Assembly: GCA_944372585.1 (NCBI GenBank)
Contig: CALVZQ010000003.1
Span: 93,467 to 157,466 of the forward strand
Origin: an uncultured Clostridia bacterium
GTDB taxonomy: Bacteria; Bacillota; Clostridia; Christensenellales; UBA1242
Direction: 5' to 3'
Length of the DNA stretch: 64,000 nt
Both the position numbers and the translations under genes were made by a program. Position 1 is the stretch's first letter; the number at the start of each line of letters is the position of its first letter. Below the pieces are notes generated by a model. It was not told the DNA's origin, searched no databases, and saw only the letters and a program-made list of their open reading frames with translations. Shown here one piece after another: positions 1 through 64,000 of the stretch.

Positions 1-898
1 TTGTGAAATTGTCTATTTTTTTCTTCAGTTCTTCTTCGTCAAGCAAATCACACTTAGAAAAGACCACGATTTGTTTTGTTTTGAGAAGTTCTTTGTTATA
101 TTTTCCAAGTTCATCATTGATGATTTTGTAATCTTCCACAGCACTTCTTCCTTCACTTTCAGATATGTCAATCAAATGAACAATAAGTCTGACACGCTCA
201 ACGTGTTTCAAGAAATAATGCCCAAGACCAGTCCCTTCACTTGCTCCTTCAATAAGTCCAGGAATGTCCGCAACAACAAAGGTTTCTCCCAAAACTTCAC
301 ATACACCCAAATTGGGATATATTGTTGTGAAAGGATAGTTTGCAATCTTTGGATTTGCGTTTGAAATGACCGACAAAAGTGTGGATTTTCCAACATTTGG
401 AAAACCCACCAATCCAACATCAGCAATGGTTTTAAGTTCCAAAATCACTTCTTTTGGTGAAGTTGTTTCTCCAAGTTGAGAGAATGTTGGTGCCTGTTTG
501 ATTGAAGACTTATAGTAAGCATTTCCATGTCCGCCAACACCACCTTTCAAAGCCACAAAGACAGCGCCATCTTCATTCAAATCAGCAATGATTTTGTCCG
601 TTTTAGGATTGATCAAAACCGTTCCAGTTGGAACAAGAATAATCTCATCTTTTCCACTCTTTCCGGTCTGATTTTTTTGATGTCCGTCTTCGCCATTTTC
701 AGCGACAAATTTCTTTTTGAATCTGAAACTATACAACGTGTTCAAGTCATTAGTGGCCTTGAAAATCACATCTCCACCCTTTCCGCCATCGCCACCATCT
801 GGACCACCATTGGCGGTTTGAGCGGTACGCAAAAAAGAGGTGGAACCTTTGCCACCGTTTCCTGCTTTTATTGAGATTTTAACTCTGTCAAGAAACAT
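1..898 (-). CDS. obg: GTPase Obg/CgtA (partial, runs off left edge)
   Basis: Not in ORF track. Manual translation from ATG at 898 gives MFLDRVKISIKAGNGGKG...GGPDGGDGGKGGDV, then GLVGFPNVGKSTLL, NYPFTT and DIPGLIEGAS. Confidence 0.97.
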   Translation of the reverse strand, partial: MFLDRVKISIKAGNGGKGSTSFLRTAQTANGGPDGGDGGKGGDVIFKATNDLNTLYSFRFKKKFVAENGEDGHQKNQTGKSGKDEIILVPTGTVLINPKTDKIIADLNEDGAVFVALKGGVGGHGNAYYKSSIKQAPTFSQLGETTSPKEVILELKTIADVGLVGFPNVGKSTLLSVISNANPKIANYPFTTIYPNLGVCEVLGETFVVADIPGLIEGASEGTGLGHYFLKHVERVRLIVHLIDISESEGRSAVEDYKIINDELGKYNKELLKTKQIVVFSKCDLLDEEELKKKIDNFT

Positions 899-906
899 AA
901 ACTCTC

Positions 907-1578
907 CTATTTTTTTGTTTTTGCAGCTTCCTTTGTTTTTAAGTCTTCTGGCGGAACGCCAATTCTCGAACTTGGACAATTTGCATTAAAGACACAGTTT
1001 TCACAATCTGGCTTCATTGCCTTGCATACATATCTCCCAAACAAAACCATTTGATAGTGCAATTTTGACCATTCATTTTTTGGAAAGATCTCGCATAATT
1101 TTTCTTCACATTTGTTTGGATCCTTGGTATTCACAAATCCAAGACGATTTGAAACTCTAAGCACATGAGTGTCCACAGCAAAATTATCTCCTCCAAAAGC
1201 CACAGCCATAACAACATTTGCTGTTTTTCTTCCAACTCCCGCAAGCGTCAAAAGGTCATCAAAATTGTCAGGAACTTTCCCGTCAAATCTGCTTATGATA
1301 TCTTGGCTTGCGGACTTGATTGATTTTGCTTTGTTATGATAGAACCCACAAGAATGAATTTTCTCTTCCAATTCTTCTTGTGAAATATCGACAAAATCTT
1401 GTGGTTTGTTGTGAGTTTTAAAAAGTTCATTTGTGACCTGATTGACTCTCTTATCTGTGCATTGGGCAGACAAAATGACTGCAACCAAAAGTTCAAAAGG
1501 AGTTCTATGTTCAAGTTCACATCTTGGATTTTCAATCATTTTATCAAGACCGCTTACAACACTTTTGCTATCTATCAT
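907..1578 (-). CDS. nth: Endonuclease III
   Basis: LLVAVILSAQCTDKRVN, HhH LAGVGRKTANVV, VDTHV, 4Fe-4S motif CKAMKPDCENCVFNANC. Confidence 0.97.
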   Translation of the reverse strand: MIDSKSVVSGLDKMIENPRCELEHRTPFELLVAVILSAQCTDKRVNQVTNELFKTHNKPQDFVDISQEELEEKIHSCGFYHNKAKSIKSASQDIISRFDGKVPDNFDDLLTLAGVGRKTANVVMAVAFGGDNFAVDTHVLRVSNRLGFVNTKDPNKCEEKLCEIFPKNEWSKLHYQMVLFGRYVCKAMKPDCENCVFNANCPSSRIGVPPEDLKTKEAAKTKK

Positions 1579-1594
1579 CGCACAACCTCTTTTG

Positions 1595-3052
1595 TTATTT
1601 CATCAATGGGAAAAGCACAACATCTCTGATGTTTGGGCAATCGAAAATAAATTGCAAGAATCTGTCAATTCCAAAACCCAAACCTGAGATTGGTGGCATA
1701 CCATGTTCCATTGCAAGCAAGAAATCTTCGTCAACGTCCATAGTTTCTTCATCGCCAGCCTTCTTTTCTTCAAGTTGAAGTTCCAATGTTCTTCTTTGAG
1801 TGATTGGATCAACAAGCTCAGAATATGCCTTAACCAGTTCTGCACCACCTGCAACCACTTGGAAAACATCAATAATTCTTTCATCTTTATCATTTCTTCT
1901 GGCAAGAGGAATGAGAGATGCTGGATAGTTGTAAAGAATTGTAGGATTGACAATGTCAGCACGAATTTTACGCTTATAGACATAATCAATAAGGGTTCTG
2001 ACAGTCTTACACTCTTCAAGTTCTGTATAACCAAAAAGTCCTCTGTCAACAACAATCTTTTTCAATTCGTCAACATTATCAATTGAAAGAAAATCACAAC
2101 CCAAAAGTTCTCTCATTCTTGCAACATAATCAATTCTTGGCCATTGTCCACCAAAGTCAATCTCCTGGCCCTGATAGTTGATCTTTGTTGTTCCCAGACA
2201 CTCTTGCATAAGACTCGTCAGCATTGTTTGGAAGAATTTGATGTTGTCTTCAAAGTTCCAATAAGAAGCATACCACTCAACCTGAGTGAATTCTTGAAGG
2301 TGAGATGGATCCATTCCTTCGTTTCTGAAGTCTTTTCCAAGTTCAAAAACTCTGTCAATTCCTGCACCGATACATTGCTTCAAATGACACTCTGTGGCAA
2401 TTCTCAAGTTACATTCAATGTCCAAAGCATTGTGATGTGTGAAGAAAGGTTTTGCACTCGCACCAGAAACACTTGTCTGCAAAATTGGAGTTTCAACTTC
2501 AATGAAACCATTGTCTTCCAAATATCTTCTGATAAATGAAACAACCTTGCTTCTTGTTAAGAAAATCTTTCTGCTGTCTTCATTTGTGATAAGGTCAAGA
2601 TAACGCTGACGATATTTGATCTCGGTGTCTGCAATTCCGTGGAATTTTTCTGGAAGCGGACGAAGTGTTTTTGAAAGCAAAACAACCTTTTCTGCCTTAA
2701 CTGTGATTTCGCCAGTTTGCGTTTGATAAACTTCCCCTTCAACCCCAATAAAGTCACCAATATCAATCATCTTTTTGTAGAAATTATAGTCTTCTTCTGA
2801 AAACTCATTTCTTCCAACTGAAATTTGAATTTTGTCATAGATATCTCTGATTTGGCAGAAACCAAACTTTCCCATTATACGACGAAAAATGATACGACCA
2901 GCAATTTTGACATGTTCGCCCAATTTTTCTCTTGCTTCTTTGATTGTGCAAGTTCTTTCAAACTTCTCTTTGTATGGAATTTCTCCCATTTTCTTGAGTT
3001 CTTCGATTTTTTGTCTTCTTATATCAATTTCGTTTGATAAGTTTTCTTCCAT
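1595..3052 (-). CDS. lysS: Lysine--tRNA ligase (class II)
   Basis: RPLPEKFHG, YRQRYLDLI, FRNEGMD, GMPPISGLGFGIDR. Confidence 0.98.
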   Translation of the reverse strand: MEENLSNEIDIRRQKIEELKKMGEIPYKEKFERTCTIKEAREKLGEHVKIAGRIIFRRIMGKFGFCQIRDIYDKIQISVGRNEFSEEDYNFYKKMIDIGDFIGVEGEVYQTQTGEITVKAEKVVLLSKTLRPLPEKFHGIADTEIKYRQRYLDLITNEDSRKIFLTRSKVVSFIRRYLEDNGFIEVETPILQTSVSGASAKPFFTHHNALDIECNLRIATECHLKQCIGAGIDRVFELGKDFRNEGMDPSHLQEFTQVEWYASYWNFEDNIKFFQTMLTSLMQECLGTTKINYQGQEIDFGGQWPRIDYVARMRELLGCDFLSIDNVDELKKIVVDRGLFGYTELEECKTVRTLIDYVYKRKIRADIVNPTILYNYPASLIPLARRNDKDERIIDVFQVVAGGAELVKAYSELVDPITQRRTLELQLEEKKAGDEETMDVDEDFLLAMEHGMPPISGLGFGIDRFLQFIFDCPNIRDVVLFPLMK

Positions 3053-3083
3053 TTAATGCCTCCGCTTTTTGAATATTATGTTT

Positions 3084-3112
3084 AAATATAACATATAAAA
3101 CAAAGTAAGTCA
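3084..3112 (-). promoter_or_regulatory. Putative sigma-A promoter of lysS-nth-obg
   Basis: On - strand: TTGACT, 17 nt spacer, TATATT with a preceding TG. Confidence 0.55.
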
Positions 3113-3246
3113 ACAAATTAAGGGTTTTGTCATTCGTCAAAATTCGCGCATACACAAAGTGATGAAACATATAAAAATCATTTGGAAAAGAAAATTTTGT
3201 ATGCTAAAATAAAAAAAGTCCAAAATGGACCATTAAGGAGAAAATT

Positions 3247-4089
3247 ATGATTAAAATCATCGTTGATAGTACGGCATATACTCCAAAAGAATATGCTGAA
3301 GCAAATGATATAACTGTTATTCCACTCAGAGTTTTATACAAAGACCAAGAGTTTGATGAAGGGTATCCTGGAACATATGATGCCTTTTTTGAAGATTTCA
3401 CAAAGACAAAAGTTTTTCCAAAAACAAGCCAACCTTCTTTGGAAACTTTCATTGAAGAATATGAAAAAGCCATTGATAAGGGAGATGAAGTCATTGTTTT
3501 CACAATCAGCAGCAACCTTTCTGGCACTTATAGTGTTGCTTGCCTTGCAAAAGATCAATGCAAAGATCCAAGCAAAGTTCATGTGATTGATTCTCAAGGA
3601 AACACCCAAACAGTTTTGGGATATGTAATGGAAGCGGTTAACATGAGAAATGCCGGTGCCACTTGTGAAGAAATCATCAAACGTATTGAAAGCCTTATTC
3701 CAAACAGCGCAGTTTCTTTCATTCCTGACACTTTGGAATATCTCGCAAAAGGTGGAAGAATTGGAAAAGTCACTGCCACAATAGGTTCAATTTTGAAAAT
3801 CAAACCAATAATCACCTTTAAACAAGGGACATTATCCGACAAGAAAAGCATTGGTCTTCAAAAAGCAATGAAGGACCTTATTGCTTCTATCCCTGAAAAA
3901 ATAAAAAGATTGTTCATTATTCATATTGCCAACACAAAATTTTTTGAAATGTTAAAGAAATTTGTTTATGAATATCTCGCAAAACGCCCAGACAAAGACA
4001 AAATTGAAGTTTATGAAGGTGAAGTGGGCCCAGTTAATGCTGCACACGTTGGCCCAGCAATCGGTCTTGCATGGATTGCTGAATCATAA
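3247..4089 (+). CDS. DegV/FakB family fatty-acid-binding protein
   Basis: IIVDST, PKTSQPS, SSNLSGTY, LAKGGRIG, AHVGP motifs. Confidence 0.95.
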   Translation: MIKIIVDSTAYTPKEYAEANDITVIPLRVLYKDQEFDEGYPGTYDAFFEDFTKTKVFPKTSQPSLETFIEEYEKAIDKGDEVIVFTISSNLSGTYSVACLAKDQCKDPSKVHVIDSQGNTQTVLGYVMEAVNMRNAGATCEEIIKRIESLIPNSAVSFIPDTLEYLAKGGRIGKVTATIGSILKIKPIITFKQGTLSDKKSIGLQKAMKDLIASIPEKIKRLFIIHIANTKFFEMLKKFVYEYLAKRPDKDKIEVYEGEVGPVNAAHVGPAIGLAWIAES

Positions 4090-4276
4090 TCTGTCAGCTT
4101 TTCCACTTCGTTTTTGAAGATTAATAAAAACAAGTGTTTCACTTTTTAGATATTGTTTTGTTAATAAACAACCTTCAGAAAGTTGTCATCAATTTTAGGT
4201 TCTTGAAAAAAGAACTATTTTCCTGATGCAATCTATGTTATAATGTCAATAACAAAATAAAAATTGGAGGATTAAA

Positions 4277-5014
4277 ATGATAAAGAAAACAGCAATAATC
4301 ATTGGTGCTTCAAGTGATATCGGACTTGAAACTGCAAAACATATGGCTCAAGAAGGATTTAATTTGGCACTTACATACAACTCAAATCAAGTTGATTTTG
4401 AAAAAGAAATTGAAAACAAGAAAAACATTGAAATCAAAAGTTATAAACTTGATTTATGCCAACCTACACAAATTAAGAAGGTGTTTGAAGAAATGGAAAG
4501 CGATTTCAAGTATTGGGATACTTTGGTTTTTTGTTCTGGCGTTGCCCAAAAAAGACAACTGATTTTTGATGTGTCTGATGAAGAAATCGACAATCTGTTT
4601 GAAGTAAACATCAAATCTGCAATCAGATGCATAAGAGAATTCACAAAGCGCACAATAAACAAGAACCCTGCAGGCATAGTTTTGATTGGCTCTTTCGTCA
4701 ACAAAAACGGTTGTTCCTGTGAAAGTGTTTACACAGCAACAAAAAGTGGACTTTCCGGCTTGTGCAAATCATTGGCAAGCGAACTTGGAAATCTTGATGT
4801 GAGAATAAATGTCGTTGCACCTGGCTTCATTGACACAAAAATGAACAACAATCTTTCACAAGAAGAAAAAGATGAATTTTGTGAAATTACCCCTCTCAAA
4901 AGGCTTGGAACAACAGATGACATTGCAAACGCAGTTGCATTTTTGTCAAGTGATAAAGCATCTTTCATCACCGGTCAAACCTTGTATGTAGATGGTGGTT
5001 TAGTGCTTGAATAA
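4277..5014 (+). CDS. SDR family oxidoreductase (FabG-like)
   Basis: GASSDIG, YTATK, NVVAPGFIDT, ITGQTLYVDGG. Confidence 0.9.
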   Translation: MIKKTAIIIGASSDIGLETAKHMAQEGFNLALTYNSNQVDFEKEIENKKNIEIKSYKLDLCQPTQIKKVFEEMESDFKYWDTLVFCSGVAQKRQLIFDVSDEEIDNLFEVNIKSAIRCIREFTKRTINKNPAGIVLIGSFVNKNGCSCESVYTATKSGLSGLCKSLASELGNLDVRINVVAPGFIDTKMNNNLSQEEKDEFCEITPLKRLGTTDDIANAVAFLSSDKASFITGQTLYVDGGLVLE

Positions 5015-5195
5015 TTGCATAATACACAACATCTTGTGTGATATGCAATCTAATTTTGAAAATTTTGATAATTTTTGTTATTTTGAATTTTTTTTGCTTT
5101 TGTTGGGTTTTGTTTGTGTTTCGTGTCGAAATGTGATATAATAGCAATGAATTTTGGATATTTTTAATTTTTACAGAAAGAGAAAGGAGCAATTT

Positions 5196-6392
5196 ATGGC
5201 AAAAGAAAATGCTTACGAATTTAACAATTTAACAAAGGCTCAACAAGATTGTTTATCACTTATTGAGTCTTTGGGAATTTACGAACTCAGAGCCCTTGCA
5301 AGAGTTTTTGGCGACAATTCCCCTACCACCCTAAAAAGAAATGACCATATCTCCATTGTTATGAACAAAATAATCTCTGGAGAAGACTTGAAGCCAATTC
5401 CTCTCAGACAAGGCAGACCATACAAAGAACTCAGCAATATTGAAGGCATTTTGGCGGAACTTTCTCAAATCACTGGAAAGGACTACTCATTGAAGTCTAG
5501 CCAACAAAGAGGGACAAACAGATTGCAAAAAGTTGTCACTTTCAGACAATTGGAAGACGATGTGGTCAAACAAAAGCTCTTTCCAATCAAAGTCAAAGGA
5601 ATTCTTTGTGAAAGAAACGAAAAAGAATTTTTCTTCTACAACCAACAAATCTCAGAGAAAAAAGGGTTCGTTTTGGTTAAAAAGAATATGGACACCAGAC
5701 TTAAACCTTATGACTATGTTGTTGGAACCGCCGTCATTATGAATGAGGAAAAAGATTATATTCTTGACAGCATAGAATATCTCAACTTCCAAAATTATCA
5801 AAACTATCAAGACATAACAAATGAATATGAACAGACTGTTCCAACTCAAAAACTTGTTTTTGAAAATAATGAAATTGTTTTAGGAAGCAGATATATGTTG
5901 AAACAAAGCAAATTTGTTGATAATGTTGACAAATTCAAAAATTTGCTTAAAAAACTCAATGAAAACAAGATAGTCACTTTGGGAATCATTCCAAATGTTA
6001 TGTTTGAAGATCAAGAATCAATCAAAAATCTTGGTTTCAACAGTTTGTTTGTTCTCAATTATAATGACCGCCCACTCTCTGCGTATGAAACGATGCTCAT
6101 GGTCATTGAACATGTCAAGCGTTTGCAGCAACAAGGATTGAGAGTTGCTTTGTTTGTGCAAGACATAACAACCCTGGCAAACGATGTTGATTTTGCTTTC
6201 AAAACAAACACAAAAGTTCTCATGGGACACACGGAAAATGCCGTTGACATAATCAAACAACTCATGCTTTTGGCCAAGGCAGGTGGAGAACATAAACATA
6301 CAACCATTTTCACCACCTTGGACGAAACAGATATGTTTGACCAAATGTATGTTTCAGCTGTTTACAAAGTTTCAAAAAAGATTGAGTTATAA
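5196..6392 (+). CDS. Degenerate Rho-like protein (Rho N-terminal helix bundle, OB-like region, eroded RecA-like domain)
   Basis: Start at ATG 5196 after AGGAG. LGIYELRALARVFG...LKRND resembles Rho_N; VALFVQDITTLA resembles Rho VVILLDSITRLA; KQLMLLAKAGGEHKHTTIFTTL resembles [21 protein letters not shown]. No Walker A. Confidence 0.72.
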   Translation: MAKENAYEFNNLTKAQQDCLSLIESLGIYELRALARVFGDNSPTTLKRNDHISIVMNKIISGEDLKPIPLRQGRPYKELSNIEGILAELSQITGKDYSLKSSQQRGTNRLQKVVTFRQLEDDVVKQKLFPIKVKGILCERNEKEFFFYNQQISEKKGFVLVKKNMDTRLKPYDYVVGTAVIMNEEKDYILDSIEYLNFQNYQNYQDITNEYEQTVPTQKLVFENNEIVLGSRYMLKQSKFVDNVDKFKNLLKKLNENKIVTLGIIPNVMFEDQESIKNLGFNSLFVLNYNDRPLSAYETMLMVIEHVKRLQQQGLRVALFVQDITTLANDVDFAFKTNTKVLMGHTENAVDIIKQLMLLAKAGGEHKHTTIFTTLDETDMFDQMYVSAVYKVSKKIEL

Positions 6393-6426
6393 GATTCAAC
6401 AAACAAACGATTGTCATTGCAAATAG

Positions 6427-6462
6427 GCGTTTTTATGAATTCATAAGAACGCTTTGTTTTTT
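6427..6462 (+). terminator. Intrinsic terminator after Rho-like gene
   Basis: Stem gcgtttttatga / tcataagaacgc followed by T-rich tract. Confidence 0.65.
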
Positions 6463-6541
6463 GTTTGACTTTATATGTCTAAATTTCTATACTTAATAAT
6501 ATAATTTTAAGAGCAACCTCGCCCATTCAACTGGAGGTATA

Positions 6542-7393
6542 ATGAGCAATATTATTCTTTCAATACCAAGTGGTTTTGACCTGTTTGGTTGGAGAGTGAA
6601 TTTCTACGGAATTATCAGCGCCCTCTCGTATCTTTTAGGCATCGTCATCACTTGTCTTGTCGCAAAAAAGAGAGGCTTCAAAATTGAAGATATAGTGACG
6701 CTTGCTTGCTATGTCATTCCTTTTGCCATTATTGGTGCAAGACTTTACTATGTTTTGTTTAGATTGGAATATTACACAAACTTTTGGGATATCTTTAAAA
6801 TTTGGGAAGGCGGACTTGGGTTCTACGGCGGTTTGATTGGCGGAGCATTAGCAGTCCTGCTTTATTGTCTTATCCACAAAAAAAACTTCTTTGCCTTGAT
6901 TGATATCATCGCCCCTGCCCTTATTTGTGCTCAAGCACTTGGACGTTGGGGAAACTTCTTCAATCAAGAAGCATATGGCCATCCGATTGACAATCCAAAT
7001 TGGCAATGGTTTCCATTTGGAGTTTACATTGACCATTGCACACAACCTGACTGCACCTGTGATGGAAGTGGCTGGCATTTGGCAACATTTTTCTATGAAA
7101 GTTTGTGGAATTTCATATCCTTTGCAATCTTGATGATTTTGCTTTACAAGGTTAACTTCAAAAGAAATGGAATGGTTGCTTCATATTATCTCATTCTCTA
7201 TGGCATCGGAAGAATGTTCATTGAAGGGTTGAGAACTGACAGTTTGTATTTGGGTTCAATCAGAATCTCACAATTGCTGAGTGTGCTGTTCATAATTCTT
7301 GGGCTGGCAATAATCTTATACAACACCCTGACCAAAAAGAAGAGCAAGGACAGTTTTGACAAGATAATGGAAATTGTGAAAACCGACCTATAA
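6542..7393 (+). CDS. lgt: Prolipoprotein diacylglyceryl transferase
   Basis: GARLYYV, IWEGGL.FYGG, QALGRWGNFFNQEAYG, FFYES, EGLRTD. Confidence 0.97.
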   Translation: MSNIILSIPSGFDLFGWRVNFYGIISALSYLLGIVITCLVAKKRGFKIEDIVTLACYVIPFAIIGARLYYVLFRLEYYTNFWDIFKIWEGGLGFYGGLIGGALAVLLYCLIHKKNFFALIDIIAPALICAQALGRWGNFFNQEAYGHPIDNPNWQWFPFGVYIDHCTQPDCTCDGSGWHLATFFYESLWNFISFAILMILLYKVNFKRNGMVASYYLILYGIGRMFIEGLRTDSLYLGSIRISQLLSVLFIILGLAIILYNTLTKKKSKDSFDKIMEIVKTDL

Positions 7394-7452
7394 ACTTATA
7401 TAAAACAATCAATGTTCAGTTTAAAACATAAATTTATAAACATAATAACTCC

Positions 7453-7953
7453 ATGAAGGGAAGAGTGTTTGGGATTAAGAAAAGTCTGCTGTTGAAAATA
7501 ACGGCAATTTTTCTTTTTTTATGCTTTGACATCACAACTTTTTTCGCGTTTTACTCCCTGAAAATTCCAGACCTTTGGTTTTATAATTTTTGCATTTGCC
7601 TTGGTTTGTTTCAAATTGTCAAGAGCTTTTTCTTTAAACTTGACAGTGCCCTTTACATTGGATTTTTACTTTTGTTTGTTGGAATTGCCGGGTATCTTTT
7701 TTGGTTTTCGGAGTTTCGTCAATATGCCCCATTCTTCATCTCTTCATCATTCATTTTGGCATCAATTTTCACCTTTGTTTTCACTGGACAAAACTTTCAC
7801 CTCATATTTGCTTATTCGCTAATTTTCGTGACTATTTTTGCTCTTTTGCTGGCAAAAAATTTTATAACATTGCCTATTTTTATTGCTTTTATATCTCTAT
7901 TTTTGGTATCATTAGTTGTAGAAATATTATATGACAAAAAATGGAGAAAGTAG
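7453..7953 (+). CDS. Hypothetical integral membrane protein
   Basis: 166 aa, almost entirely hydrophobic segments; adjoins next gene. Confidence 0.65.
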   Translation: MKGRVFGIKKSLLLKITAIFLFLCFDITTFFAFYSLKIPDLWFYNFCICLGLFQIVKSFFFKLDSALYIGFLLLFVGIAGYLFWFSEFRQYAPFFISSSFILASIFTFVFTGQNFHLIFAYSLIFVTIFALLLAKNFITLPIFIAFISLFLVSLVVEILYDKKWRK

Positions 7954-8591
7954 GTATGTTTTCACAGGAAACTGACGGTTACAAAAAATCAGAAGTAGAC
8001 AGTTACATTCAAAGAATGAAAGCAAATTATGAAGCAAAACTCATGGAAGAAAAACTTAAGGCTTTGGATTCTGAAAAAAAAGTTTTGGACATGAAAAATG
8101 AACGCTTTGAAATTGAAAACAAAGAAAAAAACATCATGACCGCTCTCAATGCCATTGAAAAAGCAAAAAAATTTCAAGAAGAAGGTTCAAAAACTTACTA
8201 TAAGTTGATCATGGACAAATTGGAATTGCTGATTAAGGAGTTGTCATTGAAATTTCCAGAACTGAAAAGAAATCAAGACTTCATGAATTTGCTTTACGAA
8301 TTTTCAAACATCATTCATGATTATAAAGACAAACTTGAGAAAGCTTCTGTCATCACCCAACCAATCTATTCAGAAAACGACAGCATGCGTCTTCTTCTAA
8401 ACAAAATGCAAGACTATAAAAAAGGGCAAGAGCCTCCAAAAGAAGTCCATATTTCTACCATAAAAAAGATGCCAAAAACATTGAAAGATGTCCCAGTAAG
8501 TGAAAGCGGCTTTGATTTTGAAGAAGCTTTGAATCCAACAGAGGACTTGGAGGAAATCATGAAGGCATTTGATTTCTACAATCAAAACTAA
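7941..8591 (+). CDS. DivIVA-domain coiled-coil protein
   Basis: N-terminal FSQETDGYKKSEVDSYI matches the DivIVA F-x5-GY-x3-EVD pattern, followed by coiled coil; alternative start 7956. Confidence 0.65.
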   Translation: MEKVGMFSQETDGYKKSEVDSYIQRMKANYEAKLMEEKLKALDSEKKVLDMKNERFEIENKEKNIMTALNAIEKAKKFQEEGSKTYYKLIMDKLELLIKELSLKFPELKRNQDFMNLLYEFSNIIHDYKDKLEKASVITQPIYSENDSMRLLLNKMQDYKKGQEPPKEVHISTIKKMPKTLKDVPVSESGFDFEEALNPTEDLEEIMKAFDFYNQN

Positions 8592-8611
8592 AACAAAGGA
8601 AGGGAGAGAAA

Positions 8612-8863
8612 ATGATTGAATACAAATTTGACACACAACTTTTGATCGAAGGAAAAAATTTGTCCGATGAAAAAATCAGACAATACATCACAGACAACAT
8701 TGAAGGAGATTGTTTGCTTGTTGTTGGAGATGAAGAACTTATCAAAATTCATTTCCACACAAACACTCCATGGAAAGTTCTGGAATATTGTGACTCTCTT
8801 GGTGACATTCAAGACATTGTTGTCGAAAACATGGAAAGACAGGCAAATGGCTTGCATGGTTGA
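8612..8863 (+). CDS. Stand-alone FakA/DAK2-protein middle domain
   Basis: GDCLLVVGDEELIKIHFHTNTPWKVLEY...GDIQDIVVENMERQ matches the middle domain of YloV/FakA. Confidence 0.85.
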   Translation: MIEYKFDTQLLIEGKNLSDEKIRQYITDNIEGDCLLVVGDEELIKIHFHTNTPWKVLEYCDSLGDIQDIVVENMERQANGLHG

Positions 8864-8915
8864 TTCAAATCAAAATACATCATTGATTTGCCATGTTTTT
8901 GTGTTAAATCAACAT

Positions 8916-8945
8916 AAAAAGCACCGTCAATTTGATGGTGCTTCT
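8916..8945. terminator. Bidirectional intrinsic terminator
   Basis: aagcaccgtcaa-t-ttgatggtgctt between convergent genes. Confidence 0.8.
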
Positions 8946-8986
8946 ATTATTTACACTTACAAATTTTAAACTTTTGTTGTTTCTTG

Positions 8987-10003
8987 TTAGAAAAAGATTG
9001 TCAAAAACATTCCAGAAATGACACCTATTGCATACTGCATGGCAAGGATACCAAAATTTTCAAGCATATGTTTTTTGTTTCTCGTGAACAAAATGATAAG
9101 CCCGACCCCTGCTCCTGCAGTAAGCCCTGCGACCAATGCCGGAAATGAGAGCGTTCCATAAATGAACAACTCAACAAGCAAAACAGAAGATGCACAATTT
9201 GGAATCAATCCAATCAAACTTGCAATCAGAACTTGAAGATACATATTTGTTGTGAGCAAGTTTTCAAGTGTTTCAGTTCCACAATAACCTATAATCAAGT
9301 TGATGATGAATGTTGCAACAAAAATATAGATTGTAATGCTGAAAGTGTGCATAAAGGCATCAAGAAAAATGTTGTTTGCACAGCAACCATGTTCATGTCC
9401 ACAATCTGACGCACATCTGTCCGTGTGAATATGTCCACATTCATGAATATGTTCATGAGAATGTTCGTGCTCGTGATGTTCTTCATGTGAGTGCTCATGA
9501 TCTGCATCAGCGTCTATTGCAATTTCATGAGTCCCCGTCTCAGCAACTGGAACACTGACTACATTTGGAACACTTTTTTTCTTCTTAGAGGTTTTGATCG
9601 CTCCAATCGTCAAGTCAATCAAATATCCCCAAAATATTGCAAGTGCGATTTTGACACCAATGAGAAGCAACATCCAAAGAATTTGGTCTGTATTTGAAAT
9701 CATGATTGGAATTGCCTCATCGGAAGTTGCCACAAAAACCGCCGCAAGAGTCCCCAAAGAAACCGTCCTTCCAGAATATAAATCCGCAATGACTGATGAG
9801 AAACCACATTGAGGAACACAACCTAAAAATGCAGCATAAAGAACACTTGTTTTTTTGTTTTTTGAAAGAAATCTGCTGAACTTGTGGCTGTGATCGTGTG
9901 ATAGATAAGAAACAAGAAGATAAGCGAGAAAAAGGACTGGAACAACCTTAAGGCAGTCCAGCACAGCATCATATAAGCTTTCAACAAAGATTTCCACAGT
10001 CAC
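8987..10003 (-). CDS. Putative metal (Mn-type) permease with His/Cys-rich loop
   Basis: LGCVPQCGFS, FVATSDEAIP, GLIPNCASSV; central HEHSHEEHHEHEHSHEH tract. Confidence 0.8.
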   Translation of the reverse strand: MTVEIFVESLYDAVLDCLKVVPVLFLAYLLVSYLSHDHSHKFSRFLSKNKKTSVLYAAFLGCVPQCGFSSVIADLYSGRTVSLGTLAAVFVATSDEAIPIMISNTDQILWMLLLIGVKIALAIFWGYLIDLTIGAIKTSKKKKSVPNVVSVPVAETGTHEIAIDADADHEHSHEEHHEHEHSHEHIHECGHIHTDRCASDCGHEHGCCANNIFLDAFMHTFSITIYIFVATFIINLIIGYCGTETLENLLTTNMYLQVLIASLIGLIPNCASSVLLVELFIYGTLSFPALVAGLTAGAGVGLIILFTRNKKHMLENFGILAMQYAIGVISGMFLTIFF

Positions 10004-10191
10004 TTATCTCCCAAAACTTTTGTTATTATAGCACAAAATCAAATAAATTACAAAATAAATTATTATTTTTATTGTTTGATTATTTGCTTCTAATATGGTA
10101 TTATAAATACGAAACTTTCTATTCAACAATTTTAGATAAAAAGAATAAAGATTATATCAAAAAGCAACTTTAATCTAGTTAAGGAGCAAAA

Positions 10192-12297
10192 ATGGATAAA
10201 GAATTGAAACTTATCAATGTCAACAAAAAATACAAAATGTCAAATAAAGAAACCTTCCAAGCTCTTTATGATATCAATGTCGAATTTGACAAAGGAGAGC
10301 TTGTTTCTATTGTCGGCGAGAGCGGAAGTGGGAAATCCACCCTTATGAATCTTATTGGTGGGCTTGATTCAGACTATACTGGGTCAATCATCGCCGGTGG
10401 AGAAAACTTGAGCAAATTGTCCGAAAAAGAACTTGATAAATATCGCAAAAATAAAGTTGGATTTGTTTTCCAATCTTTCAACTTGATTTCACACTTGTCA
10501 ATCTTGGATAATGTCACACTTGCCTTAACCCTTTCAAATGTTGGAGAAAAAGAAAAAATTGAAAGAGCAACAGATATTTTGAAAAGAGTGGGTCTTGAAA
10601 ATCAACTCAAAAAGAAACCTACACAACTTTCTGGTGGACAAAAACAAAGAGTGGCAATTGCAAGGGCTTTAATCAATGACCCTGAAATCATAATTGCAGA
10701 TGAGCCAACTGGTGCTTTGGACAGCGGAACTTCAATGCAAATTTTGGAAATCTTGAAAGAAATTGCAGACAGTGGAAAATTGGTTATCATGGTGACTCAC
10801 TCCGAGAAAGTCGCCTCAATTTCTTCTCGTGTTGTTGAGATTTCCGATGGTAGAATTGTTGATGACAAAATTAACAAAAATTACAAGAGAAACAAAAACG
10901 CAGAATTCAAATTGCAAGAAGAAATTCCTGAGACAACGACAGAAAGTGTATCAAAGAAAAACAAAAAATCAAAAAATTCAAAAGACAAGCAAAACCTTTC
11001 TATGTGGTCCGCAATAAGACTTTCTTTTCACAATATGTGGGCAAGTCGTGTGAAGAATTTTTTGATGGCATTTGGAGTTGCAATTGGAATTGGAAGTTTG
11101 ATTTTGATGATGAGTTTCAGTTCTGGGATCACGGACTATATCAACAACACCATGAAATCATATTCCAACCCAACAATTGTGACAATTTCAAAAAAAGGTA
11201 GCGGTGACATTTCAAGCATGATGATGCCAAATTTCTTTAATGATGGAGAAAAAGAAACCTTAATTGAAAACATCAATGCATATTTGTCAGAAAACAATTG
11301 TGACTTTCAAGTCACTGAAGATAATGTGACTGAAGGTTTCAGCATGATGACCGTTGCGACAGGTGCAAAAGTTTATTACAGCCCAAGCGGAGATTATTTT
11401 CAAAGCAAAGATGACCCTGAAGCAGACTATGTCTCACTTTCAATCATATATCTCTACTCCACACCACCATATTACAGTGACAGCAATGTAATTGAAGGCG
11501 AAATGGGAACATCAACCGGTGGATTTATGTTTTCAAAGGGCATCAGCAGTTTGTTTGAAGACGGCTCTGCAGTTGGAAAGGAAGTTGAAATATCTTTCAC
11601 CTTCAAAACGTCTCAATCAGATCCTGGCACAGTGATAGAAAAACAAGATACAATTTGTGGAATTATGGACACATCAGTAATGTCAAATTTCCTTGTTATG
11701 TATGTTGACTACGATTACATTCAATCCATTTTTGAAGAAAAAGGAGTTGGCGACCATTTTGCCCCAACCTCCCTCTACATTCAAACTCCTTCTGAAACTG
11801 TGACAAACGCAATCAATGACTATCTCGCAACAACAGAAGGATACACTGGTTCCATCGAAGACCAGCTTGCTGGAATGTTCAACAGTATGTCAAGCATAAT
11901 TGGGACTTCACTTGTCGTGATCTCCTGCATTTCACTCTTTGTTTCTGCAATGATGATTTTGGTTGTTCTCTACATGAGCGTAACAGAAAGAACAAAAGAA
12001 ATCGGAGTTCTCAAGTCAATCGGTGCAAGAAGAAAGGATATCAAAAGAATTTTTACCTCAGAAAGTTTCTTGGTCGGTGTGCTAAGCGGAATTTTTGGAA
12101 TCATCTTCAACTTGATATTAACTTTGACCGTTTGGTTGGTTCTTACCTACACAATAGGACTTGCCCCAATAAGTTACCGCTGGTGGTATTTTGCCATCGC
12201 ACTCGGAGTTTCAATTGTAATCAGCATGTTGGCAGGACTTTATCCAGCAAGCAAAGCAGCAAAACTCGACCCTGTTGAAAGTTTGCGAAGAGAATAA
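10192..12297 (+). CDS. MacB-type fused ABC transporter (ATPase + FtsX permease)
   Basis: GESGSGKST, LSGGQKQR, ADEPTG; SVTERTKEIGVLKSIGA; LDPVESLR. Confidence 0.95.
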   Translation: MDKELKLINVNKKYKMSNKETFQALYDINVEFDKGELVSIVGESGSGKSTLMNLIGGLDSDYTGSIIAGGENLSKLSEKELDKYRKNKVGFVFQSFNLISHLSILDNVTLALTLSNVGEKEKIERATDILKRVGLENQLKKKPTQLSGGQKQRVAIARALINDPEIIIADEPTGALDSGTSMQILEILKEIADSGKLVIMVTHSEKVASISSRVVEISDGRIVDDKINKNYKRNKNAEFKLQEEIPETTTESVSKKNKKSKNSKDKQNLSMWSAIRLSFHNMWASRVKNFLMAFGVAIGIGSLILMMSFSSGITDYINNTMKSYSNPTIVTISKKGSGDISSMMMPNFFNDGEKETLIENINAYLSENNCDFQVTEDNVTEGFSMMTVATGAKVYYSPSGDYFQSKDDPEADYVSLSIIYLYSTPPYYSDSNVIEGEMGTSTGGFMFSKGISSLFEDGSAVGKEVEISFTFKTSQSDPGTVIEKQDTICGIMDTSVMSNFLVMYVDYDYIQSIFEEKGVGDHFAPTSLYIQTPSETVTNAINDYLATTEGYTGSIEDQLAGMFNSMSSIIGTSLVVISCISLFVSAMMILVVLYMSVTERTKEIGVLKSIGARRKDIKRIFTSESFLVGVLSGIFGIIFNLILTLTVWLVLTYTIGLAPISYRWWYFAIALGVSIVISMLAGLYPASKAAKLDPVESLRRE

Positions 12298-12327
12298 TAA
12301 AATTCCAAAACTTATAAAGGTATTTCT

Positions 12328-12981
12328 ATGATAAACGTAAAAAAATTTTTAAAAGATAATTCAGATTTGCGTTATGCAGAATTCAATAAAAAATTCATAA
12401 ATACACGCTATCCAATCATCGGAGTTCGACTTCCAACACTGCAAAAGTTTGCAAAGGAAATTGAGCCTGAATATATTGAATTTGATGAAAACCTATCTCA
12501 TGAAGAAATTATGTTGTACATCTATTGTGCTGGATGCTTCAAGACAGAAGACGAACAACTTGAATACCTTGAAAACATTTTGCCTTACATCGACAATTGG
12601 GCCACCTGTGATTGCACTGGAGCATTGAAGAAATTGAAAGGTGGAAAATCTTTTCGATTTTTTTCCAATCTCCTGAAGAGCAAAAAAGAGTTTGAAATTA
12701 GAGTTGGAATAATTGGTTTCATAAAGAACTTTCTTAAAACAGAAAAATTAATCGAAATCTTGGCACAAATTAGAGAAGTAAAGTCAGATGCATATTATGT
12801 TAAAATGGGAATCTCCTGGTTTTATGCAGAATTGTGCGCCTTTAACAGCGAACTGGCCGTCGGAGAAATCAAAAACACGAAAGATAAATTCATTAGGAAT
12901 AAATCAATTTCAAAAGCAAAAGAAAGTTACAGAGTTTCAGCCACAATCAAGGAAGAATTGGAAAAACTTAGAATGAAATAA
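12328..12981 (+). CDS. DNA alkylation repair protein (AlkD-like)
   Basis: IGVRLPTL, IDNWATCD, YYVKMGISW. Confidence 0.85.
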   Translation: MINVKKFLKDNSDLRYAEFNKKFINTRYPIIGVRLPTLQKFAKEIEPEYIEFDENLSHEEIMLYIYCAGCFKTEDEQLEYLENILPYIDNWATCDCTGALKKLKGGKSFRFFSNLLKSKKEFEIRVGIIGFIKNFLKTEKLIEILAQIREVKSDAYYVKMGISWFYAELCAFNSELAVGEIKNTKDKFIRNKSISKAKESYRVSATIKEELEKLRMK

Positions 12982-12997
12982 CAAAAACAAATAAAAG

Positions 12998-13026
12998 AAA
13001 AGCCCATAAAATCCATGGACTTTTTT
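12998..13026. terminator. Probable terminator between convergent genes
   Basis: Imperfect hairpin aaagcccat...atggacttt flanked by A and T tracts. Confidence 0.5.
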
Positions 13027-13035
13027 AATGTAAAT

Positions 13036-13554
13036 CTAAATGTTAAAAACCCCTCTATGCTTTTTCATTTCGAAAAGAGCTGTTATGAATGACGGATAAT
13101 AATTGATAAACATTCCTTTCTTTATCAATTGAAGTATTTCATCTAAACCAGCCCATCTGACAGCTTGAACCTCATTATCAAAAAACTTGATTGTTTTGAT
13201 ATCAATATCTTCTTTCAGAATATAATAGTCATCAAAACCATTATCAAAATTAACTGTCAAATAAGGTCTGTCACCGCCAAAATCATGTTTTATAAACAAT
13301 TCTTCGTTAAGTTCTCTTTCGGCAGCCTGTTGTGAAGTTTCTCCAGCCTGAACATTTCCCCCAAGTGTTATATCCCAAACATTTGGAAAGTTTTTCTTGC
13401 TGGCACTTCTTTGTTGGATTAATAATTCACCTTTTGAATTGAAAATACAAATATGAACAGTAAGGCGAAACATATCTTTCGTAAACTCCGTGTCTCTTTC
13501 CACTTTCAAATTTGTTTTTTGTCTGTTTCCATCATAAATATCCCACATTTCCAT
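13036..13554 (-). CDS. NUDIX hydrolase (Idi-like subfamily)
   Basis: LLIQQRS..K..FPNVWD, GNVQAGETSQQAAERELNEEL. Confidence 0.9.
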   Translation of the reverse strand: MEMWDIYDGNRQKTNLKVERDTEFTKDMFRLTVHICIFNSKGELLIQQRSASKKNFPNVWDITLGGNVQAGETSQQAAERELNEELFIKHDFGGDRPYLTVNFDNGFDDYYILKEDIDIKTIKFFDNEVQAVRWAGLDEILQLIKKGMFINYYPSFITALFEMKKHRGVFNI

Positions 13555-13573
13555 AAAATCCCTTCCTTAAACC

Positions 13574-13599
13574 AAAAAAGAGAGAAACACCTCTCTCTT
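13574..13599 (-). terminator. rplS terminator
   Basis: aagagag/ctctctt stem with U-tract on - strand just after the rplS stop. Confidence 0.6.
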
Positions 13600-13606
13600 A
13601 ATTGAA

Positions 13607-13957
13607 TTATTTGTTATCTGCTGATTTAACTTTTGCTGCTTTACCAGTGAGTTCTCTAACATAATAGAGTTTTGCTCTTCTTGGTTTACCTTTTCTTACC
13701 ACTTCAATAGTAGCAATTTTTGGTGAATGAACTGGGAATGTTTTTTCAACGCCAACACCATAAGAAATTTTTCTTACAGTGAAAGTTTCTCTGATTCCAC
13801 CGTTCTTTCTGGCAATAACAACACCTTCGAAAGCCTGCAATCTTTCCTTGTCGCCTTCTTTGATTTTGACAGTAACCTTAACAGTGTCACCGATGGCGAA
13901 TTCAGGGATAGAATCTTTCATGCTTTCTCTTTCCAATTGGTCAATAATATTAGCCAT
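13607..13957 (-). CDS. rplS: 50S ribosomal protein L19
   Basis: [33 protein letters not shown]. Confidence 0.99.
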
Positions 13958-13984
13958 GACTTATCTCCTTTTTTCAGATTTTCG

Positions 13985-14025
13985 ACATGATGCTCATAAA
14001 GTAAAAACCCAGCGGAACACCCGAA
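13985..14025 (-). ncRNA. L19 leader (cis-regulatory RNA)
   Basis: - strand GGTGTTCCGCTG...ATGAGCATC upstream of rplS matches the Firmicutes L19 leader core as recalled. Confidence 0.7.
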
Positions 14026-14137
14026 GTCTATTTGATTATAGCACAACCTAACACACAAAAACAAGTGTTTTTACAAAGTTTTTTGTTAATTTGTCAAACA
14101 TTTTTCAGTAAATTAGGATTTTAGGTTACCAAAATTT

Positions 14138-14725
14138 TTAAAAACCATACAAAGTTGCCATAAAGTATAATTTACCTTCATTGTCAATCATAACAATATT
14201 GCAAGCAAATGCTTTATTTTGAGTGATAAGTTGAATGCTGGTTTCTCCGTAGGAAAGAACATTTGTAAATTGCAAAATGTCCTCATACAAATTTTTTACT
14301 TCTGGAGAAAATGCTTGAATTTCTGATTCAGAAAGAGTTGAAACATCAACATCATTCAACATAATCTTATATGATGTAAATGAATATGCTGGGTAAACAT
14401 CTGCTCCTGTATATACATCAAAAACATAGGAAACTACAAAACCTGTGTTTTGACTGTCATCAAAAATCAAAGTTGAACTTTTTCTTCCAACTTCCACTTT
14501 GCTCTGAGAAATTCTCATGCCACCGGTAAAACTATCTGAAAACTCTCCATCATCAAAATGCGAATAGCTCCCATCATTTGGTGTTTCGTCTTTGATAACT
14601 TGCATATTTACAAGTTGATAAGTTTTTTCTTCAATAAATTGTTCTCCACACCCTGCAAGACTGAAACCACCAAGAATTACTAAGCAAAAACAAGCAAGAA
14701 TAGATAAAACTTTTTTCTTTGTCAT
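14138..14725 (-). CDS. Hypothetical lipoprotein
   Basis: MTKKKVLSIL...FSLAGC lipobox; GGAGG RBS before ATG 14725. Confidence 0.75.
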   Translation of the reverse strand: MTKKKVLSILACFCLVILGGFSLAGCGEQFIEEKTYQLVNMQVIKDETPNDGSYSHFDDGEFSDSFTGGMRISQSKVEVGRKSSTLIFDDSQNTGFVVSYVFDVYTGADVYPAYSFTSYKIMLNDVDVSTLSESEIQAFSPEVKNLYEDILQFTNVLSYGETSIQLITQNKAFACNIVMIDNEGKLYFMATLYGF

Positions 14726-14799
14726 AAATCCTCCCCTTTTCATGTAATATACAATACCCCAAAAAAACAAAAATGTCAATACCGTTTGCAAAACATTAA

Positions 14800-15171
14800 T
14801 TATTGAAAAGCATTTTTCACATGATTAATAAAATCATCACAGACTTCAATAACATCAAATCTGACATCATGATCATACATATTTTTCATCATCAAATAAA
14901 TTTCTGCAACCCTTTTGATTTGATTTTGTTTGTGTAATGTGACAGCTTCAATAGGTCTTCCAAAAGCAAACGTTGAACGATTTTTAACTTCAACAAAGAC
15001 AATGACATTGTCCTTTTCTGCAATGATGTCAATTTCACCAATCCTGTTTTTGTAATTAGTTTCAATGATTTTATATTTCTCTTTCTTTAAAAATTGAACA
15101 GCCCTTATTTCGCCTTTGTTTCCTTCAATTTTGTTCTTCACCTTTGAAATATCTTTGTTTTCTTCTTTCAT
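14800..15171 (-). CDS. YraN family (UPF0102) nuclease-like protein
   Basis: GNKGE, NYKNRIGEIDIIA, VFVEVKNR, RFDVIEV; start moved to ATG after AGGTGG. Confidence 0.93.
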   Translation of the reverse strand: MKEENKDISKVKNKIEGNKGEIRAVQFLKKEKYKIIETNYKNRIGEIDIIAEKDNVIVFVEVKNRSTFAFGRPIEAVTLHKQNQIKRVAEIYLMMKNMYDHDVRFDVIEVCDDFINHVKNAFQ

Positions 15172-15227
15172 AATCCACCTAAATAAATAAAAATGGTTAT
15201 CTTTATATAACCACCAATCATTTAAAT

Positions 15228-16040
15228 TCAATCTATTGTCATTTTCCCCAAACGACCTTTTCGGAAGTCATCAACAACACTTTTGGCAGTTCTTTCCATG
15301 TCAACTTCTCCACCATTTTTGACATATTTTCTTACTTTCGCAACACCTTCAAGTGTTGTTTCTCCATTATATCTGTTTTTAATATTTTCTGGATAAAGAT
15401 TTGTCAAAAGAGAAAGAAGCTGTTCTGCAAGTTCAACAAAATCCAATATTTCATCTCTAACACTGCCTACATAAGCCAATTTTTTTGCAACTTCTTGATC
15501 TGCAATGTTTGGATATAATGTACCTGGGGTGTCATAAACTTCAATGCAATCTCCAATTGGAAGCCAAAGTCCATGCTTTGTCACCCCCGCCTTGTCACCT
15601 GTTATTGCCTTTGCCTTTTTACATAAATTGTTGACAAGTGTGCTTTTTCCACAATTAGGAATTCCAACAACCATTGTTCTGATACTCGGTTTGATTCCCT
15701 TGCTTTTATATTTTTCAATTTTGTTTTTCGCAAGTCCTTTGATTTTGTTGATAATCAAATCAGATTTACCAGACGCTGTACTGTTGAACAAAATATAATC
15801 ACTTGTCTGGGTTTTAAATTGTGGCAAGAAAGATTTAATTTTATTTTCGTCTGCCGTATCAATCTTGTTAAAAACATACAAGACTGGTTTGTTTTGTGTG
15901 AGTTGATTTAAAGATGGATTTAATGAAGATAATGGAATGCGTGCATCAAGAATATAAGTCACAACATCAACTTTTTTAAGTTGCTCACTTATATCTTTAA
16001 GTGCCTTATTCATATGACCAGGAAACCAATTAATCTTCAT
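15228..16040 (-). CDS. rbgA: Ribosome biogenesis GTPase RbgA/YlqF
   Basis: INWFPGHM, DARIPLSS.NP, GIPNCGKST, DTPG. Confidence 0.96.
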   Translation of the reverse strand: MKINWFPGHMNKALKDISEQLKKVDVVTYILDARIPLSSLNPSLNQLTQNKPVLYVFNKIDTADENKIKSFLPQFKTQTSDYILFNSTASGKSDLIINKIKGLAKNKIEKYKSKGIKPSIRTMVVGIPNCGKSTLVNNLCKKAKAITGDKAGVTKHGLWLPIGDCIEVYDTPGTLYPNIADQEVAKKLAYVGSVRDEILDFVELAEQLLSLLTNLYPENIKNRYNGETTLEGVAKVRKYVKNGGEVDMERTAKSVVDDFRKGRLGKMTID

Positions 16041-16092
16041 AATTCTCCTATATCTTGTGTATTATGCATTGCATACCACAATGCATATGGTA

Positions 16093-16764
16093 TTATTCAA
16101 CATTATCAAGCAAATCATTTCTCAACTGTTTGGTTCTCTTTACACTTTGCTCTTTTCGCCATTTTTCCACTTCTTGATGATTTCCAGAAACCAGCACATC
16201 TGGAACCTTTAACCCCATAAATTCTTGAGGTCTTGTGTATTGAGGATACTCCAACAACCCATTTGAAAAACTTTCACTCTCCAAACTTTCCTTTGAAATG
16301 ACCCCATCAACAAATCTTGCTAAACTGTCAATAATCACCATTGCAGGAAGTTCTCCGCCGGTCAGAATGTAATCCCCCACTGAAATCTGTTCTATGTCAA
16401 ACAATTGAAAAATTCTTTCATCAACACCCTCATAGTGTCCACAAACAAAAATCAAATGCTGAAATGTTGACAACTCTTTTGCTTTGTTTGTGTTGAAGGT
16501 CTTTCCAATTGGTGAAGGGAAGATTATCTTTGCATCTTCTGTTATAACAGAATTTATTGCATCAAACAAAGGCTGGACAGACATCAACATTCCTGCCCCG
16601 CCACCAAAAGGATAGTCATCACATTTTTTGTGTTTATCCTTGGAAAAATCTCTGATATTGACAATGTTTATTTCCAAAATTCCGCTTTCAGTCGCCCTTG
16701 CCAGAATGCTGGTTTTGAGTGGAGAAAATGCTTCTGGAAACAATGTTAGAATATCAATTCTCAT
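16093..16764 (-). CDS. trmD: tRNA (guanine-N1)-methyltransferase
   Basis: DDYPFGGGAGM, CGHYEGVDER, GDYILTGGE, YPQYTRP. Confidence 0.98.
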   Translation of the reverse strand: MRIDILTLFPEAFSPLKTSILARATESGILEINIVNIRDFSKDKHKKCDDYPFGGGAGMLMSVQPLFDAINSVITEDAKIIFPSPIGKTFNTNKAKELSTFQHLIFVCGHYEGVDERIFQLFDIEQISVGDYILTGGELPAMVIIDSLARFVDGVISKESLESESFSNGLLEYPQYTRPQEFMGLKVPDVLVSGNHQEVEKWRKEQSVKRTKQLRNDLLDNVE

Positions 16765-17258
16765 TCTTGGCTTACCTTTGCTCCGTTATATTCACTTCTT
16801 ATAGCGTAGATTCTCTTTCCATCTTTTTTGAATATTGCCTTCTTGAAAGGAACTTCATACATATGGTCATTTTCTTTGATTATCAAAATGTCATCAAAGC
16901 CATAGTCGGTCACATCCATGATTTGACCAATAAGTTCATTATTTTCGTCAAAAATCAATGTTCCGACCAAGTCTTCAATCAAGAAATCGTCGACAGATAT
17001 TTTGTCAAATTCTTCTCTTGTGATGTAAACTTTTTTATTGCGATATTTTTCTGCTGTGTTTCTGTCTGGTATTTCTTCAAACAAAACATAAGCATATCCA
17101 AGTCTGTATGTTGCAGTCTTGAACGGCGTCTTTTGCTTTTCAATGTAAAGCGCATGTTTACCATTAAAAATCGCAGGAATATCAATCAAAGGAAGTATTT
17201 TAACTTCCCCCTTGATACCCTGCGGTTTAATGATTTTCCCAACAAAAACAAATTGCAT
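16761..17258 (-). CDS. rimM: Ribosome maturation factor RimM
   Basis: VGKIIKPQGIKGEVKI, DRNTAE; syntenic between khpA and trmD. Confidence 0.93.
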   Translation of the reverse strand: MQFVFVGKIIKPQGIKGEVKILPLIDIPAIFNGKHALYIEKQKTPFKTATYRLGYAYVLFEEIPDRNTAEKYRNKKVYITREEFDKISVDDFLIEDLVGTLIFDENNELIGQIMDVTDYGFDDILIIKENDHMYEVPFKKAIFKKDGKRIYAIRSEYNGAKVSQE

Positions 17259-17259
17259 A

Positions 17260-17490
17260 TCAGTCCTCAAACTTCACAAAAACTTTCTTGTGGGTTTTTG
17301 ATGCAACAGACCTCATGATTGTTCTTATGCTTGTGGCAGTTTTTCCATTCTTACCTATAATTTTTCCAAGGTCAGAACTTGCAACTTTAACACGATATGT
17401 TATTGTCTTTTCGTCTTCCTCTTTTTCAACAGAAACACTGTTTTCATCTTCAACTAATGTTTTAACGAGGAATATCAATAATTCGTCCAT
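17260..17490 (-). CDS. khpA: KH-domain RNA-binding protein KhpA
   Basis: DLGKIIGKNGKTA; position after rpsP. Confidence 0.92.
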   Translation of the reverse strand: MDELLIFLVKTLVEDENSVSVEKEEDEKTITYRVKVASSDLGKIIGKNGKTATSIRTIMRSVASKTHKKVFVKFED

Positions 17491-17572
17491 AAAGTTCTCC
17501 TTAAATTACTGAATTTTCATCTTGTCGATGAACTTTTCATTTAAAACAAAAATATTGTTTCTGTTTATTAAA

Positions 17573-17830
17573 TTATTTGTTTTCTTGTTGAATAGCACCA
17601 CTCTTAACCAAAATTGATTTAGCAGTTTCTGTTGGAAGAGCGCCATTTTTAAGCCATTTTTGAGCTTTTTCGTTGTCAATTTTGATTTCTGCTGGATTTG
17701 TCAATGGATTGTATGTTCCAAGCAAATCGATGTATTTTCCATCTCTTGGACTTTTGCTATCAGCAACAACAACACGATAGAAAGGTGCTTTCTTATCTCC
17801 CAATCTTGTCAATCTAATTTTAACAGCCAT
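17573..17830 (-). CDS. rpsP: 30S ribosomal protein S16
   Basis: [26 protein letters not shown]. Confidence 0.99.
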
Positions 17831-17953
17831 TTTTCTTCTCCTTATATTAAATTTGCTTCAACAATTTGTAAAGCATTTTCGCCTTACATTATATCATACA
17901 AAATCAAACTTGTAAAGTGTTTTATCACAAAAAATCAAAATTGTCTACAATTG

Positions 17954-18997
17954 TTAAAATTTTAAGTTTCCGTTATAAACATATATATAAGTTAATGGTT
18001 TGCAAATGTTTGAAATTGGACTGTTTACATTAACCTTTATAAGTTGATCTTTTATGCTCTCAAATTGGTTTCTGCTTAAAATTCTTTCTATAATTTGTCC
18101 ATTTTCTCTAATTTCCAGAATGCCAGTACCAGCCCAAAAATCAGTCATTGATGATTTGCTTGAACCTATATGCAGCCAAGATTCACCACCAGGTCCTAGA
18201 CCGAAAGAAAAAAGCAAAGGAATATTATTTTCTTTTTCAAAAAAGTCATTACCACGAACTTCATAATCAGCATCTAGAAATGCTTCATTGAATATTCGTG
18301 ACTTTTTATATAATTCATTTTTTTCGCTATCCGAAAGATCAGTATAATTGACTACACCATCAAGTCTAAAATTAGTTCTTGCTTTTTGTATCCTTCTCTC
18401 TTGATCTTCTGGAGTATAATTATTAAAACGTTCGGTATATTCAGGAATCATTTCCTCAATTCTTGCAAGCAACTTTTGTTTGTCAAAATTATAACTTTTA
18501 TACTGTTCTCTTGCTAAACTGAGCTTCATTTCAACAAAATTTTGTTTATTATTAAAATATTTTAGTGCTTGTCTGAATGTTTTTGTATATTCGTCCAGTC
18601 CGGATTGAGGAATATTGTTCAATTCACTTAAAATAATTTCCTCACTTTCGTACTCAATTGTCCCCCCCCCGCTATAATTAGCAAAAATAGGCACAAGATA
18701 TTCAAGCATGAATTTCATATTAAAAATTTCCGCCCAATCAATCGTAGGGTATGATGGTGTCCACCAATGTTTATAACCACCAAAAGATGGAACAAAATTT
18801 AATGGCAAATTTCTTTCAATAATATTATTTAACTTTGCTTCAACATCAATTCTCACTTGTGGATCAATAGAATACTTCCTAAATTTTTTGGCAAATAATC
18901 TATCTATCATTTTTGTTTCAAGCTTAGTACTAAGATTATTTAAATTTAGTAACTCATTATTTAAATAATCGTTAACAATTGTCATTAAGTCATCCAT
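17954..18997 (-). CDS. Hypothetical protein, distant PvcA/DIT1 (isocyanide synthase)-like fold
   Basis: Intact ORF of about 347 aa. PLNFVPSFGGYK...IDWAE...IFANYSGG.TI.YESE...NIP...EY parallels the PvcA N-terminal motif order. Visibly more AT-rich than neighbours. Confidence 0.5.
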   Translation of the reverse strand: MDDLMTIVNDYLNNELLNLNNLSTKLETKMIDRLFAKKFRKYSIDPQVRIDVEAKLNNIIERNLPLNFVPSFGGYKHWWTPSYPTIDWAEIFNMKFMLEYLVPIFANYSGGGTIEYESEEIILSELNNIPQSGLDEYTKTFRQALKYFNNKQNFVEMKLSLAREQYKSYNFDKQKLLARIEEMIPEYTERFNNYTPEDQERRIQKARTNFRLDGVVNYTDLSDSEKNELYKKSRIFNEAFLDADYEVRGNDFFEKENNIPLLFSFGLGPGGESWLHIGSSKSSMTDFWAGTGILEIRENGQIIERILSRNQFESIKDQLIKVNVNSPISNICKPLTYIYVYNGNLKF

Positions 18998-19052
18998 ACA
19001 ACACCTCATAAACACATTAATTTTTGGAAACTAAATTTAAAATTAATCACTT

Positions 19053-20366
19053 TTAAAACATTCGTCTGAAACCTTTTTTATTCTTAAGTTGTTTCATCAT
19101 TTCTTTTGATTGCTCAAATTGTTTCAAAAGTGTGTTGACTTGTTGAATTGTTGTTCCACTCCCTTCTGCAATACGTTTTCTTCTGCTTGCTTTAATGATT
19201 TCTGGATTGAGTCTTTCTTCTTTTGTCATGCTTTGAATGATTGCTTTGTTGACAGCAAGTTGTTTTTCGTCAATGGTGATCCCTTTCATTTTGGAAGCCA
19301 TACCAGGAATCATACCAATCAAATCATTGATGTTTCCCATTTTCTTCAAGCTTTCCATTTGAGTCAAATAATCCTCAAATGTGAAAGAGTTTTCTCTAAA
19401 CTTTGCCTCTAATTTCTTTGCTTCCTCTTCTGTCACAGCTTCTTGAGCCTTTTCAATCAAAGAAAGAACATCCCCCATGCCCAATATTCTGCTGGCAATT
19501 CTGTCTGGATAAAAAGGTTCAAGGTCACCTATCTTCTCCCCAACACCTGAGAACTTGATTGGTTTTCCGGTTATCGCCTTGATTGAAAGTGCAGCACCAC
19601 CACGAGTGTCACCATCAAGTTTTGTAAGCACAACACCTGTGATGTCCAAATCATTGTTAAAGCTCTCTGCAATTGTCACGGCATCTTGTCCAGTCATAGC
19701 ATCAACAACAAGCAAAATTTCAGTTGGTTTAACTTCTTTCTTGATGTCTTTGAGTTCTTGCATCAACTCTTGATTGATGTGAAGACGCCCTGCTGTGTCG
19801 ATGATTACAACATCGTAGCCTTGTTTTTTTGCATGTTCAATTGATTGTTTTGCAGTCTTCACAGGGTTTTGAGTCCCTCTTTCAAAAACTTCAACATTTG
19901 CTGATTTTCCAACAACTTGCAACTGATTGATTGCGGCAGGTCTGTAGATGTCGCACGCAACGAGAAGTGGCTTCTTTCCACTCTTTTTCAAGTGATAGGC
20001 AAGTTTTCCGCACATGGTTGTCTTTCCAGCACCTTGCAAACCACACATCATGATGACAGTTGGCGGATTTGATGCGATTTGCAATTTCTGATTGTCAGAA
20101 GAAATAAGTTTTGTAAGTTCGTCTTTGACAATTTTGATGACCATTTGACCTGGAGTCAAACTTTTCATGACATCTTCGCCAATCGCCTTTTCTGTGGTGT
20201 CAGCAACAAATTTTTTGGCAACCATATAGTTGACATCTGCTTCCAAAAGAGCAATTCTGACTTCACGCATTGCTTCCTTGATTTCAAGTTCGGTCAACTT
20301 TCCACGCTTGGTGAGTTTTGAAAAGATATGATTAAATTTTTCTGATAATGATGAAAATAGTGCCAT
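19053..20366 (-). CDS. ffh: Signal recognition particle protein
   Basis: ALLEADV, GLQGAGKTT, DTAGR, TKLDGDTRGGAALS, Met-rich M domain. Confidence 0.99.
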   Translation of the reverse strand: MALFSSLSEKFNHIFSKLTKRGKLTELEIKEAMREVRIALLEADVNYMVAKKFVADTTEKAIGEDVMKSLTPGQMVIKIVKDELTKLISSDNQKLQIASNPPTVIMMCGLQGAGKTTMCGKLAYHLKKSGKKPLLVACDIYRPAAINQLQVVGKSANVEVFERGTQNPVKTAKQSIEHAKKQGYDVVIIDTAGRLHINQELMQELKDIKKEVKPTEILLVVDAMTGQDAVTIAESFNNDLDITGVVLTKLDGDTRGGAALSIKAITGKPIKFSGVGEKIGDLEPFYPDRIASRILGMGDVLSLIEKAQEAVTEEEAKKLEAKFRENSFTFEDYLTQMESLKKMGNINDLIGMIPGMASKMKGITIDEKQLAVNKAIIQSMTKEERLNPEIIKASRRKRIAEGSGTTIQQVNTLLKQFEQSKEMMKQLKNKKGFRRMF

Positions 20367-20704
20367 TATAATTTCCTTAAAATAATATCGACTTTTTCTG
20401 AAATTTCTCTTTGAGAGTTTTTGTCCGCGAGTGTTTTGATCTCTTGCAAGTTCAAAACAAGATTTTGTTTTGTTTCATTCACATGCAAAGCATTTTCAAA
20501 CTTGTCCAATTTTTCACAAGATTTGTCAATTGCATCAAGCACAGCCTGCCTTGTGACATTTCGCTCTTCTGCAATTTCCACAAGCGTCATGTTATATTCA
20601 AAATATGATGTCATGATTTTTTGCCTGTCTTCGCTCAAAAGTGAGCCATAAATTTCAAACAATCTCCCATATTTCACAAAATCTTGAAGTTGAATTTTTG
20701 ACAT
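20366..20704 (-). CDS. ylxM: YlxM family protein
   Basis: YGSLL, EIAEERNVTRQAVLD HTH; directly upstream of ffh. Confidence 0.9.
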   Translation of the reverse strand: MSKIQLQDFVKYGRLFEIYGSLLSEDRQKIMTSYFEYNMTLVEIAEERNVTRQAVLDAIDKSCEKLDKFENALHVNETKQNLVLNLQEIKTLADKNSQREISEKVDIILRKL

Positions 20705-20775
20705 TTTTGCTCCTTGCTGACTTAAAACTTTATGTCGCAATTATATCATAATGTTTGATTTATTGCAACTTATTT

Positions 20776-21876
20776 TCATTGAAACAAATTCGCAATGACA
20801 GTGTTACTGATGTGATAAAAAATCGGATTGAGAAAAACTTTTTCTCCATTTTGCATCAAAATTCCTTTGGCAATATATTCATCAAAATAAGAATTTTTTG
20901 TCAAATCATAACCCAGTTTTTTCACTTCTAACAAATCAACTCCCGAATTGCATCGAAGTCCCAGCATGATGATCTCTTCAATTTGTTCTTGATTTGTCAA
21001 AATTTCTTCTTCGATTTTTCCAAGTTCATAATCTTTCAAACTTTCGGAATTTTTAAATCTTTTTCCGCCAACAAAAGAGTGTGCTGAAAGACCAAAGCCC
21101 AAATATTCTCCTCTTGCCCAATAATTCAGATTATGTCTGCTTTCATAACCAGGAAAGGCAAAGTTGCTTATTTCATATCTCTCCATGCCGTTGTCACACA
21201 AATAGTTTGACAGTTTGTTGAACGCTTGAATTGTTTGGTCGTCGTCAAGCGGCTTATATTTCCCCTCTTTTGTCATTTGAAAAATTTTTGTGTTTTCATA
21301 CACTTCCAACAGATAACATGAAATGTGTTTAACCCCCAGTGCAAGCAACTGTTTTGCATATCCACATAAATCTTTTCCACTTTCATTTTCAAGTCCAACA
21401 ATCAAATCAGCAGAAACATTGTCAAAATACTTCCTTGCCAATTTGATTTTTTCAAGTGCCATTTTTTTGTTATGCAACCTTCCGATTTTTTTTAAAGTTT
21501 TGTCATTAAGAGATTGCACACCAATGCTCAATCTGTTTATTCTCAAACTTTTCCACGTTTGAAGAAGTTGTTCTGTGATTGAATTTGGATTTGCTTCGAT
21601 TGTGAATTCTGCGTCTTCATAAACATCAAAGTTTTCAAACAGGGTGCCAACAATTTTCTTTATTTGCTCCCCAGTCAGAACACTTGGCGTTCCGCCACCA
21701 ATATAGATGGTTCGAACAACCTTGTCGCATTTTCTTCTTCTGATTTCATCACAAAGCAAATTGATGTATTTTTCTTTTATTTCATCACTTGCACAGAAAG
21801 AGTTAAAAGCACAATAATTGCACTTTTGTTCACAAAAAGGTATATGAATATAAATTGAAATATCTTTATTTTTCAT
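20776..21876 (-). CDS. hemW: Radical SAM heme chaperone HemW (HemN-like)
   Basis: [35 protein letters not shown]; follows lepA. Confidence 0.93.
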
Positions 21877-23671
21877 CGTCTAATTTCAAAATGCTCATGA
21901 AGGCTTCAGAAGGAATTTCAACCGAGCCAATCTTTCTCATTCTCTTTTTGCCTTCTTTCTGTTTCTCAAGCAGTTTTCTCTTTCTTGTAATGTCACCGCC
22001 ATAACACTTTGCAAGAACATCTTTTCTCATGGCAGAGATGGTTTCTCTGGCAATAATCTTGTTTCCAATGCAAGCTTGAATTGGAACTTCAAACAATTGT
22101 CTTGGAATGATTTTTTTCAATCTCTCAGCAAGTTCTCTTCCTCTTGTGTACGCCTTATCTTTGTGAACAATAAGTGAAAGAGCATCACACTTCTCTCCAT
22201 TAAGCATCAAATCAACTCTGACCAAATCTGCAGGTTCAAATCCTGCAAGCTCATAGTCAAAACTTGCATAACCTTTTGTTCTTGATTTCAGGTTGTCAAA
22301 AAAGTCATAAATTATTTCGCCCAAAGGCAAAGTGTATTTAAGTTCCACTCTCTTCTTGTCGAGATATTGCATATCTTTGTAAATTCCACGCTTGTCTTGG
22401 CAAAGGTCCATGATCGTTCCAACAAATTCTGGTGGTGTGAAGATGTTGACTTTGACAATAGGTTCTTCAATTCTGTCAATTTCAACTGCTGGTGGAAGAT
22501 TTGATGGATTGGAAATTTCAAGCATTTCTCCGTTTGTTTTGTAAACATGATAAGAAACACTTGGAGCGGTGGTAATAATGTCCAAATTGAATTCTCTTTC
22601 CAATCTTTCGGTTATGATTTCAAGGTGCAAAAGCCCCAAGAAACCGCATCTGAAACCATAGCCCAAAGCAGACGAAACTTCTGGTGTGAAATGCAAACTT
22701 GCATCGTTCAGTTTCAATTTTTCAAGTCCATCTTTAAGTTCATAATATTTCGCTCCATCGACTGGAAAAATTCCACAATAAACCACAGGCTGAACCTCTT
22801 TATATCCAGCAAGCGGAGCATCAATAGGATTGTCAGCAAAGGTGACAGTGTCGCCCACTTTGACATCAGAAATTGTTTTGATTGAAGCCGCGATATAGCC
22901 AACATCTCCAGCAGAAAGACTTTCGACCTGTTTTGTGTTTGGAACAAAAATTCCAACTTCAGTGACTTCAAACACTTTTCCTGTTTGCATCATCAAAATC
23001 CTGTCACCTGCTTTGACTGTTCCATCAAAAACTCGAATAAGACAAATTGCCCCTTTAAAATTGTCATAGTGACTGTCAAAAATCAGTGCCTTAAGAGGTT
23101 TTGTTTCGTCCCCAACTGGTGCAGGAATTTTTGTTATGATTGCTTTCAAAACTTGATCAATGTTTGTTCCTTCCTTTGCTGATATGCATGGACAATCTTC
23201 AGCATCAAAACCAATGACATCTTCAATCTCAAGTTTGACTTCTTCAACTCTAGCCGAAGGCAAATCAATTTTGTTGATGACTGGCACTGTTTCAAGATTA
23301 TTATCAAGTGCAAGATATGTGTTTGCCAAGGTTTGTGCTTCCACACCCTGCGATGCGTCAACCAAAAGAATTGCCCCCTCACAAGCAGCAAGAGAACGTG
23401 AAACTTCATAGGTGAAATCGACATGCCCTGGTGTGTCAATCAAATTCAAAGTATATTCCTTTTCCTCATAGTCATAAATAAGTCTTGTCGGAGCAAGTTT
23501 GATTGTGATGCCCTTTTCTCTTTCAAGGTCCATGCTGTCAAGGATTTGACTTTGCATATCTCTCTTTGAAACTGTTCCGGTCATTTCAATCAATCTGTCA
23601 GCCAAAGTGCTTTTCCCATGATCTATGTGTGCAATTATGCAAAAATTTCTTATTAAGCTTAAATCTTTCAA
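21866..23671 (-). CDS. lepA: Elongation factor 4
   Basis: [36 protein letters not shown]; TTG start. Confidence 0.99.
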
Positions 23672-23826
23672 GTAATTTTCTCCTGATAAGATTATACACT
23701 ATCACGCAAAAAGTTTCCAAACAAAATTTCTTTACAATCAAAAAATCGAACAAAAAGAAAAAACTTTATAACTTTATTTTGAGAAAACAACAAAATTTGC
23801 TATTATATTTGAAAAGGAGTTTGTGA

Positions 23827-24786
23827 ATGGGAAAATTATATTTCAAATATGGTGCAATGGGTTCTTCCAAAACTGCTTCTGCCTTGATGTGCAGATTCAA
23901 CTATATGCAAAAAGGCATGAATGTTCTTTTGATGAAACCTAAAATTGACACAAGATACAAAGAAAATGAAATGGTTTCAAGAATAGGTTTAAGTGCTCCA
24001 TGTTATGCTTTTTCATCTGATGAAAACCTTGAAAAATTTTTTGAAAAAGAAAATGAACTCAGCAAAATTGATGTTATTATTGTTGACGAATGTCAATTCT
24101 GCACAAAAAAACAAATTGAACAACTCAGAAATTTGACAAACAAGGTCCCTGTTTTGTGCTATGGACTTATGACAAACTTCAAGGGCGAACTTTTTGAAGG
24201 AAGCAAACGCCTTGTCGAAATCTGTGACAGTTTAAGTGAAATCAAAAGTGTTTGCGAATGTGGACGAAAAGCAACAATGAATGCAAGATTTGTTCACGGG
24301 CTCATTTGCACCGAAGGAGATGAAATCAGCATTGGTGCGGACGAAAAATATAAAGGTATGTGTTATTCTTGTTTTGTTAAAGAACAGAGAAAAGCCAAAA
24401 TCTATGAAAAAATAATCAAATACTTAAAAATTTTGAAAAACAAAGGAGATGCTGGAAATTGGTCAACAGATTTACCAATGGATAACGTAGTTCTGCAAAA
24501 ACCTTTTGTAGTCTATGATGATGACGTAAAAGCTTTTGTTGACGATTTCAAAGAATTTGAAATCAAAAATCCGGAAAAGATTTTGCTTGTTGGAGATGAC
24601 ATCAATGCACTCCGCAAAATCACAATGAAAGATAAAGATTTTGATTATATGATGGCACTCATTTCATATGTTCTCAAACTTGAAAAAATTAAACCGGGGC
24701 TTCTCAAAGCGCTGATTGAAGACAACACTCTGACAAAATGGTTAAAGCAAATAAAAAAGAGTGTTGACCACGAAAACTTTGAATAA
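23827..24786 (+). CDS. tdk: Thymidine kinase with extra C-terminal helical domain
   Basis: YGAMGSSKT, VDECQF, YGLMTNF.GELFEGS, CECGRKA...CYSC; about 130 extra C-terminal residues. Confidence 0.93.
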   Translation: MGKLYFKYGAMGSSKTASALMCRFNYMQKGMNVLLMKPKIDTRYKENEMVSRIGLSAPCYAFSSDENLEKFFEKENELSKIDVIIVDECQFCTKKQIEQLRNLTNKVPVLCYGLMTNFKGELFEGSKRLVEICDSLSEIKSVCECGRKATMNARFVHGLICTEGDEISIGADEKYKGMCYSCFVKEQRKAKIYEKIIKYLKILKNKGDAGNWSTDLPMDNVVLQKPFVVYDDDVKAFVDDFKEFEIKNPEKILLVGDDINALRKITMKDKDFDYMMALISYVLKLEKIKPGLLKALIEDNTLTKWLKQIKKSVDHENFE

Positions 24787-24818
24787 AAATTTAATTTATT
24801 GTTTTTATAATTTAAAAG

Positions 24819-24845
24819 AAAAGCATATCAATTTGATATGCTTTT
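24819..24845. terminator. Bidirectional intrinsic terminator
   Basis: Perfect aaaagcatatcaa-t-ttgatatgctttt between convergent genes. Confidence 0.85.
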
Positions 24846-24847
24846 AA

Positions 24848-25438
24848 TCATTCTTTTTCAGAAACAACATCTATATTTTGATCATCTTTTCTTTTTATAA
24901 TTTTAGAAATAAAATACGCCAAACCTAAACTTCCTGTCACAAACATTGGTACCAATGCTGCCATTGATTGTGATAAAATGGATTCATAGCATGAATGAAT
25001 AAACAAAGTTTCTGTAATATGAACTCTTAAATCCAAATCAAGTACAGAAATATAACTAGACAAATTGATAACAATTATCATCTCAACAAGAACAGAAATC
25101 ACTATCAATGCCATGTAAACAATGTTCAAAATTTTTGCTGTTGTTTTTTTACCAGAATTTTTATAGCTTATATTTGACAAAATCAAAGATAAAACAACTA
25201 AAATCAGAGATAATGACATCAAACAAATTAAAACTATGAAACAAGTTCTGAACTTCTCTTCAAGACCATAATGTGATAATAATTCATAATAACCACTTGT
25301 ATTTTCGAGATTATAATAATATGATTCAAACCTAAAATTTAATAAAATTAAACCAATAAACCCAATGAAAGCAGATAATAATGCAACTGCAAAAATAATC
25401 GTCAAAATTTGCTTTACCAATCCTTTGCTGCTATTCAT
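24848..25438 (-). CDS. Hypothetical four-TM membrane protein
   Basis: Four hydrophobic segments; GGAGG RBS; very AT-rich. Confidence 0.7.
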   Translation of the reverse strand: MNSSKGLVKQILTIIFAVALLSAFIGFIGLILLNFRFESYYYNLENTSGYYELLSHYGLEEKFRTCFIVLICLMSLSLILVVLSLILSNISYKNSGKKTTAKILNIVYMALIVISVLVEMIIVINLSSYISVLDLDLRVHITETLFIHSCYESILSQSMAALVPMFVTGSLGLAYFISKIIKRKDDQNIDVVSEKE

Positions 25439-25452
25439 TATCCCTCCCATTC

Positions 25453-26181
25453 TCAATTTTGTTTTACTTTATTTATATCTAAAATAAATGACTTTCCATT
25501 TTCGCAAATTTGTTTCATTTCTCCATTTTTGAAAATATACGCCTCGCCATAGATTGTTTTTGTTTCGGCATCATCAATAATATATGAACCATCTGTTATT
25601 GCAATGAAAGGTTTTCTTTTACTGTCTGGTAAAAGAATTTGTCTATTAAAATCTTCATTTTCAGGTTTGAAATGTGGTTCAATATTTAAGTCGGTAAGCC
25701 CAAGTCCCTTCCAATAACGTTTTGGCGCTGTTTCATCAGGAGTTGGCGAACAGTAGACCTCTTTTGCCAAGTTCAAAGCGCCAGCACTTTGTCCAACAAT
25801 GACACCTTTACATTTTTTGATATGTTTTCGGAGATTCATTTTTTCAAACATTTCCATTTGGACAAATGTGTCTCCGCCAGCCAAAAAAACCAAGTCAGCT
25901 TTTTTCATGAGATCTTCGCATTGCTCAAAATTATTTCCATCTAAAATTACCATTTTGTCGAAATTCATGCCATCAAGACTCAAAGAATCTCTTGTTAAAT
26001 TCGCATAAGCGGCAGTTCCATCATAAAAAGGAGAACTTGCAACAAAGACCATAAGCATATGACCTTTGAGTGAACCTTTAAGTTTGTCTGCAAATTGGTT
26101 TGTGTTATTCAATCTACTTACGACTCTTCTTCCATCAACTTTTTTTGATGCTCCTATGTCACTTGTTAAAAAGATTTTCAT
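25453..26181 (-). CDS. Peptidase S51 / peptidase E family protein
   Basis: FLAGGDT, GQSAGA nucleophile motif, GLGL, IEPHF. Confidence 0.88.
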   Translation of the reverse strand: MKIFLTSDIGASKKVDGRRVVSRLNNTNQFADKLKGSLKGHMLMVFVASSPFYDGTAAYANLTRDSLSLDGMNFDKMVILDGNNFEQCEDLMKKADLVFLAGGDTFVQMEMFEKMNLRKHIKKCKGVIVGQSAGALNLAKEVYCSPTPDETAPKRYWKGLGLTDLNIEPHFKPENEDFNRQILLPDSKRKPFIAITDGSYIIDDAETKTIYGEAYIFKNGEMKQICENGKSFILDINKVKQN

Positions 26182-26214
26182 GTAGACTCCTAAAATTTTT
26201 CTGTAGAACTTCTA

Positions 26215-26775
26215 TTACTTAACTTTTTCCATGTACGAACCATCTCTTGTGTCAACTCTGATGATGTCACCTGTGTTGACAAAAAGTGGAACACGGATTA
26301 CATAGCCTGTTGAAAGAGTTGCTGGTTTCATAGAAGCCTTTGATGTGTCCCCTTGAATTCCTGGTTCTGTGTCCACAACTTCAAGTTCAACAAATGTTGG
26401 TGGATAGACTGCAAATGGAATACCTTTATACATATACATTGTTGTTGGCATATTTTCGGTGACAAAATTCAAAGCATCTGCAACAGCATCTTTGTTCAAT
26501 GGCATTTGTTCATATGTTTCATTATCCATGAAATAATAAAGGTCGCCATCGTTGTAAAGATAAAGCATTTCTTTCTTTTCGATAACTGCATCTTGAAATT
26601 TGTCAGATGGGTTGAAAGTTGTTTCCTGAACTTGTCCTGTCATAACATTTTTAATTTTTGCTCTAACGAAAGGAGAACCTTTTCCTGGCTTAACGTGCAA
26701 AAAGTCTACCACGTTGTAGACATTTCCGTCCATTTCAAAAGTTGTTCCCTTTCTAAAATCTCCTGCTGTAACCAT
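26215..26775 (-). CDS. efp: Elongation factor P
   Basis: [24 protein letters not shown]. Confidence 0.99.
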
Positions 26776-26897
26776 AATTAATCTCCTATATAAATTTAAT
26801 CTACATATTATTTTAACATATCATATTCAAATTTACAACTGTTTTGTTTAAAAATTTTAAATCATAAATCAAACTTTGCTTACAGACAAATCAAAAC

Positions 26898-27944
26898 TCA
26901 ATGCTTAGTAATAACATCAGAAAAATCGTTTCCTTCTTTGTTTAAAGGTCGGACAACATTTTCCAATTCTGCTTTCAGATTGTTCATGTCAATTGAAACC
27001 AGTTCTTTTGTCTCCTGATTCAACATTGATGTTGAAACACTGTGGCATAATGCACAAGACAGACATCTAGAGACAAAATCTCCTGCCCTGGAAACGTTGG
27101 TATGATGTTCCCAATTTTTACCCCTTGCCATCTCCACAAAAGTATGATCATTTAAATTGTTCTTGTGCAAATGTGTTGGAGCCAAGTAAATTCCTTTTTC
27201 TTTTTTGCAAACAAAACATCTTTCTTTTCCTTTATAAAGAGGCAATATGTCAATATCACCATATTCATCAGGCTCCAAGGCTTTTATTTTTTCCAAATCC
27301 TCTTCCGAAAAATCAATCTCACTTGTGTTTTTAAGTAAGTTGTTCCAAATCCAATAACCATTCACAAACAACATGTCATCTTCAGGTGATGTAATGTCCA
27401 AAAACTTAAATTTTAGTGCGTTGTTGTTTACATAACTTGCATATGAGACAAGAAAAATTTGCTCCAGAATTTTGTCTTGCTCAGTTTCTGTGTAACCAAG
27501 TTCTGCCATTTTTTCAGCCAAAATTTTTCCTATATCTTTTGCAACGTTGGCACCATAACAATGTGCAACAAGAGTAACCATACGCATATTTCTACAGGCC
27601 TCTGTCAAAGAAAGTCGTTTGTCATTTTTTGATATCAAAGGCACAAACAAATTCTCAACAGCATTCACCAAACCTTGCAAGACTCTTGCACTGCTTATTT
27701 TGTCGCCATAAACTGCTCCGAGGATATCTGCATGATCAGCAAAAACTCCAAGCATGCTTTCCACAACTTTGCAATATCCATTTGCTTTCTTGCCATCATA
27801 AGTGCCAAGTCCTCCCAAAACAATAACAATCGGTCTTGTGATTTTAAAGTCTCGAACATCAATTTCTTCCCAGTTGTTATGTTTAGGGTCATTTATTCTT
27901 CTTCCAAATTCACATCTCTCGCTGAAGTCTACTTCTTTCTCCAT
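26898..27944 (-). CDS. Hypothetical protein, possible alpha/beta-hydrolase fold
   Basis: IVIVLGGLG strand-loop and TLVAHCYGA elbow-like motif; AGGAG RBS. Confidence 0.55.
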   Translation of the reverse strand: MEKEVDFSERCEFGRRINDPKHNNWEEIDVRDFKITRPIVIVLGGLGTYDGKKANGYCKVVESMLGVFADHADILGAVYGDKISSARVLQGLVNAVENLFVPLISKNDKRLSLTEACRNMRMVTLVAHCYGANVAKDIGKILAEKMAELGYTETEQDKILEQIFLVSYASYVNNNALKFKFLDITSPEDDMLFVNGYWIWNNLLKNTSEIDFSEEDLEKIKALEPDEYGDIDILPLYKGKERCFVCKKEKGIYLAPTHLHKNNLNDHTFVEMARGKNWEHHTNVSRAGDFVSRCLSCALCHSVSTSMLNQETKELVSIDMNNLKAELENVVRPLNKEGNDFSDVITKH

Positions 27945-27965
27945 CTACTTCTCCTTGACACTCAC

Positions 27966-28850
27966 CTAAATTTTCCCAATTTTTGTCAAATACACACTTT
28001 TCATTTCAACACTGTCCTCAGCCATAGTTCCATTAGATTCACAAATCACATGGCAATTCAAATTATTGTCAATCAAACAGTCACAGAAAGGCTCAAATTC
28101 AGGCCCATAAAAATTATCCTCAAAAGTCAAGTGTCTTATCTCACCTTTTGCACCATACTCAATTTTTGAAAAATGAACATGAGCATTTCTAGTCCTTTCT
28201 TCCCCCAATTTTTCAAATGAATAGTCAAAGATTCTTTGATAATCTGATTTTGATTTCAATGCTCCTTGAGTTAAAGCGTTTATATGCCCAAAATCAAAAG
28301 TTGGCATAAGTTTTTCGGAAATCGTGCAAAGGTCAATAATTTCTTTCCATGTGCCAATTTGCATCGTTTTGCCCATAGTCTCAGGACAAATAAACATATC
28401 TTGTCCAAGTTCTTTTTCAATTTCAGGCATAAATTCTTCAAATCTTTGTGTCATAAGCTTCAAGGCGTTATCTCTGGTTTCTTTACCACAAGAGCCAGAA
28501 TGAAAAACCATTCTTTTGGCTCCAAACGCATGCATAAATCTGATTCCTGTTTTGATATATCCCAATGATTTTTCATACATAACAGGGTCTGGGTTTGCGA
28601 AATTGATAAAATATGGAGCATGGAGTGAAATCTCAATGCCATATTTTTTGAATTCATCTCCAATCTGCTGTGCAAGTTCGGTTTTCATTCTGTAACCTTG
28701 TCCAAAACTATATTCAAACAAGTCAAGGCCATTTTCAAAATTATCTTTCCCCTGTTCTGTCAACCATTTTGCAGTTTCCATTGTGGATTTATGTCCTTGC
28801 TCGTAGAATGACAAACTGTTTACAGCAGGACCAAACAAAGCTCTTTCCAT
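27966..28850 (-). CDS. Endonuclease IV-like TIM-barrel protein
   Basis: SLHAPYFIN, VFHSG, PETMGK, DFGH, HVHFS, ICES. Confidence 0.88.
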   Translation of the reverse strand: MERALFGPAVNSLSFYEQGHKSTMETAKWLTEQGKDNFENGLDLFEYSFGQGYRMKTELAQQIGDEFKKYGIEISLHAPYFINFANPDPVMYEKSLGYIKTGIRFMHAFGAKRMVFHSGSCGKETRDNALKLMTQRFEEFMPEIEKELGQDMFICPETMGKTMQIGTWKEIIDLCTISEKLMPTFDFGHINALTQGALKSKSDYQRIFDYSFEKLGEERTRNAHVHFSKIEYGAKGEIRHLTFEDNFYGPEFEPFCDCLIDNNLNCHVICESNGTMAEDSVEMKSVYLTKIGKI

Positions 28851-28860
28851 ACTGACCTCC

Positions 28861-29727
28861 TTAAAATCTAAAGATAAGTTTCACCCGCTCACTCTGAATT
28901 TCACCAATTCCAATGAAAATTTCATTATCATAGATTTTATATCTCCCATTATTATTTTTATTTTGCAAGATTTGACCATTTAGGAGCCTTGAAGTTTCTT
29001 CACTTGAAAGAAAAAGTTTTTCGTAATCAAAAATATTTTCGCATGAAATAAATTTGAAATTGCCTTTTTCAATATCTTCCAAAGAATAAGCATCTTTCAA
29101 ATCAAACATTCCACATTTTGTGCGTAGTATGCATTGCATACTACCATATGTGGACAGTTTCTCCGCCAAATCTCGACACAGACTTCTGATATATGTCCCA
29201 CTTGAACACTCAACCAAAAATTTGAAAACATTTTCATCAACCTGCTCAAGAAGTTTAAAGTCAAAAATTTCAACAGTTTTTGGTTTCAACTCAACGACTT
29301 GCCCCTTTCGAGCTTCTTTGTATGCAACTTTTCCATCAATCTTTTTTGCTGAATAAATTGGAGGCATTTGGTCATATCTGCCAATCATTTCTTTGATTGC
29401 TTTCTCAACATCTTGTTTTTCGACATGACATTCTTTTTGTTTAATGATTTTGCCCGATGTGTCAAGAGTATCGGTTTCAAATCCAAATACAAAAACCGTT
29501 TCATATGTCTTGGTTTTGTTCAGAAAATAATCAAAAAGTTTTGTTGCATTATTGACTGTCACAGGCAAAAGTCCAGCACCTTCAAGGTCCAAAGTTCCCA
29601 AGTGCCCACATTTTTTTGCCCCTAAGGTGTGTTTTACAATGTTGACAACTTTGTTGGAAGAAATTCCCGTTGGTTTGTTTATGAGCACGATTCCACTTTT
29701 GTTTCTTCCAACAAAGCTATTTTCCAT
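28861..29727 (-). CDS. truB: tRNA pseudouridine(55) synthase
   Basis: NKPTGISS, GHLGTLD, QMPPIYSA, CSSGTYIRSL. Confidence 0.97.
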   Translation of the reverse strand: MENSFVGRNKSGIVLINKPTGISSNKVVNIVKHTLGAKKCGHLGTLDLEGAGLLPVTVNNATKLFDYFLNKTKTYETVFVFGFETDTLDTSGKIIKQKECHVEKQDVEKAIKEMIGRYDQMPPIYSAKKIDGKVAYKEARKGQVVELKPKTVEIFDFKLLEQVDENVFKFLVECSSGTYIRSLCRDLAEKLSTYGSMQCILRTKCGMFDLKDAYSLEDIEKGNFKFISCENIFDYEKLFLSSEETSRLLNGQILQNKNNNGRYKIYDNEIFIGIGEIQSERVKLIFRF

Positions 29728-30691
29728 TCATAATCCCCTTAATCCATTTCGGCATCAATTTCTTAATCTCTTTCAATGAAATTTCAGTTTCAAAAGCAGA
29801 CGCACAAACATGTCCGCCACCGCCCATTCTTGTTGAAAAATTGACGGTATTCAGTCCATTCGAACGCAAACTGAATTTGAAATAATCTTTTTTGTATTCA
29901 ATACACAAAATTGAAAGCTCAACTCCCTTAATTTTTACCAAATCATTAGTGTAAAACTTCACATCTTCTTGATCTGCATCAAGGCGTTTCAAATCTTTGA
30001 GTGTAAAGATTGAACAAACTGCCTTTCCTCCTTCGTAATAAATCAAATTGTCAAGCATCTGTTTGTATATTTCAAGTTGTTGTTGAGTTTTATATCTATA
30101 TAAGTAATCATATACATGTTGAATCTCTGCTTTCTTATCATAGAGCAAAATTGCAGTTTCAAAGACATGTCTAGTCAAATTCTTATGTAGAAACCTGTCA
30201 GTGTCGCCCATCAGACCTGTGTAAAGATAAGTTGCAATTGTTGGAGTTATCTTCAAATTGCATTTGACAGCAAAGTCCGTCAAAATTTCACATGTTGCAG
30301 CATAATCTTCCATAACATAATAATTCTTTGTTGGCAGCTTCTCACCCTCAACTATCTTATGATGATCTATGACAATAATATTTTTGCTCTTTTCAACTTC
30401 AGAAACAAATTCTGGAGCTAGACGGTCAATCAAATGCATATCAAGAATTATTACCAAATCATAATCGCCGCTTTTGAAATCTGTCTTAACTTCCTCAAGT
30501 GGAAAAATGTTGTCAAGATACCCCCTTTTGTTTTTAATTGCAAAAATATCTGCGTCTAAGTTTAAGTTTCGACAAAATTCTCTCATTGCAAACATTGCAC
30601 CATAGGCATCTGGGTCTGGATTTTTATGAGCAAAAATTGCAATTCTTTTTGCCAATTTTATTTTTGCCAAAACTCTATTTATTGTCATCAT
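29717..30691 (-). CDS. nrnA: DHH family phosphoesterase (NrnA-like)
   Basis: HKNPDPDA, IDHH, GDT, SLRS, GGGGH; between rbfA and truB. Confidence 0.9.
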   Translation of the reverse strand: MMTINRVLAKIKLAKRIAIFAHKNPDPDAYGAMFAMREFCRNLNLDADIFAIKNKRGYLDNIFPLEEVKTDFKSGDYDLVIILDMHLIDRLAPEFVSEVEKSKNIIVIDHHKIVEGEKLPTKNYYVMEDYAATCEILTDFAVKCNLKITPTIATYLYTGLMGDTDRFLHKNLTRHVFETAILLYDKKAEIQHVYDYLYRYKTQQQLEIYKQMLDNLIYYEGGKAVCSIFTLKDLKRLDADQEDVKFYTNDLVKIKGVELSILCIEYKKDYFKFSLRSNGLNTVNFSTRMGGGGHVCASAFETEISLKEIKKLMPKWIKGIMNGK

Positions 30692-31052
30692 AATTTCCCT
30701 CCTCTGTCTCTGCTGGAATATTCAATGATCTCAAAATTTCTTCAACTCTAATTGAATTTAATGTGCTTTTGTCAACGATAAAATTGATTTTTGGAACTTG
30801 TGGCATATCAACCATTTGTGCAAGCTCTCTTTTGATGTAACCTTCACTTTTTTGAAGAACCTTGACAACTTCTCCTGCTTCCTCAGGCTTGACAACACTA
30901 ACTTTCGCTTTGCAAAACTTAAAGTCTGGTGTCACATTCACTTCTGTGATGCTGACAATCTTATCAAGTCTTGGATCATTCATTTTTGTTTGAATAATCT
31001 CAATCAAACACCTTTGAATTTCACTGTTTGCTCTCTCCATTCTATTGCTCAT
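30675..31052 (-). CDS. rbfA: Ribosome-binding factor A
   Basis: DPRL...SITEVNVTPD; follows infB. Confidence 0.95.
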   Translation of the reverse strand: MSNRMERANSEIQRCLIEIIQTKMNDPRLDKIVSITEVNVTPDFKFCKAKVSVVKPEEAGEVVKVLQKSEGYIKRELAQMVDMPQVPKINFIVDKSTLNSIRVEEILRSLNIPAETEEGNYDDNK

Positions 31053-31092
31053 AACAACTCTCCTTTATAATAAGAAAAGGGCATAAAACCCC

Positions 31093-33669
31093 TTAATCTC
31101 TTTTTACTTCTTGTTTGATATAGCATTCCAAAATGTCTCCTTCTTGGAAATCAATATTATCTTTAAGTTTAATACCACATTCAAAGCCCTTTGCAACTTC
31201 ACTCTTTTCATCTTTAACAATCTTCAAAGATTCAACAGTGCTTTCTCCAATTATATCATTCTTACGTTTGATCTTGGCAATTCCATTTCTTTGAATTTTT
31301 CCATCAAGCACATAACTTCCTGCAATCTTTCCGGCAGAAGACAACTTGAAAACAACTCTGATCTCAGCACTGCCAACATATTTTTCTTCGTACTTGATTG
31401 CCATCATGCCCTTTGAAAGTCTTGTGATTTGGTCAACAACTTCATAGATGATCTTTGACTCAATCACAGACACTTTCAAACTGTCTGCCATTTGAGCAAT
31501 TTTGCTCGACGTTTTGATGTTGAAGGCCACAATGGTTGCACCAGTGGTTTGTGCAAGAATAACATCGCTTTCTGTGATCGCACCTGCTGCACTATGCAAA
31601 CAAACAACTTTCACTTCATCATTTCTGATTGCTTCGAGTGATGCTTTCAATGCTTCAACAGAACCTTGAGTGTCTGCCTTGATGATGATGTTGAGATTCT
31701 TAAGACTTCCTTCATGAATTCTTGACATAAAGTCATCTGCGCTGACACCAGAAGTATGTTTTGCTCTTTCTTGCTTAATCTTGTTGATTCTTTCGTTGAT
31801 AACCTGTTTTGACAAACTTTCTTCAACCGCATAAACAGCATCACCTGAGTTTGGAACTTCATTAAAGCCCATAACAGCCACAGGTGTTGAAGGTCCAGCC
31901 TTTTTAACGTTTTTCCCATTTTCATCAAACATGGCTTTAACCTTCCCAAATGTAATTCCGGACATGATAGAATCTCCAACTTTCAGTGTACCATTTTGAA
32001 CAAGAATTGTGGCAACAGCACCTCTGTTTTTGTCAAGTTCGGCTTCAATGACCGTTCCTGTTGCCATTTTATTTGGATTTGTTTTCAAATCTTCCATTTC
32101 AGCAACAAGAAGAATCATTTTCTTAAGTTCATCAAGCCCCATTCCAGTTTTTGCAGAAATAGGAACACAAATTGCATCGCCTCCCCATTCTTCAGGCAAA
32201 ACGTCGTGTTCTGCGAGTTGTTGTTTGACTCTTTCAGGATTTGCTTCTGGTTTGTCCATTTTGTTTATTGCAACAATCATTGGAACTTTTGCCGCTTTGA
32301 TGTGATTGATTGCTTCAACAGTTTGAGGCATGATTCCATCATCAGCCGCAACCACAAGAATGGCAATATCGGTCACTTCTGCTCCTCTTGCACGCATTGC
32401 AGTGAACGCAGCATGCCCAGGTGTGTCAATGAAAGTGATTTTTTCGCCATTGAAAGAAATTTGATAAGCACCAATTTTTTGTGTAATCCCTCCGGCCTCT
32501 CCAAGCACCACATTCGTCTTTCTTAATGCGTCCAAAAGCGAAGTCTTGCCGTGATCAACGTGGCCCATAACTGTGACAACTGGAGGTCTTTTAACCAAAT
32601 CTTTGTCGTCTTCTTCTTTTGAAGCGTCCAAAAGCTTTTCCTCGTATGTCTTGTCAAGTTTAAGTTCCAGTGTCACACCGAGTTCTCCAGCAACAAGTTC
32701 ACAAGTGTCAAAATCTATGGTGCTGTTTATTGTTGCCATAATGCCAAGAAGCATCAATTTCTTGACAATTTCAGCAACTGGCTTTCCAATTTTTTCGCTT
32801 AACTCTTTGACAGTAACTTCTCTTGAGTTCAAAACCGCATGTGTAATTGTTGGAGCAACAACAGTGGCAACCTCTTTCTTCTTTTTGATGAGTTTTCTTG
32901 AGCCCATTGTTGTTTCTTCAAAACCTTCATCATCCATAACCAAAATGTTGTTTTGTTTTGAAAGGTTTGCTCTTTGCTTTGCACTTATTCTCTTGCTTTC
33001 ATCAACATTTCTTCTTTGTTTGTTTTTGTTTCCAAAATTACGTTCTGGTTGAGCCAATACAGCACTGCTTTCAGTTGGTGTTGGAGCAAAGGATTTGAAA
33101 TTGTTTGCTCTGGTAGACACAAAAGAATTGTTTTTAGGACGGTTTTGTCCGCCCTGTCCCTGTGCGTTTCTATTGAATGAAGCATTGCCATTTCTGTTGA
33201 AGTTGTTTCCACCAAAATTCCCTTTTTGCTGAAATCTCCCTTGTTGATTTCCAGCATTGTTGAAATTGTTGCCATTTCTTTGAAAACGGTTATTATTATT
33301 TTGTCCGTCAAACTTACGAAAATTATTGTTTTGGTTGTTGCCTTGAGAAAAAATCTTGTGCTCTTCTTTCTTTGATTCTTTAGGTTTCACTTCTGCTTTT
33401 TGAGCAATTTCTACTTTTTCTGAATCTGACTTCAAAGGTTCAGTTTCCTTTGCCTTTTCAGCCTTTTCAAGTTCTGCTTTTTTCTTTTCCTCTTCTCTCT
33501 GTTTCGCTTGTTGCTCTGCCTGAAGTTTTGTTTTTCGTTCTTGAATGGATTTGGAAAAAGCGTCAATATCCACCTTTGCTTGTTTAATTGACAATAATAA
33601 ATTCTGCAAAGAGCCATCTCTTTGTATGTTGTTTATTGTTTTAAGTGCGTTTAATTGTTGTGATGCCAA
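31093..33669 (-). CDS. infB: Translation initiation factor IF-2
   Basis: [28 protein letters not shown]; Asn/Gln-rich N-terminus. Confidence 0.99.
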
Positions 33670-33673
33670 ATTG

Positions 33674-33976
33674 TTATTCTCCTTTTAACAAACATTCGAT
33701 AATATTTTCGCTTATTGCTTTGTTTTTAACTCCCAAAACTTTGCAATTTTCAATTGAAACAAGTTTTCCCAAATCATCAATCTGAAAAAGCGGGACACCC
33801 TTCTTTTTTGAGAAATAATTCATTTCTCGGGAAAGTGAATTTCCTGCATTTTTGTCCATCAAAATCAAGTAGAGTTTTTTTGCATATCCAAACAAGTCAT
33901 CTTGTCCAATAATGACATAACCTGCCTTTCTTGCTATGTTAATCAATCCGCTAATTTTGTTCAATCTCTTCTCCAA
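33674..33976 (-). CDS. ylxQ: L7Ae/YlxQ family RNA-binding protein
   Basis: IARKAG..IIG; synteny in the nusA operon. Confidence 0.85.
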   Translation of the reverse strand: MEKRLNKISGLINIARKAGYVIIGQDDLFGYAKKLYLILMDKNAGNSLSREMNYFSKKKGVPLFQIDDLGKLVSIENCKVLGVKNKAISENIIECLLKGE

Positions 33977-34220
33977 TCATTTGATAAACACTCTGAGGAA
34001 CTTCACATTTGAAGGCTCTATTCAGTGATTTTTGCCTGCAAAGCTTTTCAAAACATTCCTTTGATTTGCAGACATATGCGCCTCTTCCATTTGCTTTTCC
34101 AGTTTTGTCAACAAAGATCTGTCCTTCTTTATTTTTGACAATTCGAAGAAGTGTTCGTTTGTCGCTTTGACCACGACAAACAATGCACATTCTGATTTTT
34201 TCTTTTGGTTTATTTTGCAT
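33951..34220 (-). CDS. ylxR: YlxR (RnpM) family protein
   Basis: RMCIVCR, LLRIV, GRGAYVC. Confidence 0.95.
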   Translation of the reverse strand: MQNKPKEKIRMCIVCRGQSDKRTLLRIVKNKEGQIFVDKTGKANGRGAYVCKSKECFEKLCRQKSLNRAFKCEVPQSVYQMIGEEIEQN

Positions 34221-34235
34221 AAACAAACCCTCACT

Positions 34236-35423
34236 TTATTCTTTATCGTCCAAATCTTGAATTTCGTCAAATTCGTTTTCAATTGGTTCAAGTTCTTCCA
34301 AGTCGCTCATGTCAAAAGAACTGTCATCAGAAAGTTCTGTAAGTTCATAGTCAACATCTGTGTTGTCAACATCGGTCTTTGGTTTGATGTAACTTTCGGG
34401 TTTAACATCAATTTTCCAGCCAGTAAGTTTTGCAGCAAGTCTGACATTTTGTCCTTGTTTTCCAATGGCAAGTGACAATTTGTCATCTGGAACAATAACT
34501 TGTGACATATTCAAACTGTCATTGGTTTCAACAGAAAGAACTTTTGCTGGTGAAAGTGCTCTTGCAATATATTCAAGTGGATCGTCAGAATATTCCACAA
34601 GGTCAATCTTTTCACCATTAAGTTCGTTCACAATTGTGTTGATTCTGTTTCCCCTGTTTCCAACGCAAGCACCAATAGCATCAACATTTGGTCTGTCAGA
34701 GTAAACAGCAACCTTTGCTCTGTTTCCTGGATCACGAGCAATGTTTTTGATCTTAACTTCCCCGCTGGCAATTTCAGGGACTTCCAATTCGAACAATTTT
34801 CTAACAAATCCAATGTTGCTTCTCGAAACTTGAATTTGTGGACCTTTGAAAGAATCTCTGATTTTCTTTACATAAACCTTAACCCTGTCGCCAACATTAA
34901 ACTTGTCACCAGGGATTTGGTCGTTTTTCATCATGACGCCTTCTGTGTTTGTTCCAGCAATTTGAACATAAACATTTTCATCATCAACTCTCTTAACAAT
35001 TGTGGTCAAAAGTTCATCTTCTTTTTCTGACAATTCGTCTATGGCTTTTTGTTTTTCCATTTCTTTGAGTTTTTGCATAACAACCTGTTTTGCAGTTTGC
35101 GCAGCAATTCTTCCAAAATCTTTTGTTGATTCTTCAACTGCAACAATGTCACCAACTTTGTATGACTTCTTTTGTTGTCTTGCCTCCTCCAAAGAGATTT
35201 CTTTGTCAGGATCTTCAACTTCGGCAACAACAGTTTTGTATGAGAAAATTCTGATGGTGTTTCTTTCTGGATAAAGTTTAACCATTGCAGATTTTGCCTC
35301 GCCATACATCTTCTTATAGGCAGAAGTCAATGCAGTTTCCAAAGTTTGAATGAAAACCTCTTTGTCAATTTTCTTCTCTGCTTCAAGGTCATCAAGGGCC
35401 TTGAAAAAATCTTTATTTACCAT
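34236..35423 (-). CDS. nusA: Transcription factor NusA
   Basis: FGRIAAQTAKQV, GACVG.RG.R, LAIGKQGQNVRLAAKLTGWKID. Confidence 0.99.
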   Translation of the reverse strand: MVNKDFFKALDDLEAEKKIDKEVFIQTLETALTSAYKKMYGEAKSAMVKLYPERNTIRIFSYKTVVAEVEDPDKEISLEEARQQKKSYKVGDIVAVEESTKDFGRIAAQTAKQVVMQKLKEMEKQKAIDELSEKEDELLTTIVKRVDDENVYVQIAGTNTEGVMMKNDQIPGDKFNVGDRVKVYVKKIRDSFKGPQIQVSRSNIGFVRKLFELEVPEIASGEVKIKNIARDPGNRAKVAVYSDRPNVDAIGACVGNRGNRINTIVNELNGEKIDLVEYSDDPLEYIARALSPAKVLSVETNDSLNMSQVIVPDDKLSLAIGKQGQNVRLAAKLTGWKIDVKPESYIKPKTDVDNTDVDYELTELSDDSSFDMSDLEELEPIENEFDEIQDLDDKE

Positions 35424-35437
35424 TTTTATGTTTCTCC

Positions 35438-35896
35438 TTAAAATTTAATAACAAGTTTGATTGATGCAATTTTATCTCGGTCTAAATTGATTCTTTCCTT
35501 ATCAGTTTTGATAGTGACAGATTTTTCATCAAAACTTTCCAAAACTCCGGTAAACAATTTCTTTCCATCAAATTTTGCAAACAAAGTCACATCAACTTCA
35601 TTTCCAATGTTTCTGGATAAATCTCTGTCAGTTTTGAGTGGTCTGTCAAGACCTGGTGAGCTCACAACCAAAGTGTATGGTTTGTCATCTGTTGGATTCA
35701 TTTCATCAAGAATAGGGTCGATTTTTTTGTTTACAATTTCACAATCATCAACAGTGACTCCGCCGTCTTTGTCAATTGTGAAAATCAAAGACATTCCCCC
35801 ATTTTCTTTTTCGTAACTCACTTCAACAAGTTCATAACCCATTTCTTCAATAACAGGTCTGAGCTTCTCTTCGCAAATTTGTTTAACTTTTGCCAT
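35438..35896 (-). CDS. rimP: Ribosome maturation factor RimP
   Basis: IDKDGGVTVDDCE, VSSPGLDRPL. Confidence 0.97.
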   Translation of the reverse strand: MAKVKQICEEKLRPVIEEMGYELVEVSYEKENGGMSLIFTIDKDGGVTVDDCEIVNKKIDPILDEMNPTDDKPYTLVVSSPGLDRPLKTDRDLSRNIGNEVDVTLFAKFDGKKLFTGVLESFDEKSVTIKTDKERINLDRDKIASIKLVIKF

Positions 35897-35923
35897 TTAA
35901 ACCTCCAAAATTGTCTACTTAAC

Positions 35924-35957
35924 ACAAAGAGTGAGCAAAAATTTGCCCACTCCTTGT
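35924..35957 (-). promoter_or_regulatory. rimP leader hairpin
   Basis: acaaggagtgggcaaa / tttgctcactctttgt; a GAGTGGG...CACTC hairpin is typical upstream of rimP; TTGCAT-17-TATAAT lies just upstream. Confidence 0.65.
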
Positions 35958-36065
35958 CAAGATATAAATATTATAACCTAAAAAAACATAAAATGCAAGA
36001 CAATTTTACATAAATTTAAGAATTTTTAAATCGATTAAATCAAAATAACAGAAAAATAATCATTT

Positions 36066-37598
36066 TTAAACTTCATTAAGTTTCAAAAGAACTTGCGCAG
36101 TTGCAAAAGCATCATTCCAAGCCCTGTGTGCGCCTTCCAAAGTAAGTCCCAAAGCCTTAACAACTGTTCCAAGATTAAACCTTGAAATTTTAAGCCTTGC
36201 AACTCTTGCTTCATTCATTGTGTCGATGAGTTCGTTGTCAAAGACAAGTCCAACATTCTCGCCTTCTCTGCGAATGAATTTGATGTCAAAGCCAATTATG
36301 TTGTGTCCACAAAGCACACAACCCTTTGAAAATTCATAAAAATCTTTAATCACCAAATCAACCGGTGGAGCATCTTCCAACATTTCATCAGTTATCCCCG
36401 TCAAGTTGACAACCTCATATGAAAGTTTTTTTGTTGGTTTGACAAAAGTGGAAAATTTTTCAATGATGTTTCCATTCTCAATCTTAACCGCACCAAGTTC
36501 AATGATTTGGTCAGTTGCTGGATCAAGTCCTGTGGTTTCAATGTCAAAAACAACAATCGTTCTGCCAATAATCTTTTTGTTGTATTTGTCCACATGTTCA
36601 AACATTGTATCCTGTTCCATTGCAGTAAGTTTTTCAATTTGAACAACTGGTCCCTCATGCTTGTATTCTTCCTTTATCGTTTCTTCTTTCTTTTGGACTT
36701 CAGTTGCCAGTGCAAGTTTGTCAATATAAAGACAAAGTTTGTTCATTTGATTGAATTTGACATCTCCATGAACCAAGACATACATAAACTCTTCAAGTGC
36801 GTCCATGTCTTTTTCGTTTTTCCTTGGACAAAAATAAATGCAATCCATTCTTCCTTTGCCATCAGCAATTTGGAAATTGTAATATGCCTTTGGTTCGCCA
36901 GCATGTTTGCCAGTTTTTCTGATAAATTCTTTTCGCTCAATTTTTTTGATGTAGCCAGCAACAATCACTGAATTTTTTGGTGAAGTGATAAATGAAAGAT
37001 ATTCTGGTTTTGGAGTGGTTCCACTTCCAATCACATCTTTGATGATTTCAACATTATATCTCTGTGCCACTCTGTATCTTGTTTTCATTTCGACATTTTC
37101 AATGTCAACTTCATCAATAAGGTTTGGATTTTCAATCAGGTTGATAACAAACTCCACCAAAAAATTATCCTTCAAAAATTTTGCAAGTTCTTGAGTTATC
37201 TTATGTTCGCCGAAAAACTCAACCATTCTTGAACTCAATTCGATGTCAATGAGAACATCAATCTCTGTGATTCTGATTGACACATTGTCATCATTCACAT
37301 AATTTATGATAAGTTTATATTTGCTCTCAAAATAGTTCTGAATAGCTTTTCTGATCAACCTTTCTTCAAGGAAGACTCTCATAAACTTGACTTTGAGTTG
37401 CATTTTTTCAAAATTCAAATTTTGGTTAAGCCAATTTGTTATGTCTCTCTTATCCAAGTCTGTAAGTTCTTTTGCTGTTGACGGGTATAAAAAAGTTATC
37501 GTGCAAATTCCTTCACGCTTCTTCACAACAACATCTTTCAGTTGAAGATTTTCATATTTATCTCCAAATTCAGCATTAAACTCTTGTTGAAAATTCAT
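36066..37598 (-). CDS. PolC-derived 3'-5' exonuclease (N-terminal domain + OB fold + DEDDh exonuclease; no PHP or polymerase)
   Basis: VFDIETTG, HNIIGFD, HRAWNDA intact; OB-like VIVAGYI...NFQIADG...LVHGDVKF; occupies the polC slot between rseP and rimP; 510 aa. Confidence 0.82.
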   Translation of the reverse strand: MNFQQEFNAEFGDKYENLQLKDVVVKKREGICTITFLYPSTAKELTDLDKRDITNWLNQNLNFEKMQLKVKFMRVFLEERLIRKAIQNYFESKYKLIINYVNDDNVSIRITEIDVLIDIELSSRMVEFFGEHKITQELAKFLKDNFLVEFVINLIENPNLIDEVDIENVEMKTRYRVAQRYNVEIIKDVIGSGTTPKPEYLSFITSPKNSVIVAGYIKKIERKEFIRKTGKHAGEPKAYYNFQIADGKGRMDCIYFCPRKNEKDMDALEEFMYVLVHGDVKFNQMNKLCLYIDKLALATEVQKKEETIKEEYKHEGPVVQIEKLTAMEQDTMFEHVDKYNKKIIGRTIVVFDIETTGLDPATDQIIELGAVKIENGNIIEKFSTFVKPTKKLSYEVVNLTGITDEMLEDAPPVDLVIKDFYEFSKGCVLCGHNIIGFDIKFIRREGENVGLVFDNELIDTMNEARVARLKISRFNLGTVVKALGLTLEGAHRAWNDAFATAQVLLKLNEV

Positions 37599-37683
37599 AA
37601 CATAATCATTCTAGAATATAAACAAATTTTTGTCAAGCACAAAAAAACTCCCATGCATGAAAAAAGCCTGACAAGGTCAGACT

Positions 37684-38790
37684 TTAAAGAACAAAATGCA
37701 AGATATCCACAATTATGACAAATGCGAAAAGAATACATATACCGACAAAGTGTATCATGTTTTCCACCTTGCGATTGATTGGTTTTCCTCTTATCCATTC
37801 AATTAGTGTGAACAGAACATGAGAACCATCAAGCGCTGGAAACGGCAACAAGTTGAAAACAGCCAAGTTTGCCGCAATAAGCGGAATGAAAATCAAAAGA
37901 TATGACAAACTTTCAGAAGCAAAAGTTGCAATTGTTGAGATTGTTGCAATTGTTCCACCCATTTCAGTGATTGGAATTTGGAAAGTAATGAGCATCCACA
38001 AACTCTTCAAAACAACCCAAGCAAATCCAAATGCCATTTCAAATGAACGACAAAATCCCGACCAAGCATCATAGACATAAGCAACTGTGCAAGGTTCTTC
38101 CCCTTCAGAAGATTCAAGACCAATAAGGCAGTTGATATAATCTTTCCCTGCAGAATCCTGAGCCATGACAGGATAAACCACAATTGTCAAATCGACCAAA
38201 TCTCCATCACGAGATACCGTCATTGTGAAAGAATATTTCTTTCCATCAAGACCATTTTCTTTATAAAAATCCTGAGCCATAGCCTTTTGTTCATTGACAA
38301 GTGTGACAAAATTTTCTCCAAAGGCAAAGTCAATTGTTTTGCCATCAATTTTTCTTATGACATCACCCTCTTCATATGGATTGACATAAGTTGTTTGATC
38401 AAATCTTGCAATTTGTGGAACGTCATAACCTATTGTGCACAGCAAAACCCAAGAGAATATGATTGCAACGATAAAATTCGCAGTCACACCTGCAAGAAAG
38501 ACCAAAATTCTTTTCCAAGGTTTTTGATTGTTGAATGCAGTTGGAGATTCTGATTCTTTTTCGTCATCTTCTCCGTCAAAAGCACAATATCCTCCAAGCG
38601 GAAAGATACGCAACGAAAATTTTTCTCCTGTCTTTTTGCTTATGTGGGTAAAAATTGGAAAACCAAATCCAATAGAAAATTCTGTTATCTTAAACTTGAG
38701 AATTTTGCCAACCACATAGTGACCAAATTCATGGATAAGCACCATAAACAGCAAAATCACAATGGCAAGAACAATGTACCAAAAAATCAT
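37684..38790 (-). CDS. rseP: Site-2 (M50) membrane metalloprotease
   Basis: HEFGH, PLGGYC, NLLPFPALDG. Confidence 0.95.
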   Translation of the reverse strand: MIFWYIVLAIVILLFMVLIHEFGHYVVGKILKFKITEFSIGFGFPIFTHISKKTGEKFSLRIFPLGGYCAFDGEDDEKESESPTAFNNQKPWKRILVFLAGVTANFIVAIIFSWVLLCTIGYDVPQIARFDQTTYVNPYEEGDVIRKIDGKTIDFAFGENFVTLVNEQKAMAQDFYKENGLDGKKYSFTMTVSRDGDLVDLTIVVYPVMAQDSAGKDYINCLIGLESSEGEEPCTVAYVYDAWSGFCRSFEMAFGFAWVVLKSLWMLITFQIPITEMGGTIATISTIATFASESLSYLLIFIPLIAANLAVFNLLPFPALDGSHVLFTLIEWIRGKPINRKVENMIHFVGICILFAFVIIVDILHFVL

Positions 38791-38829
38791 CTTAAAATCC
38801 TTAAATTAAAGTCAATGTAGGTCTTTTGT

Positions 38830-39792
38830 TTAGATGGCAAAAATCCAAAAAGCAATCAAGATATAAGGTGCCATGAAGATGTAAGAGTCAATTCTGTCCA
38901 AAATTCCGCCTTGTCCAGGCAAAAATTTTCCACTGTCCTTGACACCTGCTCTTCTTTTGATTACGGATTCAAACAAATCTCCGCATTGAGCGACAACAGA
39001 GCCAACAAGCACGATGATTAGGTATGCCCATATTGGAAAGATTTCCATAAATGGAGCAAAAGATTCAACACAACCAAAAATAAGATAAACGCAAGCACCA
39101 AAAAGAACTGTCCACAAAACGCCGCCCACAGCGCCTGAAATGGTTTTTCCTGGACTTACTTTTGGACACATTTTCTTTCCACCAATGACAGAACCAGTGA
39201 GCATTGCAAAAGTGTCTGTAAACATAGGGATTGTTATTGCAGTAACCAAAACAAACAATGAAACATTTGAAGTGATGTCCTCAAGTCTAGACAAAGGCAT
39301 GTCCATAAAATGATTCAAGAAAATGAAAAGCAAGAACAAAAATGCAGGATAAACAAAAGTTATGAGTGTGTTGAGTGCTTTTTTGAATGCAAATTTTTTA
39401 ACTGACATGTTGGTGACATTTCTTATAGACATTTCATTCAGAAGTTTTTTCTTTCTGCAAAGCCCAACCAAAAATGCAAGAAGTGACACAACAAGCATAA
39501 GACCAACATCAATCAAAAGTGTGTAAAGAACCCAGAAAAAGTTCTCCGTTGCACCAGCATAGAAAACCCCAACCAAATTTGCTGCAAGCAGAAATAATGG
39601 GAAAAATATAGCCAAGGCTTGATAATTATAAAGTCCAGTTTTGCTTAACAGTTTTGACATCTCATAACTTGCAATGCAGGCTATTATTGCAAAGAAGGCA
39701 TCAAAAAAGTAGTCACTCACATAAATTTTTAACACAAACAAAAGTGCCAAAACTATAACAATTGCAATTGATGTGTAAACTCGTTTTTTCAT
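38830..39792 (-). CDS. cdsA: Phosphatidate cytidylyltransferase
   Basis: SPGKT, GDLFESVIKR..GVKDSG..LPGQGGILDRID. Confidence 0.95.
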   Translation of the reverse strand: MKKRVYTSIAIVIVLALLFVLKIYVSDYFFDAFFAIIACIASYEMSKLLSKTGLYNYQALAIFFPLFLLAANLVGVFYAGATENFFWVLYTLLIDVGLMLVVSLLAFLVGLCRKKKLLNEMSIRNVTNMSVKKFAFKKALNTLITFVYPAFLFLLFIFLNHFMDMPLSRLEDITSNVSLFVLVTAITIPMFTDTFAMLTGSVIGGKKMCPKVSPGKTISGAVGGVLWTVLFGACVYLIFGCVESFAPFMEIFPIWAYLIIVLVGSVVAQCGDLFESVIKRRAGVKDSGKFLPGQGGILDRIDSYIFMAPYILIAFWIFAI

Positions 39793-40499
39793 TATTTTCC
39801 TCCAAATCTTCTGTTTCTTTTTGAAAATTCTTCAAGTGCTTTATACAATTCTTTCTCATCAAAGTCTGGCCAAAATGTTTTTGTGAAATAGAGTTCACTG
39901 TATGCCATCTGAAACAGCATAAAATTTGAAACTCTCATCTCTCCACTTGTTCTGATGAGGAGATCAATGTCTGGTGAAGGAGCAGAATAAAGATTTTCTT
40001 TCAAATTCTCAACCGTAATTTTCTTCTCTCCCTTTTCAATTAGACTGTTCACCGCATGAACAATATCATCTCTGCCACCATAGTTCATAGCAAGATTGAC
40101 AACAAGTCCGGTGTTGTTTTTTGTTTTTTCCATGACTTCAATCAAAACATTTTTCAACTTGTCAGGAAATCTCGACAAATCGCCCATTGCGACAAATTTG
40201 ATGTTCTTATCTTCAAAATTGCCTCTATTTTCCTCAACAAGATTGTAAGCAACTTCAAAAATATAATCAATCTCTTTTTTCTCTCTGTTCCAATTTTCAG
40301 TTGAAAAACCAAAAAATGAAGCATATTTGATCTCTTTGATATCATTTATTGCATTGATAATGTTTTTGAGTGCAACACCACCCTGCTTATGTCCCATCAT
40401 TTTGTTCAGCCCACGTCTGACAGCCCAGCGTCTGTTTCCGTCCATAATAAAAGCAATGTGTGTTGGAATATTTTGAGACAATTTCTTTTTTTTAAACAT
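39792..40499 (-). CDS. uppS: Undecaprenyl diphosphate synthase
   Basis: HIAFIMDGNRRWA, FSTENW, IRTSGEMRVSNF. Confidence 0.97.
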   Translation of the reverse strand: MFKKKKLSQNIPTHIAFIMDGNRRWAVRRGLNKMMGHKQGGVALKNIINAINDIKEIKYASFFGFSTENWNREKKEIDYIFEVAYNLVEENRGNFEDKNIKFVAMGDLSRFPDKLKNVLIEVMEKTKNNTGLVVNLAMNYGGRDDIVHAVNSLIEKGEKKITVENLKENLYSAPSPDIDLLIRTSGEMRVSNFMLFQMAYSELYFTKTFWPDFDEKELYKALEEFSKRNRRFGGK

Positions 40500-40532
40500 A
40501 TTTACCCTTAAATTTCAGTATCGTTCTTTTGC

Positions 40533-41099
40533 CTAGACTTTCATGACCTCTTCTTCTTTGTCTTCTGCAAGTTTGTCAGCCATATCTGTGTATTTATCAA
40601 TAAGTTTTTGAACTTCTTTTTCACTTGATGCATATTCGTCTTCTGAAAGTTCTCCATCTTTTTTCATGCTTTTCAACATGTCGAGGGCATCACGACGAAC
40701 ATTTCTCATTGCAACCTTTGTCTCTTCACAAATTTTCTTGACATTCTTAACAATTTCTTTACGTCTTTCTTCCGTAAGCATAGGGAAAACGAGACGAATC
40801 GTCTTTCCATCATCAGTTGGAGTTATGCCGATGTCAGATTGAGAAATTGCCTTTTCAACATTTTTAATTTGAGAAGCGTCCCAAACATTGATATTCAAAA
40901 TTCTTGCTTCTGAAACAGTAACCGTTCCCATTTGAACAATAGGGGTTGGCACCCCATAATATTCTACCATAACTTTATCCAAAATATGTGGATTGGCTCT
41001 TCCTGCTCTAATAACAAGATATTCATTTTGTTGGTGTAAATATGCTTTTTCCAAATCTTCCTTGCAGTTTGAAAAAATTTCATCAACCATTTCGTTCAT
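40533..41099 (-). CDS. frr: Ribosome recycling factor
   Basis: IRAGRANP, LTEERRK, RNVRRDA; AGGAG RBS before ATG 41099. Confidence 0.97.
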   Translation of the reverse strand: MNEMVDEIFSNCKEDLEKAYLHQQNEYLVIRAGRANPHILDKVMVEYYGVPTPIVQMGTVTVSEARILNINVWDASQIKNVEKAISQSDIGITPTDDGKTIRLVFPMLTEERRKEIVKNVKKICEETKVAMRNVRRDALDMLKSMKKDGELSEDEYASSEKEVQKLIDKYTDMADKLAEDKEEEVMKV

Positions 41100-41229
41100 A
41101 AATTCTCCTTTAATTTGTTTCAATTTTTGCAACCACAAAAGCATTACAATTTATGCACTCACAAGGGTCAAATTCCAATTCAATCTGCCTACAAATAAAC
41201 AAAAAATACTTGACCAAATGAACATTTCT

Positions 41230-41487
41230 TTCCGTTATAACTAGAAGCACGAACTTGCTTGCAAAAGTGAGTGCGACGTCGTTTCAATGCTTGTGTGAAG
41301 TGCGAACTTCAGTGAGCATTTTGCGTAGCAAATAAAATGTGAAACATTTTCTTCCGTTATAACTAGAAGCACGAACTTGCTTGCAAAAGTGAGTGCGACG
41401 TCGTTTCAATGCTTGTGTGAAGTGCGAACTTCAGTGAGCATTTTGCGTAGCAAATAAAATGTGAAACATTTTCTTCACACAAGCATT
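41230..41487. repeat. Two identical 122-bp tandem units with internal hairpins plus a closing 15-bp inverted repeat
   Basis: Units 41230-41351 and 41352-41473 are identical; aatgcttgtgtgaag (41286-41300, 41408-41422) is the reverse complement of cttcacacaagcatt (41473-41487). Confidence 0.95.
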
Positions 41488-41513
41488 ATAACCTAATCAA
41501 AAAAATTTTGCAA
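41485..41513 (-). promoter_or_regulatory. Sigma-A promoter firing into the 122-bp repeat
   Basis: - strand TTGCAA, 17 nt spacer, TATAAT. Confidence 0.7.
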
Positions 41514-41552
41514 ATTATTTTATCTCATTACCAAAAGAATATAATTGTAAAC

Positions 41553-41578
41553 AAAAAAACGACCATACAGTCGTTTTT
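41553..41578 (-). terminator. Terminator of the mTERF-like gene
   Basis: aaaaacgac / gtcgttttt stem with U7 on - strand right after the stop codon. Confidence 0.75.
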
Positions 41579-43511
41579 ATCTTTCAAAAGTGAATAATGT
41601 TGTGTCTTGCCCAAAATCTAGTTTGTTGACTTCTTCATTGAGTTTTCTTAATGGAGAAACCAAATCACCAACATTTTCAACAACCAAACTTTCTCCAAAC
41701 AGTTGTGGTTGTTTGTTTTGTCTTATATCAAAAGTTGTTCTGATTACTTCATCATAAGTTTTGACAATTTCAGATCTAAACAAATCAGTAATTGCCTCCT
41801 TGTCATCAAAACAAGAACTCAAATAGTCCATTGTTTTTTCAAAAAGTTGATCAACATTGGAATATTTTTTCCCAAGATTAAATCTTCTTTGTTCATAGGT
41901 ACTTCTTAGGAGGTTGAGAGCATCTTCAATTTGTTCGCTCGTTTCTATTTCTGCAACAGTGACATCATGTATGTCTTTGCCTTCAATCAAAAATCTTCTT
42001 TCGTGAAGCTGTTTAACATCATTTGCAAGAGACAGAACAAAATCTTTCTTTGATTTCTTTGACACACTTTCGTTTTTCAAAATTTTTGGCATATATCTTA
42101 TGTTTTGGCCAACTGTTCTGATTGAATGTCTTAAGGACTTTTCGCCATTAAGTGTTCTTCTTTCTTTTGCCTTAATCAAATCTTCAATCTTAGATTCAAT
42201 TTCAAAATTTCCATCAAAGAAAATTTCCACAAACTTATGCAAACAATCTTTGTCAGACATACTCTCCACCTCTATATCTTGCATAACAGCAGTGTTTGTC
42301 AATTTTTCTATGATTTTCTTGACGCTGAAATCAATATTGCTTGCAAACAGAGTTTTTCCAAACTCAAAAAACTTATCAAAATATTTTTCATCTGGAAATT
42401 CTGCGTCCAACCTTTCAATCTCCTTCAAAAGAATTGAAAATTGCGAAGAATTCATTCCAATCATATACGGGTTTGATGCAAGATATTTTGCAATATCGGT
42501 CTTTGATTTTTTGCTTATGATTTCAAGAGATCTAATGTTTTTGGTTGCATTTCTGACAATCTTGTCAAATGGAATTTGATTTAATATGGCAAGATTGATC
42601 GGCTCTTCAAAATATGCCTTAAATTGATATGCATACGAGTTTGAAGTGAAATCCGAAACCACGTCAACCAAATAGTTTTCTTTTTTAAACATTGTTGAAG
42701 AATTGATTGTAAGCAATGATGAATTGTTCTTCAACCACTTTCTTACCATGATCGTCCTGTATTCCAAAAAAGATAAATTTGGATTTTTTGCGGAAATCAT
42801 GGCATAACTTTTCTCCAATTTTGGCATCATTTTGCTTTGTAAATAATCAAAAGCATCTTGTATCCTGTCAGTTGATGTGACAAACAGTGAAGGATTAATT
42901 TTCAAAATGTCAACAACCTCATGTTTTCTGAACACTCTGTATGCTTTGTTTCTTTCATAAACCATCAACCCTTGAAGTTTGTCAAAAATTTGTGAAAATT
43001 TATATGCATACCCCTTTGCAATTAATGATGAACACTTTTCAAAAATTTCAACAGCTTCTTGATCGGTCAAATTTAGCGTTTTGACCAGAGCACTATAGAT
43101 ATATCTGAAATCACGATTAACATCATATGCCTTTAAAGATGTTTCGGCATCTTTTTTCAGGTTCCCATCAGTCAAAACAGAACAATACAAAATTTTGTAT
43201 GTGTTTATTTTTCTTGAAGAGGTTTGTCTGAACAAATTATCAAGTCGTTCCCTCATTTCTGACAAACTTTCTTTATCTGAAAACTGAGAATAATCCAGTT
43301 TTGAAAGAAAAACGTGTCCAACTTTTCTTTTTAATTTTTCATCGACTTGATCAACAAATGCGTCAAGATACGGAAAAACCGTGTTTAACATCACCAACAA
43401 GCGACTTTGGTCAATAGATTTTTTGAACTTTTCTTGAAGCATTTTTTCCGTTTCTTCTTTTGACAAAGCAAAATATTTGTAAACTTTTTGAAAAAAATCT
43501 TCTCTGCTCAT
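41577..43511 (-). CDS. Hypothetical alpha-helical protein with mTERF-like repeats
   Basis: Recurrent units of about 30-35 aa: FRKHEVVDILKINPSLFVTSTDRIQDAFDYL, LNLTDQEAVEIFEKCSSLI, VRKWLKNNSSLLTINSSTMFKKENYL, KTDIAKYLASNPYMIGMN; AGGAG RBS. Confidence 0.6.
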   Translation of the reverse strand: MSREDFFQKVYKYFALSKEETEKMLQEKFKKSIDQSRLLVMLNTVFPYLDAFVDQVDEKLKRKVGHVFLSKLDYSQFSDKESLSEMRERLDNLFRQTSSRKINTYKILYCSVLTDGNLKKDAETSLKAYDVNRDFRYIYSALVKTLNLTDQEAVEIFEKCSSLIAKGYAYKFSQIFDKLQGLMVYERNKAYRVFRKHEVVDILKINPSLFVTSTDRIQDAFDYLQSKMMPKLEKSYAMISAKNPNLSFLEYRTIMVRKWLKNNSSLLTINSSTMFKKENYLVDVVSDFTSNSYAYQFKAYFEEPINLAILNQIPFDKIVRNATKNIRSLEIISKKSKTDIAKYLASNPYMIGMNSSQFSILLKEIERLDAEFPDEKYFDKFFEFGKTLFASNIDFSVKKIIEKLTNTAVMQDIEVESMSDKDCLHKFVEIFFDGNFEIESKIEDLIKAKERRTLNGEKSLRHSIRTVGQNIRYMPKILKNESVSKKSKKDFVLSLANDVKQLHERRFLIEGKDIHDVTVAEIETSEQIEDALNLLRSTYEQRRFNLGKKYSNVDQLFEKTMDYLSSCFDDKEAITDLFRSEIVKTYDEVIRTTFDIRQNKQPQLFGESLVVENVGDLVSPLRKLNEEVNKLDFGQDTTLFTFER

Positions 43512-43531
43512 CAAATCATCTCCTTGATGAC

Positions 43532-43560
43532 ATTATAAACCGTAAACCATGTTTTGTCAA
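43532..43560 (-). promoter_or_regulatory. Perfect consensus sigma-A promoter of the mTERF-like gene
   Basis: - strand TTGACA-aaacatggtttacggtt (17 nt)-TATAAT. Confidence 0.85.
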
Positions 43561-43635
43561 TATAAAAATTTTTAAATTTCGACATTAATAATCAAAAAAA
43601 GTCCAAAAAAGAATCAAATTTTTGATTGTTGAAAC

Positions 43636-43664
43636 AAAAAAGACGCCAAATTTTTGACGTCTTT
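43636..43664 (-). terminator. rpsB-tsf terminator
   Basis: - strand aaagacgtcaaa / tttggcgtcttt stem with U-tract immediately after the tsf stop. Confidence 0.8.
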
Positions 43665-43668
43665 GAAA

Positions 43669-44328
43669 TTATTTTCCTGCCATTTGTTTTGCAACTTCTT
43701 CAGCCAAGTTGTCGTTTCTCTTTTCCATTCCTTCGCCAAGTTCATAGCGTTTGAATCTACGAATAGAAATTTTTTCTCCAATCTTAAGGGTTGCTTCAGT
43801 CAAAAGGTCTTTGATTGTAAGGTCAGGATTTTTTACGAAATGTTGGTTCAAAAGGCAAACATCTTCATAAAATTTCTTAACTCTTCCTTCAACCATTTTT
43901 TCAATGATTGCTTCAGGTTTTCCCTCGTTCTTTGCTTGTGCTCTCAAAATTTCTTTTTCTTTTTCAAGTTCGGTTGGATCAACATCAGCTTCCGCAACAT
44001 ACTTAGGATTTGCAGCTGCAATATGCATTGCAATGTCTTTAACCAATGTTTGGAAATCGTCGCTCTTTGCAACGAAGTCTGTTTCACAGTTAACTTCAAC
44101 CAAAACACCAATTCTTCCGCCCATGTGAATGTAAGAAGCAACCAAACCTTCAGAAGCAATTCTTCCTTGTTTTTTGTCAACAGCCTTAAGTCCTCTTTCT
44201 CTCAAAAGAACAATAGCCTTTTCAAAATCTCCATTTGCATCTGTAAGTGCTTTTTTGCATTCCATCATGCCAACGCCTGTTTGTGCTCTAAGACGGGCAA
44301 CATCTTGTGCAGTAAAACTCATAATCAT
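43669..44328 (-). CDS. tsf: Elongation factor Ts (short form)
   Basis: [40 protein letters not shown]. Confidence 0.98.
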
Positions 44329-44351
44329 AATCTCCTTTCAAAAATAAAATT

Positions 44352-45257
44352 TTATTCAGAAACTGTTTCTTCAGTTTTAGCTTCTGTTTCAGTTTTTTCT
44401 GATTTTTCTTCTGTCTTTTCTTTCTTTACAGGAGCTTTTTTCTTTGGTTTTCTTGCAGGTTTCTTAACTTCTTCTCCTGCTTCTGCATCAGCAACACTTG
44501 GTTTTGCTTGTTCGAGCAAACTTTCAAGGTCAACTTCTTCTTCAGCATTTTCTTCGTCGTCCTTCTTCATTGAAACGCCTTCTCTTGCTTCGATAACAGC
44601 ATCAGCGATTGCGCCAGCAATGAGTTTGACTGAACGAATTGCATCGTCGTTTCCTGGGATAACAACATCAACACCTGATGGATCGCAGTTTGTGTCAACC
44701 AAACTTACAACAGGAATGTTCAAAATGTTTGCTTCATGAACACAGATTTTTTCATTTGTTGGGTCAACAACAAACAAAACTCCAGGAAGTTCTCTCATAT
44801 CCTTAATTCCGCCAAGGTTCTTTTCAAGTTTGTCTCTTTCTTGTTTGAGAAGAGTAACTTCTTTCTTTGGAAGAAGTTCAAATTCTCCAACTTTTTCCAT
44901 TTGATTGAGTTTGTTGAGTCTCTCAATTCTGTTTCTGATTGTCTTGAAATTTGTTAAAGTTCCCCCAAGCCAACGAGTGTTGATGTAGAACATTCCACAT
45001 CTTTCGGCTTCTTCTTTGATTGCTTCTTGAGCTTGTTTCTTTGTTCCAACAAAAAGAACGCTTTTTCCGCTTGCAACAACATCACGAACAAAACTGTAAG
45101 CCTTGTCAACTTGTTCTGATGTCACTTCCAAATTGATGATATGAATGTCATTTCTAGCGGTAAAAATGTATTCTTTCATCTTTGGATTCCACTTTCTGGA
45201 TTGGTGACCAAAATGAACACCAGCTTCCAAAAGTTGTTTCATTGAAATAACTGACAT
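44352..45257 (-). CDS. rpsB: 30S ribosomal protein S2
   Basis: [29 protein letters not shown]; charged C-terminal tail. Confidence 0.99.
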
Positions 45258-45469
45258 AAATTTTCCCTCCTTGTTTTTTGTCTTCCCCAAAGTTTTAACT
45301 CCCAAAATCAACCCAAAAATGAGACCATTTTTTTGCAAGTGAACGGATTCAAAAAAAATAAAAATTACGATTGTTCACAAGCGTTCAGGCAACGGATTTT
45401 GAAATGCCCTTTGAGTGTTAATTTGTCCAATGACTTTGGCAGTATAGCACAAAAAAAAATAAATTGCAA
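45258..45469 (-). promoter_or_regulatory. rpsB promoter and long 5' leader (possible S2 autoregulatory element)
   Basis: TTGCAA-17-TGcTATACT at 45469-45441 implies a leader of about 175 nt; structure not verified. Confidence 0.5.
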
Positions 45470-45533
45470 GCATTTTGACTTTACTTTGCAAAATATTTTT
45501 AAATCAAACAATAATTCTCCATTTTATTATGTA

Positions 45534-45992
45534 TCACTTATGGTAACTTTTCCCACTTTCAATCATAAAACCACGATAGATTTGTTCCAAAAGCATAATT
45601 CTGAACAGATTGTGGGGAAATGTCATTGGAGAGAAAGAAATTCTTTCGTCACACCTGTCCCTGACACTCTGGCTGACACCATAAGAACCACCAATCACAA
45701 AACTGAGCGTAGATGTTTTCAAAGAAAGTTCTTTCAACTTCTTTGCAAATTTTTCACTGCCAATTTCGGTGCTGTTTATGTCACACAGAATGGAATACCC
45801 TTTGAGTTTTTTCAAAATCTCTTCCCCTTCTTTTTCCAAAATCATCTCAGGGTTTGAAAGTTGATTCTGTTCTTTGACTTCAATGATATTCAACTTGCAG
45901 AAAGCAGAAAGTCTTTTGCAATATTCTTCCTGATGTTCTTTGGAAAACTTTTCTTTCAAGTTTCCCACACAAACAATGTTAATCGTCATCAT
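45534..45992 (-). CDS. rlmH: 23S rRNA pseudouridine-1915 N3-methyltransferase
   Basis: VGNLKEK, FVIGGSYG, MTFPH, EQIYR, YHK. Confidence 0.97.
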   Translation of the reverse strand: MMTINIVCVGNLKEKFSKEHQEEYCKRLSAFCKLNIIEVKEQNQLSNPEMILEKEGEEILKKLKGYSILCDINSTEIGSEKFAKKLKELSLKTSTLSFVIGGSYGVSQSVRDRCDERISFSPMTFPHNLFRIMLLEQIYRGFMIESGKSYHK

Positions 45993-47161
45993 AACAACCC
46001 CCAAATGAATGTCATGATTGTGACAATGGCAGACAAAGCAATCGCACCATAGAGAAAGATTTTGCTTTTGACCGCCGTTTGATCTTGTGACTCTTGTTTT
46101 TCTGTTTCAATTTTTTCAACTTCGTCAAAAATGTTTTTCATGTTCTTATCGACAAAATCCATAAAATCTTTCAAATCAATATAGACGACATGTCTTCCTG
46201 CATAGTCAACATCCTTCACGTTTGTTGGTTGTTGATTTTTGATGTTTTCAACATCATTGAAGTATGCCTGACGAATGAACATTGATGTAAGTTGTTTTTG
46301 TTTTGCAACAAAATTGTAATTAAACGAATCCTTAATCAAAAATTTTGTCGCCTCGATCGCAAGCATAACGAGCAGACAGAGGAAAAGGATAAACATAACC
46401 AAACCAAGCACAGAATTTGCAGTCAAAAATTCTGAGATATATGAGAATAGAGTGCCAATCGCCCAGCCCTTTGCTCTGGCAAATGAAAGAAAGACACTTA
46501 TTGCGTTGTTCATGAAATGGACAATGATGCATGGATAAATTGAACTTGTGCACCAACAAATATATCCCAAAAACAAACCGATTATTGTTGCATAGAAAAA
46601 TTGCTCAATGTTCAAATGCAAAAGACCAAACAGCACTCCAGAAATGATAATGCTCTTTTTCATTCCAAGGTTTGAATTCCCTTTCAAAAGCATTCCACGA
46701 TGCAAAGTTTCTTCACAGATTGCTGGCAAGATTGCAGTGCAAAGAAGATTCAACAGGAAAACCCACCAAGTCGCTGGCAAAGAAGTGGTTGACGTTGATG
46801 GTTTATATCCAAAAAGTTGAATCAGCGAATTGAAGAAACTTGACACATACACATTCAAAAAGAAAACAATGACCCCAAGCGCAATGGCAACAAGCACAGA
46901 TTTGAAAGATATCTTTTTGTAACTGAAAAATTTGAAAGTTTCTTTTGTTTTTGCCTTGTTGAGCCATTTAAACAACAAAAATGGCAACAAAAAAAGTAAG
47001 CCAACTTGTGTTACGATGCTGATAATATAAGAACCATAAACACCAATTTGAGAAGCAAAAACAGAACACAAAATTCTGATGACAACAAACCCTACAACGA
47101 CAATAAAATAAATTAGATTAGTATAAAAATTTACTTTATCAATTTTCCTGTTTTCAACCAT
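45989..47161 (-). CDS. CPBP (CAAX/Abi) intramembrane metalloprotease
   Basis: PAICEETLHRG, FGLLH, HFMNN. Confidence 0.9.
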   Translation of the reverse strand: MVENRKIDKVNFYTNLIYFIVVVGFVVIRILCSVFASQIGVYGSYIISIVTQVGLLFLLPFLLFKWLNKAKTKETFKFFSYKKISFKSVLVAIALGVIVFFLNVYVSSFFNSLIQLFGYKPSTSTTSLPATWWVFLLNLLCTAILPAICEETLHRGMLLKGNSNLGMKKSIIISGVLFGLLHLNIEQFFYATIIGLFLGYICWCTSSIYPCIIVHFMNNAISVFLSFARAKGWAIGTLFSYISEFLTANSVLGLVMFILFLCLLVMLAIEATKFLIKDSFNYNFVAKQKQLTSMFIRQAYFNDVENIKNQQPTNVKDVDYAGRHVVYIDLKDFMDFVDKNMKNIFDEVEKIETEKQESQDQTAVKSKIFLYGAIALSAIVTIMTFIWGLL

Positions 47162-47244
47162 AGTTTCTCCAAAATTAATATACTCTCTAAACCTTATATT
47201 TATAACATTGAAATAACTTCAAAATTTTCAATGAATGACCAAAA

Positions 47245-48255
47245 TCACACTAGATTTAAGACAATGACAATGACTGCAAAAACAATTCCACACAAAATTG
47301 TCAAAGGAAGTTTTCCAACACTGAGTGCTGGTGTTTGAGTCACTTCTCCTGTTTTTTCCACTTGAACAATCTTGTGCTTTCTCAAATAATATTTGTCCAA
47401 AAGCCAGAAGACAACGCAAGTAAGTCCTGCCAAGAAAATTGCAAGCAAAACAAACCACCAAGTTATGTTGAAAGACAAATCAATTGCATTGATGTTTGAT
47501 AGGAAACTTATTGTGATTGTTGTGAAATTGTTAAAGAAGTGAATAATCATCGGATAGAGCAAATTGTTTGTTCTGTCCATAACAACAGCAAGCACACAAC
47601 CCAAAATGAATGGATAGATGAGTTGCACAATGTTTTGATGCATCAAAGCAAAGAGCAATGCACTCAAAAGCACACTTCCAACCTTTGAAAATCTTTCTTT
47701 AAGTCCCTGGAAGATCATGCCTCTGAAAATCAACTCTTCACAAATTGCAGGAACGACTGCCAAAATCAAAAGATTGAGAAAATACCAGCCAACGTTGTCA
47801 AGTGGAAGAGAAACCGAACTTGTTTCAATTCCCATAGCCGTAAACATTGCACCAAAGCAGCCTTCAATCAACCAAATAAAACCGATAACACTGACAATTC
47901 CAACAACTGCTGAAAGCAAACAAGTCCAAACATTCGCCTTCTTAAACGAAATGTTGCAGGCACTGTTTTTGATTCGATTTGTCTTGTTATAGCAGAAAAA
48001 TAAACAAATGAAAACTATCTCAGTCAGAAGCATGGACAAAATGAGAAACCAAAGTTGTCCATACATAACTTCGCTCATATCTTGCCCTTCGAATGAAACC
48101 CCTGTCCCCACCATGATTGCATAACTTACATAGGTAAAGACAAAAGCAATTGCAAATGGCAAAAGAAGCGCATAAAGAAACACCTTCCCAGAGTCTTTGG
48201 TGGTGTAGAAATTTCTTTTTTCAAATTGTTTTCTAAGTTCTTTCGTGTTTTCCAT
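47245..48255 (-). CDS. CPBP (CAAX/Abi) intramembrane metalloprotease
   Basis: PAICEELIFRG, FALMH, HFFNN. Confidence 0.92.
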   Translation of the reverse strand: MENTKELRKQFEKRNFYTTKDSGKVFLYALLLPFAIAFVFTYVSYAIMVGTGVSFEGQDMSEVMYGQLWFLILSMLLTEIVFICLFFCYNKTNRIKNSACNISFKKANVWTCLLSAVVGIVSVIGFIWLIEGCFGAMFTAMGIETSSVSLPLDNVGWYFLNLLILAVVPAICEELIFRGMIFQGLKERFSKVGSVLLSALLFALMHQNIVQLIYPFILGCVLAVVMDRTNNLLYPMIIHFFNNFTTITISFLSNINAIDLSFNITWWFVLLAIFLAGLTCVVFWLLDKYYLRKHKIVQVEKTGEVTQTPALSVGKLPLTILCGIVFAVIVIVLNLV

Positions 48256-48336
48256 ATCACAAATAATAACACACTAAAAACAAAAAAACAAACAATTCTG
48301 CTAGACAAACCACAAATTTATTGATAAAATCAAATT

Positions 48337-48801
48337 ATGGAAAATTTTATGGGAACAGCAATCAAAGAAGCAAAGATTGCCTTGAAAAAAGAAGAAGTCC
48401 CAATTGGAGCAGTGATAGTCAAAGACGGAAAAATCATTGCAAAAGGACATAACCAAAGAGAAAAAAAGAAAAATTCTCTAATGCACGCAGAGATGATTGC
48501 AATTTCAAAGGCTTGCAAAAAATTGCATGATTGGCGTCTTGAAAACTGCACAATGTATGTCACACTTGAACCATGCCCAATGTGCGCTGGCGCAATAACC
48601 AACGCTCGCATAGAAAAAGTTGTCTACGGTGCAAAAGACAAAACATCAGAAGATGGTTTGTTTGAAAAAATTTTGACCAGCAACCGCCTTAACCACAAAA
48701 CTGAATTTATGCAAGACACTGAAAACGAAAAGGAATGTTCAAGGCTTTTGACAGAATTTTTTAAGAATAGAAGAACCAAAAAAAACAGAAATAAGTCTTG
48801 A
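48337..48801 (+). CDS. tadA: tRNA adenosine(34) deaminase
   Basis: EVPIGAVIV, HAE, TLEPCPMC. Confidence 0.92.
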   Translation: MENFMGTAIKEAKIALKKEEVPIGAVIVKDGKIIAKGHNQREKKKNSLMHAEMIAISKACKKLHDWRLENCTMYVTLEPCPMCAGAITNARIEKVVYGAKDKTSEDGLFEKILTSNRLNHKTEFMQDTENEKECSRLLTEFFKNRRTKKNRNKS

Positions 48802-48851
48802 TTTTTAGATTTTCGTGTGATATATTTTAAGCAAAAGAAAAGGAGAAGGAT

Positions 48852-50045
48852 ATGGAAATCAAAGTTAACGTAATTGCATCAACAAAAATCGGCTACAAAG
48901 CACCAAAAGAAGAACTTGACAAACTTGGCGGATTGACTGCGGGAATCTGCTATTTGCCTGACACAACAGAAAAACTCTTCAGTGAACCAGAAGAAAAGAC
49001 CGAAAGAAGAATTGGTTTGACGAAAGGAAGTGGACATCACAGTCCTTATGACCATGGAGAATTCACTTTGGAATTGATTGGAATTCCAAAAATCATTGCC
49101 ATGACATTGAACAATGAAAAGATGTACACAACAAGCGAAAAATCTGCACGTTACAAAGTTATGCAAGATGTTCCAGAAGACCAAAAAGTGCTTTACGACA
49201 AATGGTTAGAAATTTTCAAACAAGAAATTGCAAAAAAATATCAATCAGCTTATCCAAACTATTTCACAGACCAAAAAATAACAAAATTGGCACAAGAAAA
49301 TGCAAGATACTTAACTTCAGTTTTCACCCCAACAACAATGGCATACACGACTTCATACAGACAATTCAATATTTTGTATTCATTGATTAAAAAAGAAATC
49401 AAGAGAATTGAAACTGAAGAAACTCATCCTTTCTACAAGAAATATGCAGAAGAACTTCAAAACCTTGCAAATGCTTTTGAAACACTTCCATATCTTGACA
49501 AAGACCTTTTTGATGCCAAAGGCAGAAGTTTGTCTCTCATTGACCACAGAACCGATCGCCCAATCATCAAACAATATGGAGATGTTTACCAAATTTCGTA
49601 CAAAGGATCATTTGCCCAACTTGCACAAGCACACAGACACAGAACTTTGTCATATAACTTCAGATTGCTTCCACAAGCAGAATATTTCATTCCACCAATC
49701 ATAAAAGAAAACAAAACACTCGCTCTTTCTTGGTGTAAAGATTGCGAATCTCTTGCAGACAGTTTCCCACAAGGACTGCTTGTTGAAATTGTTGAACAAG
49801 GAAATCTTGAAAACTTGATTCTCAAGGCAAAAGAAAGAAAATGTACATACGCCCAACTTGAAATCAACAGGCAAACAACTGAAACAATTATGGAAGTTTA
49901 TAACGAACTTGAAAAAACAGGACATCCAGGTGCAGAAGAGTTGAAACCATATGCAAAAAAATCATCTCGTTGCACATTTGGAGATTATGTGTGCACCTCA
50001 CCTTGTGGTTTCAAAGAAGGTATAACTGGCGAAAGAACAATATAA
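48852..50045 (+). CDS. thyX: Flavin-dependent thymidylate synthase, tandem-domain type
   Basis: GHHSPYDH, SEKSARY and ENARY in the first half; AQAHRHRT in the second half. Confidence 0.75.
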   Translation: MEIKVNVIASTKIGYKAPKEELDKLGGLTAGICYLPDTTEKLFSEPEEKTERRIGLTKGSGHHSPYDHGEFTLELIGIPKIIAMTLNNEKMYTTSEKSARYKVMQDVPEDQKVLYDKWLEIFKQEIAKKYQSAYPNYFTDQKITKLAQENARYLTSVFTPTTMAYTTSYRQFNILYSLIKKEIKRIETEETHPFYKKYAEELQNLANAFETLPYLDKDLFDAKGRSLSLIDHRTDRPIIKQYGDVYQISYKGSFAQLAQAHRHRTLSYNFRLLPQAEYFIPPIIKENKTLALSWCKDCESLADSFPQGLLVEIVEQGNLENLILKAKERKCTYAQLEINRQTTETIMEVYNELEKTGHPGAEELKPYAKKSSRCTFGDYVCTSPCGFKEGITGERTI

Positions 50046-50092
50046 AAAACTTCTCAAAACAAGAAAACTTAAGCAACTTTATGTTGCCCAAC

Positions 50093-50129
50093 AAAAAGAG
50101 GACTCATTTTCATATGGAGTCCTTTTTTT
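50093..50129. terminator. Bidirectional intrinsic terminator
   Basis: aaaaagaggactc...gagtccttttttt between convergent genes. Confidence 0.8.
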
Positions 50130-50166
50130 CTTTGATATTGAAAAATTTGACATCTCCGATTTTTGC

Positions 50167-51873
50167 TTACAAACTTGTCTGTTTGTCTTTTTTCATTTTG
50201 TTTTTCAATCTGATTCTATTTTTGGAAATATTAATAATTCTCTCGTCATGAGAAATCACAACAACAATTGCTTTGTCTTTCAGTTTGTTCAAAAATTTGA
50301 TAAGTTTTGAAACATTTTTTGCGTCAAGATCGTTTGTAGGTTCGTCCAAGATGTAGACCTCAGCCTCTTTGGAAAGACACCTAACAAGATTGAATCTTCT
50401 TTTTTCTCCACCAGAAAAATTGTTTTTGAAAGAATTGGCAGAATCTTCACTTGCCAAGAAGTTATATTTTCTTTTAACCAAATCATCAACGTTAAAATAT
50501 TTTGCAAGTTTAAGTGTGGAATTGTTCAGCAGAACATCAGGATAAGCCAAATTTTCCCTTACACTTCTGTCGAAAAAATAATTTTCTTGCAAAGCGATTG
50601 AAAAACGTTCACTTTCAAAGAAAAAAGATGGGATTTCGTATTTGTCATTGACTATGAATTTCCCATGTGGATATTCATACAGTCCCAACAAACAATTCAT
50701 AATGGTTGATTTTCCGCTTCCACTTTTGCCAATAATGCAATTTATCTCTCCTTTTTTCAATGCAAAGTTGATGTTTTTGTTGCAGATTTCTCCAATTTCA
50801 ACGGTCAAGTTTTCGACATCAATTTTTTCAATCTTAATCTCTGCAGGAAGTTTGTCACATACTTCTATCAAATCTTCTTTTTTGGGAATAAGCTTATAAA
50901 TTCTGCATATCTTGATTGCCCTTTGCTGTATTGCCCCAAGAGCAAAACCAAAATTCGTGACATAACTGAATATGTTGGTTAGATATGTGAAAATAACGAT
51001 TATCGAATTGATAACAGTTGCTGTCGTCACGTTTTTGTTTATCATCAAAAACAACACGACAACAAAGCATATGGCTTGAACCAAATAAATGCCCACCCAA
51101 TACAAGATGTAAGTAACAATCCTTTTCCTTTCATTTTTATAATAAGTTGCATTGAGTTCTTTTTCAATCTCCAATTCAAGTTTCCTTGATTTAAGAAAAT
51201 TTATAAAAGGAAGATTTTCAATGATGTTCAAAGAGTTGTTGCTTGTTTTTTCGTTCAGTTTTTCAAGTTTGGAAAAAACTTTTTTGTCTCTAAACATTCT
51301 GAAATAAACAAGAAGCCCAACAAAAGTCAAAGCAACAATCAAAACTGGCAAAGTCAAGATTTCATGCGAAACAATATATACAATAGAAATCAAACAACTC
51401 AAAAGTGGAACCAAAAATTCAACAAGAGTTTTTTCAATGAATTCATAAACATTCTCACTGGCGCTTTTGATGATGTAGTTTATCTCTCCATTTGAAAGAT
51501 CCAATCGTGTGTTTTTTCTTGGCTCCAAAACAATGTCAACTGCGTGCGTATTCACTTTTCCCATCATTTTCGCTGAAAATAGTTTAATTAAGGATCTCAC
51601 TCCACTTTCAACAAATGCCGACACAAAAAAAATGGCAAACAAAATACATATCAAACCTATTGTTGACAGTTCGTCAGGGAACGTAAAAAAAATGAAAAAT
51701 GCAGGCTCACCTGACAGTTTTGACACAATGCATGTCAAGATCAATGGTGTAATAAGTGGCCTTATTGTTCGCAATGCTGACAAAAAAAACAAGGATATCA
51801 AAGAAAATCTTTCTTTTGCATTGGAGATTTTCCAAATCAGATTGAATGCACTCAAAATACCATACTTTTTCAT
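50167..51873 (-). CDS. ABC exporter (TM domain + ATPase)
   Basis: N-terminal TM helices; GKSGSGKST, FSGGEKRR, LDEPT, SH. Confidence 0.9.
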   Translation of the reverse strand: MKKYGILSAFNLIWKISNAKERFSLISLFFLSALRTIRPLITPLILTCIVSKLSGEPAFFIFFTFPDELSTIGLICILFAIFFVSAFVESGVRSLIKLFSAKMMGKVNTHAVDIVLEPRKNTRLDLSNGEINYIIKSASENVYEFIEKTLVEFLVPLLSCLISIVYIVSHEILTLPVLIVALTFVGLLVYFRMFRDKKVFSKLEKLNEKTSNNSLNIIENLPFINFLKSRKLELEIEKELNATYYKNERKRIVTYILYWVGIYLVQAICFVVVLFLMINKNVTTATVINSIIVIFTYLTNIFSYVTNFGFALGAIQQRAIKICRIYKLIPKKEDLIEVCDKLPAEIKIEKIDVENLTVEIGEICNKNINFALKKGEINCIIGKSGSGKSTIMNCLLGLYEYPHGKFIVNDKYEIPSFFFESERFSIALQENYFFDRSVRENLAYPDVLLNNSTLKLAKYFNVDDLVKRKYNFLASEDSANSFKNNFSGGEKRRFNLVRCLSKEAEVYILDEPTNDLDAKNVSKLIKFLNKLKDKAIVVVISHDERIINISKNRIRLKNKMKKDKQTSL

Positions 51874-51972
51874 TAAGCCAGTGTATCAAAAAAACATTTT
51901 GTTTGTCAACAATTCCATTGAACATACTGACATCAACAAAGATGTTTTTTTTCATCACAAACAGAATTTCTC

Positions 51973-52531
51973 TTGCACGAAAAAACAAAAAACATGAAAA
52001 TTTTTGAACAAAATTGCCCATTTTTGATTGATTGTTTTCTGCATGCAACAACTTGGAAAAAAATTTGGGGAGACAATTGGAACACGAGCAATGTGACAAT
52101 CATGGCAAGCATGTTCAACGATTGCTCCAAACTTTCCGAAGAAGGAATTGACTTATCCAAATTTAACACCGAAAATGTTGTGTATTTTGGGATATATAAA
52201 TGACACTATGCACGGATATGGCACGTTCAGAAACCGCTCCTCCTTTGTCAATATTGACCTGTCTGGTTGGAACACCGCAAGTTGCGAAAGTGCCTACAAC
52301 ATGTTTTATGGTTGTTCAAGTCTGAAAACCATAATCTATGGTGATGGTTGGAACACATCAAATGTCACAACTTTTTCAAGAATGTTTTTGTATTTCATTG
52401 ATTTTGGCATACAAACAAAATTGATTCCCTACCCTGATCAAACAAATAGTTTGTTTCCAACAGTGAAAACAAAAGAACTCTACCACAAATTAACAGAGTT
52501 CTTTTTTCATATGAAAAATCAAAGTTATTAA
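51973..52531 (+). pseudogene. Frameshifted remnant of a DUF285/BspA-type leucine-rich-repeat surface protein
   Basis: WNTSNVTIMASMFNDCSKL..IDLSKFNT in one frame and IDLSGWNT..AYNMFYGCSSL..WNTSNVT in the next; shift near ttttggga at about 52185-52191; no signal peptide or RBS. Confidence 0.75.
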
Positions 52532-52577
52532 GTTTTGCTGTTGACAATCAGATTCAGTCAAGACAACAACCTCAAAA

Positions 52578-53111
52578 TCACAACAAATCAAACAACTTTT
52601 GTTTGTATTCCTCTTCGGTTATCGCCCCACTGTCTCTGAGTTGTTTGAGTTCTTCAATCTTGCGTTTTTTCTCCTCATATTCTTGTTCTTTTGCCTTGGC
52701 CTGTTGATCTTCCATTCTTTGTTCTTGTCTGACTTCACTCTTTGTGTTCATGATGATGACATCAGGAATGAACATTGAAATGAAGAGCAAAAGCCATGAG
52801 AGCCACCCACCAAAGAAGATGATCAAAACGAAACCAGTTGCATAAAGACCTTGAGATCTTCTGAAATATTTTCCTTTCTTACGGACTGAGTAGAGCAGAA
52901 AAATGCTTCCAGCAATTCCCACTGCAAAAGAAATCACTGTGTAGAAAATGTTTGTTGAATAACTCAAAAGATAATAAAGATCTGCATAATCCTGCAAAAG
53001 AGTGGGATTTGTCATCAAAATGATTGAAAGAGTAAGACTGACAGTGACACCGATCAGATTGATGATGGCAGATGCAATAATCAAATTTCTTTTTGTTTTG
53101 TTCATATACAT
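52578..53111 (-). CDS. Membrane protein with C-terminal SHOCT domain
   Basis: Several TM segments followed by IEELKQLRDSGAITEEEYKQK. Confidence 0.85.
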   Translation of the reverse strand: MYMNKTKRNLIIASAIINLIGVTVSLTLSIILMTNPTLLQDYADLYYLLSYSTNIFYTVISFAVGIAGSIFLLYSVRKKGKYFRRSQGLYATGFVLIIFFGGWLSWLLLFISMFIPDVIIMNTKSEVRQEQRMEDQQAKAKEQEYEEKKRKIEELKQLRDSGAITEEEYKQKLFDLL

Positions 53112-53264
53112 AGTTTATGCCCTCTTTAATATAATTTTATGTCCAAGCATAAGAATCTCATATTCTCTAAAATGATAATTATGTTATCATTATGTGAAAA
53201 TATTGTCAAATTATTTTGAAAAAAAACATATTTGTTATAAAATATTCTTTGGGAGTTCAAAACA

Positions 53265-54062
53265 ATGAGGATAGAAAAAAGAACAATTGTCATCACTGGT
53301 GCATCAAGTGGGATTGGGCAAGGTCTCAAAGAAATTTTCGAGAAAAAAGGAGATGTTGTCATTGACATTTCAACAAATGGAAGAGATTATCAGTGTGATG
53401 TCGGAGACCATAAAAAACTTAAAAAAGTCTTTGATGATATATATCTCAACCATGGCGAAATTGACATGTTAATCACCTGTGCTGGCTATGGAATCAGTGG
53501 TGCCATTGAACTTTTGAAAGAAGAAGACACAAAGAAACAATTTGATGTCAACTTTTTTGGGACTGCAAACGCCTGCAAATATGTCATACCTATGATGAAA
53601 AAAAGAGGGAAGATCATCATCATTGCATCTGCAACCGCTCTTTTCCCATTGCCTTTCAAAGCATATTATTGTGCCAGCAAATCAGCAGTTGACAGTTTTG
53701 CGCAAAGTCTGAGAATGGAACTTTCTCAAACAAAAATTCAAGTCACATCAATTTGTCCTGGCGATATAAGAACCAATTTCTCCCAAAATCGCGTGAAAAT
53801 TTATGAAACAAACGAAAGATACGGAAGTTCCATAGAACTTTCAACCAAACCAACAGAGAGGACAGAAAAACGACGTATGTCACCTGAATATGCCATCAAA
53901 AAGATATACAAAGTTTGTGAAAAAAGCCATTTGAAACCTAGATATATAATTGGAAAACAATACAAATTTTTCAATATCTGCAGACATCTTTTCTCGACAA
54001 ATTTGATTGATAAATGTTTGATTAAAATATTCTATAAAAAAGATAATAAAAAGAAAAAGTAA
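53265..54062 (+). CDS. SDR family oxidoreductase
   Basis: TGASSGIG, CAGYG, YCASK, CPGD. Confidence 0.92.
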   Translation: MRIEKRTIVITGASSGIGQGLKEIFEKKGDVVIDISTNGRDYQCDVGDHKKLKKVFDDIYLNHGEIDMLITCAGYGISGAIELLKEEDTKKQFDVNFFGTANACKYVIPMMKKRGKIIIIASATALFPLPFKAYYCASKSAVDSFAQSLRMELSQTKIQVTSICPGDIRTNFSQNRVKIYETNERYGSSIELSTKPTERTEKRRMSPEYAIKKIYKVCEKSHLKPRYIIGKQYKFFNICRHLFSTNLIDKCLIKIFYKKDNKKKK

Positions 54063-54102
54063 TCATTTTTATCATCAGCAAAAAAACAAATATCAACCAT
54101 TT

Positions 54103-54138
54103 AATTCCCTTTAAAACACGAATAAAGGGGAATTTTTT
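54103..54138. terminator. Terminator between convergent genes
   Basis: aattcccttta / taaaggggaatt stem followed by T-tract. Confidence 0.7.
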
Positions 54139-54188
54139 ATTATATTTACTATTTTTTATTTTTTAAATATTTATTAAATTAAATTTAA

Positions 54189-54914
54189 TTATTTATTTTT
54201 TGACAAATAAATCAAAAATTCAACATTTCCATCTCCACCTTTAATTGGAGAAGGAATCAAACCTTTTTTAACAAATCCAAATTTCTCAAAACACTCTGAA
54301 ATATTTTTTATGATTTTCTCATGCATTTTGGCATCTTTGACAATGCCTTTGTGTTTTCTTGCATAGTCCAAGCCACACTCAAACTGAGGCTTAATCAAAG
54401 CCACAACCTCAACATGATTGAAATCATTTGCAAGTTTTGGAATAAGTTTTGTCAAACTCACGAAAGAAACATCAATAACAACCACCTGCACATCAGAAAT
54501 TTTTTCTTTTGGCAGTTGAAGATAATTGGTCTTTTCAAGATTGATAACTTTGGCATTATTTTTTATTTTTTCATCAAGCTGTCCTTCCCCTGTGTCCACT
54601 GCATAAATTTTTCGAGCTCCAGCCTGCAAACAAACATCAGAAAAACCACCCGTTGATGCCCCAATGTCCAACACGACCTTATCCTTCAAATCTATCTCAA
54701 AATTCTCAATTGCACTTTGAAGTTTAAATCCTCCACGAGAAACAAATTCGAAAGGTAAGGCAGAAATTTCACTCCCTTCTTCGCATTCAAAAGATGGCTT
54801 CATGACAGTTTTTCCATTCACAGTCACTCTGCCCATTTCAACCGCCTGTTTGCTTTTCTCCCTTGAAGAGTAAAAACCCTTTTCAAACAAAATCACATCA
54901 ATTCTTTTTTTCAT
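54189..54914 (-). CDS. tlyA: TlyA family rRNA 2'-O-methyltransferase
   Basis: S4 domain, FVSRGGFKL, DIGASTGGF, DVSFVSL, LIKPQFE, GGDGNVEF. Confidence 0.96.
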   Translation of the reverse strand: MKKRIDVILFEKGFYSSREKSKQAVEMGRVTVNGKTVMKPSFECEEGSEISALPFEFVSRGGFKLQSAIENFEIDLKDKVVLDIGASTGGFSDVCLQAGARKIYAVDTGEGQLDEKIKNNAKVINLEKTNYLQLPKEKISDVQVVVIDVSFVSLTKLIPKLANDFNHVEVVALIKPQFECGLDYARKHKGIVKDAKMHEKIIKNISECFEKFGFVKKGLIPSPIKGGDGNVEFLIYLSKNK

Positions 54915-55017
54915 AAAACCATTCTATCACAAAAAGAGACAATAGCAAAGAAATTTTTCTTTCAAAATCAAGAACATCATTGCAATTTTAACATAGAATG
55001 ATAATGGAGGCAAACAC

Positions 55018-55221
55018 ATGAAGTACTCAACAAAATATATGACAGGTTGCTGTCAAGATTTGCGTCCATTCAGTTGTGGTTGCTGTCCACAACAGCCACC
55101 ACCATCACCTTGCTGTTGTCCTCCACCATGTCCCCCTCAATGTGGTTGGAACAATTGCAATTGTGAAAATAATTTACTATATTTCATGGTTGGTTATCTC
55201 ATAGCAAAAAACAATCAATAA
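55018..55221 (+). CDS. Small Cys/Pro-rich protein, possibly spore coat
   Basis: GGAGG RBS; CGCCPQQPPPSPCCCPPPCPPQC; downstream terminator; sigma-K-like promoter upstream. Confidence 0.7.
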   Translation: MKYSTKYMTGCCQDLRPFSCGCCPQQPPPSPCCCPPPCPPQCGWNNCNCENNLLYFMVGYLIAKNNQ

Positions 55222-55261
55222 ACACAAAAGAAAAGTCATAAATAATCCAAGAGATAATCAC

Positions 55262-55294
55262 AAAAAGAGAGCAAGGTTTTCTTGCTCTCTTTTT
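55262..55294. terminator. Bidirectional intrinsic terminator
   Basis: aaaaagagagcaag-gtttt-cttgctctcttttt. Confidence 0.88.
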
Positions 55295-55365
55295 ATAAAT
55301 TATCAGAATTATGTATATTTATACACTTATACTAATTTTTATTCACAAACAAAAAAAGAAGATGA

Positions 55366-57141
55366 TTAAAGTTCATCTTCCCATTTTTGAATATACTCTT
55401 CACAAGCGGAGAATGCTTGATCAAATGTTTCTGGTTTTGTCAAATCGCAATCGGCAATTTTCAACAGTGAAATAGGGTCTGCACTGCAACCAGAAGACAA
55501 AAATTTGAGATATTTCTTTGCAAAATCTTTTTTGCTTAAAAGGTCATGTGAAATTTTGATTGCACAAATAAGTCCAGTTGCATATTTATACACATAAAAA
55601 CTTCTGAAGAAGTGTGGTATTCTTGCCCATTCATATTTCATCTCTGGAATTTGTTTAACTTTGCTCCCATGATAGAAATTGTTCAACTCTTCATATTTTT
55701 CACACAACAATTCTGGTGAAAGAGGATTTTCTTTTTCATATTCCGCATGAGCAAACTCTTCAAATTCAGAAAACATTGTTTGTCTGAAGATTGAAGAACG
55801 CATTTGTTTGAGAAAATGGTCATAATAATAAATTCTCTCTTTCTTGGTTTTTGCACGATTTAAAAGCAATCTCAAAAGCAACATTTCATTGACATTGCTT
55901 GCAACCTCTGCAACAAAAATCACATAATTTGATGTCTGAATTGGTTGATGCTTTTCAGAATAGTATGTGTGCATAGCATGACCCAATTCATGAGCCAAAG
56001 TGAACACACTTTCAAGATTTCCTTCAAAGTTTGTCAAAACGACAGGGTTGGCTCCATATGTTCCCGTTGAAAATGCTCCACTTGATTTGTTTTTGTTTGG
56101 GAAAACATCAATCCAACGCTCGTTTTTTGCCCTGTCAATCAAAGAAACATACTCATCGCCCAAAACAGCAACTGCCTCTTTGATTAACTCAATTGCCTCG
56201 TCATAGGTGTAAGTTTTATCAATCTCTTCAACAACTGGTGCAAAAGTGTCATAGATTGCAAATTGGTCAAGGTTCAACATCTTGCGTTTAACTTCAAAAT
56301 ATCTTTGCAAAAGACCAACATTTTCTCTGACCTTTTCAATCAATAGTCTATAAACATTCTCATCTGCCTCTTCATTGTAGATTGATGCTGAGAGAGCAGA
56401 ATTATATTTTCTTATTTTTGCAAAAATGCAATCTTCTTTGACATCATTGATATAGTTATTTGCAAGGAAATTAATAAATTCTCCATGTTTTCCATTGATT
56501 TGCCTGAAAGCATTTTCTCTCAAAACTCTGTCCTTGCTCTCAGCATAAACAGAATATTTTGATTGATTAAATTCATATTCTTTTCCCTTGCTGTCTTTGA
56601 TGTTGTCAAACTTTAAATCAACATCAGTGAATTTATCAAAATTATTTGAGAATCCACCCAAAAATTCTCCAAGTTGTGAAATCAAAAGTTCTTCTTTCTT
56701 GCTTAATGTGTGCTTTTTCTCTCTCAAAACAGATTCAAAATATCTCACGTAATTTTTAAATTTCTTATTTGCCTGCAAAGCTTTCAATTTTTCATCTTTA
56801 AACTTGCTGATTTCCACATCAACAAAAGAAGTTGCGGTTGAAAATTTGGAGATAACAAGCCCCATTTTTTCGTTCATTTCGTTTGCAACCCTGTCTGAAT
56901 TATCTTCGCTTAATTTCAAACTTGCATAAACAGCCAAAAGTGAAAGTTCTTTGTCTATCTTTGTTTCAAGTTCCAAACATTCAAACAACATTTCATCGTC
57001 AGCAAGTTTGCCTTCAAATTTCTTAAAATCTCCGGTTCTGCCAGCAATTTTGTCCAATCTTTTATAGAAATCGTCAACGCTTTTGCAATAGTTTGACAGA
57101 TCCCATTTATATCTCTCTTCAATTTCACTTCTTGATTTCAT
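55366..57141 (-). CDS. pepF: Oligoendopeptidase F (M3B)
   Basis: ERWIDV, TLAHELGHAMH, FVAEVAS, WARIPHF, YVYKYATG. Confidence 0.97.
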   Translation of the reverse strand: MKSRSEIEERYKWDLSNYCKSVDDFYKRLDKIAGRTGDFKKFEGKLADDEMLFECLELETKIDKELSLLAVYASLKLSEDNSDRVANEMNEKMGLVISKFSTATSFVDVEISKFKDEKLKALQANKKFKNYVRYFESVLREKKHTLSKKEELLISQLGEFLGGFSNNFDKFTDVDLKFDNIKDSKGKEYEFNQSKYSVYAESKDRVLRENAFRQINGKHGEFINFLANNYINDVKEDCIFAKIRKYNSALSASIYNEEADENVYRLLIEKVRENVGLLQRYFEVKRKMLNLDQFAIYDTFAPVVEEIDKTYTYDEAIELIKEAVAVLGDEYVSLIDRAKNERWIDVFPNKNKSSGAFSTGTYGANPVVLTNFEGNLESVFTLAHELGHAMHTYYSEKHQPIQTSNYVIFVAEVASNVNEMLLLRLLLNRAKTKKERIYYYDHFLKQMRSSIFRQTMFSEFEEFAHAEYEKENPLSPELLCEKYEELNNFYHGSKVKQIPEMKYEWARIPHFFRSFYVYKYATGLICAIKISHDLLSKKDFAKKYLKFLSSGCSADPISLLKIADCDLTKPETFDQAFSACEEYIQKWEDEL

Positions 57142-57150
57142 GTCGTCCCC

Positions 57151-57846
57151 CTATCTTACAAAATATTTTTCCATTCTAAAGTTCTTCCATGGCTGTTTTT
57201 CCATATCTGGACATGCCATGAAAACCATTCTCTCTTTTGTAGTTGGGTGATTGAAAGCAAGTTTCCCTGCCCAAAGACCTAATTTTGAAGTCACACCCTT
57301 TTCTTTGCCATACTTAACATCTCCAACAAGTGGGAAGCCAATGTTTGCAAGTTGCAATCTGATTTGGTGACTTCTTCCGGTCAAAATTTTGACTTCCAAA
57401 AGACTTTCCTTGCCATTGTCCTCCAAAACATTATAGACAAGTTCTGCTTTTTTAGCCCCTTTTTCTGACATTGGAACAACTTTCACAATGTTTTCTTTTT
57501 CATCTTTCTTCAAATAATTGACAAGCTTTTGAGTTTTAATCTTCACAACGCCTTTTGTGACCGCATAATAGACCTTTTCCACTTCATGAGTTGAAAATTG
57601 TTCTGAAAGTCTTTTTGCTGATTTGGAGTTGCGTGCAAAGACCATGATTCCACCTGTTGGACGATCAAGTCTGTGCACAAGTCCAATGAAAGCTTCGCCT
57701 TCTTTGTTATACTTTTCTTTGACATAAGCTTTGACCATTGAAAGCATATCTTCATCATTGCTTTCGTCAGGCATAGTTGGAACATTTTGTGGTTTGATCA
57801 CAACCACAATTTGATTATCTTCATATAAAACTGTCAGTTTTTCCAT
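57151..57846 (-). CDS. RluA family pseudouridine synthase
   Basis: LVHRLDRPTGG, TGRSHQIR, PLVGD.KYG. Confidence 0.95.
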   Translation of the reverse strand: MEKLTVLYEDNQIVVVIKPQNVPTMPDESNDEDMLSMVKAYVKEKYNKEGEAFIGLVHRLDRPTGGIMVFARNSKSAKRLSEQFSTHEVEKVYYAVTKGVVKIKTQKLVNYLKKDEKENIVKVVPMSEKGAKKAELVYNVLEDNGKESLLEVKILTGRSHQIRLQLANIGFPLVGDVKYGKEKGVTSKLGLWAGKLAFNHPTTKERMVFMACPDMEKQPWKNFRMEKYFVR

Positions 57847-58676
57847 ATTTTCACCCCACTTGCACCACAAGGTAAAATCAAACCTTCTTCAGTTGGCAGT
57901 CCAATTTCATCGGCTTCAACATTTTCATGTCCAAAAACACATTTCAGGATGTTTGCAATCACAGTTGGTTGAAGTCCAGTTGTGTATGAATTGATAAGCA
58001 CGAACAATGGTTTGTCAGAAAGGACTTTTTTTGTAAGTCCCACAAAATCAGCCAAGTTGTCTTCCAATTTCCACATCTCACCACTTGGCCCACGACCATA
58101 ACTTGGCGGATCCATTATGATTGCGTCATAAGTGTTTCCTCTGCGAATTTCTCTTTCGATAAATTTTCCGCAGTCATCAACAATAAATCTGATGTTGGAA
58201 ATTCCATTTAATTTTGCATTTTCTTTTGCTCTTTCGACCATGCCTTTGCTGGCATCAATGTGTGTCACACTCGCTCCTGCTTTGGAACAAGCCACAGATG
58301 CACCACCGGTGTAAGCAAAAAGATTCAAAATTTTGACTGGCCTTTTTGCCTGTTGAATGAGATTCATCATCATTTCCCAGTTTACAGCCTGTTCTGGAAA
58401 AATTCCCGTATGTTTAAAGCCCATAGGTTTGACAATAAACTTCAAATCTTTCCATTCAATTTTCCACTGCTCAGGAATTGTTTTGTTATAGTGCCAAAGT
58501 CCGCCGCCGTCTTTACGTTCATAATAGGCATCAACATTCCTTTTCAAATCTCTTTTTGCATGCCAAATCACTTGTGGGTCAGGTCTGAGAAGAGTAATTC
58601 CCGCCCAACTTTCAAGTTTTTCGCCATCACCAGTCGCCAAAACCCTGTAATCTTTCCAACTATTCGCAACTCTCAT
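57834..58676 (-). CDS. Class I SAM-dependent (RlmI/RlmK-like) methyltransferase
   Basis: HTGIFPEQ, LNLFAYTG, DPPSYG. Confidence 0.9.
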   Translation of the reverse strand: MRVANSWKDYRVLATGDGEKLESWAGITLLRPDPQVIWHAKRDLKRNVDAYYERKDGGGLWHYNKTIPEQWKIEWKDLKFIVKPMGFKHTGIFPEQAVNWEMMMNLIQQAKRPVKILNLFAYTGGASVACSKAGASVTHIDASKGMVERAKENAKLNGISNIRFIVDDCGKFIEREIRRGNTYDAIIMDPPSYGRGPSGEMWKLEDNLADFVGLTKKVLSDKPLFVLINSYTTGLQPTVIANILKCVFGHENVEADEIGLPTEEGLILPCGASGVKIWKN

Positions 58677-58685
58677 TCTTTCTCC

Positions 58686-59195
58686 TTATTTCAAAATTTC
58701 TGCAACCCAGTCCTTATAACTTTTGTCATGATTGCAAAATTCATCTGAATACAAAAGTTTTATAAAATCATCATAAGAAAGCCACTTCACACATTCAACT
58801 TCTTCTTTCTGCAAAGTCATTTCATCTTCAGTCAAGTCAGAGTATAAGAGATAAACCTGAACCAATTCCCAACCTTTTGTGTTGACAAATTGCTTAAGAA
58901 AAATGAAATCTTCTTCCTTTGCATCAATGCCCAGTTCTTCTTTTGTTTCTCTGACACAACCTTGTAAACACGTTTCTCCAGCATCAACATGTCCCGCTGA
59001 TGGCATATCCCATTTTCCAGGGCTTTTCTTTTTCGTCATTGCTCTTTTTTGCACAAGGATTTCTCCTTTGTGATTTTTTATCCAAATCCAAACTGGTTTA
59101 TGAAAACAATTCGGATTTTCTGAATGACAAAAACTTTTAGTTTCAACACCTAAAAAATTTCCATCTATGTCAAAGGTATCAAACAATTCTTCCAT
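58686..59195 (-). CDS. NUDIX hydrolase (Idi-like subfamily)
   Basis: LVQKRA..K..PGKWD, GHVDAGETCLQGCVRETKEELGI. Confidence 0.9.
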   Translation of the reverse strand: MEELFDTFDIDGNFLGVETKSFCHSENPNCFHKPVWIWIKNHKGEILVQKRAMTKKKSPGKWDMPSAGHVDAGETCLQGCVRETKEELGIDAKEEDFIFLKQFVNTKGWELVQVYLLYSDLTEDEMTLQKEEVECVKWLSYDDFIKLLYSDEFCNHDKSYKDWVAEILK

Positions 59196-59198
59196 ATT

Positions 59199-62100
59199 TT
59201 ATATCCTTTTTGCAAACTTAACAATGATGAAACCATCTCCAACCTCGACATTCTTTTCGATGTCAGGTTTTTCAATCTTTTCAACTGCACGAACAATCAA
59301 AACTTCTTGTTTGATTTTGTCCATATAATTGTAAAGCATCGTTGCAAGACTTTCGTCAGCAGTTTCAAAATATGCATAAATTCTGTCATCGATAGAAAAA
59401 TCTGCTTCTTTTCTGAGCACTTGAAGTCCCCTGACAAATTCGCGATACAAACCTTCCAAAATCAAATTTTCGTCAAGAGTGATGTCAAGCACAACAGTGT
59501 TGCCATTTTCATGAGCAATCACAAAGTCGGTCTTAGGTTTTTTCTCCAAATTGAAAAGTTCACTGTCCAAGTCTTTAAATTCTCCAACTGAAACTTTTCC
59601 ATTTTTGTAGTCCTGCATAACCTTCTTGTTTTCTTCATCAGAAAGTGACGACAAAACAGTTTTCAATTTTTGAACTTCACCTTTCAAAACTGCTCCTGCT
59701 TTTTTGAAGTTAACAGACAAATATTCATCATTAAACTTGCTGTCATCAACAACACATTCAAGTTCTTTGACATTCAATTCTTCTTTGATTATGTCTTCAA
59801 AATCAGAAAGCACTGAAACAGTTTTGTCTCCACCTGCAACATACATGATGCGAAGAGGTTGTTTAACTTTGATTTGATTTTCGTTTCTAAGTCTTTGAGC
59901 GGTTGACATGATGTCTCTTGCAATCTTTGTTCTTTCCAAAATGTCCCCAAAATCTTCGTCGTAAATCTTTGTTGGGAAACCGCTGAGCATAATGCACTCA
60001 ACTTCTTTCTTTTCAATTTCTCTAACCATATTTTGCCAAATATATTCTGTCACAAATGGAATGATTGGAGTCATCACCCTAATCATTGCCTTGATTGCAC
60101 TATACAAGCACCAATATGCAGTCAACTGGTCGTCTTTGTTCTCACTCTTCCAGAATCTCTTACGATTGCTTCTGATATAATAATTGGAGATGTCATCAAC
60201 CAATTTTTCAAAATCACGAACGACAACAAACTGCTTGTCGTCGGCATAATTTTTGTCACTGTCTTCAACAAATTTGTTTATGCTCTGAATGAGCCATTTA
60301 TCTGACACCAGCAAATTCTCTGACTTTGGTTTGAATCCTTCAAGAGCAGGATTATCAATGCAAGCATAGGTGTTGAAGAATGTGTAAATGTTCCAGAAAG
60401 CCAAAATTTTTCTTCTTGCTTCGTCAGTCAAAGTGAATCCAAATCTCATATCGTTGCTTGGACTTGAAGAAGAGAAAAGATATCTCACAACATCTGCTCC
60501 AACCTTGTCAGCAACAATATCTGCTTCCAAAGAATTTCCACCACTCTTATGGAACTCTCCACCGTGTTCGTCTTTGACATATTGATATGTCACAAGTTTT
60601 TTGTATGGAGCTTTTCCAGTGAGCACGACACTCATGATGAGAAGTGAATAAAACCAAAGTTTGATTTGTTCAATCATTTCGCAAACATAATCACTTGGGA
60701 AGTTTTCTTCAAAAAACTTTTTGTCAGTGAAATATTTCTTTGTTGAAAATGGAGTGATTCCCGCATCAAGCCAAACATCTCCAACATCTGGAACACGACA
60801 AACTTCTTCTCCACAATCACACTTGATTTTGATGTCATCAATCCATGGTCTGTGAATGTTTGGAAGTTTGTCCACGAACTCTGGATTGATCGCTCTCTTT
60901 TTCAGTTCTTCAAGTGAACCAATAACGTGCACTTTGCCACATTTTTCACAAACATAGAAAGGAAGAGGAAGTCCATAGAAACGACTTCTTGAGATGTTCC
61001 AATCTCCCATGTTTTGAAGCCAGTCAATCATTCTCTTTTTTGCATATTCAGGCTTAAATTCAACATCTTCAATTGCTTTGAGAGCCATTGGTCTGATTTC
61101 ATCAATTTTGATAAACCAACCAGAAACCAATTTATACACCAAATCTGTCTTGCATCTCCAGCAGAAAGGATATGAATGTTTGTATTTGTGTGCATAGAGA
61201 AGTTTTCCATCTTCTTTCAAACGATTAACCACCAAATCAACAACATCAGTTGTCTTTTTTCCAGCAAGGAAACCTGTGTTTGGAAGCATAACTCCCTGCT
61301 CGTTGATTGGACAAATCTCTGGAAGTCCCAATGTTTGTCCCAAATCAAAGTCTTCTGCACCACAACCTGGAGCAATGTGAACAACACAGCTTCCTTCCAC
61401 ATTGTCAACTTCGTCCCAAGCAACAATTTTGTGTGCAAAGTTTTCTTCTGGAAGTTCTGGGAAACAAGTTTCATATTCAAGCCCAACAAGTTCTGCCCCC
61501 TTAAACTCTTTCAAGATTTTGACGTCTTCTTTCAAAATCTTCAAGCGGTCTTTTCCAAGAACAAGTTTTTCTCCGTGAAAATCAACTTCAACATAGTCAA
61601 ACACTGGATTGACAGCAAGAGCGACATTCGCAGCAAGAGTCCATGGGGTTGTTGTCCATGCAACCATTTTGAAATCTTTGTTCTTGACTGGAAGTTTAAT
61701 GAAAACTGCAGTATGTTCCACTTCGTGATAAGAAGACGACATTTCGTGTTCTGACAAACTTGTTCCACAACGAGGACACCAAGCCATTGGTCTGTTTTTT
61801 CTGATTATCCAACCATGCTTGTCACATTCTTTCAAGAAATGCCAGATTGAAGTGATGTTTTCATCAGTGTTGGTGTAGTAACTGTTATCCCAATCCATCC
61901 ACTGTCCCATTCGAATTGATTGGTTTGTGATCTCGTTTGCAAAATATTTCACTCTTTCCATACACTTGTTTGTGAATTTGTCAATTCCATATTGCACAAT
62001 CTCAGGCTTTCCATTGAGTCCAAGTTCTTTTTCAACATTAACTTCCACCCAAAGGCCTTGTCCATCAAAGCCGTTTTGATATTGACAATCTTTGCCCTTG

Positions 62101-62318
62101 AGAGCATTGTAACGAATTGTCAAATCTTTGAGCGTTCTTCCCCAAAAATGGTGAATTCCAAGACGATTGTTTGCAGTTGCAGGACCATCAAGAAACTTAA
62201 ATCTGTCATGTCCAGCATTTTTCTTTACCAACTTATGGAAACTGTCATTTTCCTTCCAAAACTTCAAAATTCCTTTTTCTAACTCCACAAAATTTGGAAC
62301 TGTAACTTCTTTTTTCAC
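59199..62318 (-). CDS. ileS: Isoleucine--tRNA ligase, type 2, GXHH variant
   Basis: GTG start after AGGAGG; DGPATAN..LGIHH, WTTTPWTL, DWNISRSR, EFHKS; type-2 C-terminus without zinc finger; Ile T-box upstream. Confidence 0.95.
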   Translation of the reverse strand: MKKEVTVPNFVELEKGILKFWKENDSFHKLVKKNAGHDRFKFLDGPATANNRLGIHHFWGRTLKDLTIRYNALKGKDCQYQNGFDGQGLWVEVNVEKELGLNGKPEIVQYGIDKFTNKCMERVKYFANEITNQSIRMGQWMDWDNSYYTNTDENITSIWHFLKECDKHGWIIRKNRPMAWCPRCGTSLSEHEMSSSYHEVEHTAVFIKLPVKNKDFKMVAWTTTPWTLAANVALAVNPVFDYVEVDFHGEKLVLGKDRLKILKEDVKILKEFKGAELVGLEYETCFPELPEENFAHKIVAWDEVDNVEGSCVVHIAPGCGAEDFDLGQTLGLPEICPINEQGVMLPNTGFLAGKKTTDVVDLVVNRLKEDGKLLYAHKYKHSYPFCWRCKTDLVYKLVSGWFIKIDEIRPMALKAIEDVEFKPEYAKKRMIDWLQNMGDWNISRSRFYGLPLPFYVCEKCGKVHVIGSLEELKKRAINPEFVDKLPNIHRPWIDDIKIKCDCGEEVCRVPDVGDVWLDAGITPFSTKKYFTDKKFFEENFPSDYVCEMIEQIKLWFYSLLIMSVVLTGKAPYKKLVTYQYVKDEHGGEFHKSGGNSLEADIVADKVGADVVRYLFSSSSPSNDMRFGFTLTDEARRKILAFWNIYTFFNTYACIDNPALEGFKPKSENLLVSDKWLIQSINKFVEDSDKNYADDKQFVVVRDFEKLVDDISNYYIRSNRKRFWKSENKDDQLTAYWCLYSAIKAMIRVMTPIIPFVTEYIWQNMVREIEKKEVECIMLSGFPTKIYDEDFGDILERTKIARDIMSTAQRLRNENQIKVKQPLRIMYVAGGDKTVSVLSDFEDIIKEELNVKELECVVDDSKFNDEYLSVNFKKAGAVLKGEVQKLKTVLSSLSDEENKKVMQDYKNGKVSVGEFKDLDSELFNLEKKPKTDFVIAHENGNTVVLDITLDENLILEGLYREFVRGLQVLRKEADFSIDDRIYAYFETADESLATMLYNYMDKIKQEVLIVRAVEKIEKPDIEKNVEVGDGFIIVKFAKRI

Positions 62319-62341
62319 GAATTTCCTCCTAGATTTATAAT

Positions 62342-62635
62342 AAAAAGCCTTGAAAGTTACAAGAACCCTCAAGGCATTTTTAAACCACTTGTAAACTTTC
62401 AGTGTGCCAACACACACCTGCTTAAACTCACGGGAAGCCACCGTCTTCGCCTATCACCAATGAAGCGGAGGATTTTTTGTTCATTTTAAACAAACATTCT
62501 CTCACACATCCACTCACATCATCGATGCTTCGGAAAGCAACTTGAAAAGTGATAATTTCAACAACTTCATATTGCCTTTCACCAAACGGCAACTCTCTGA
62601 AAATCCGTGCATCAAAACCTTGTCTTTTCTCAAAC
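62342..62635 (-). promoter_or_regulatory. T-box riboswitch (Ile specifier) upstream of ileS
   Basis: - strand CAGAGAG and GGTGAAAG loop motifs; specifier GAAATTATC (ATC = Ile, 62553-62551); terminator gccttgagggtt / aactttcaaggc plus U-tract. Confidence 0.85.
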
Positions 62636-62736
62636 GTCTTTAATTTGTTTTTTTAATTTATTCAGTTTTAAATTCTCAAAATACTCAAGAATTATTGTCA
62701 TTATACACAAACCAGAAATCAATGTCAAATATTGTA

Positions 62737-63495
62737 TTAATAATTCTCCAATATCTTATTCATTTTCAAGACATCTGCACCAGTCATAATGCCAAGAGGT
62801 TTTTCTTTTGCCCCGCCATTTTTTGTAACCAAAATCGCCAAAAGTTTGGAATTTTGATGGAACAAAGAAAGGGCTTGTTCAACTGTTATGTCTTGATTTG
62901 CAAATGCGTAGTAATTGCTGTTTTCAATTTTTGAAAGCATATCCTCAATTTTGACTGCATCAAGGAAAGTGTCACACTTGCCGCCTGCAAGCAAATATTT
63001 TCCCAACGAATCCAAAATTTTTTGACCATTAGCAATGCCAATGATTTCATTTTCGTCGTTAAACACAGGCAAATTTGAATAATGAGATTCCGCAATCAAT
63101 TTGATGACCTCTCTCATAGACTTTGAAGAATTGACAGACAAAACATCTCTTCTTGCAACAGTGTCAAGAGCACGAGGTGGAGTTGTCAAAAGCCTTGCAA
63201 TTTTTTCAATTTTTTCCACAACGTCTGTGTGAGGTTCTGCAATGATAAAGTCATCATTTCCGTGAACAATGGCATTTCTAAGTCTTCCATAACTAATCAA
63301 ATCGTCTTCATATTTTCTTACCGTATAGTTATAAGCAACAGCCTTTCTAACCGCCTCTGAAAATCCCATACTGCGGTTCATGTTATAGCGTGTTTTGATG
63401 GTGTAATCAATGTCATTGAATGCTGCCAAAAACTTCATAGCATTAGACTTTTCGACAGTATCCTTGACATATGTGTCATTTTGATTTTCGTCCAT
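62737..63495 (-). CDS. CBS-domain protein
   Basis: N-terminal RLRNAIVH region followed by a CBS pair (YSNLPVF..., LGIMT..D). Confidence 0.85.
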   Translation of the reverse strand: MDENQNDTYVKDTVEKSNAMKFLAAFNDIDYTIKTRYNMNRSMGFSEAVRKAVAYNYTVRKYEDDLISYGRLRNAIVHGNDDFIIAEPHTDVVEKIEKIARLLTTPPRALDTVARRDVLSVNSSKSMREVIKLIAESHYSNLPVFNDENEIIGIANGQKILDSLGKYLLAGGKCDTFLDAVKIEDMLSKIENSNYYAFANQDITVEQALSLFHQNSKLLAILVTKNGGAKEKPLGIMTGADVLKMNKILENY

Positions 63496-63653
63496 AAATT
63501 CCCCTTTACATTAAAATATAGCATAAAAGGACAAGAAAATAAAAACGAATTAAAACATTTGATAAAATTAATTACAAAATAATTTAAAATATTATATGTT
63601 TTGCAACAATCACAACTCAATATAGTATAAATCCCGAATAAAAAAATCCAGTC

Positions 63654-64000
63654 TCAACTTGGAGTGAAATTCAGAGAAGAATTTGAGCCAAAGTAAATTT
63701 CAGGAATCTCCCCAACAATAACACTCTCAGCCACCAAAACTTCTGTCACACTGTCAATGGTTGCAGTGTATGCTGGCAAAATCATGCTGACACTTGCATA
63801 AAGTTTGATATAAACAGTGTGGCTTGTTTGATTAATTCCCGCACTTTTCAAACTGCTTTCAAAAACAGAAGTCATAGCCCCAATAGGCACCAATTTCAAA
63901 TTAATTTTCGGCCCCATTCCCGAAAAGAATGGTAAGCCTGTAAAAGTTCCAAGTGCAACATCAATTCCGTTTTTGCCCATATTGTCAAGATAGACCTGTG
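63654..64000 (-). CDS. yunB: Sporulation protein YunB (partial, starts beyond right edge)
   Basis: VALGTFTG...GMGPKI...AGINQTSH...AESVIVGEIPE. Confidence 0.9.
   Translation of the reverse strand, partial: QVYLDNMGKNGIDVALGTFTGLPFFSGMGPKINLKLVPIGAMTSVFESSLKSAGINQTSHTVYIKLYASVSMILPAYTATIDSVTEVLVAESVIVGEIPEIYFGSNSSLNFTPS

Follow-up and report, generated by a model that had tools for sequence, protein, structure and literature searches.

The gene between tsf and frr

The window analysed here, a stretch of 64 kb (64,000 nucleotides), carries on its minus strand a coding sequence for a 644-aa protein (P0001) at positions 41577..43511 with the stop codon counted in, the ORF reading placing the ATG at 43511 and the stop codon at 41577-41579. 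The gene is flanked by tsf (43669-44328) and frr (40533-41099), both of which are on the same strand. It is preceded by a sigma-70-type promoter, TTGACA-17-TATAAT, that matches the consensus at 12/12 positions (43532..43560, minus strand), and the sequence also contains an RBS, AAGGAG, 8 nt 5' of the ATG (43520..43525, minus strand). An intrinsic terminator, made up of a stem of 10 pairs and then a T-run, overlaps the stop codon (41555..41578, minus strand), and the intrinsic terminator of tsf (43639..43664, minus strand) parts that gene from the P0001 gene. The initial annotation had described just such a 644-aa reading frame between tsf and frr, with an exact promoter, an RBS and a terminator of its own, and all of these elements are present in the sequence. 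The exact promoter motif occurs twice in the window, compared to an expectation of 0.02, and none of 100 shuffles contained two or more. Furthermore, the promoters upstream of all six homologues looked at are near consensus, with 11-12/12 matching positions. A conserved promoter-like site for frr, TTGCAA-17-TATAAT (41485..41514, minus strand), lies outside the mTERF-like unit, and the same motif is found immediately 5' of frr at the homologue loci L023, L024 and L028.

The host is a Clostridia bacterium of the chicken gut with a small genome of 1.12 Mb. The P0001 allele is unchanged in DNA runs of three other studies (X5, X7 and X8; contigs of four DNA runs). One low-depth X8 contig fuses position 41102 to position 43669, its shorter side being 33 nt with 90% likeness, and this contig may come from a relative in which the slot is empty.

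Distribution of the family

The search for full-length homologues of P0001 found 103 of them, and their genes lie between tsf and frr, or adjoin the one of these two that is on the contig, at 7/7 loci checked. A locus search with P0001 as the single query returned one locus. The gene is under purifying selection, with a dN/dS of 0.13 against the closest locus and of 0.22-0.52 against three farther ones. The alleles of the family are very divergent, the allele of the closest relative, L028, being 72% identical to that of the host, and an alignment of 33 family sequences (A1) contains no conserved stretch.

Within the host genus, the family profile is present in 37/101 genomes, and it is found in 0/16 genomes of sister families; the protein is therefore not a core ribosome factor. 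The gap between tsf and frr is empty in 40/88 genus genomes, and elsewhere it can hold P-type ATPases, glycosyltransferases, surface proteins or weak HipA-like genes. The gap is thus a variable hotspot in the genus, and the P0001 gene is an accessory gene rather than a core translation gene, one of several alternative cargoes at this site. Matches to the Pfam mTERF model (PF02536) are found in 27/101 genomes of the genus, as against 4/401 of a phylum sample. Three mTERF-like architectures occur in the host genus.

The location had initially been described as the pyrH slot, and the meaning attached to that phrase found no support: pyrH is missing from the genome rather than displaced. No AA_kinase (pyrH) gene is found anywhere in the host genome, nor in 88 of the 101 genus genomes searched. 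A role for P0001 as a functional replacement of pyrH was rejected because the protein has no kinase-like feature and because the slot is empty in those 40 of 88 genomes, which mostly lack pyrH as well.

A predicted mTERF-type solenoid

The N-terminal part of the protein, residues about 30-415 (42267..43424, minus strand), is a basic mTERF-type solenoid with a pI of 9.15; the family median for this domain is 8.55 and the family range extends down to 5.02, while the whole of P0001 is mildly basic (pI 8.38). The initial annotation had read P0001 as a helical protein with at least four degenerate units, and these could be located, with cores KCSSL, NPSLF, NNSSL and NPYMI starting at residues 159, 206, 262 and 347. 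The mTERF signature combines spaced hydrophobic residues with a proline where the third helix begins; among the four readable units, two carry N-P (P207 and P348) and the others C-S-S or N-S-S, and P207 is conserved in at least 90% of the 33 family members. The AlphaFold model (pLDDT 89.6, pTM 0.81) is nearly all-helical, and its units are set apart by insertions that include two beta hairpins and a 29-residue helix. At the nucleotide level, Tandem Repeats Finder detected just four short arrays with periods of 9-16 nt in or immediately beside the gene, none of them with the length of a unit, about 100 nt.

The comparison of this model with solved structures had been proposed as a check of the mTERF assignment, and human MTERF1 heads the resulting lists. 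All of the top seven Foldseek rows against the PDB are MTERF1, at probability 1.00, with E values between 2.8e-3 and 1.8e-2 and a TM on target of 0.49-0.58, although no Foldseek match reached E <= 0.001. In VIA-align, ranks 1-9 consist only of MTERF1 or MTERF3, with Z scores of 10.6-11.6 that should be read with the caveat that helical repeats below a Z of about 13 can share a mere common arrangement; these matches cover 251-294 residues of targets 270-344 residues long. The best of them, human MTERF1 (Z 11.6), covers 290/324 residues with model residues 39-414. Solenoids of mTERF type are built of three-helix units of roughly 30-35 residues, and the predicted superhelix of P0001 superposes on the solved mTERF structures. 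The model also matches MTERF3 at Z 10.7, MTERF4 at Z 7.3 and a mitoribosomal protein of Tetrahymena at Z 8.3. Against viral structures, Foldseek returned just tape-measure-like long helices at TM 0.1-0.17.

Profile searches, the other proposed check, gave a result that depends on the family. P0001 alone has no match in Pfam, NCBIfam or the PDB sequences, but 4/33 family members match PF02536 at E <= 1, and one of the 33, P0108, which shares 37% identity with P0001, passes the curated cut-off of 23.1 bits with a score of 25.4 bits. With the family profile as query, MTERF3 (E 0.031) and MTERF4 (E 0.041) come first in the PDB. When the family alignment was compared by hhalign with an alignment of 10 bacterial proteins that score 54-81 bits with PF02536 (A3), the two were related with a probability of 94.7% and an E of 6.3e-8 over 173 columns, corresponding to P0001 residues 138-359. 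A protein atlas provides no more than a lead, its best feature score (0.78) being with a bacterial cluster 83% of whose members carry PF02536. PADLOC and PHROGs gave nothing for P0001, and for the family they gave scattered weak matches to three and four families, respectively, each in 1/33 members. The family profile, the hhalign comparison and the predicted fold thus agree with the mTERF-like reading that was first proposed, and P0001 probably belongs to the mTERF fold superfamily as a divergent bacterial representative, with nucleic-acid binding as the expected activity.

The C-terminal bundle

Residues 416-644 (41580..42266, minus strand) fold in the model into an acidic bundle of helices that includes a small three-stranded sheet, with a pI of 5.45 (family median 5.61) and a model pLDDT of 92.7. 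Folded alone, this domain best matches fungal Mp1p-type helical bundles (Z 9.7 over 120 residues), and its remaining structural matches are other generic helical bundles. All 11 matches in a sequence search with this region fall inside the P0001 family, to which the bundle is specific. A homodimer prediction for the domain was uninformative (score 0.00), and longer fused forms of the family numbered 0 among 7999 candidates scored, which is weak evidence.

The downstream repeat

A repeat begins about 85-100 nt past the P0001 stop codon and consists of 2.1 tandem copies of a 122-nt unit (41221-41476), 98% alike, together with a 20-nt inverted arm (41473-41492); the whole feature spans 41221..41492 and is not assigned to a strand. 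It falls downstream of the conserved frr promoter and upstream of the frr RBS, and by position it is therefore part of the frr leader. The repeat had been described as structured: the repeat itself is real, but the case for structure is weak, with an MFE z-score of -1.85 and 9/200 shuffles that fold equally well. Nothing in the window reached the gathering score of an Rfam family, and over 41050-41650 the one row was a chance-level MicX match (E 0.83). Six homologue loci have downstream sequence, and the repeat is confined to the host genome and its closest relative, L028, where two copies are kept at 91-93% identity; it is absent in the other five (L022-L026). A 32-nt core of the unit occurs two more times, on another contig (C5) of the host genome. 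The suggestion that the repeat is the target or partner of the protein is thus not supported, with the repeat near only one of six homologue loci and located in a leader of another gene. The repeat is probably an insertion in the frr 5' leader that is unrelated to the P0001 protein.

Comparison with known proteins

The closest structural counterpart is human MTERF1 (PDB 3MVA, 3MVB, 3N7Q and related entries), the mitochondrial transcription termination factor, which shares the solenoid fold over nearly its full length. Both proteins have degenerate, non-tandem three-helix units and a basic repeat domain, and the N-P-x-hydrophobic start of the third helix in MTERF1 has a likely counterpart in two of the four readable P0001 units. 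However, they are just 12-14% identical, and P0001 is bacterial and cytoplasmic, lacks organelle targeting and carries the additional 229-residue acidic bundle. More generally, the organellar mTERFs (MTERF1-4 and those of plants) are nucleus-encoded and imported, whereas P0001 is encoded by a bacterium with bacterial promoter, RBS and terminator; it shares the mTERF fold and stands outside the organellar set. MTERF3, MTERF4 and the mitoribosomal mTERF-fold proteins, which also share the fold, are core organellar factors that act on rRNA and ribosome assembly, unlike P0001, which is accessory and present in only part of its own genus. TAL effectors and BurrH-type proteins are helical-repeat superhelices that wrap DNA, but in Foldseek they match far more weakly than the mTERFs do, with E values from 0.037 upwards and a TM on target of 0.2-0.3, and P0001 has neither regular 33-35-residue repeats nor repeat-variable residues.

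The nearest bacterial precedent is pTERF, the name given to prokaryotic mTERF-like tandem-repeat DNA-binding proteins by Hu et al. (Nucleic Acids Res 2024; PMC11417379). In that paper, two such proteins encoded in Clostridia MAGs, pTERF1 and pTERF2, recognise specific dsDNA with Kd values in the nanomolar range. P0001 and the pTERFs are both mTERF-like and come from MAGs of uncultured gut Clostridia (Bacillota). The host genus also has regular tandem-repeat proteins that pass PF02536 (A3), to which the P0001 family is related by hhalign. The pTERFs are described as having 3-11 units in regular tandem, from which the conserved mTERF proline is missing (PMC11417379); judged against this description, P0001 is set apart by degenerate, interspersed units, by a proline kept in two of four readable units and by its unique C-terminal domain.

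Proposed function and alternatives

By analogy, P0001 is most likely an accessory, sequence-specific nucleic-acid binder whose target is probably dsDNA. The gene would be transcribed alone from its near-consensus promoter, with a predicted start near 43525, and transcription would end at its own terminator, at 41555. The basic solenoid of residues about 30-415, with some eight predicted degenerate three-helix units that match nearly the whole of MTERF1, would then bind nucleic acid along its length in a sequence-specific manner, with dsDNA the probable target as for MTERF1, pTERF1 and pTERF2. We infer that the bound protein would serve as a transcription roadblock or regulator at a few sites, and that the C-terminal bundle may be a partner-binding or regulatory module.

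Since mTERF relatives bind RNA or ribosomes as well, P0001 could instead bind RNA or associate with the ribosome, as do MTERF3, MTERF4, several plant mTERFs and some mitoribosomal mTERF-fold proteins, and a part in translation or in building the ribosome would then account for its location in the rpsB-tsf-frr cluster. The tsf/frr neighbourhood at every one of the seven homologue loci checked is consistent with such a role, as are the structural matches to MTERF3, the Tetrahymena mitoribosomal protein and MTERF4 and the fact that MTERF3 and MTERF4 are the two top PDB sequence matches of the family profile. However, the slot is variable, being empty or filled with unrelated cargo in many genomes, the family is patchy in the genus and missing from the sister families sampled, and the top structural matches are to DNA-bound MTERF1, so that we regard this alternative as unlikely, though it is the strongest of those weighed here.

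Less probable still is a protein-binding scaffold of helical repeats, in which an inherited mTERF-like fold would have been reused. The C-terminal half resembles generic helical bundles only, the pI of the whole protein is merely 8.38 and no target sequence was found, all of which would fit a scaffold. On the other hand, most family members have a basic solenoid half, and to our knowledge all mTERF-fold proteins characterised to date, including pTERF1 and pTERF2, bind DNA or RNA. The least probable of the alternatives, and one to which we give very little credence, is that P0001 and the 122-nt repeat form a protein/nucleic-acid pair with the repeat as the DNA or RNA target. The repeat adjoins the gene, L028 has retained both copies and the 32-nt core recurs elsewhere in the genome, but L022-L026 lack the repeat, which lies between the frr promoter and RBS, has an ordinary folding energy and has no Rfam match.

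Implications

The mTERF fold was long considered eukaryote-only. Plant and animal reviews (PMC12977773) still hold that mTERF proteins are absent in prokaryotes. Bacterial mTERF-like proteins were first described in 2024, and P0001 is therefore not the first of its kind. Its family is a bacterial form closer to the eukaryotic mTERFs than the regular tandem-repeat forms of the 2024 paper, because its units are degenerate and interspersed, some prolines are kept and almost the full MTERF1 structure is covered. It also joins an mTERF-type solenoid to a new C-terminal domain.

A more speculative extension of the nucleic-acid-binding reading, and an improbable one in our estimation, is that the family is a strain-variable, re-targetable reader whose promoter and solenoid alleles are swapped by recombination at the tsf-frr hotspot. 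If so, closely related strains would recognise different sequences, strain-specific blocking of invading DNA or insulation of transcription would be possible, and the genus would be a bacterial diversification centre of the fold, with a bearing on the origin of the organellar mTERFs. The concentration of the fold in one small-genome gut genus provides tractable natural variants for study, and these bear on the targets of bacterial mTERF-fold proteins and on the relationship of the fold between bacteria and organelles.

The gene and its expression signals

The initial annotation described a 644-aa mTERF-like protein (P0001) encoded between tsf and frr, and an ORF of 644 codons was found at just that place on the minus strand, with its ATG at 43511 and its TAA at 41577-41579, in the same-strand order rpsB, tsf, P0001 ORF, frr, uppS, cdsA, rseP. 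The signals that had been claimed for it were all located: a promoter, TTGACA-17-TATAAT, that agrees with the consensus at 12 of 12 positions (43560..43532, minus strand), an RBS (AAGGAG) on the same strand 8 nt 5' of the ATG, and a terminator consisting of a 10-pair hairpin followed by a T-run (41578..41555, minus strand). The upstream tsf gene ends in a terminator of its own (43664..43639, minus strand). The exact promoter sequence occurs twice in the 64-kb window, as compared to 0.02 expected, and at least two occurrences were found in none of 100 shuffles. Homologue promoters are near consensus at six of six loci, with 12/12 matches in L022 and in L028, the locus closest to the window, and 11/12 in L023-L026. 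The second exact copy in the window (62700-62728, minus strand) lies about 260 nt upstream of a long ileS frame (59199-62441), in a region with no T-box or other Rfam family at gathering score.

Evidence for an mTERF-type solenoid

The sequence of P0001 alone found no match in Pfam, NCBIfam or the PDB sequences. When the profile of 33 family members (A1) was used instead, the two best PDB matches were MTERF3 (3m66, E 0.031) and MTERF4 (9e9c, E 0.041), at residues 194-234, and hhalign aligned A1 to a profile of ten bacterial proteins that pass PF02536 (A3) with a probability of 94.7% (E 6.3e-8, 173 columns). Against the Pfam mTERF model, a check proposed at the outset, P0001 itself has no match; 4 of the 33 members match at E <= 1, and one of them, P0108, scores above the cut-off (25.4 bits, with a cut-off of 23.1).

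Structure prediction pointed in the same direction. An AlphaFold model built from A1 (pLDDT 89.6, pTM 0.81) was compared to the PDB with Foldseek, and human MTERF1 filled the first seven rows (E 2.8e-3 to 1.8e-2, probability 1.00, target TM 0.49-0.58), though no row reached E <= 0.001. With VIA-align, ranks 1-9 were all MTERF1 or MTERF3; the top match (rmsd 5.7, 290 of 324 residues, on model residues 39-412) had a Z of 11.6, and for helical repeats values below about 13 are not decisive. We nonetheless credit this match, because mTERF rows lead the list, nearly the whole target is covered, and the sequence evidence agrees. From the profiles and the model we conclude that residues ~30-415 form a solenoid of the mTERF type, built from about eight degenerate units, in keeping with the original description of a bacterial mTERF-like repeat protein. 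That description had claimed at least four units, and four are readable, starting at residues 159, 206, 262 and 347 with the cores KCSSL, NPSLF, NNSSL and NPYMI.

Residues 416-644, folded alone (pLDDT 92.7), are predicted to form long helices and a three-stranded sheet. Their structure matches are generic helical bundles only, the best being fungal Mp1p domains (Z 9.7, 120 residues), and all 11 of their sequence matches fall within the P0001 family. A search for longer fused forms of the family turned up none, though this negative carries little weight. The two domains differ in charge: the N domain has a basic pI of 9.15 (family median 8.55), the C domain an acidic pI of 5.45 (family median 5.61).

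Relation to known bacterial mTERF-like proteins

A 2026 plant paper says that bacteria lack mTERF genes (PMC12977773), yet Hu et al. (2024) describe mTERF-like proteins with tandem repeats, named pTERF, that are encoded in Clostridia MAGs; one of them, pTERF1, has a Kd of 1.87 nM for ACTNNNAGTC (PMC11417379). Among the titles listed for the literature from 2023 on, Hu et al. is the only report on bacterial mTERF-like proteins; the exact phrase "bacterial mTERF" was not found in the literature searched. The P0001 family differs from pTERF as described by Hu et al. in having degenerate, interspersed units and a family-specific C-terminal domain; P0001 itself keeps the proline in two of four readable units, and no unit-length repeat occurs in its gene.

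Matches to PF02536 occur in 4 of 401 genomes sampled across the phylum (2 above the cut-off), in 27 of 101 genomes of the genus at E <= 0.01 (17 above), and in 2 of 14 control genomes (none above). The genus also encodes proteins of ~370-470 aa with strong matches of up to 81 bits, ten of which were aligned as A3. Regular tandem-repeat proteins of 372-473 aa, scoring 54-81 bits to Pfam mTERF, are found at L012-L020 (genomes G084, G108, G011, G093, G074, G041, G082, G096 and G017) and L057 (G414), and these are probably of the published pTERF type. G414 belongs to a different family within the phylum and encodes two such proteins side by side.

Distribution of the P0001 family and the tsf-frr gap

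A word-indexed protein search returned 103 homologues of P0001 at E <= 0.001 (34-100% identity, 636-678 aa), none with a precomputed Pfam domain, and 1.84 billion cluster representatives, searched exhaustively, yielded 43 at the same threshold, including 27 at E <= 1e-30. P0001 as a single query matched 7 of 41 relatives' whole genomes, all 7 in its own genus, and none of the 16 from the order's other families; the A1 profile matched 37 of the 101 genus genomes. These genomes are small, ~0.7-1.5 Mb, and the window's own (1.12 Mb, 97.8% complete) has P0001 as its sole mTERF-like gene by the A1 and A3 profiles. Four DNA runs of one chicken-gut study contain at least 92% of sampled words, two of these being possible sources of the sequence, and the P0001 allele also appears, with a few differences per hundred bases, in runs of three further studies. 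One homologue (G063:C3:67156-69181) is split between overlapping frames 186 and 587 aa long, the mark of either a pseudogene, a frameshift or a misassembly. At L022 (G008, locus 9944-12635), a gene for a 314-aa membrane protein, apparently PnuC-like by eye, lies on the opposite strand between the mTERF-like gene and frr.

In the 88 genomes of the genus whose tsf and frr share a contig, the gap between these genes is empty (93-427 bp) in 40, has an A1 match in 22 (19 strong and full-length, 3 weak in frames of 921-969 aa), and has other cargo in 26. The contents were scanned for 20 of these 26: heavy-metal P-type ATPases (G078, G109), a glycosyltransferase plus acyltransferase (G075, G048), Flg_new surface proteins (G090, G060), weak HipA-like proteins (G005, G041), 931-aa proteins with a local A1 match (G058, G100; E 1.8e-11 and 1.4e-9), and ORFs without a family in the remaining 10. 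Where tsf shares 80% or more identity with that of the window, some genomes carry the 645-aa form and others lack it; G070, G003, G067 and G042, for example, have an empty gap at 92-93% tsf identity. The gap (window 41100-43668) is a variable insertion hotspot of the genus.

The initial annotation had attached meaning to the position of the gene in the usual slot of pyrH. This idea is not supported, given the frequent empty gaps, the unrelated cargo elsewhere and the absence of pyrH from the genome. No AA_kinase gene (PF00696, which includes the pyrH UMP kinase) was found in the 97.8% complete genome or in 88 of the 101 genus genomes; the matches in the other 13 all lie in frames of 312-416 aa, and those placed, in G001 and G043, are on contigs other than that of the slot. 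Within a sample of the order, 59 of 61 genomes have an AA_kinase gene, and both exceptions belong to this same genus. A gene so nearly universal in the order and missing from most of the genus argues that pyrH was lost by the lineage rather than displaced by the mTERF-like gene. PyrH is regarded as essential in bacteria, and the genus lineage appears to live without it.

Outside the window, the genome also encodes a 455-aa frame (C6:104200-105525) in which two cytidylate kinase domains, both complete, score 212.9 and 186.2 bits; one of them might provide UMP kinase activity. The double fusion is also present in G001, G003, G008 and G018; in G013, two copies lie side by side. A single cytidylate kinase match was found in 13 of 19 other genus genomes searched and 15 of 16 sister-family genomes, with none in the rest, and the fusion cannot account for pyrH loss across the whole genus.

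Possible allele replacement and the downstream repeat

Comparison of the window to L028 gave a dS of 1.40 and a dN of 0.186 for the mTERF-like gene (dN/dS 0.13), while the flanking genes gave a dS of 0.10-0.63 (dN/dS 0.01-0.10). Nucleotide identity is 96-100% across most of tsf, 61-83% from ~43700 to 41930, 80-89% in the final 350 bp of the gene, and 90-95% downstream. For this one genome pair, the sharply bounded divergent block, which includes the promoter, fits recombination that exchanged the whole allele better than accelerated divergence in situ. The gene is under purifying selection.

The 122-bp repeat reported downstream of the gene was confirmed: a 122-nt unit is present in 2.1 copies with 98% likeness at 41221-41476, in a block that extends to 41492 with a 20-nt inverted arm. 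Its folding energy is ordinary and it has no match in Rfam. In relatives, a conserved frr promoter (TTGCAA-17-TATAAT) directly precedes the frr RBS; in the window and L028 the repeat block intervenes between promoter and gene, a position that makes it an insertion into the leader of frr. A 32-nt core of the repeat occurs twice in an intergenic region of another contig, C5, 168 nt apart (C5:42210-42241 and C5:42378-42409), each copy after an AAGGAGG.

Possible functions of P0001

Adjacency had suggested that the repeat is the target or partner of the protein. The proposed co-occurrence of homologues and repeat was seen, outside the window, at L028 alone (two copies in each), and the repeat is absent at the 5 other homologue loci that include downstream sequence. 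Together with its place in the frr leader, this makes a functional pair of protein and repeat very improbable. P0001 might instead be an RNA or ribosome factor, which we consider unlikely, since a position in a variable hotspot between tsf and frr is no evidence for a role in translation; a putative role as a protein scaffold seems less likely still.

The explanation that we favor, with moderate confidence, is that P0001 is an accessory nucleic-acid reader, with double-stranded DNA as its probable target: the basic solenoid would bind a specific sequence, and the acidic C-terminal bundle would act as a recruiter or regulator.
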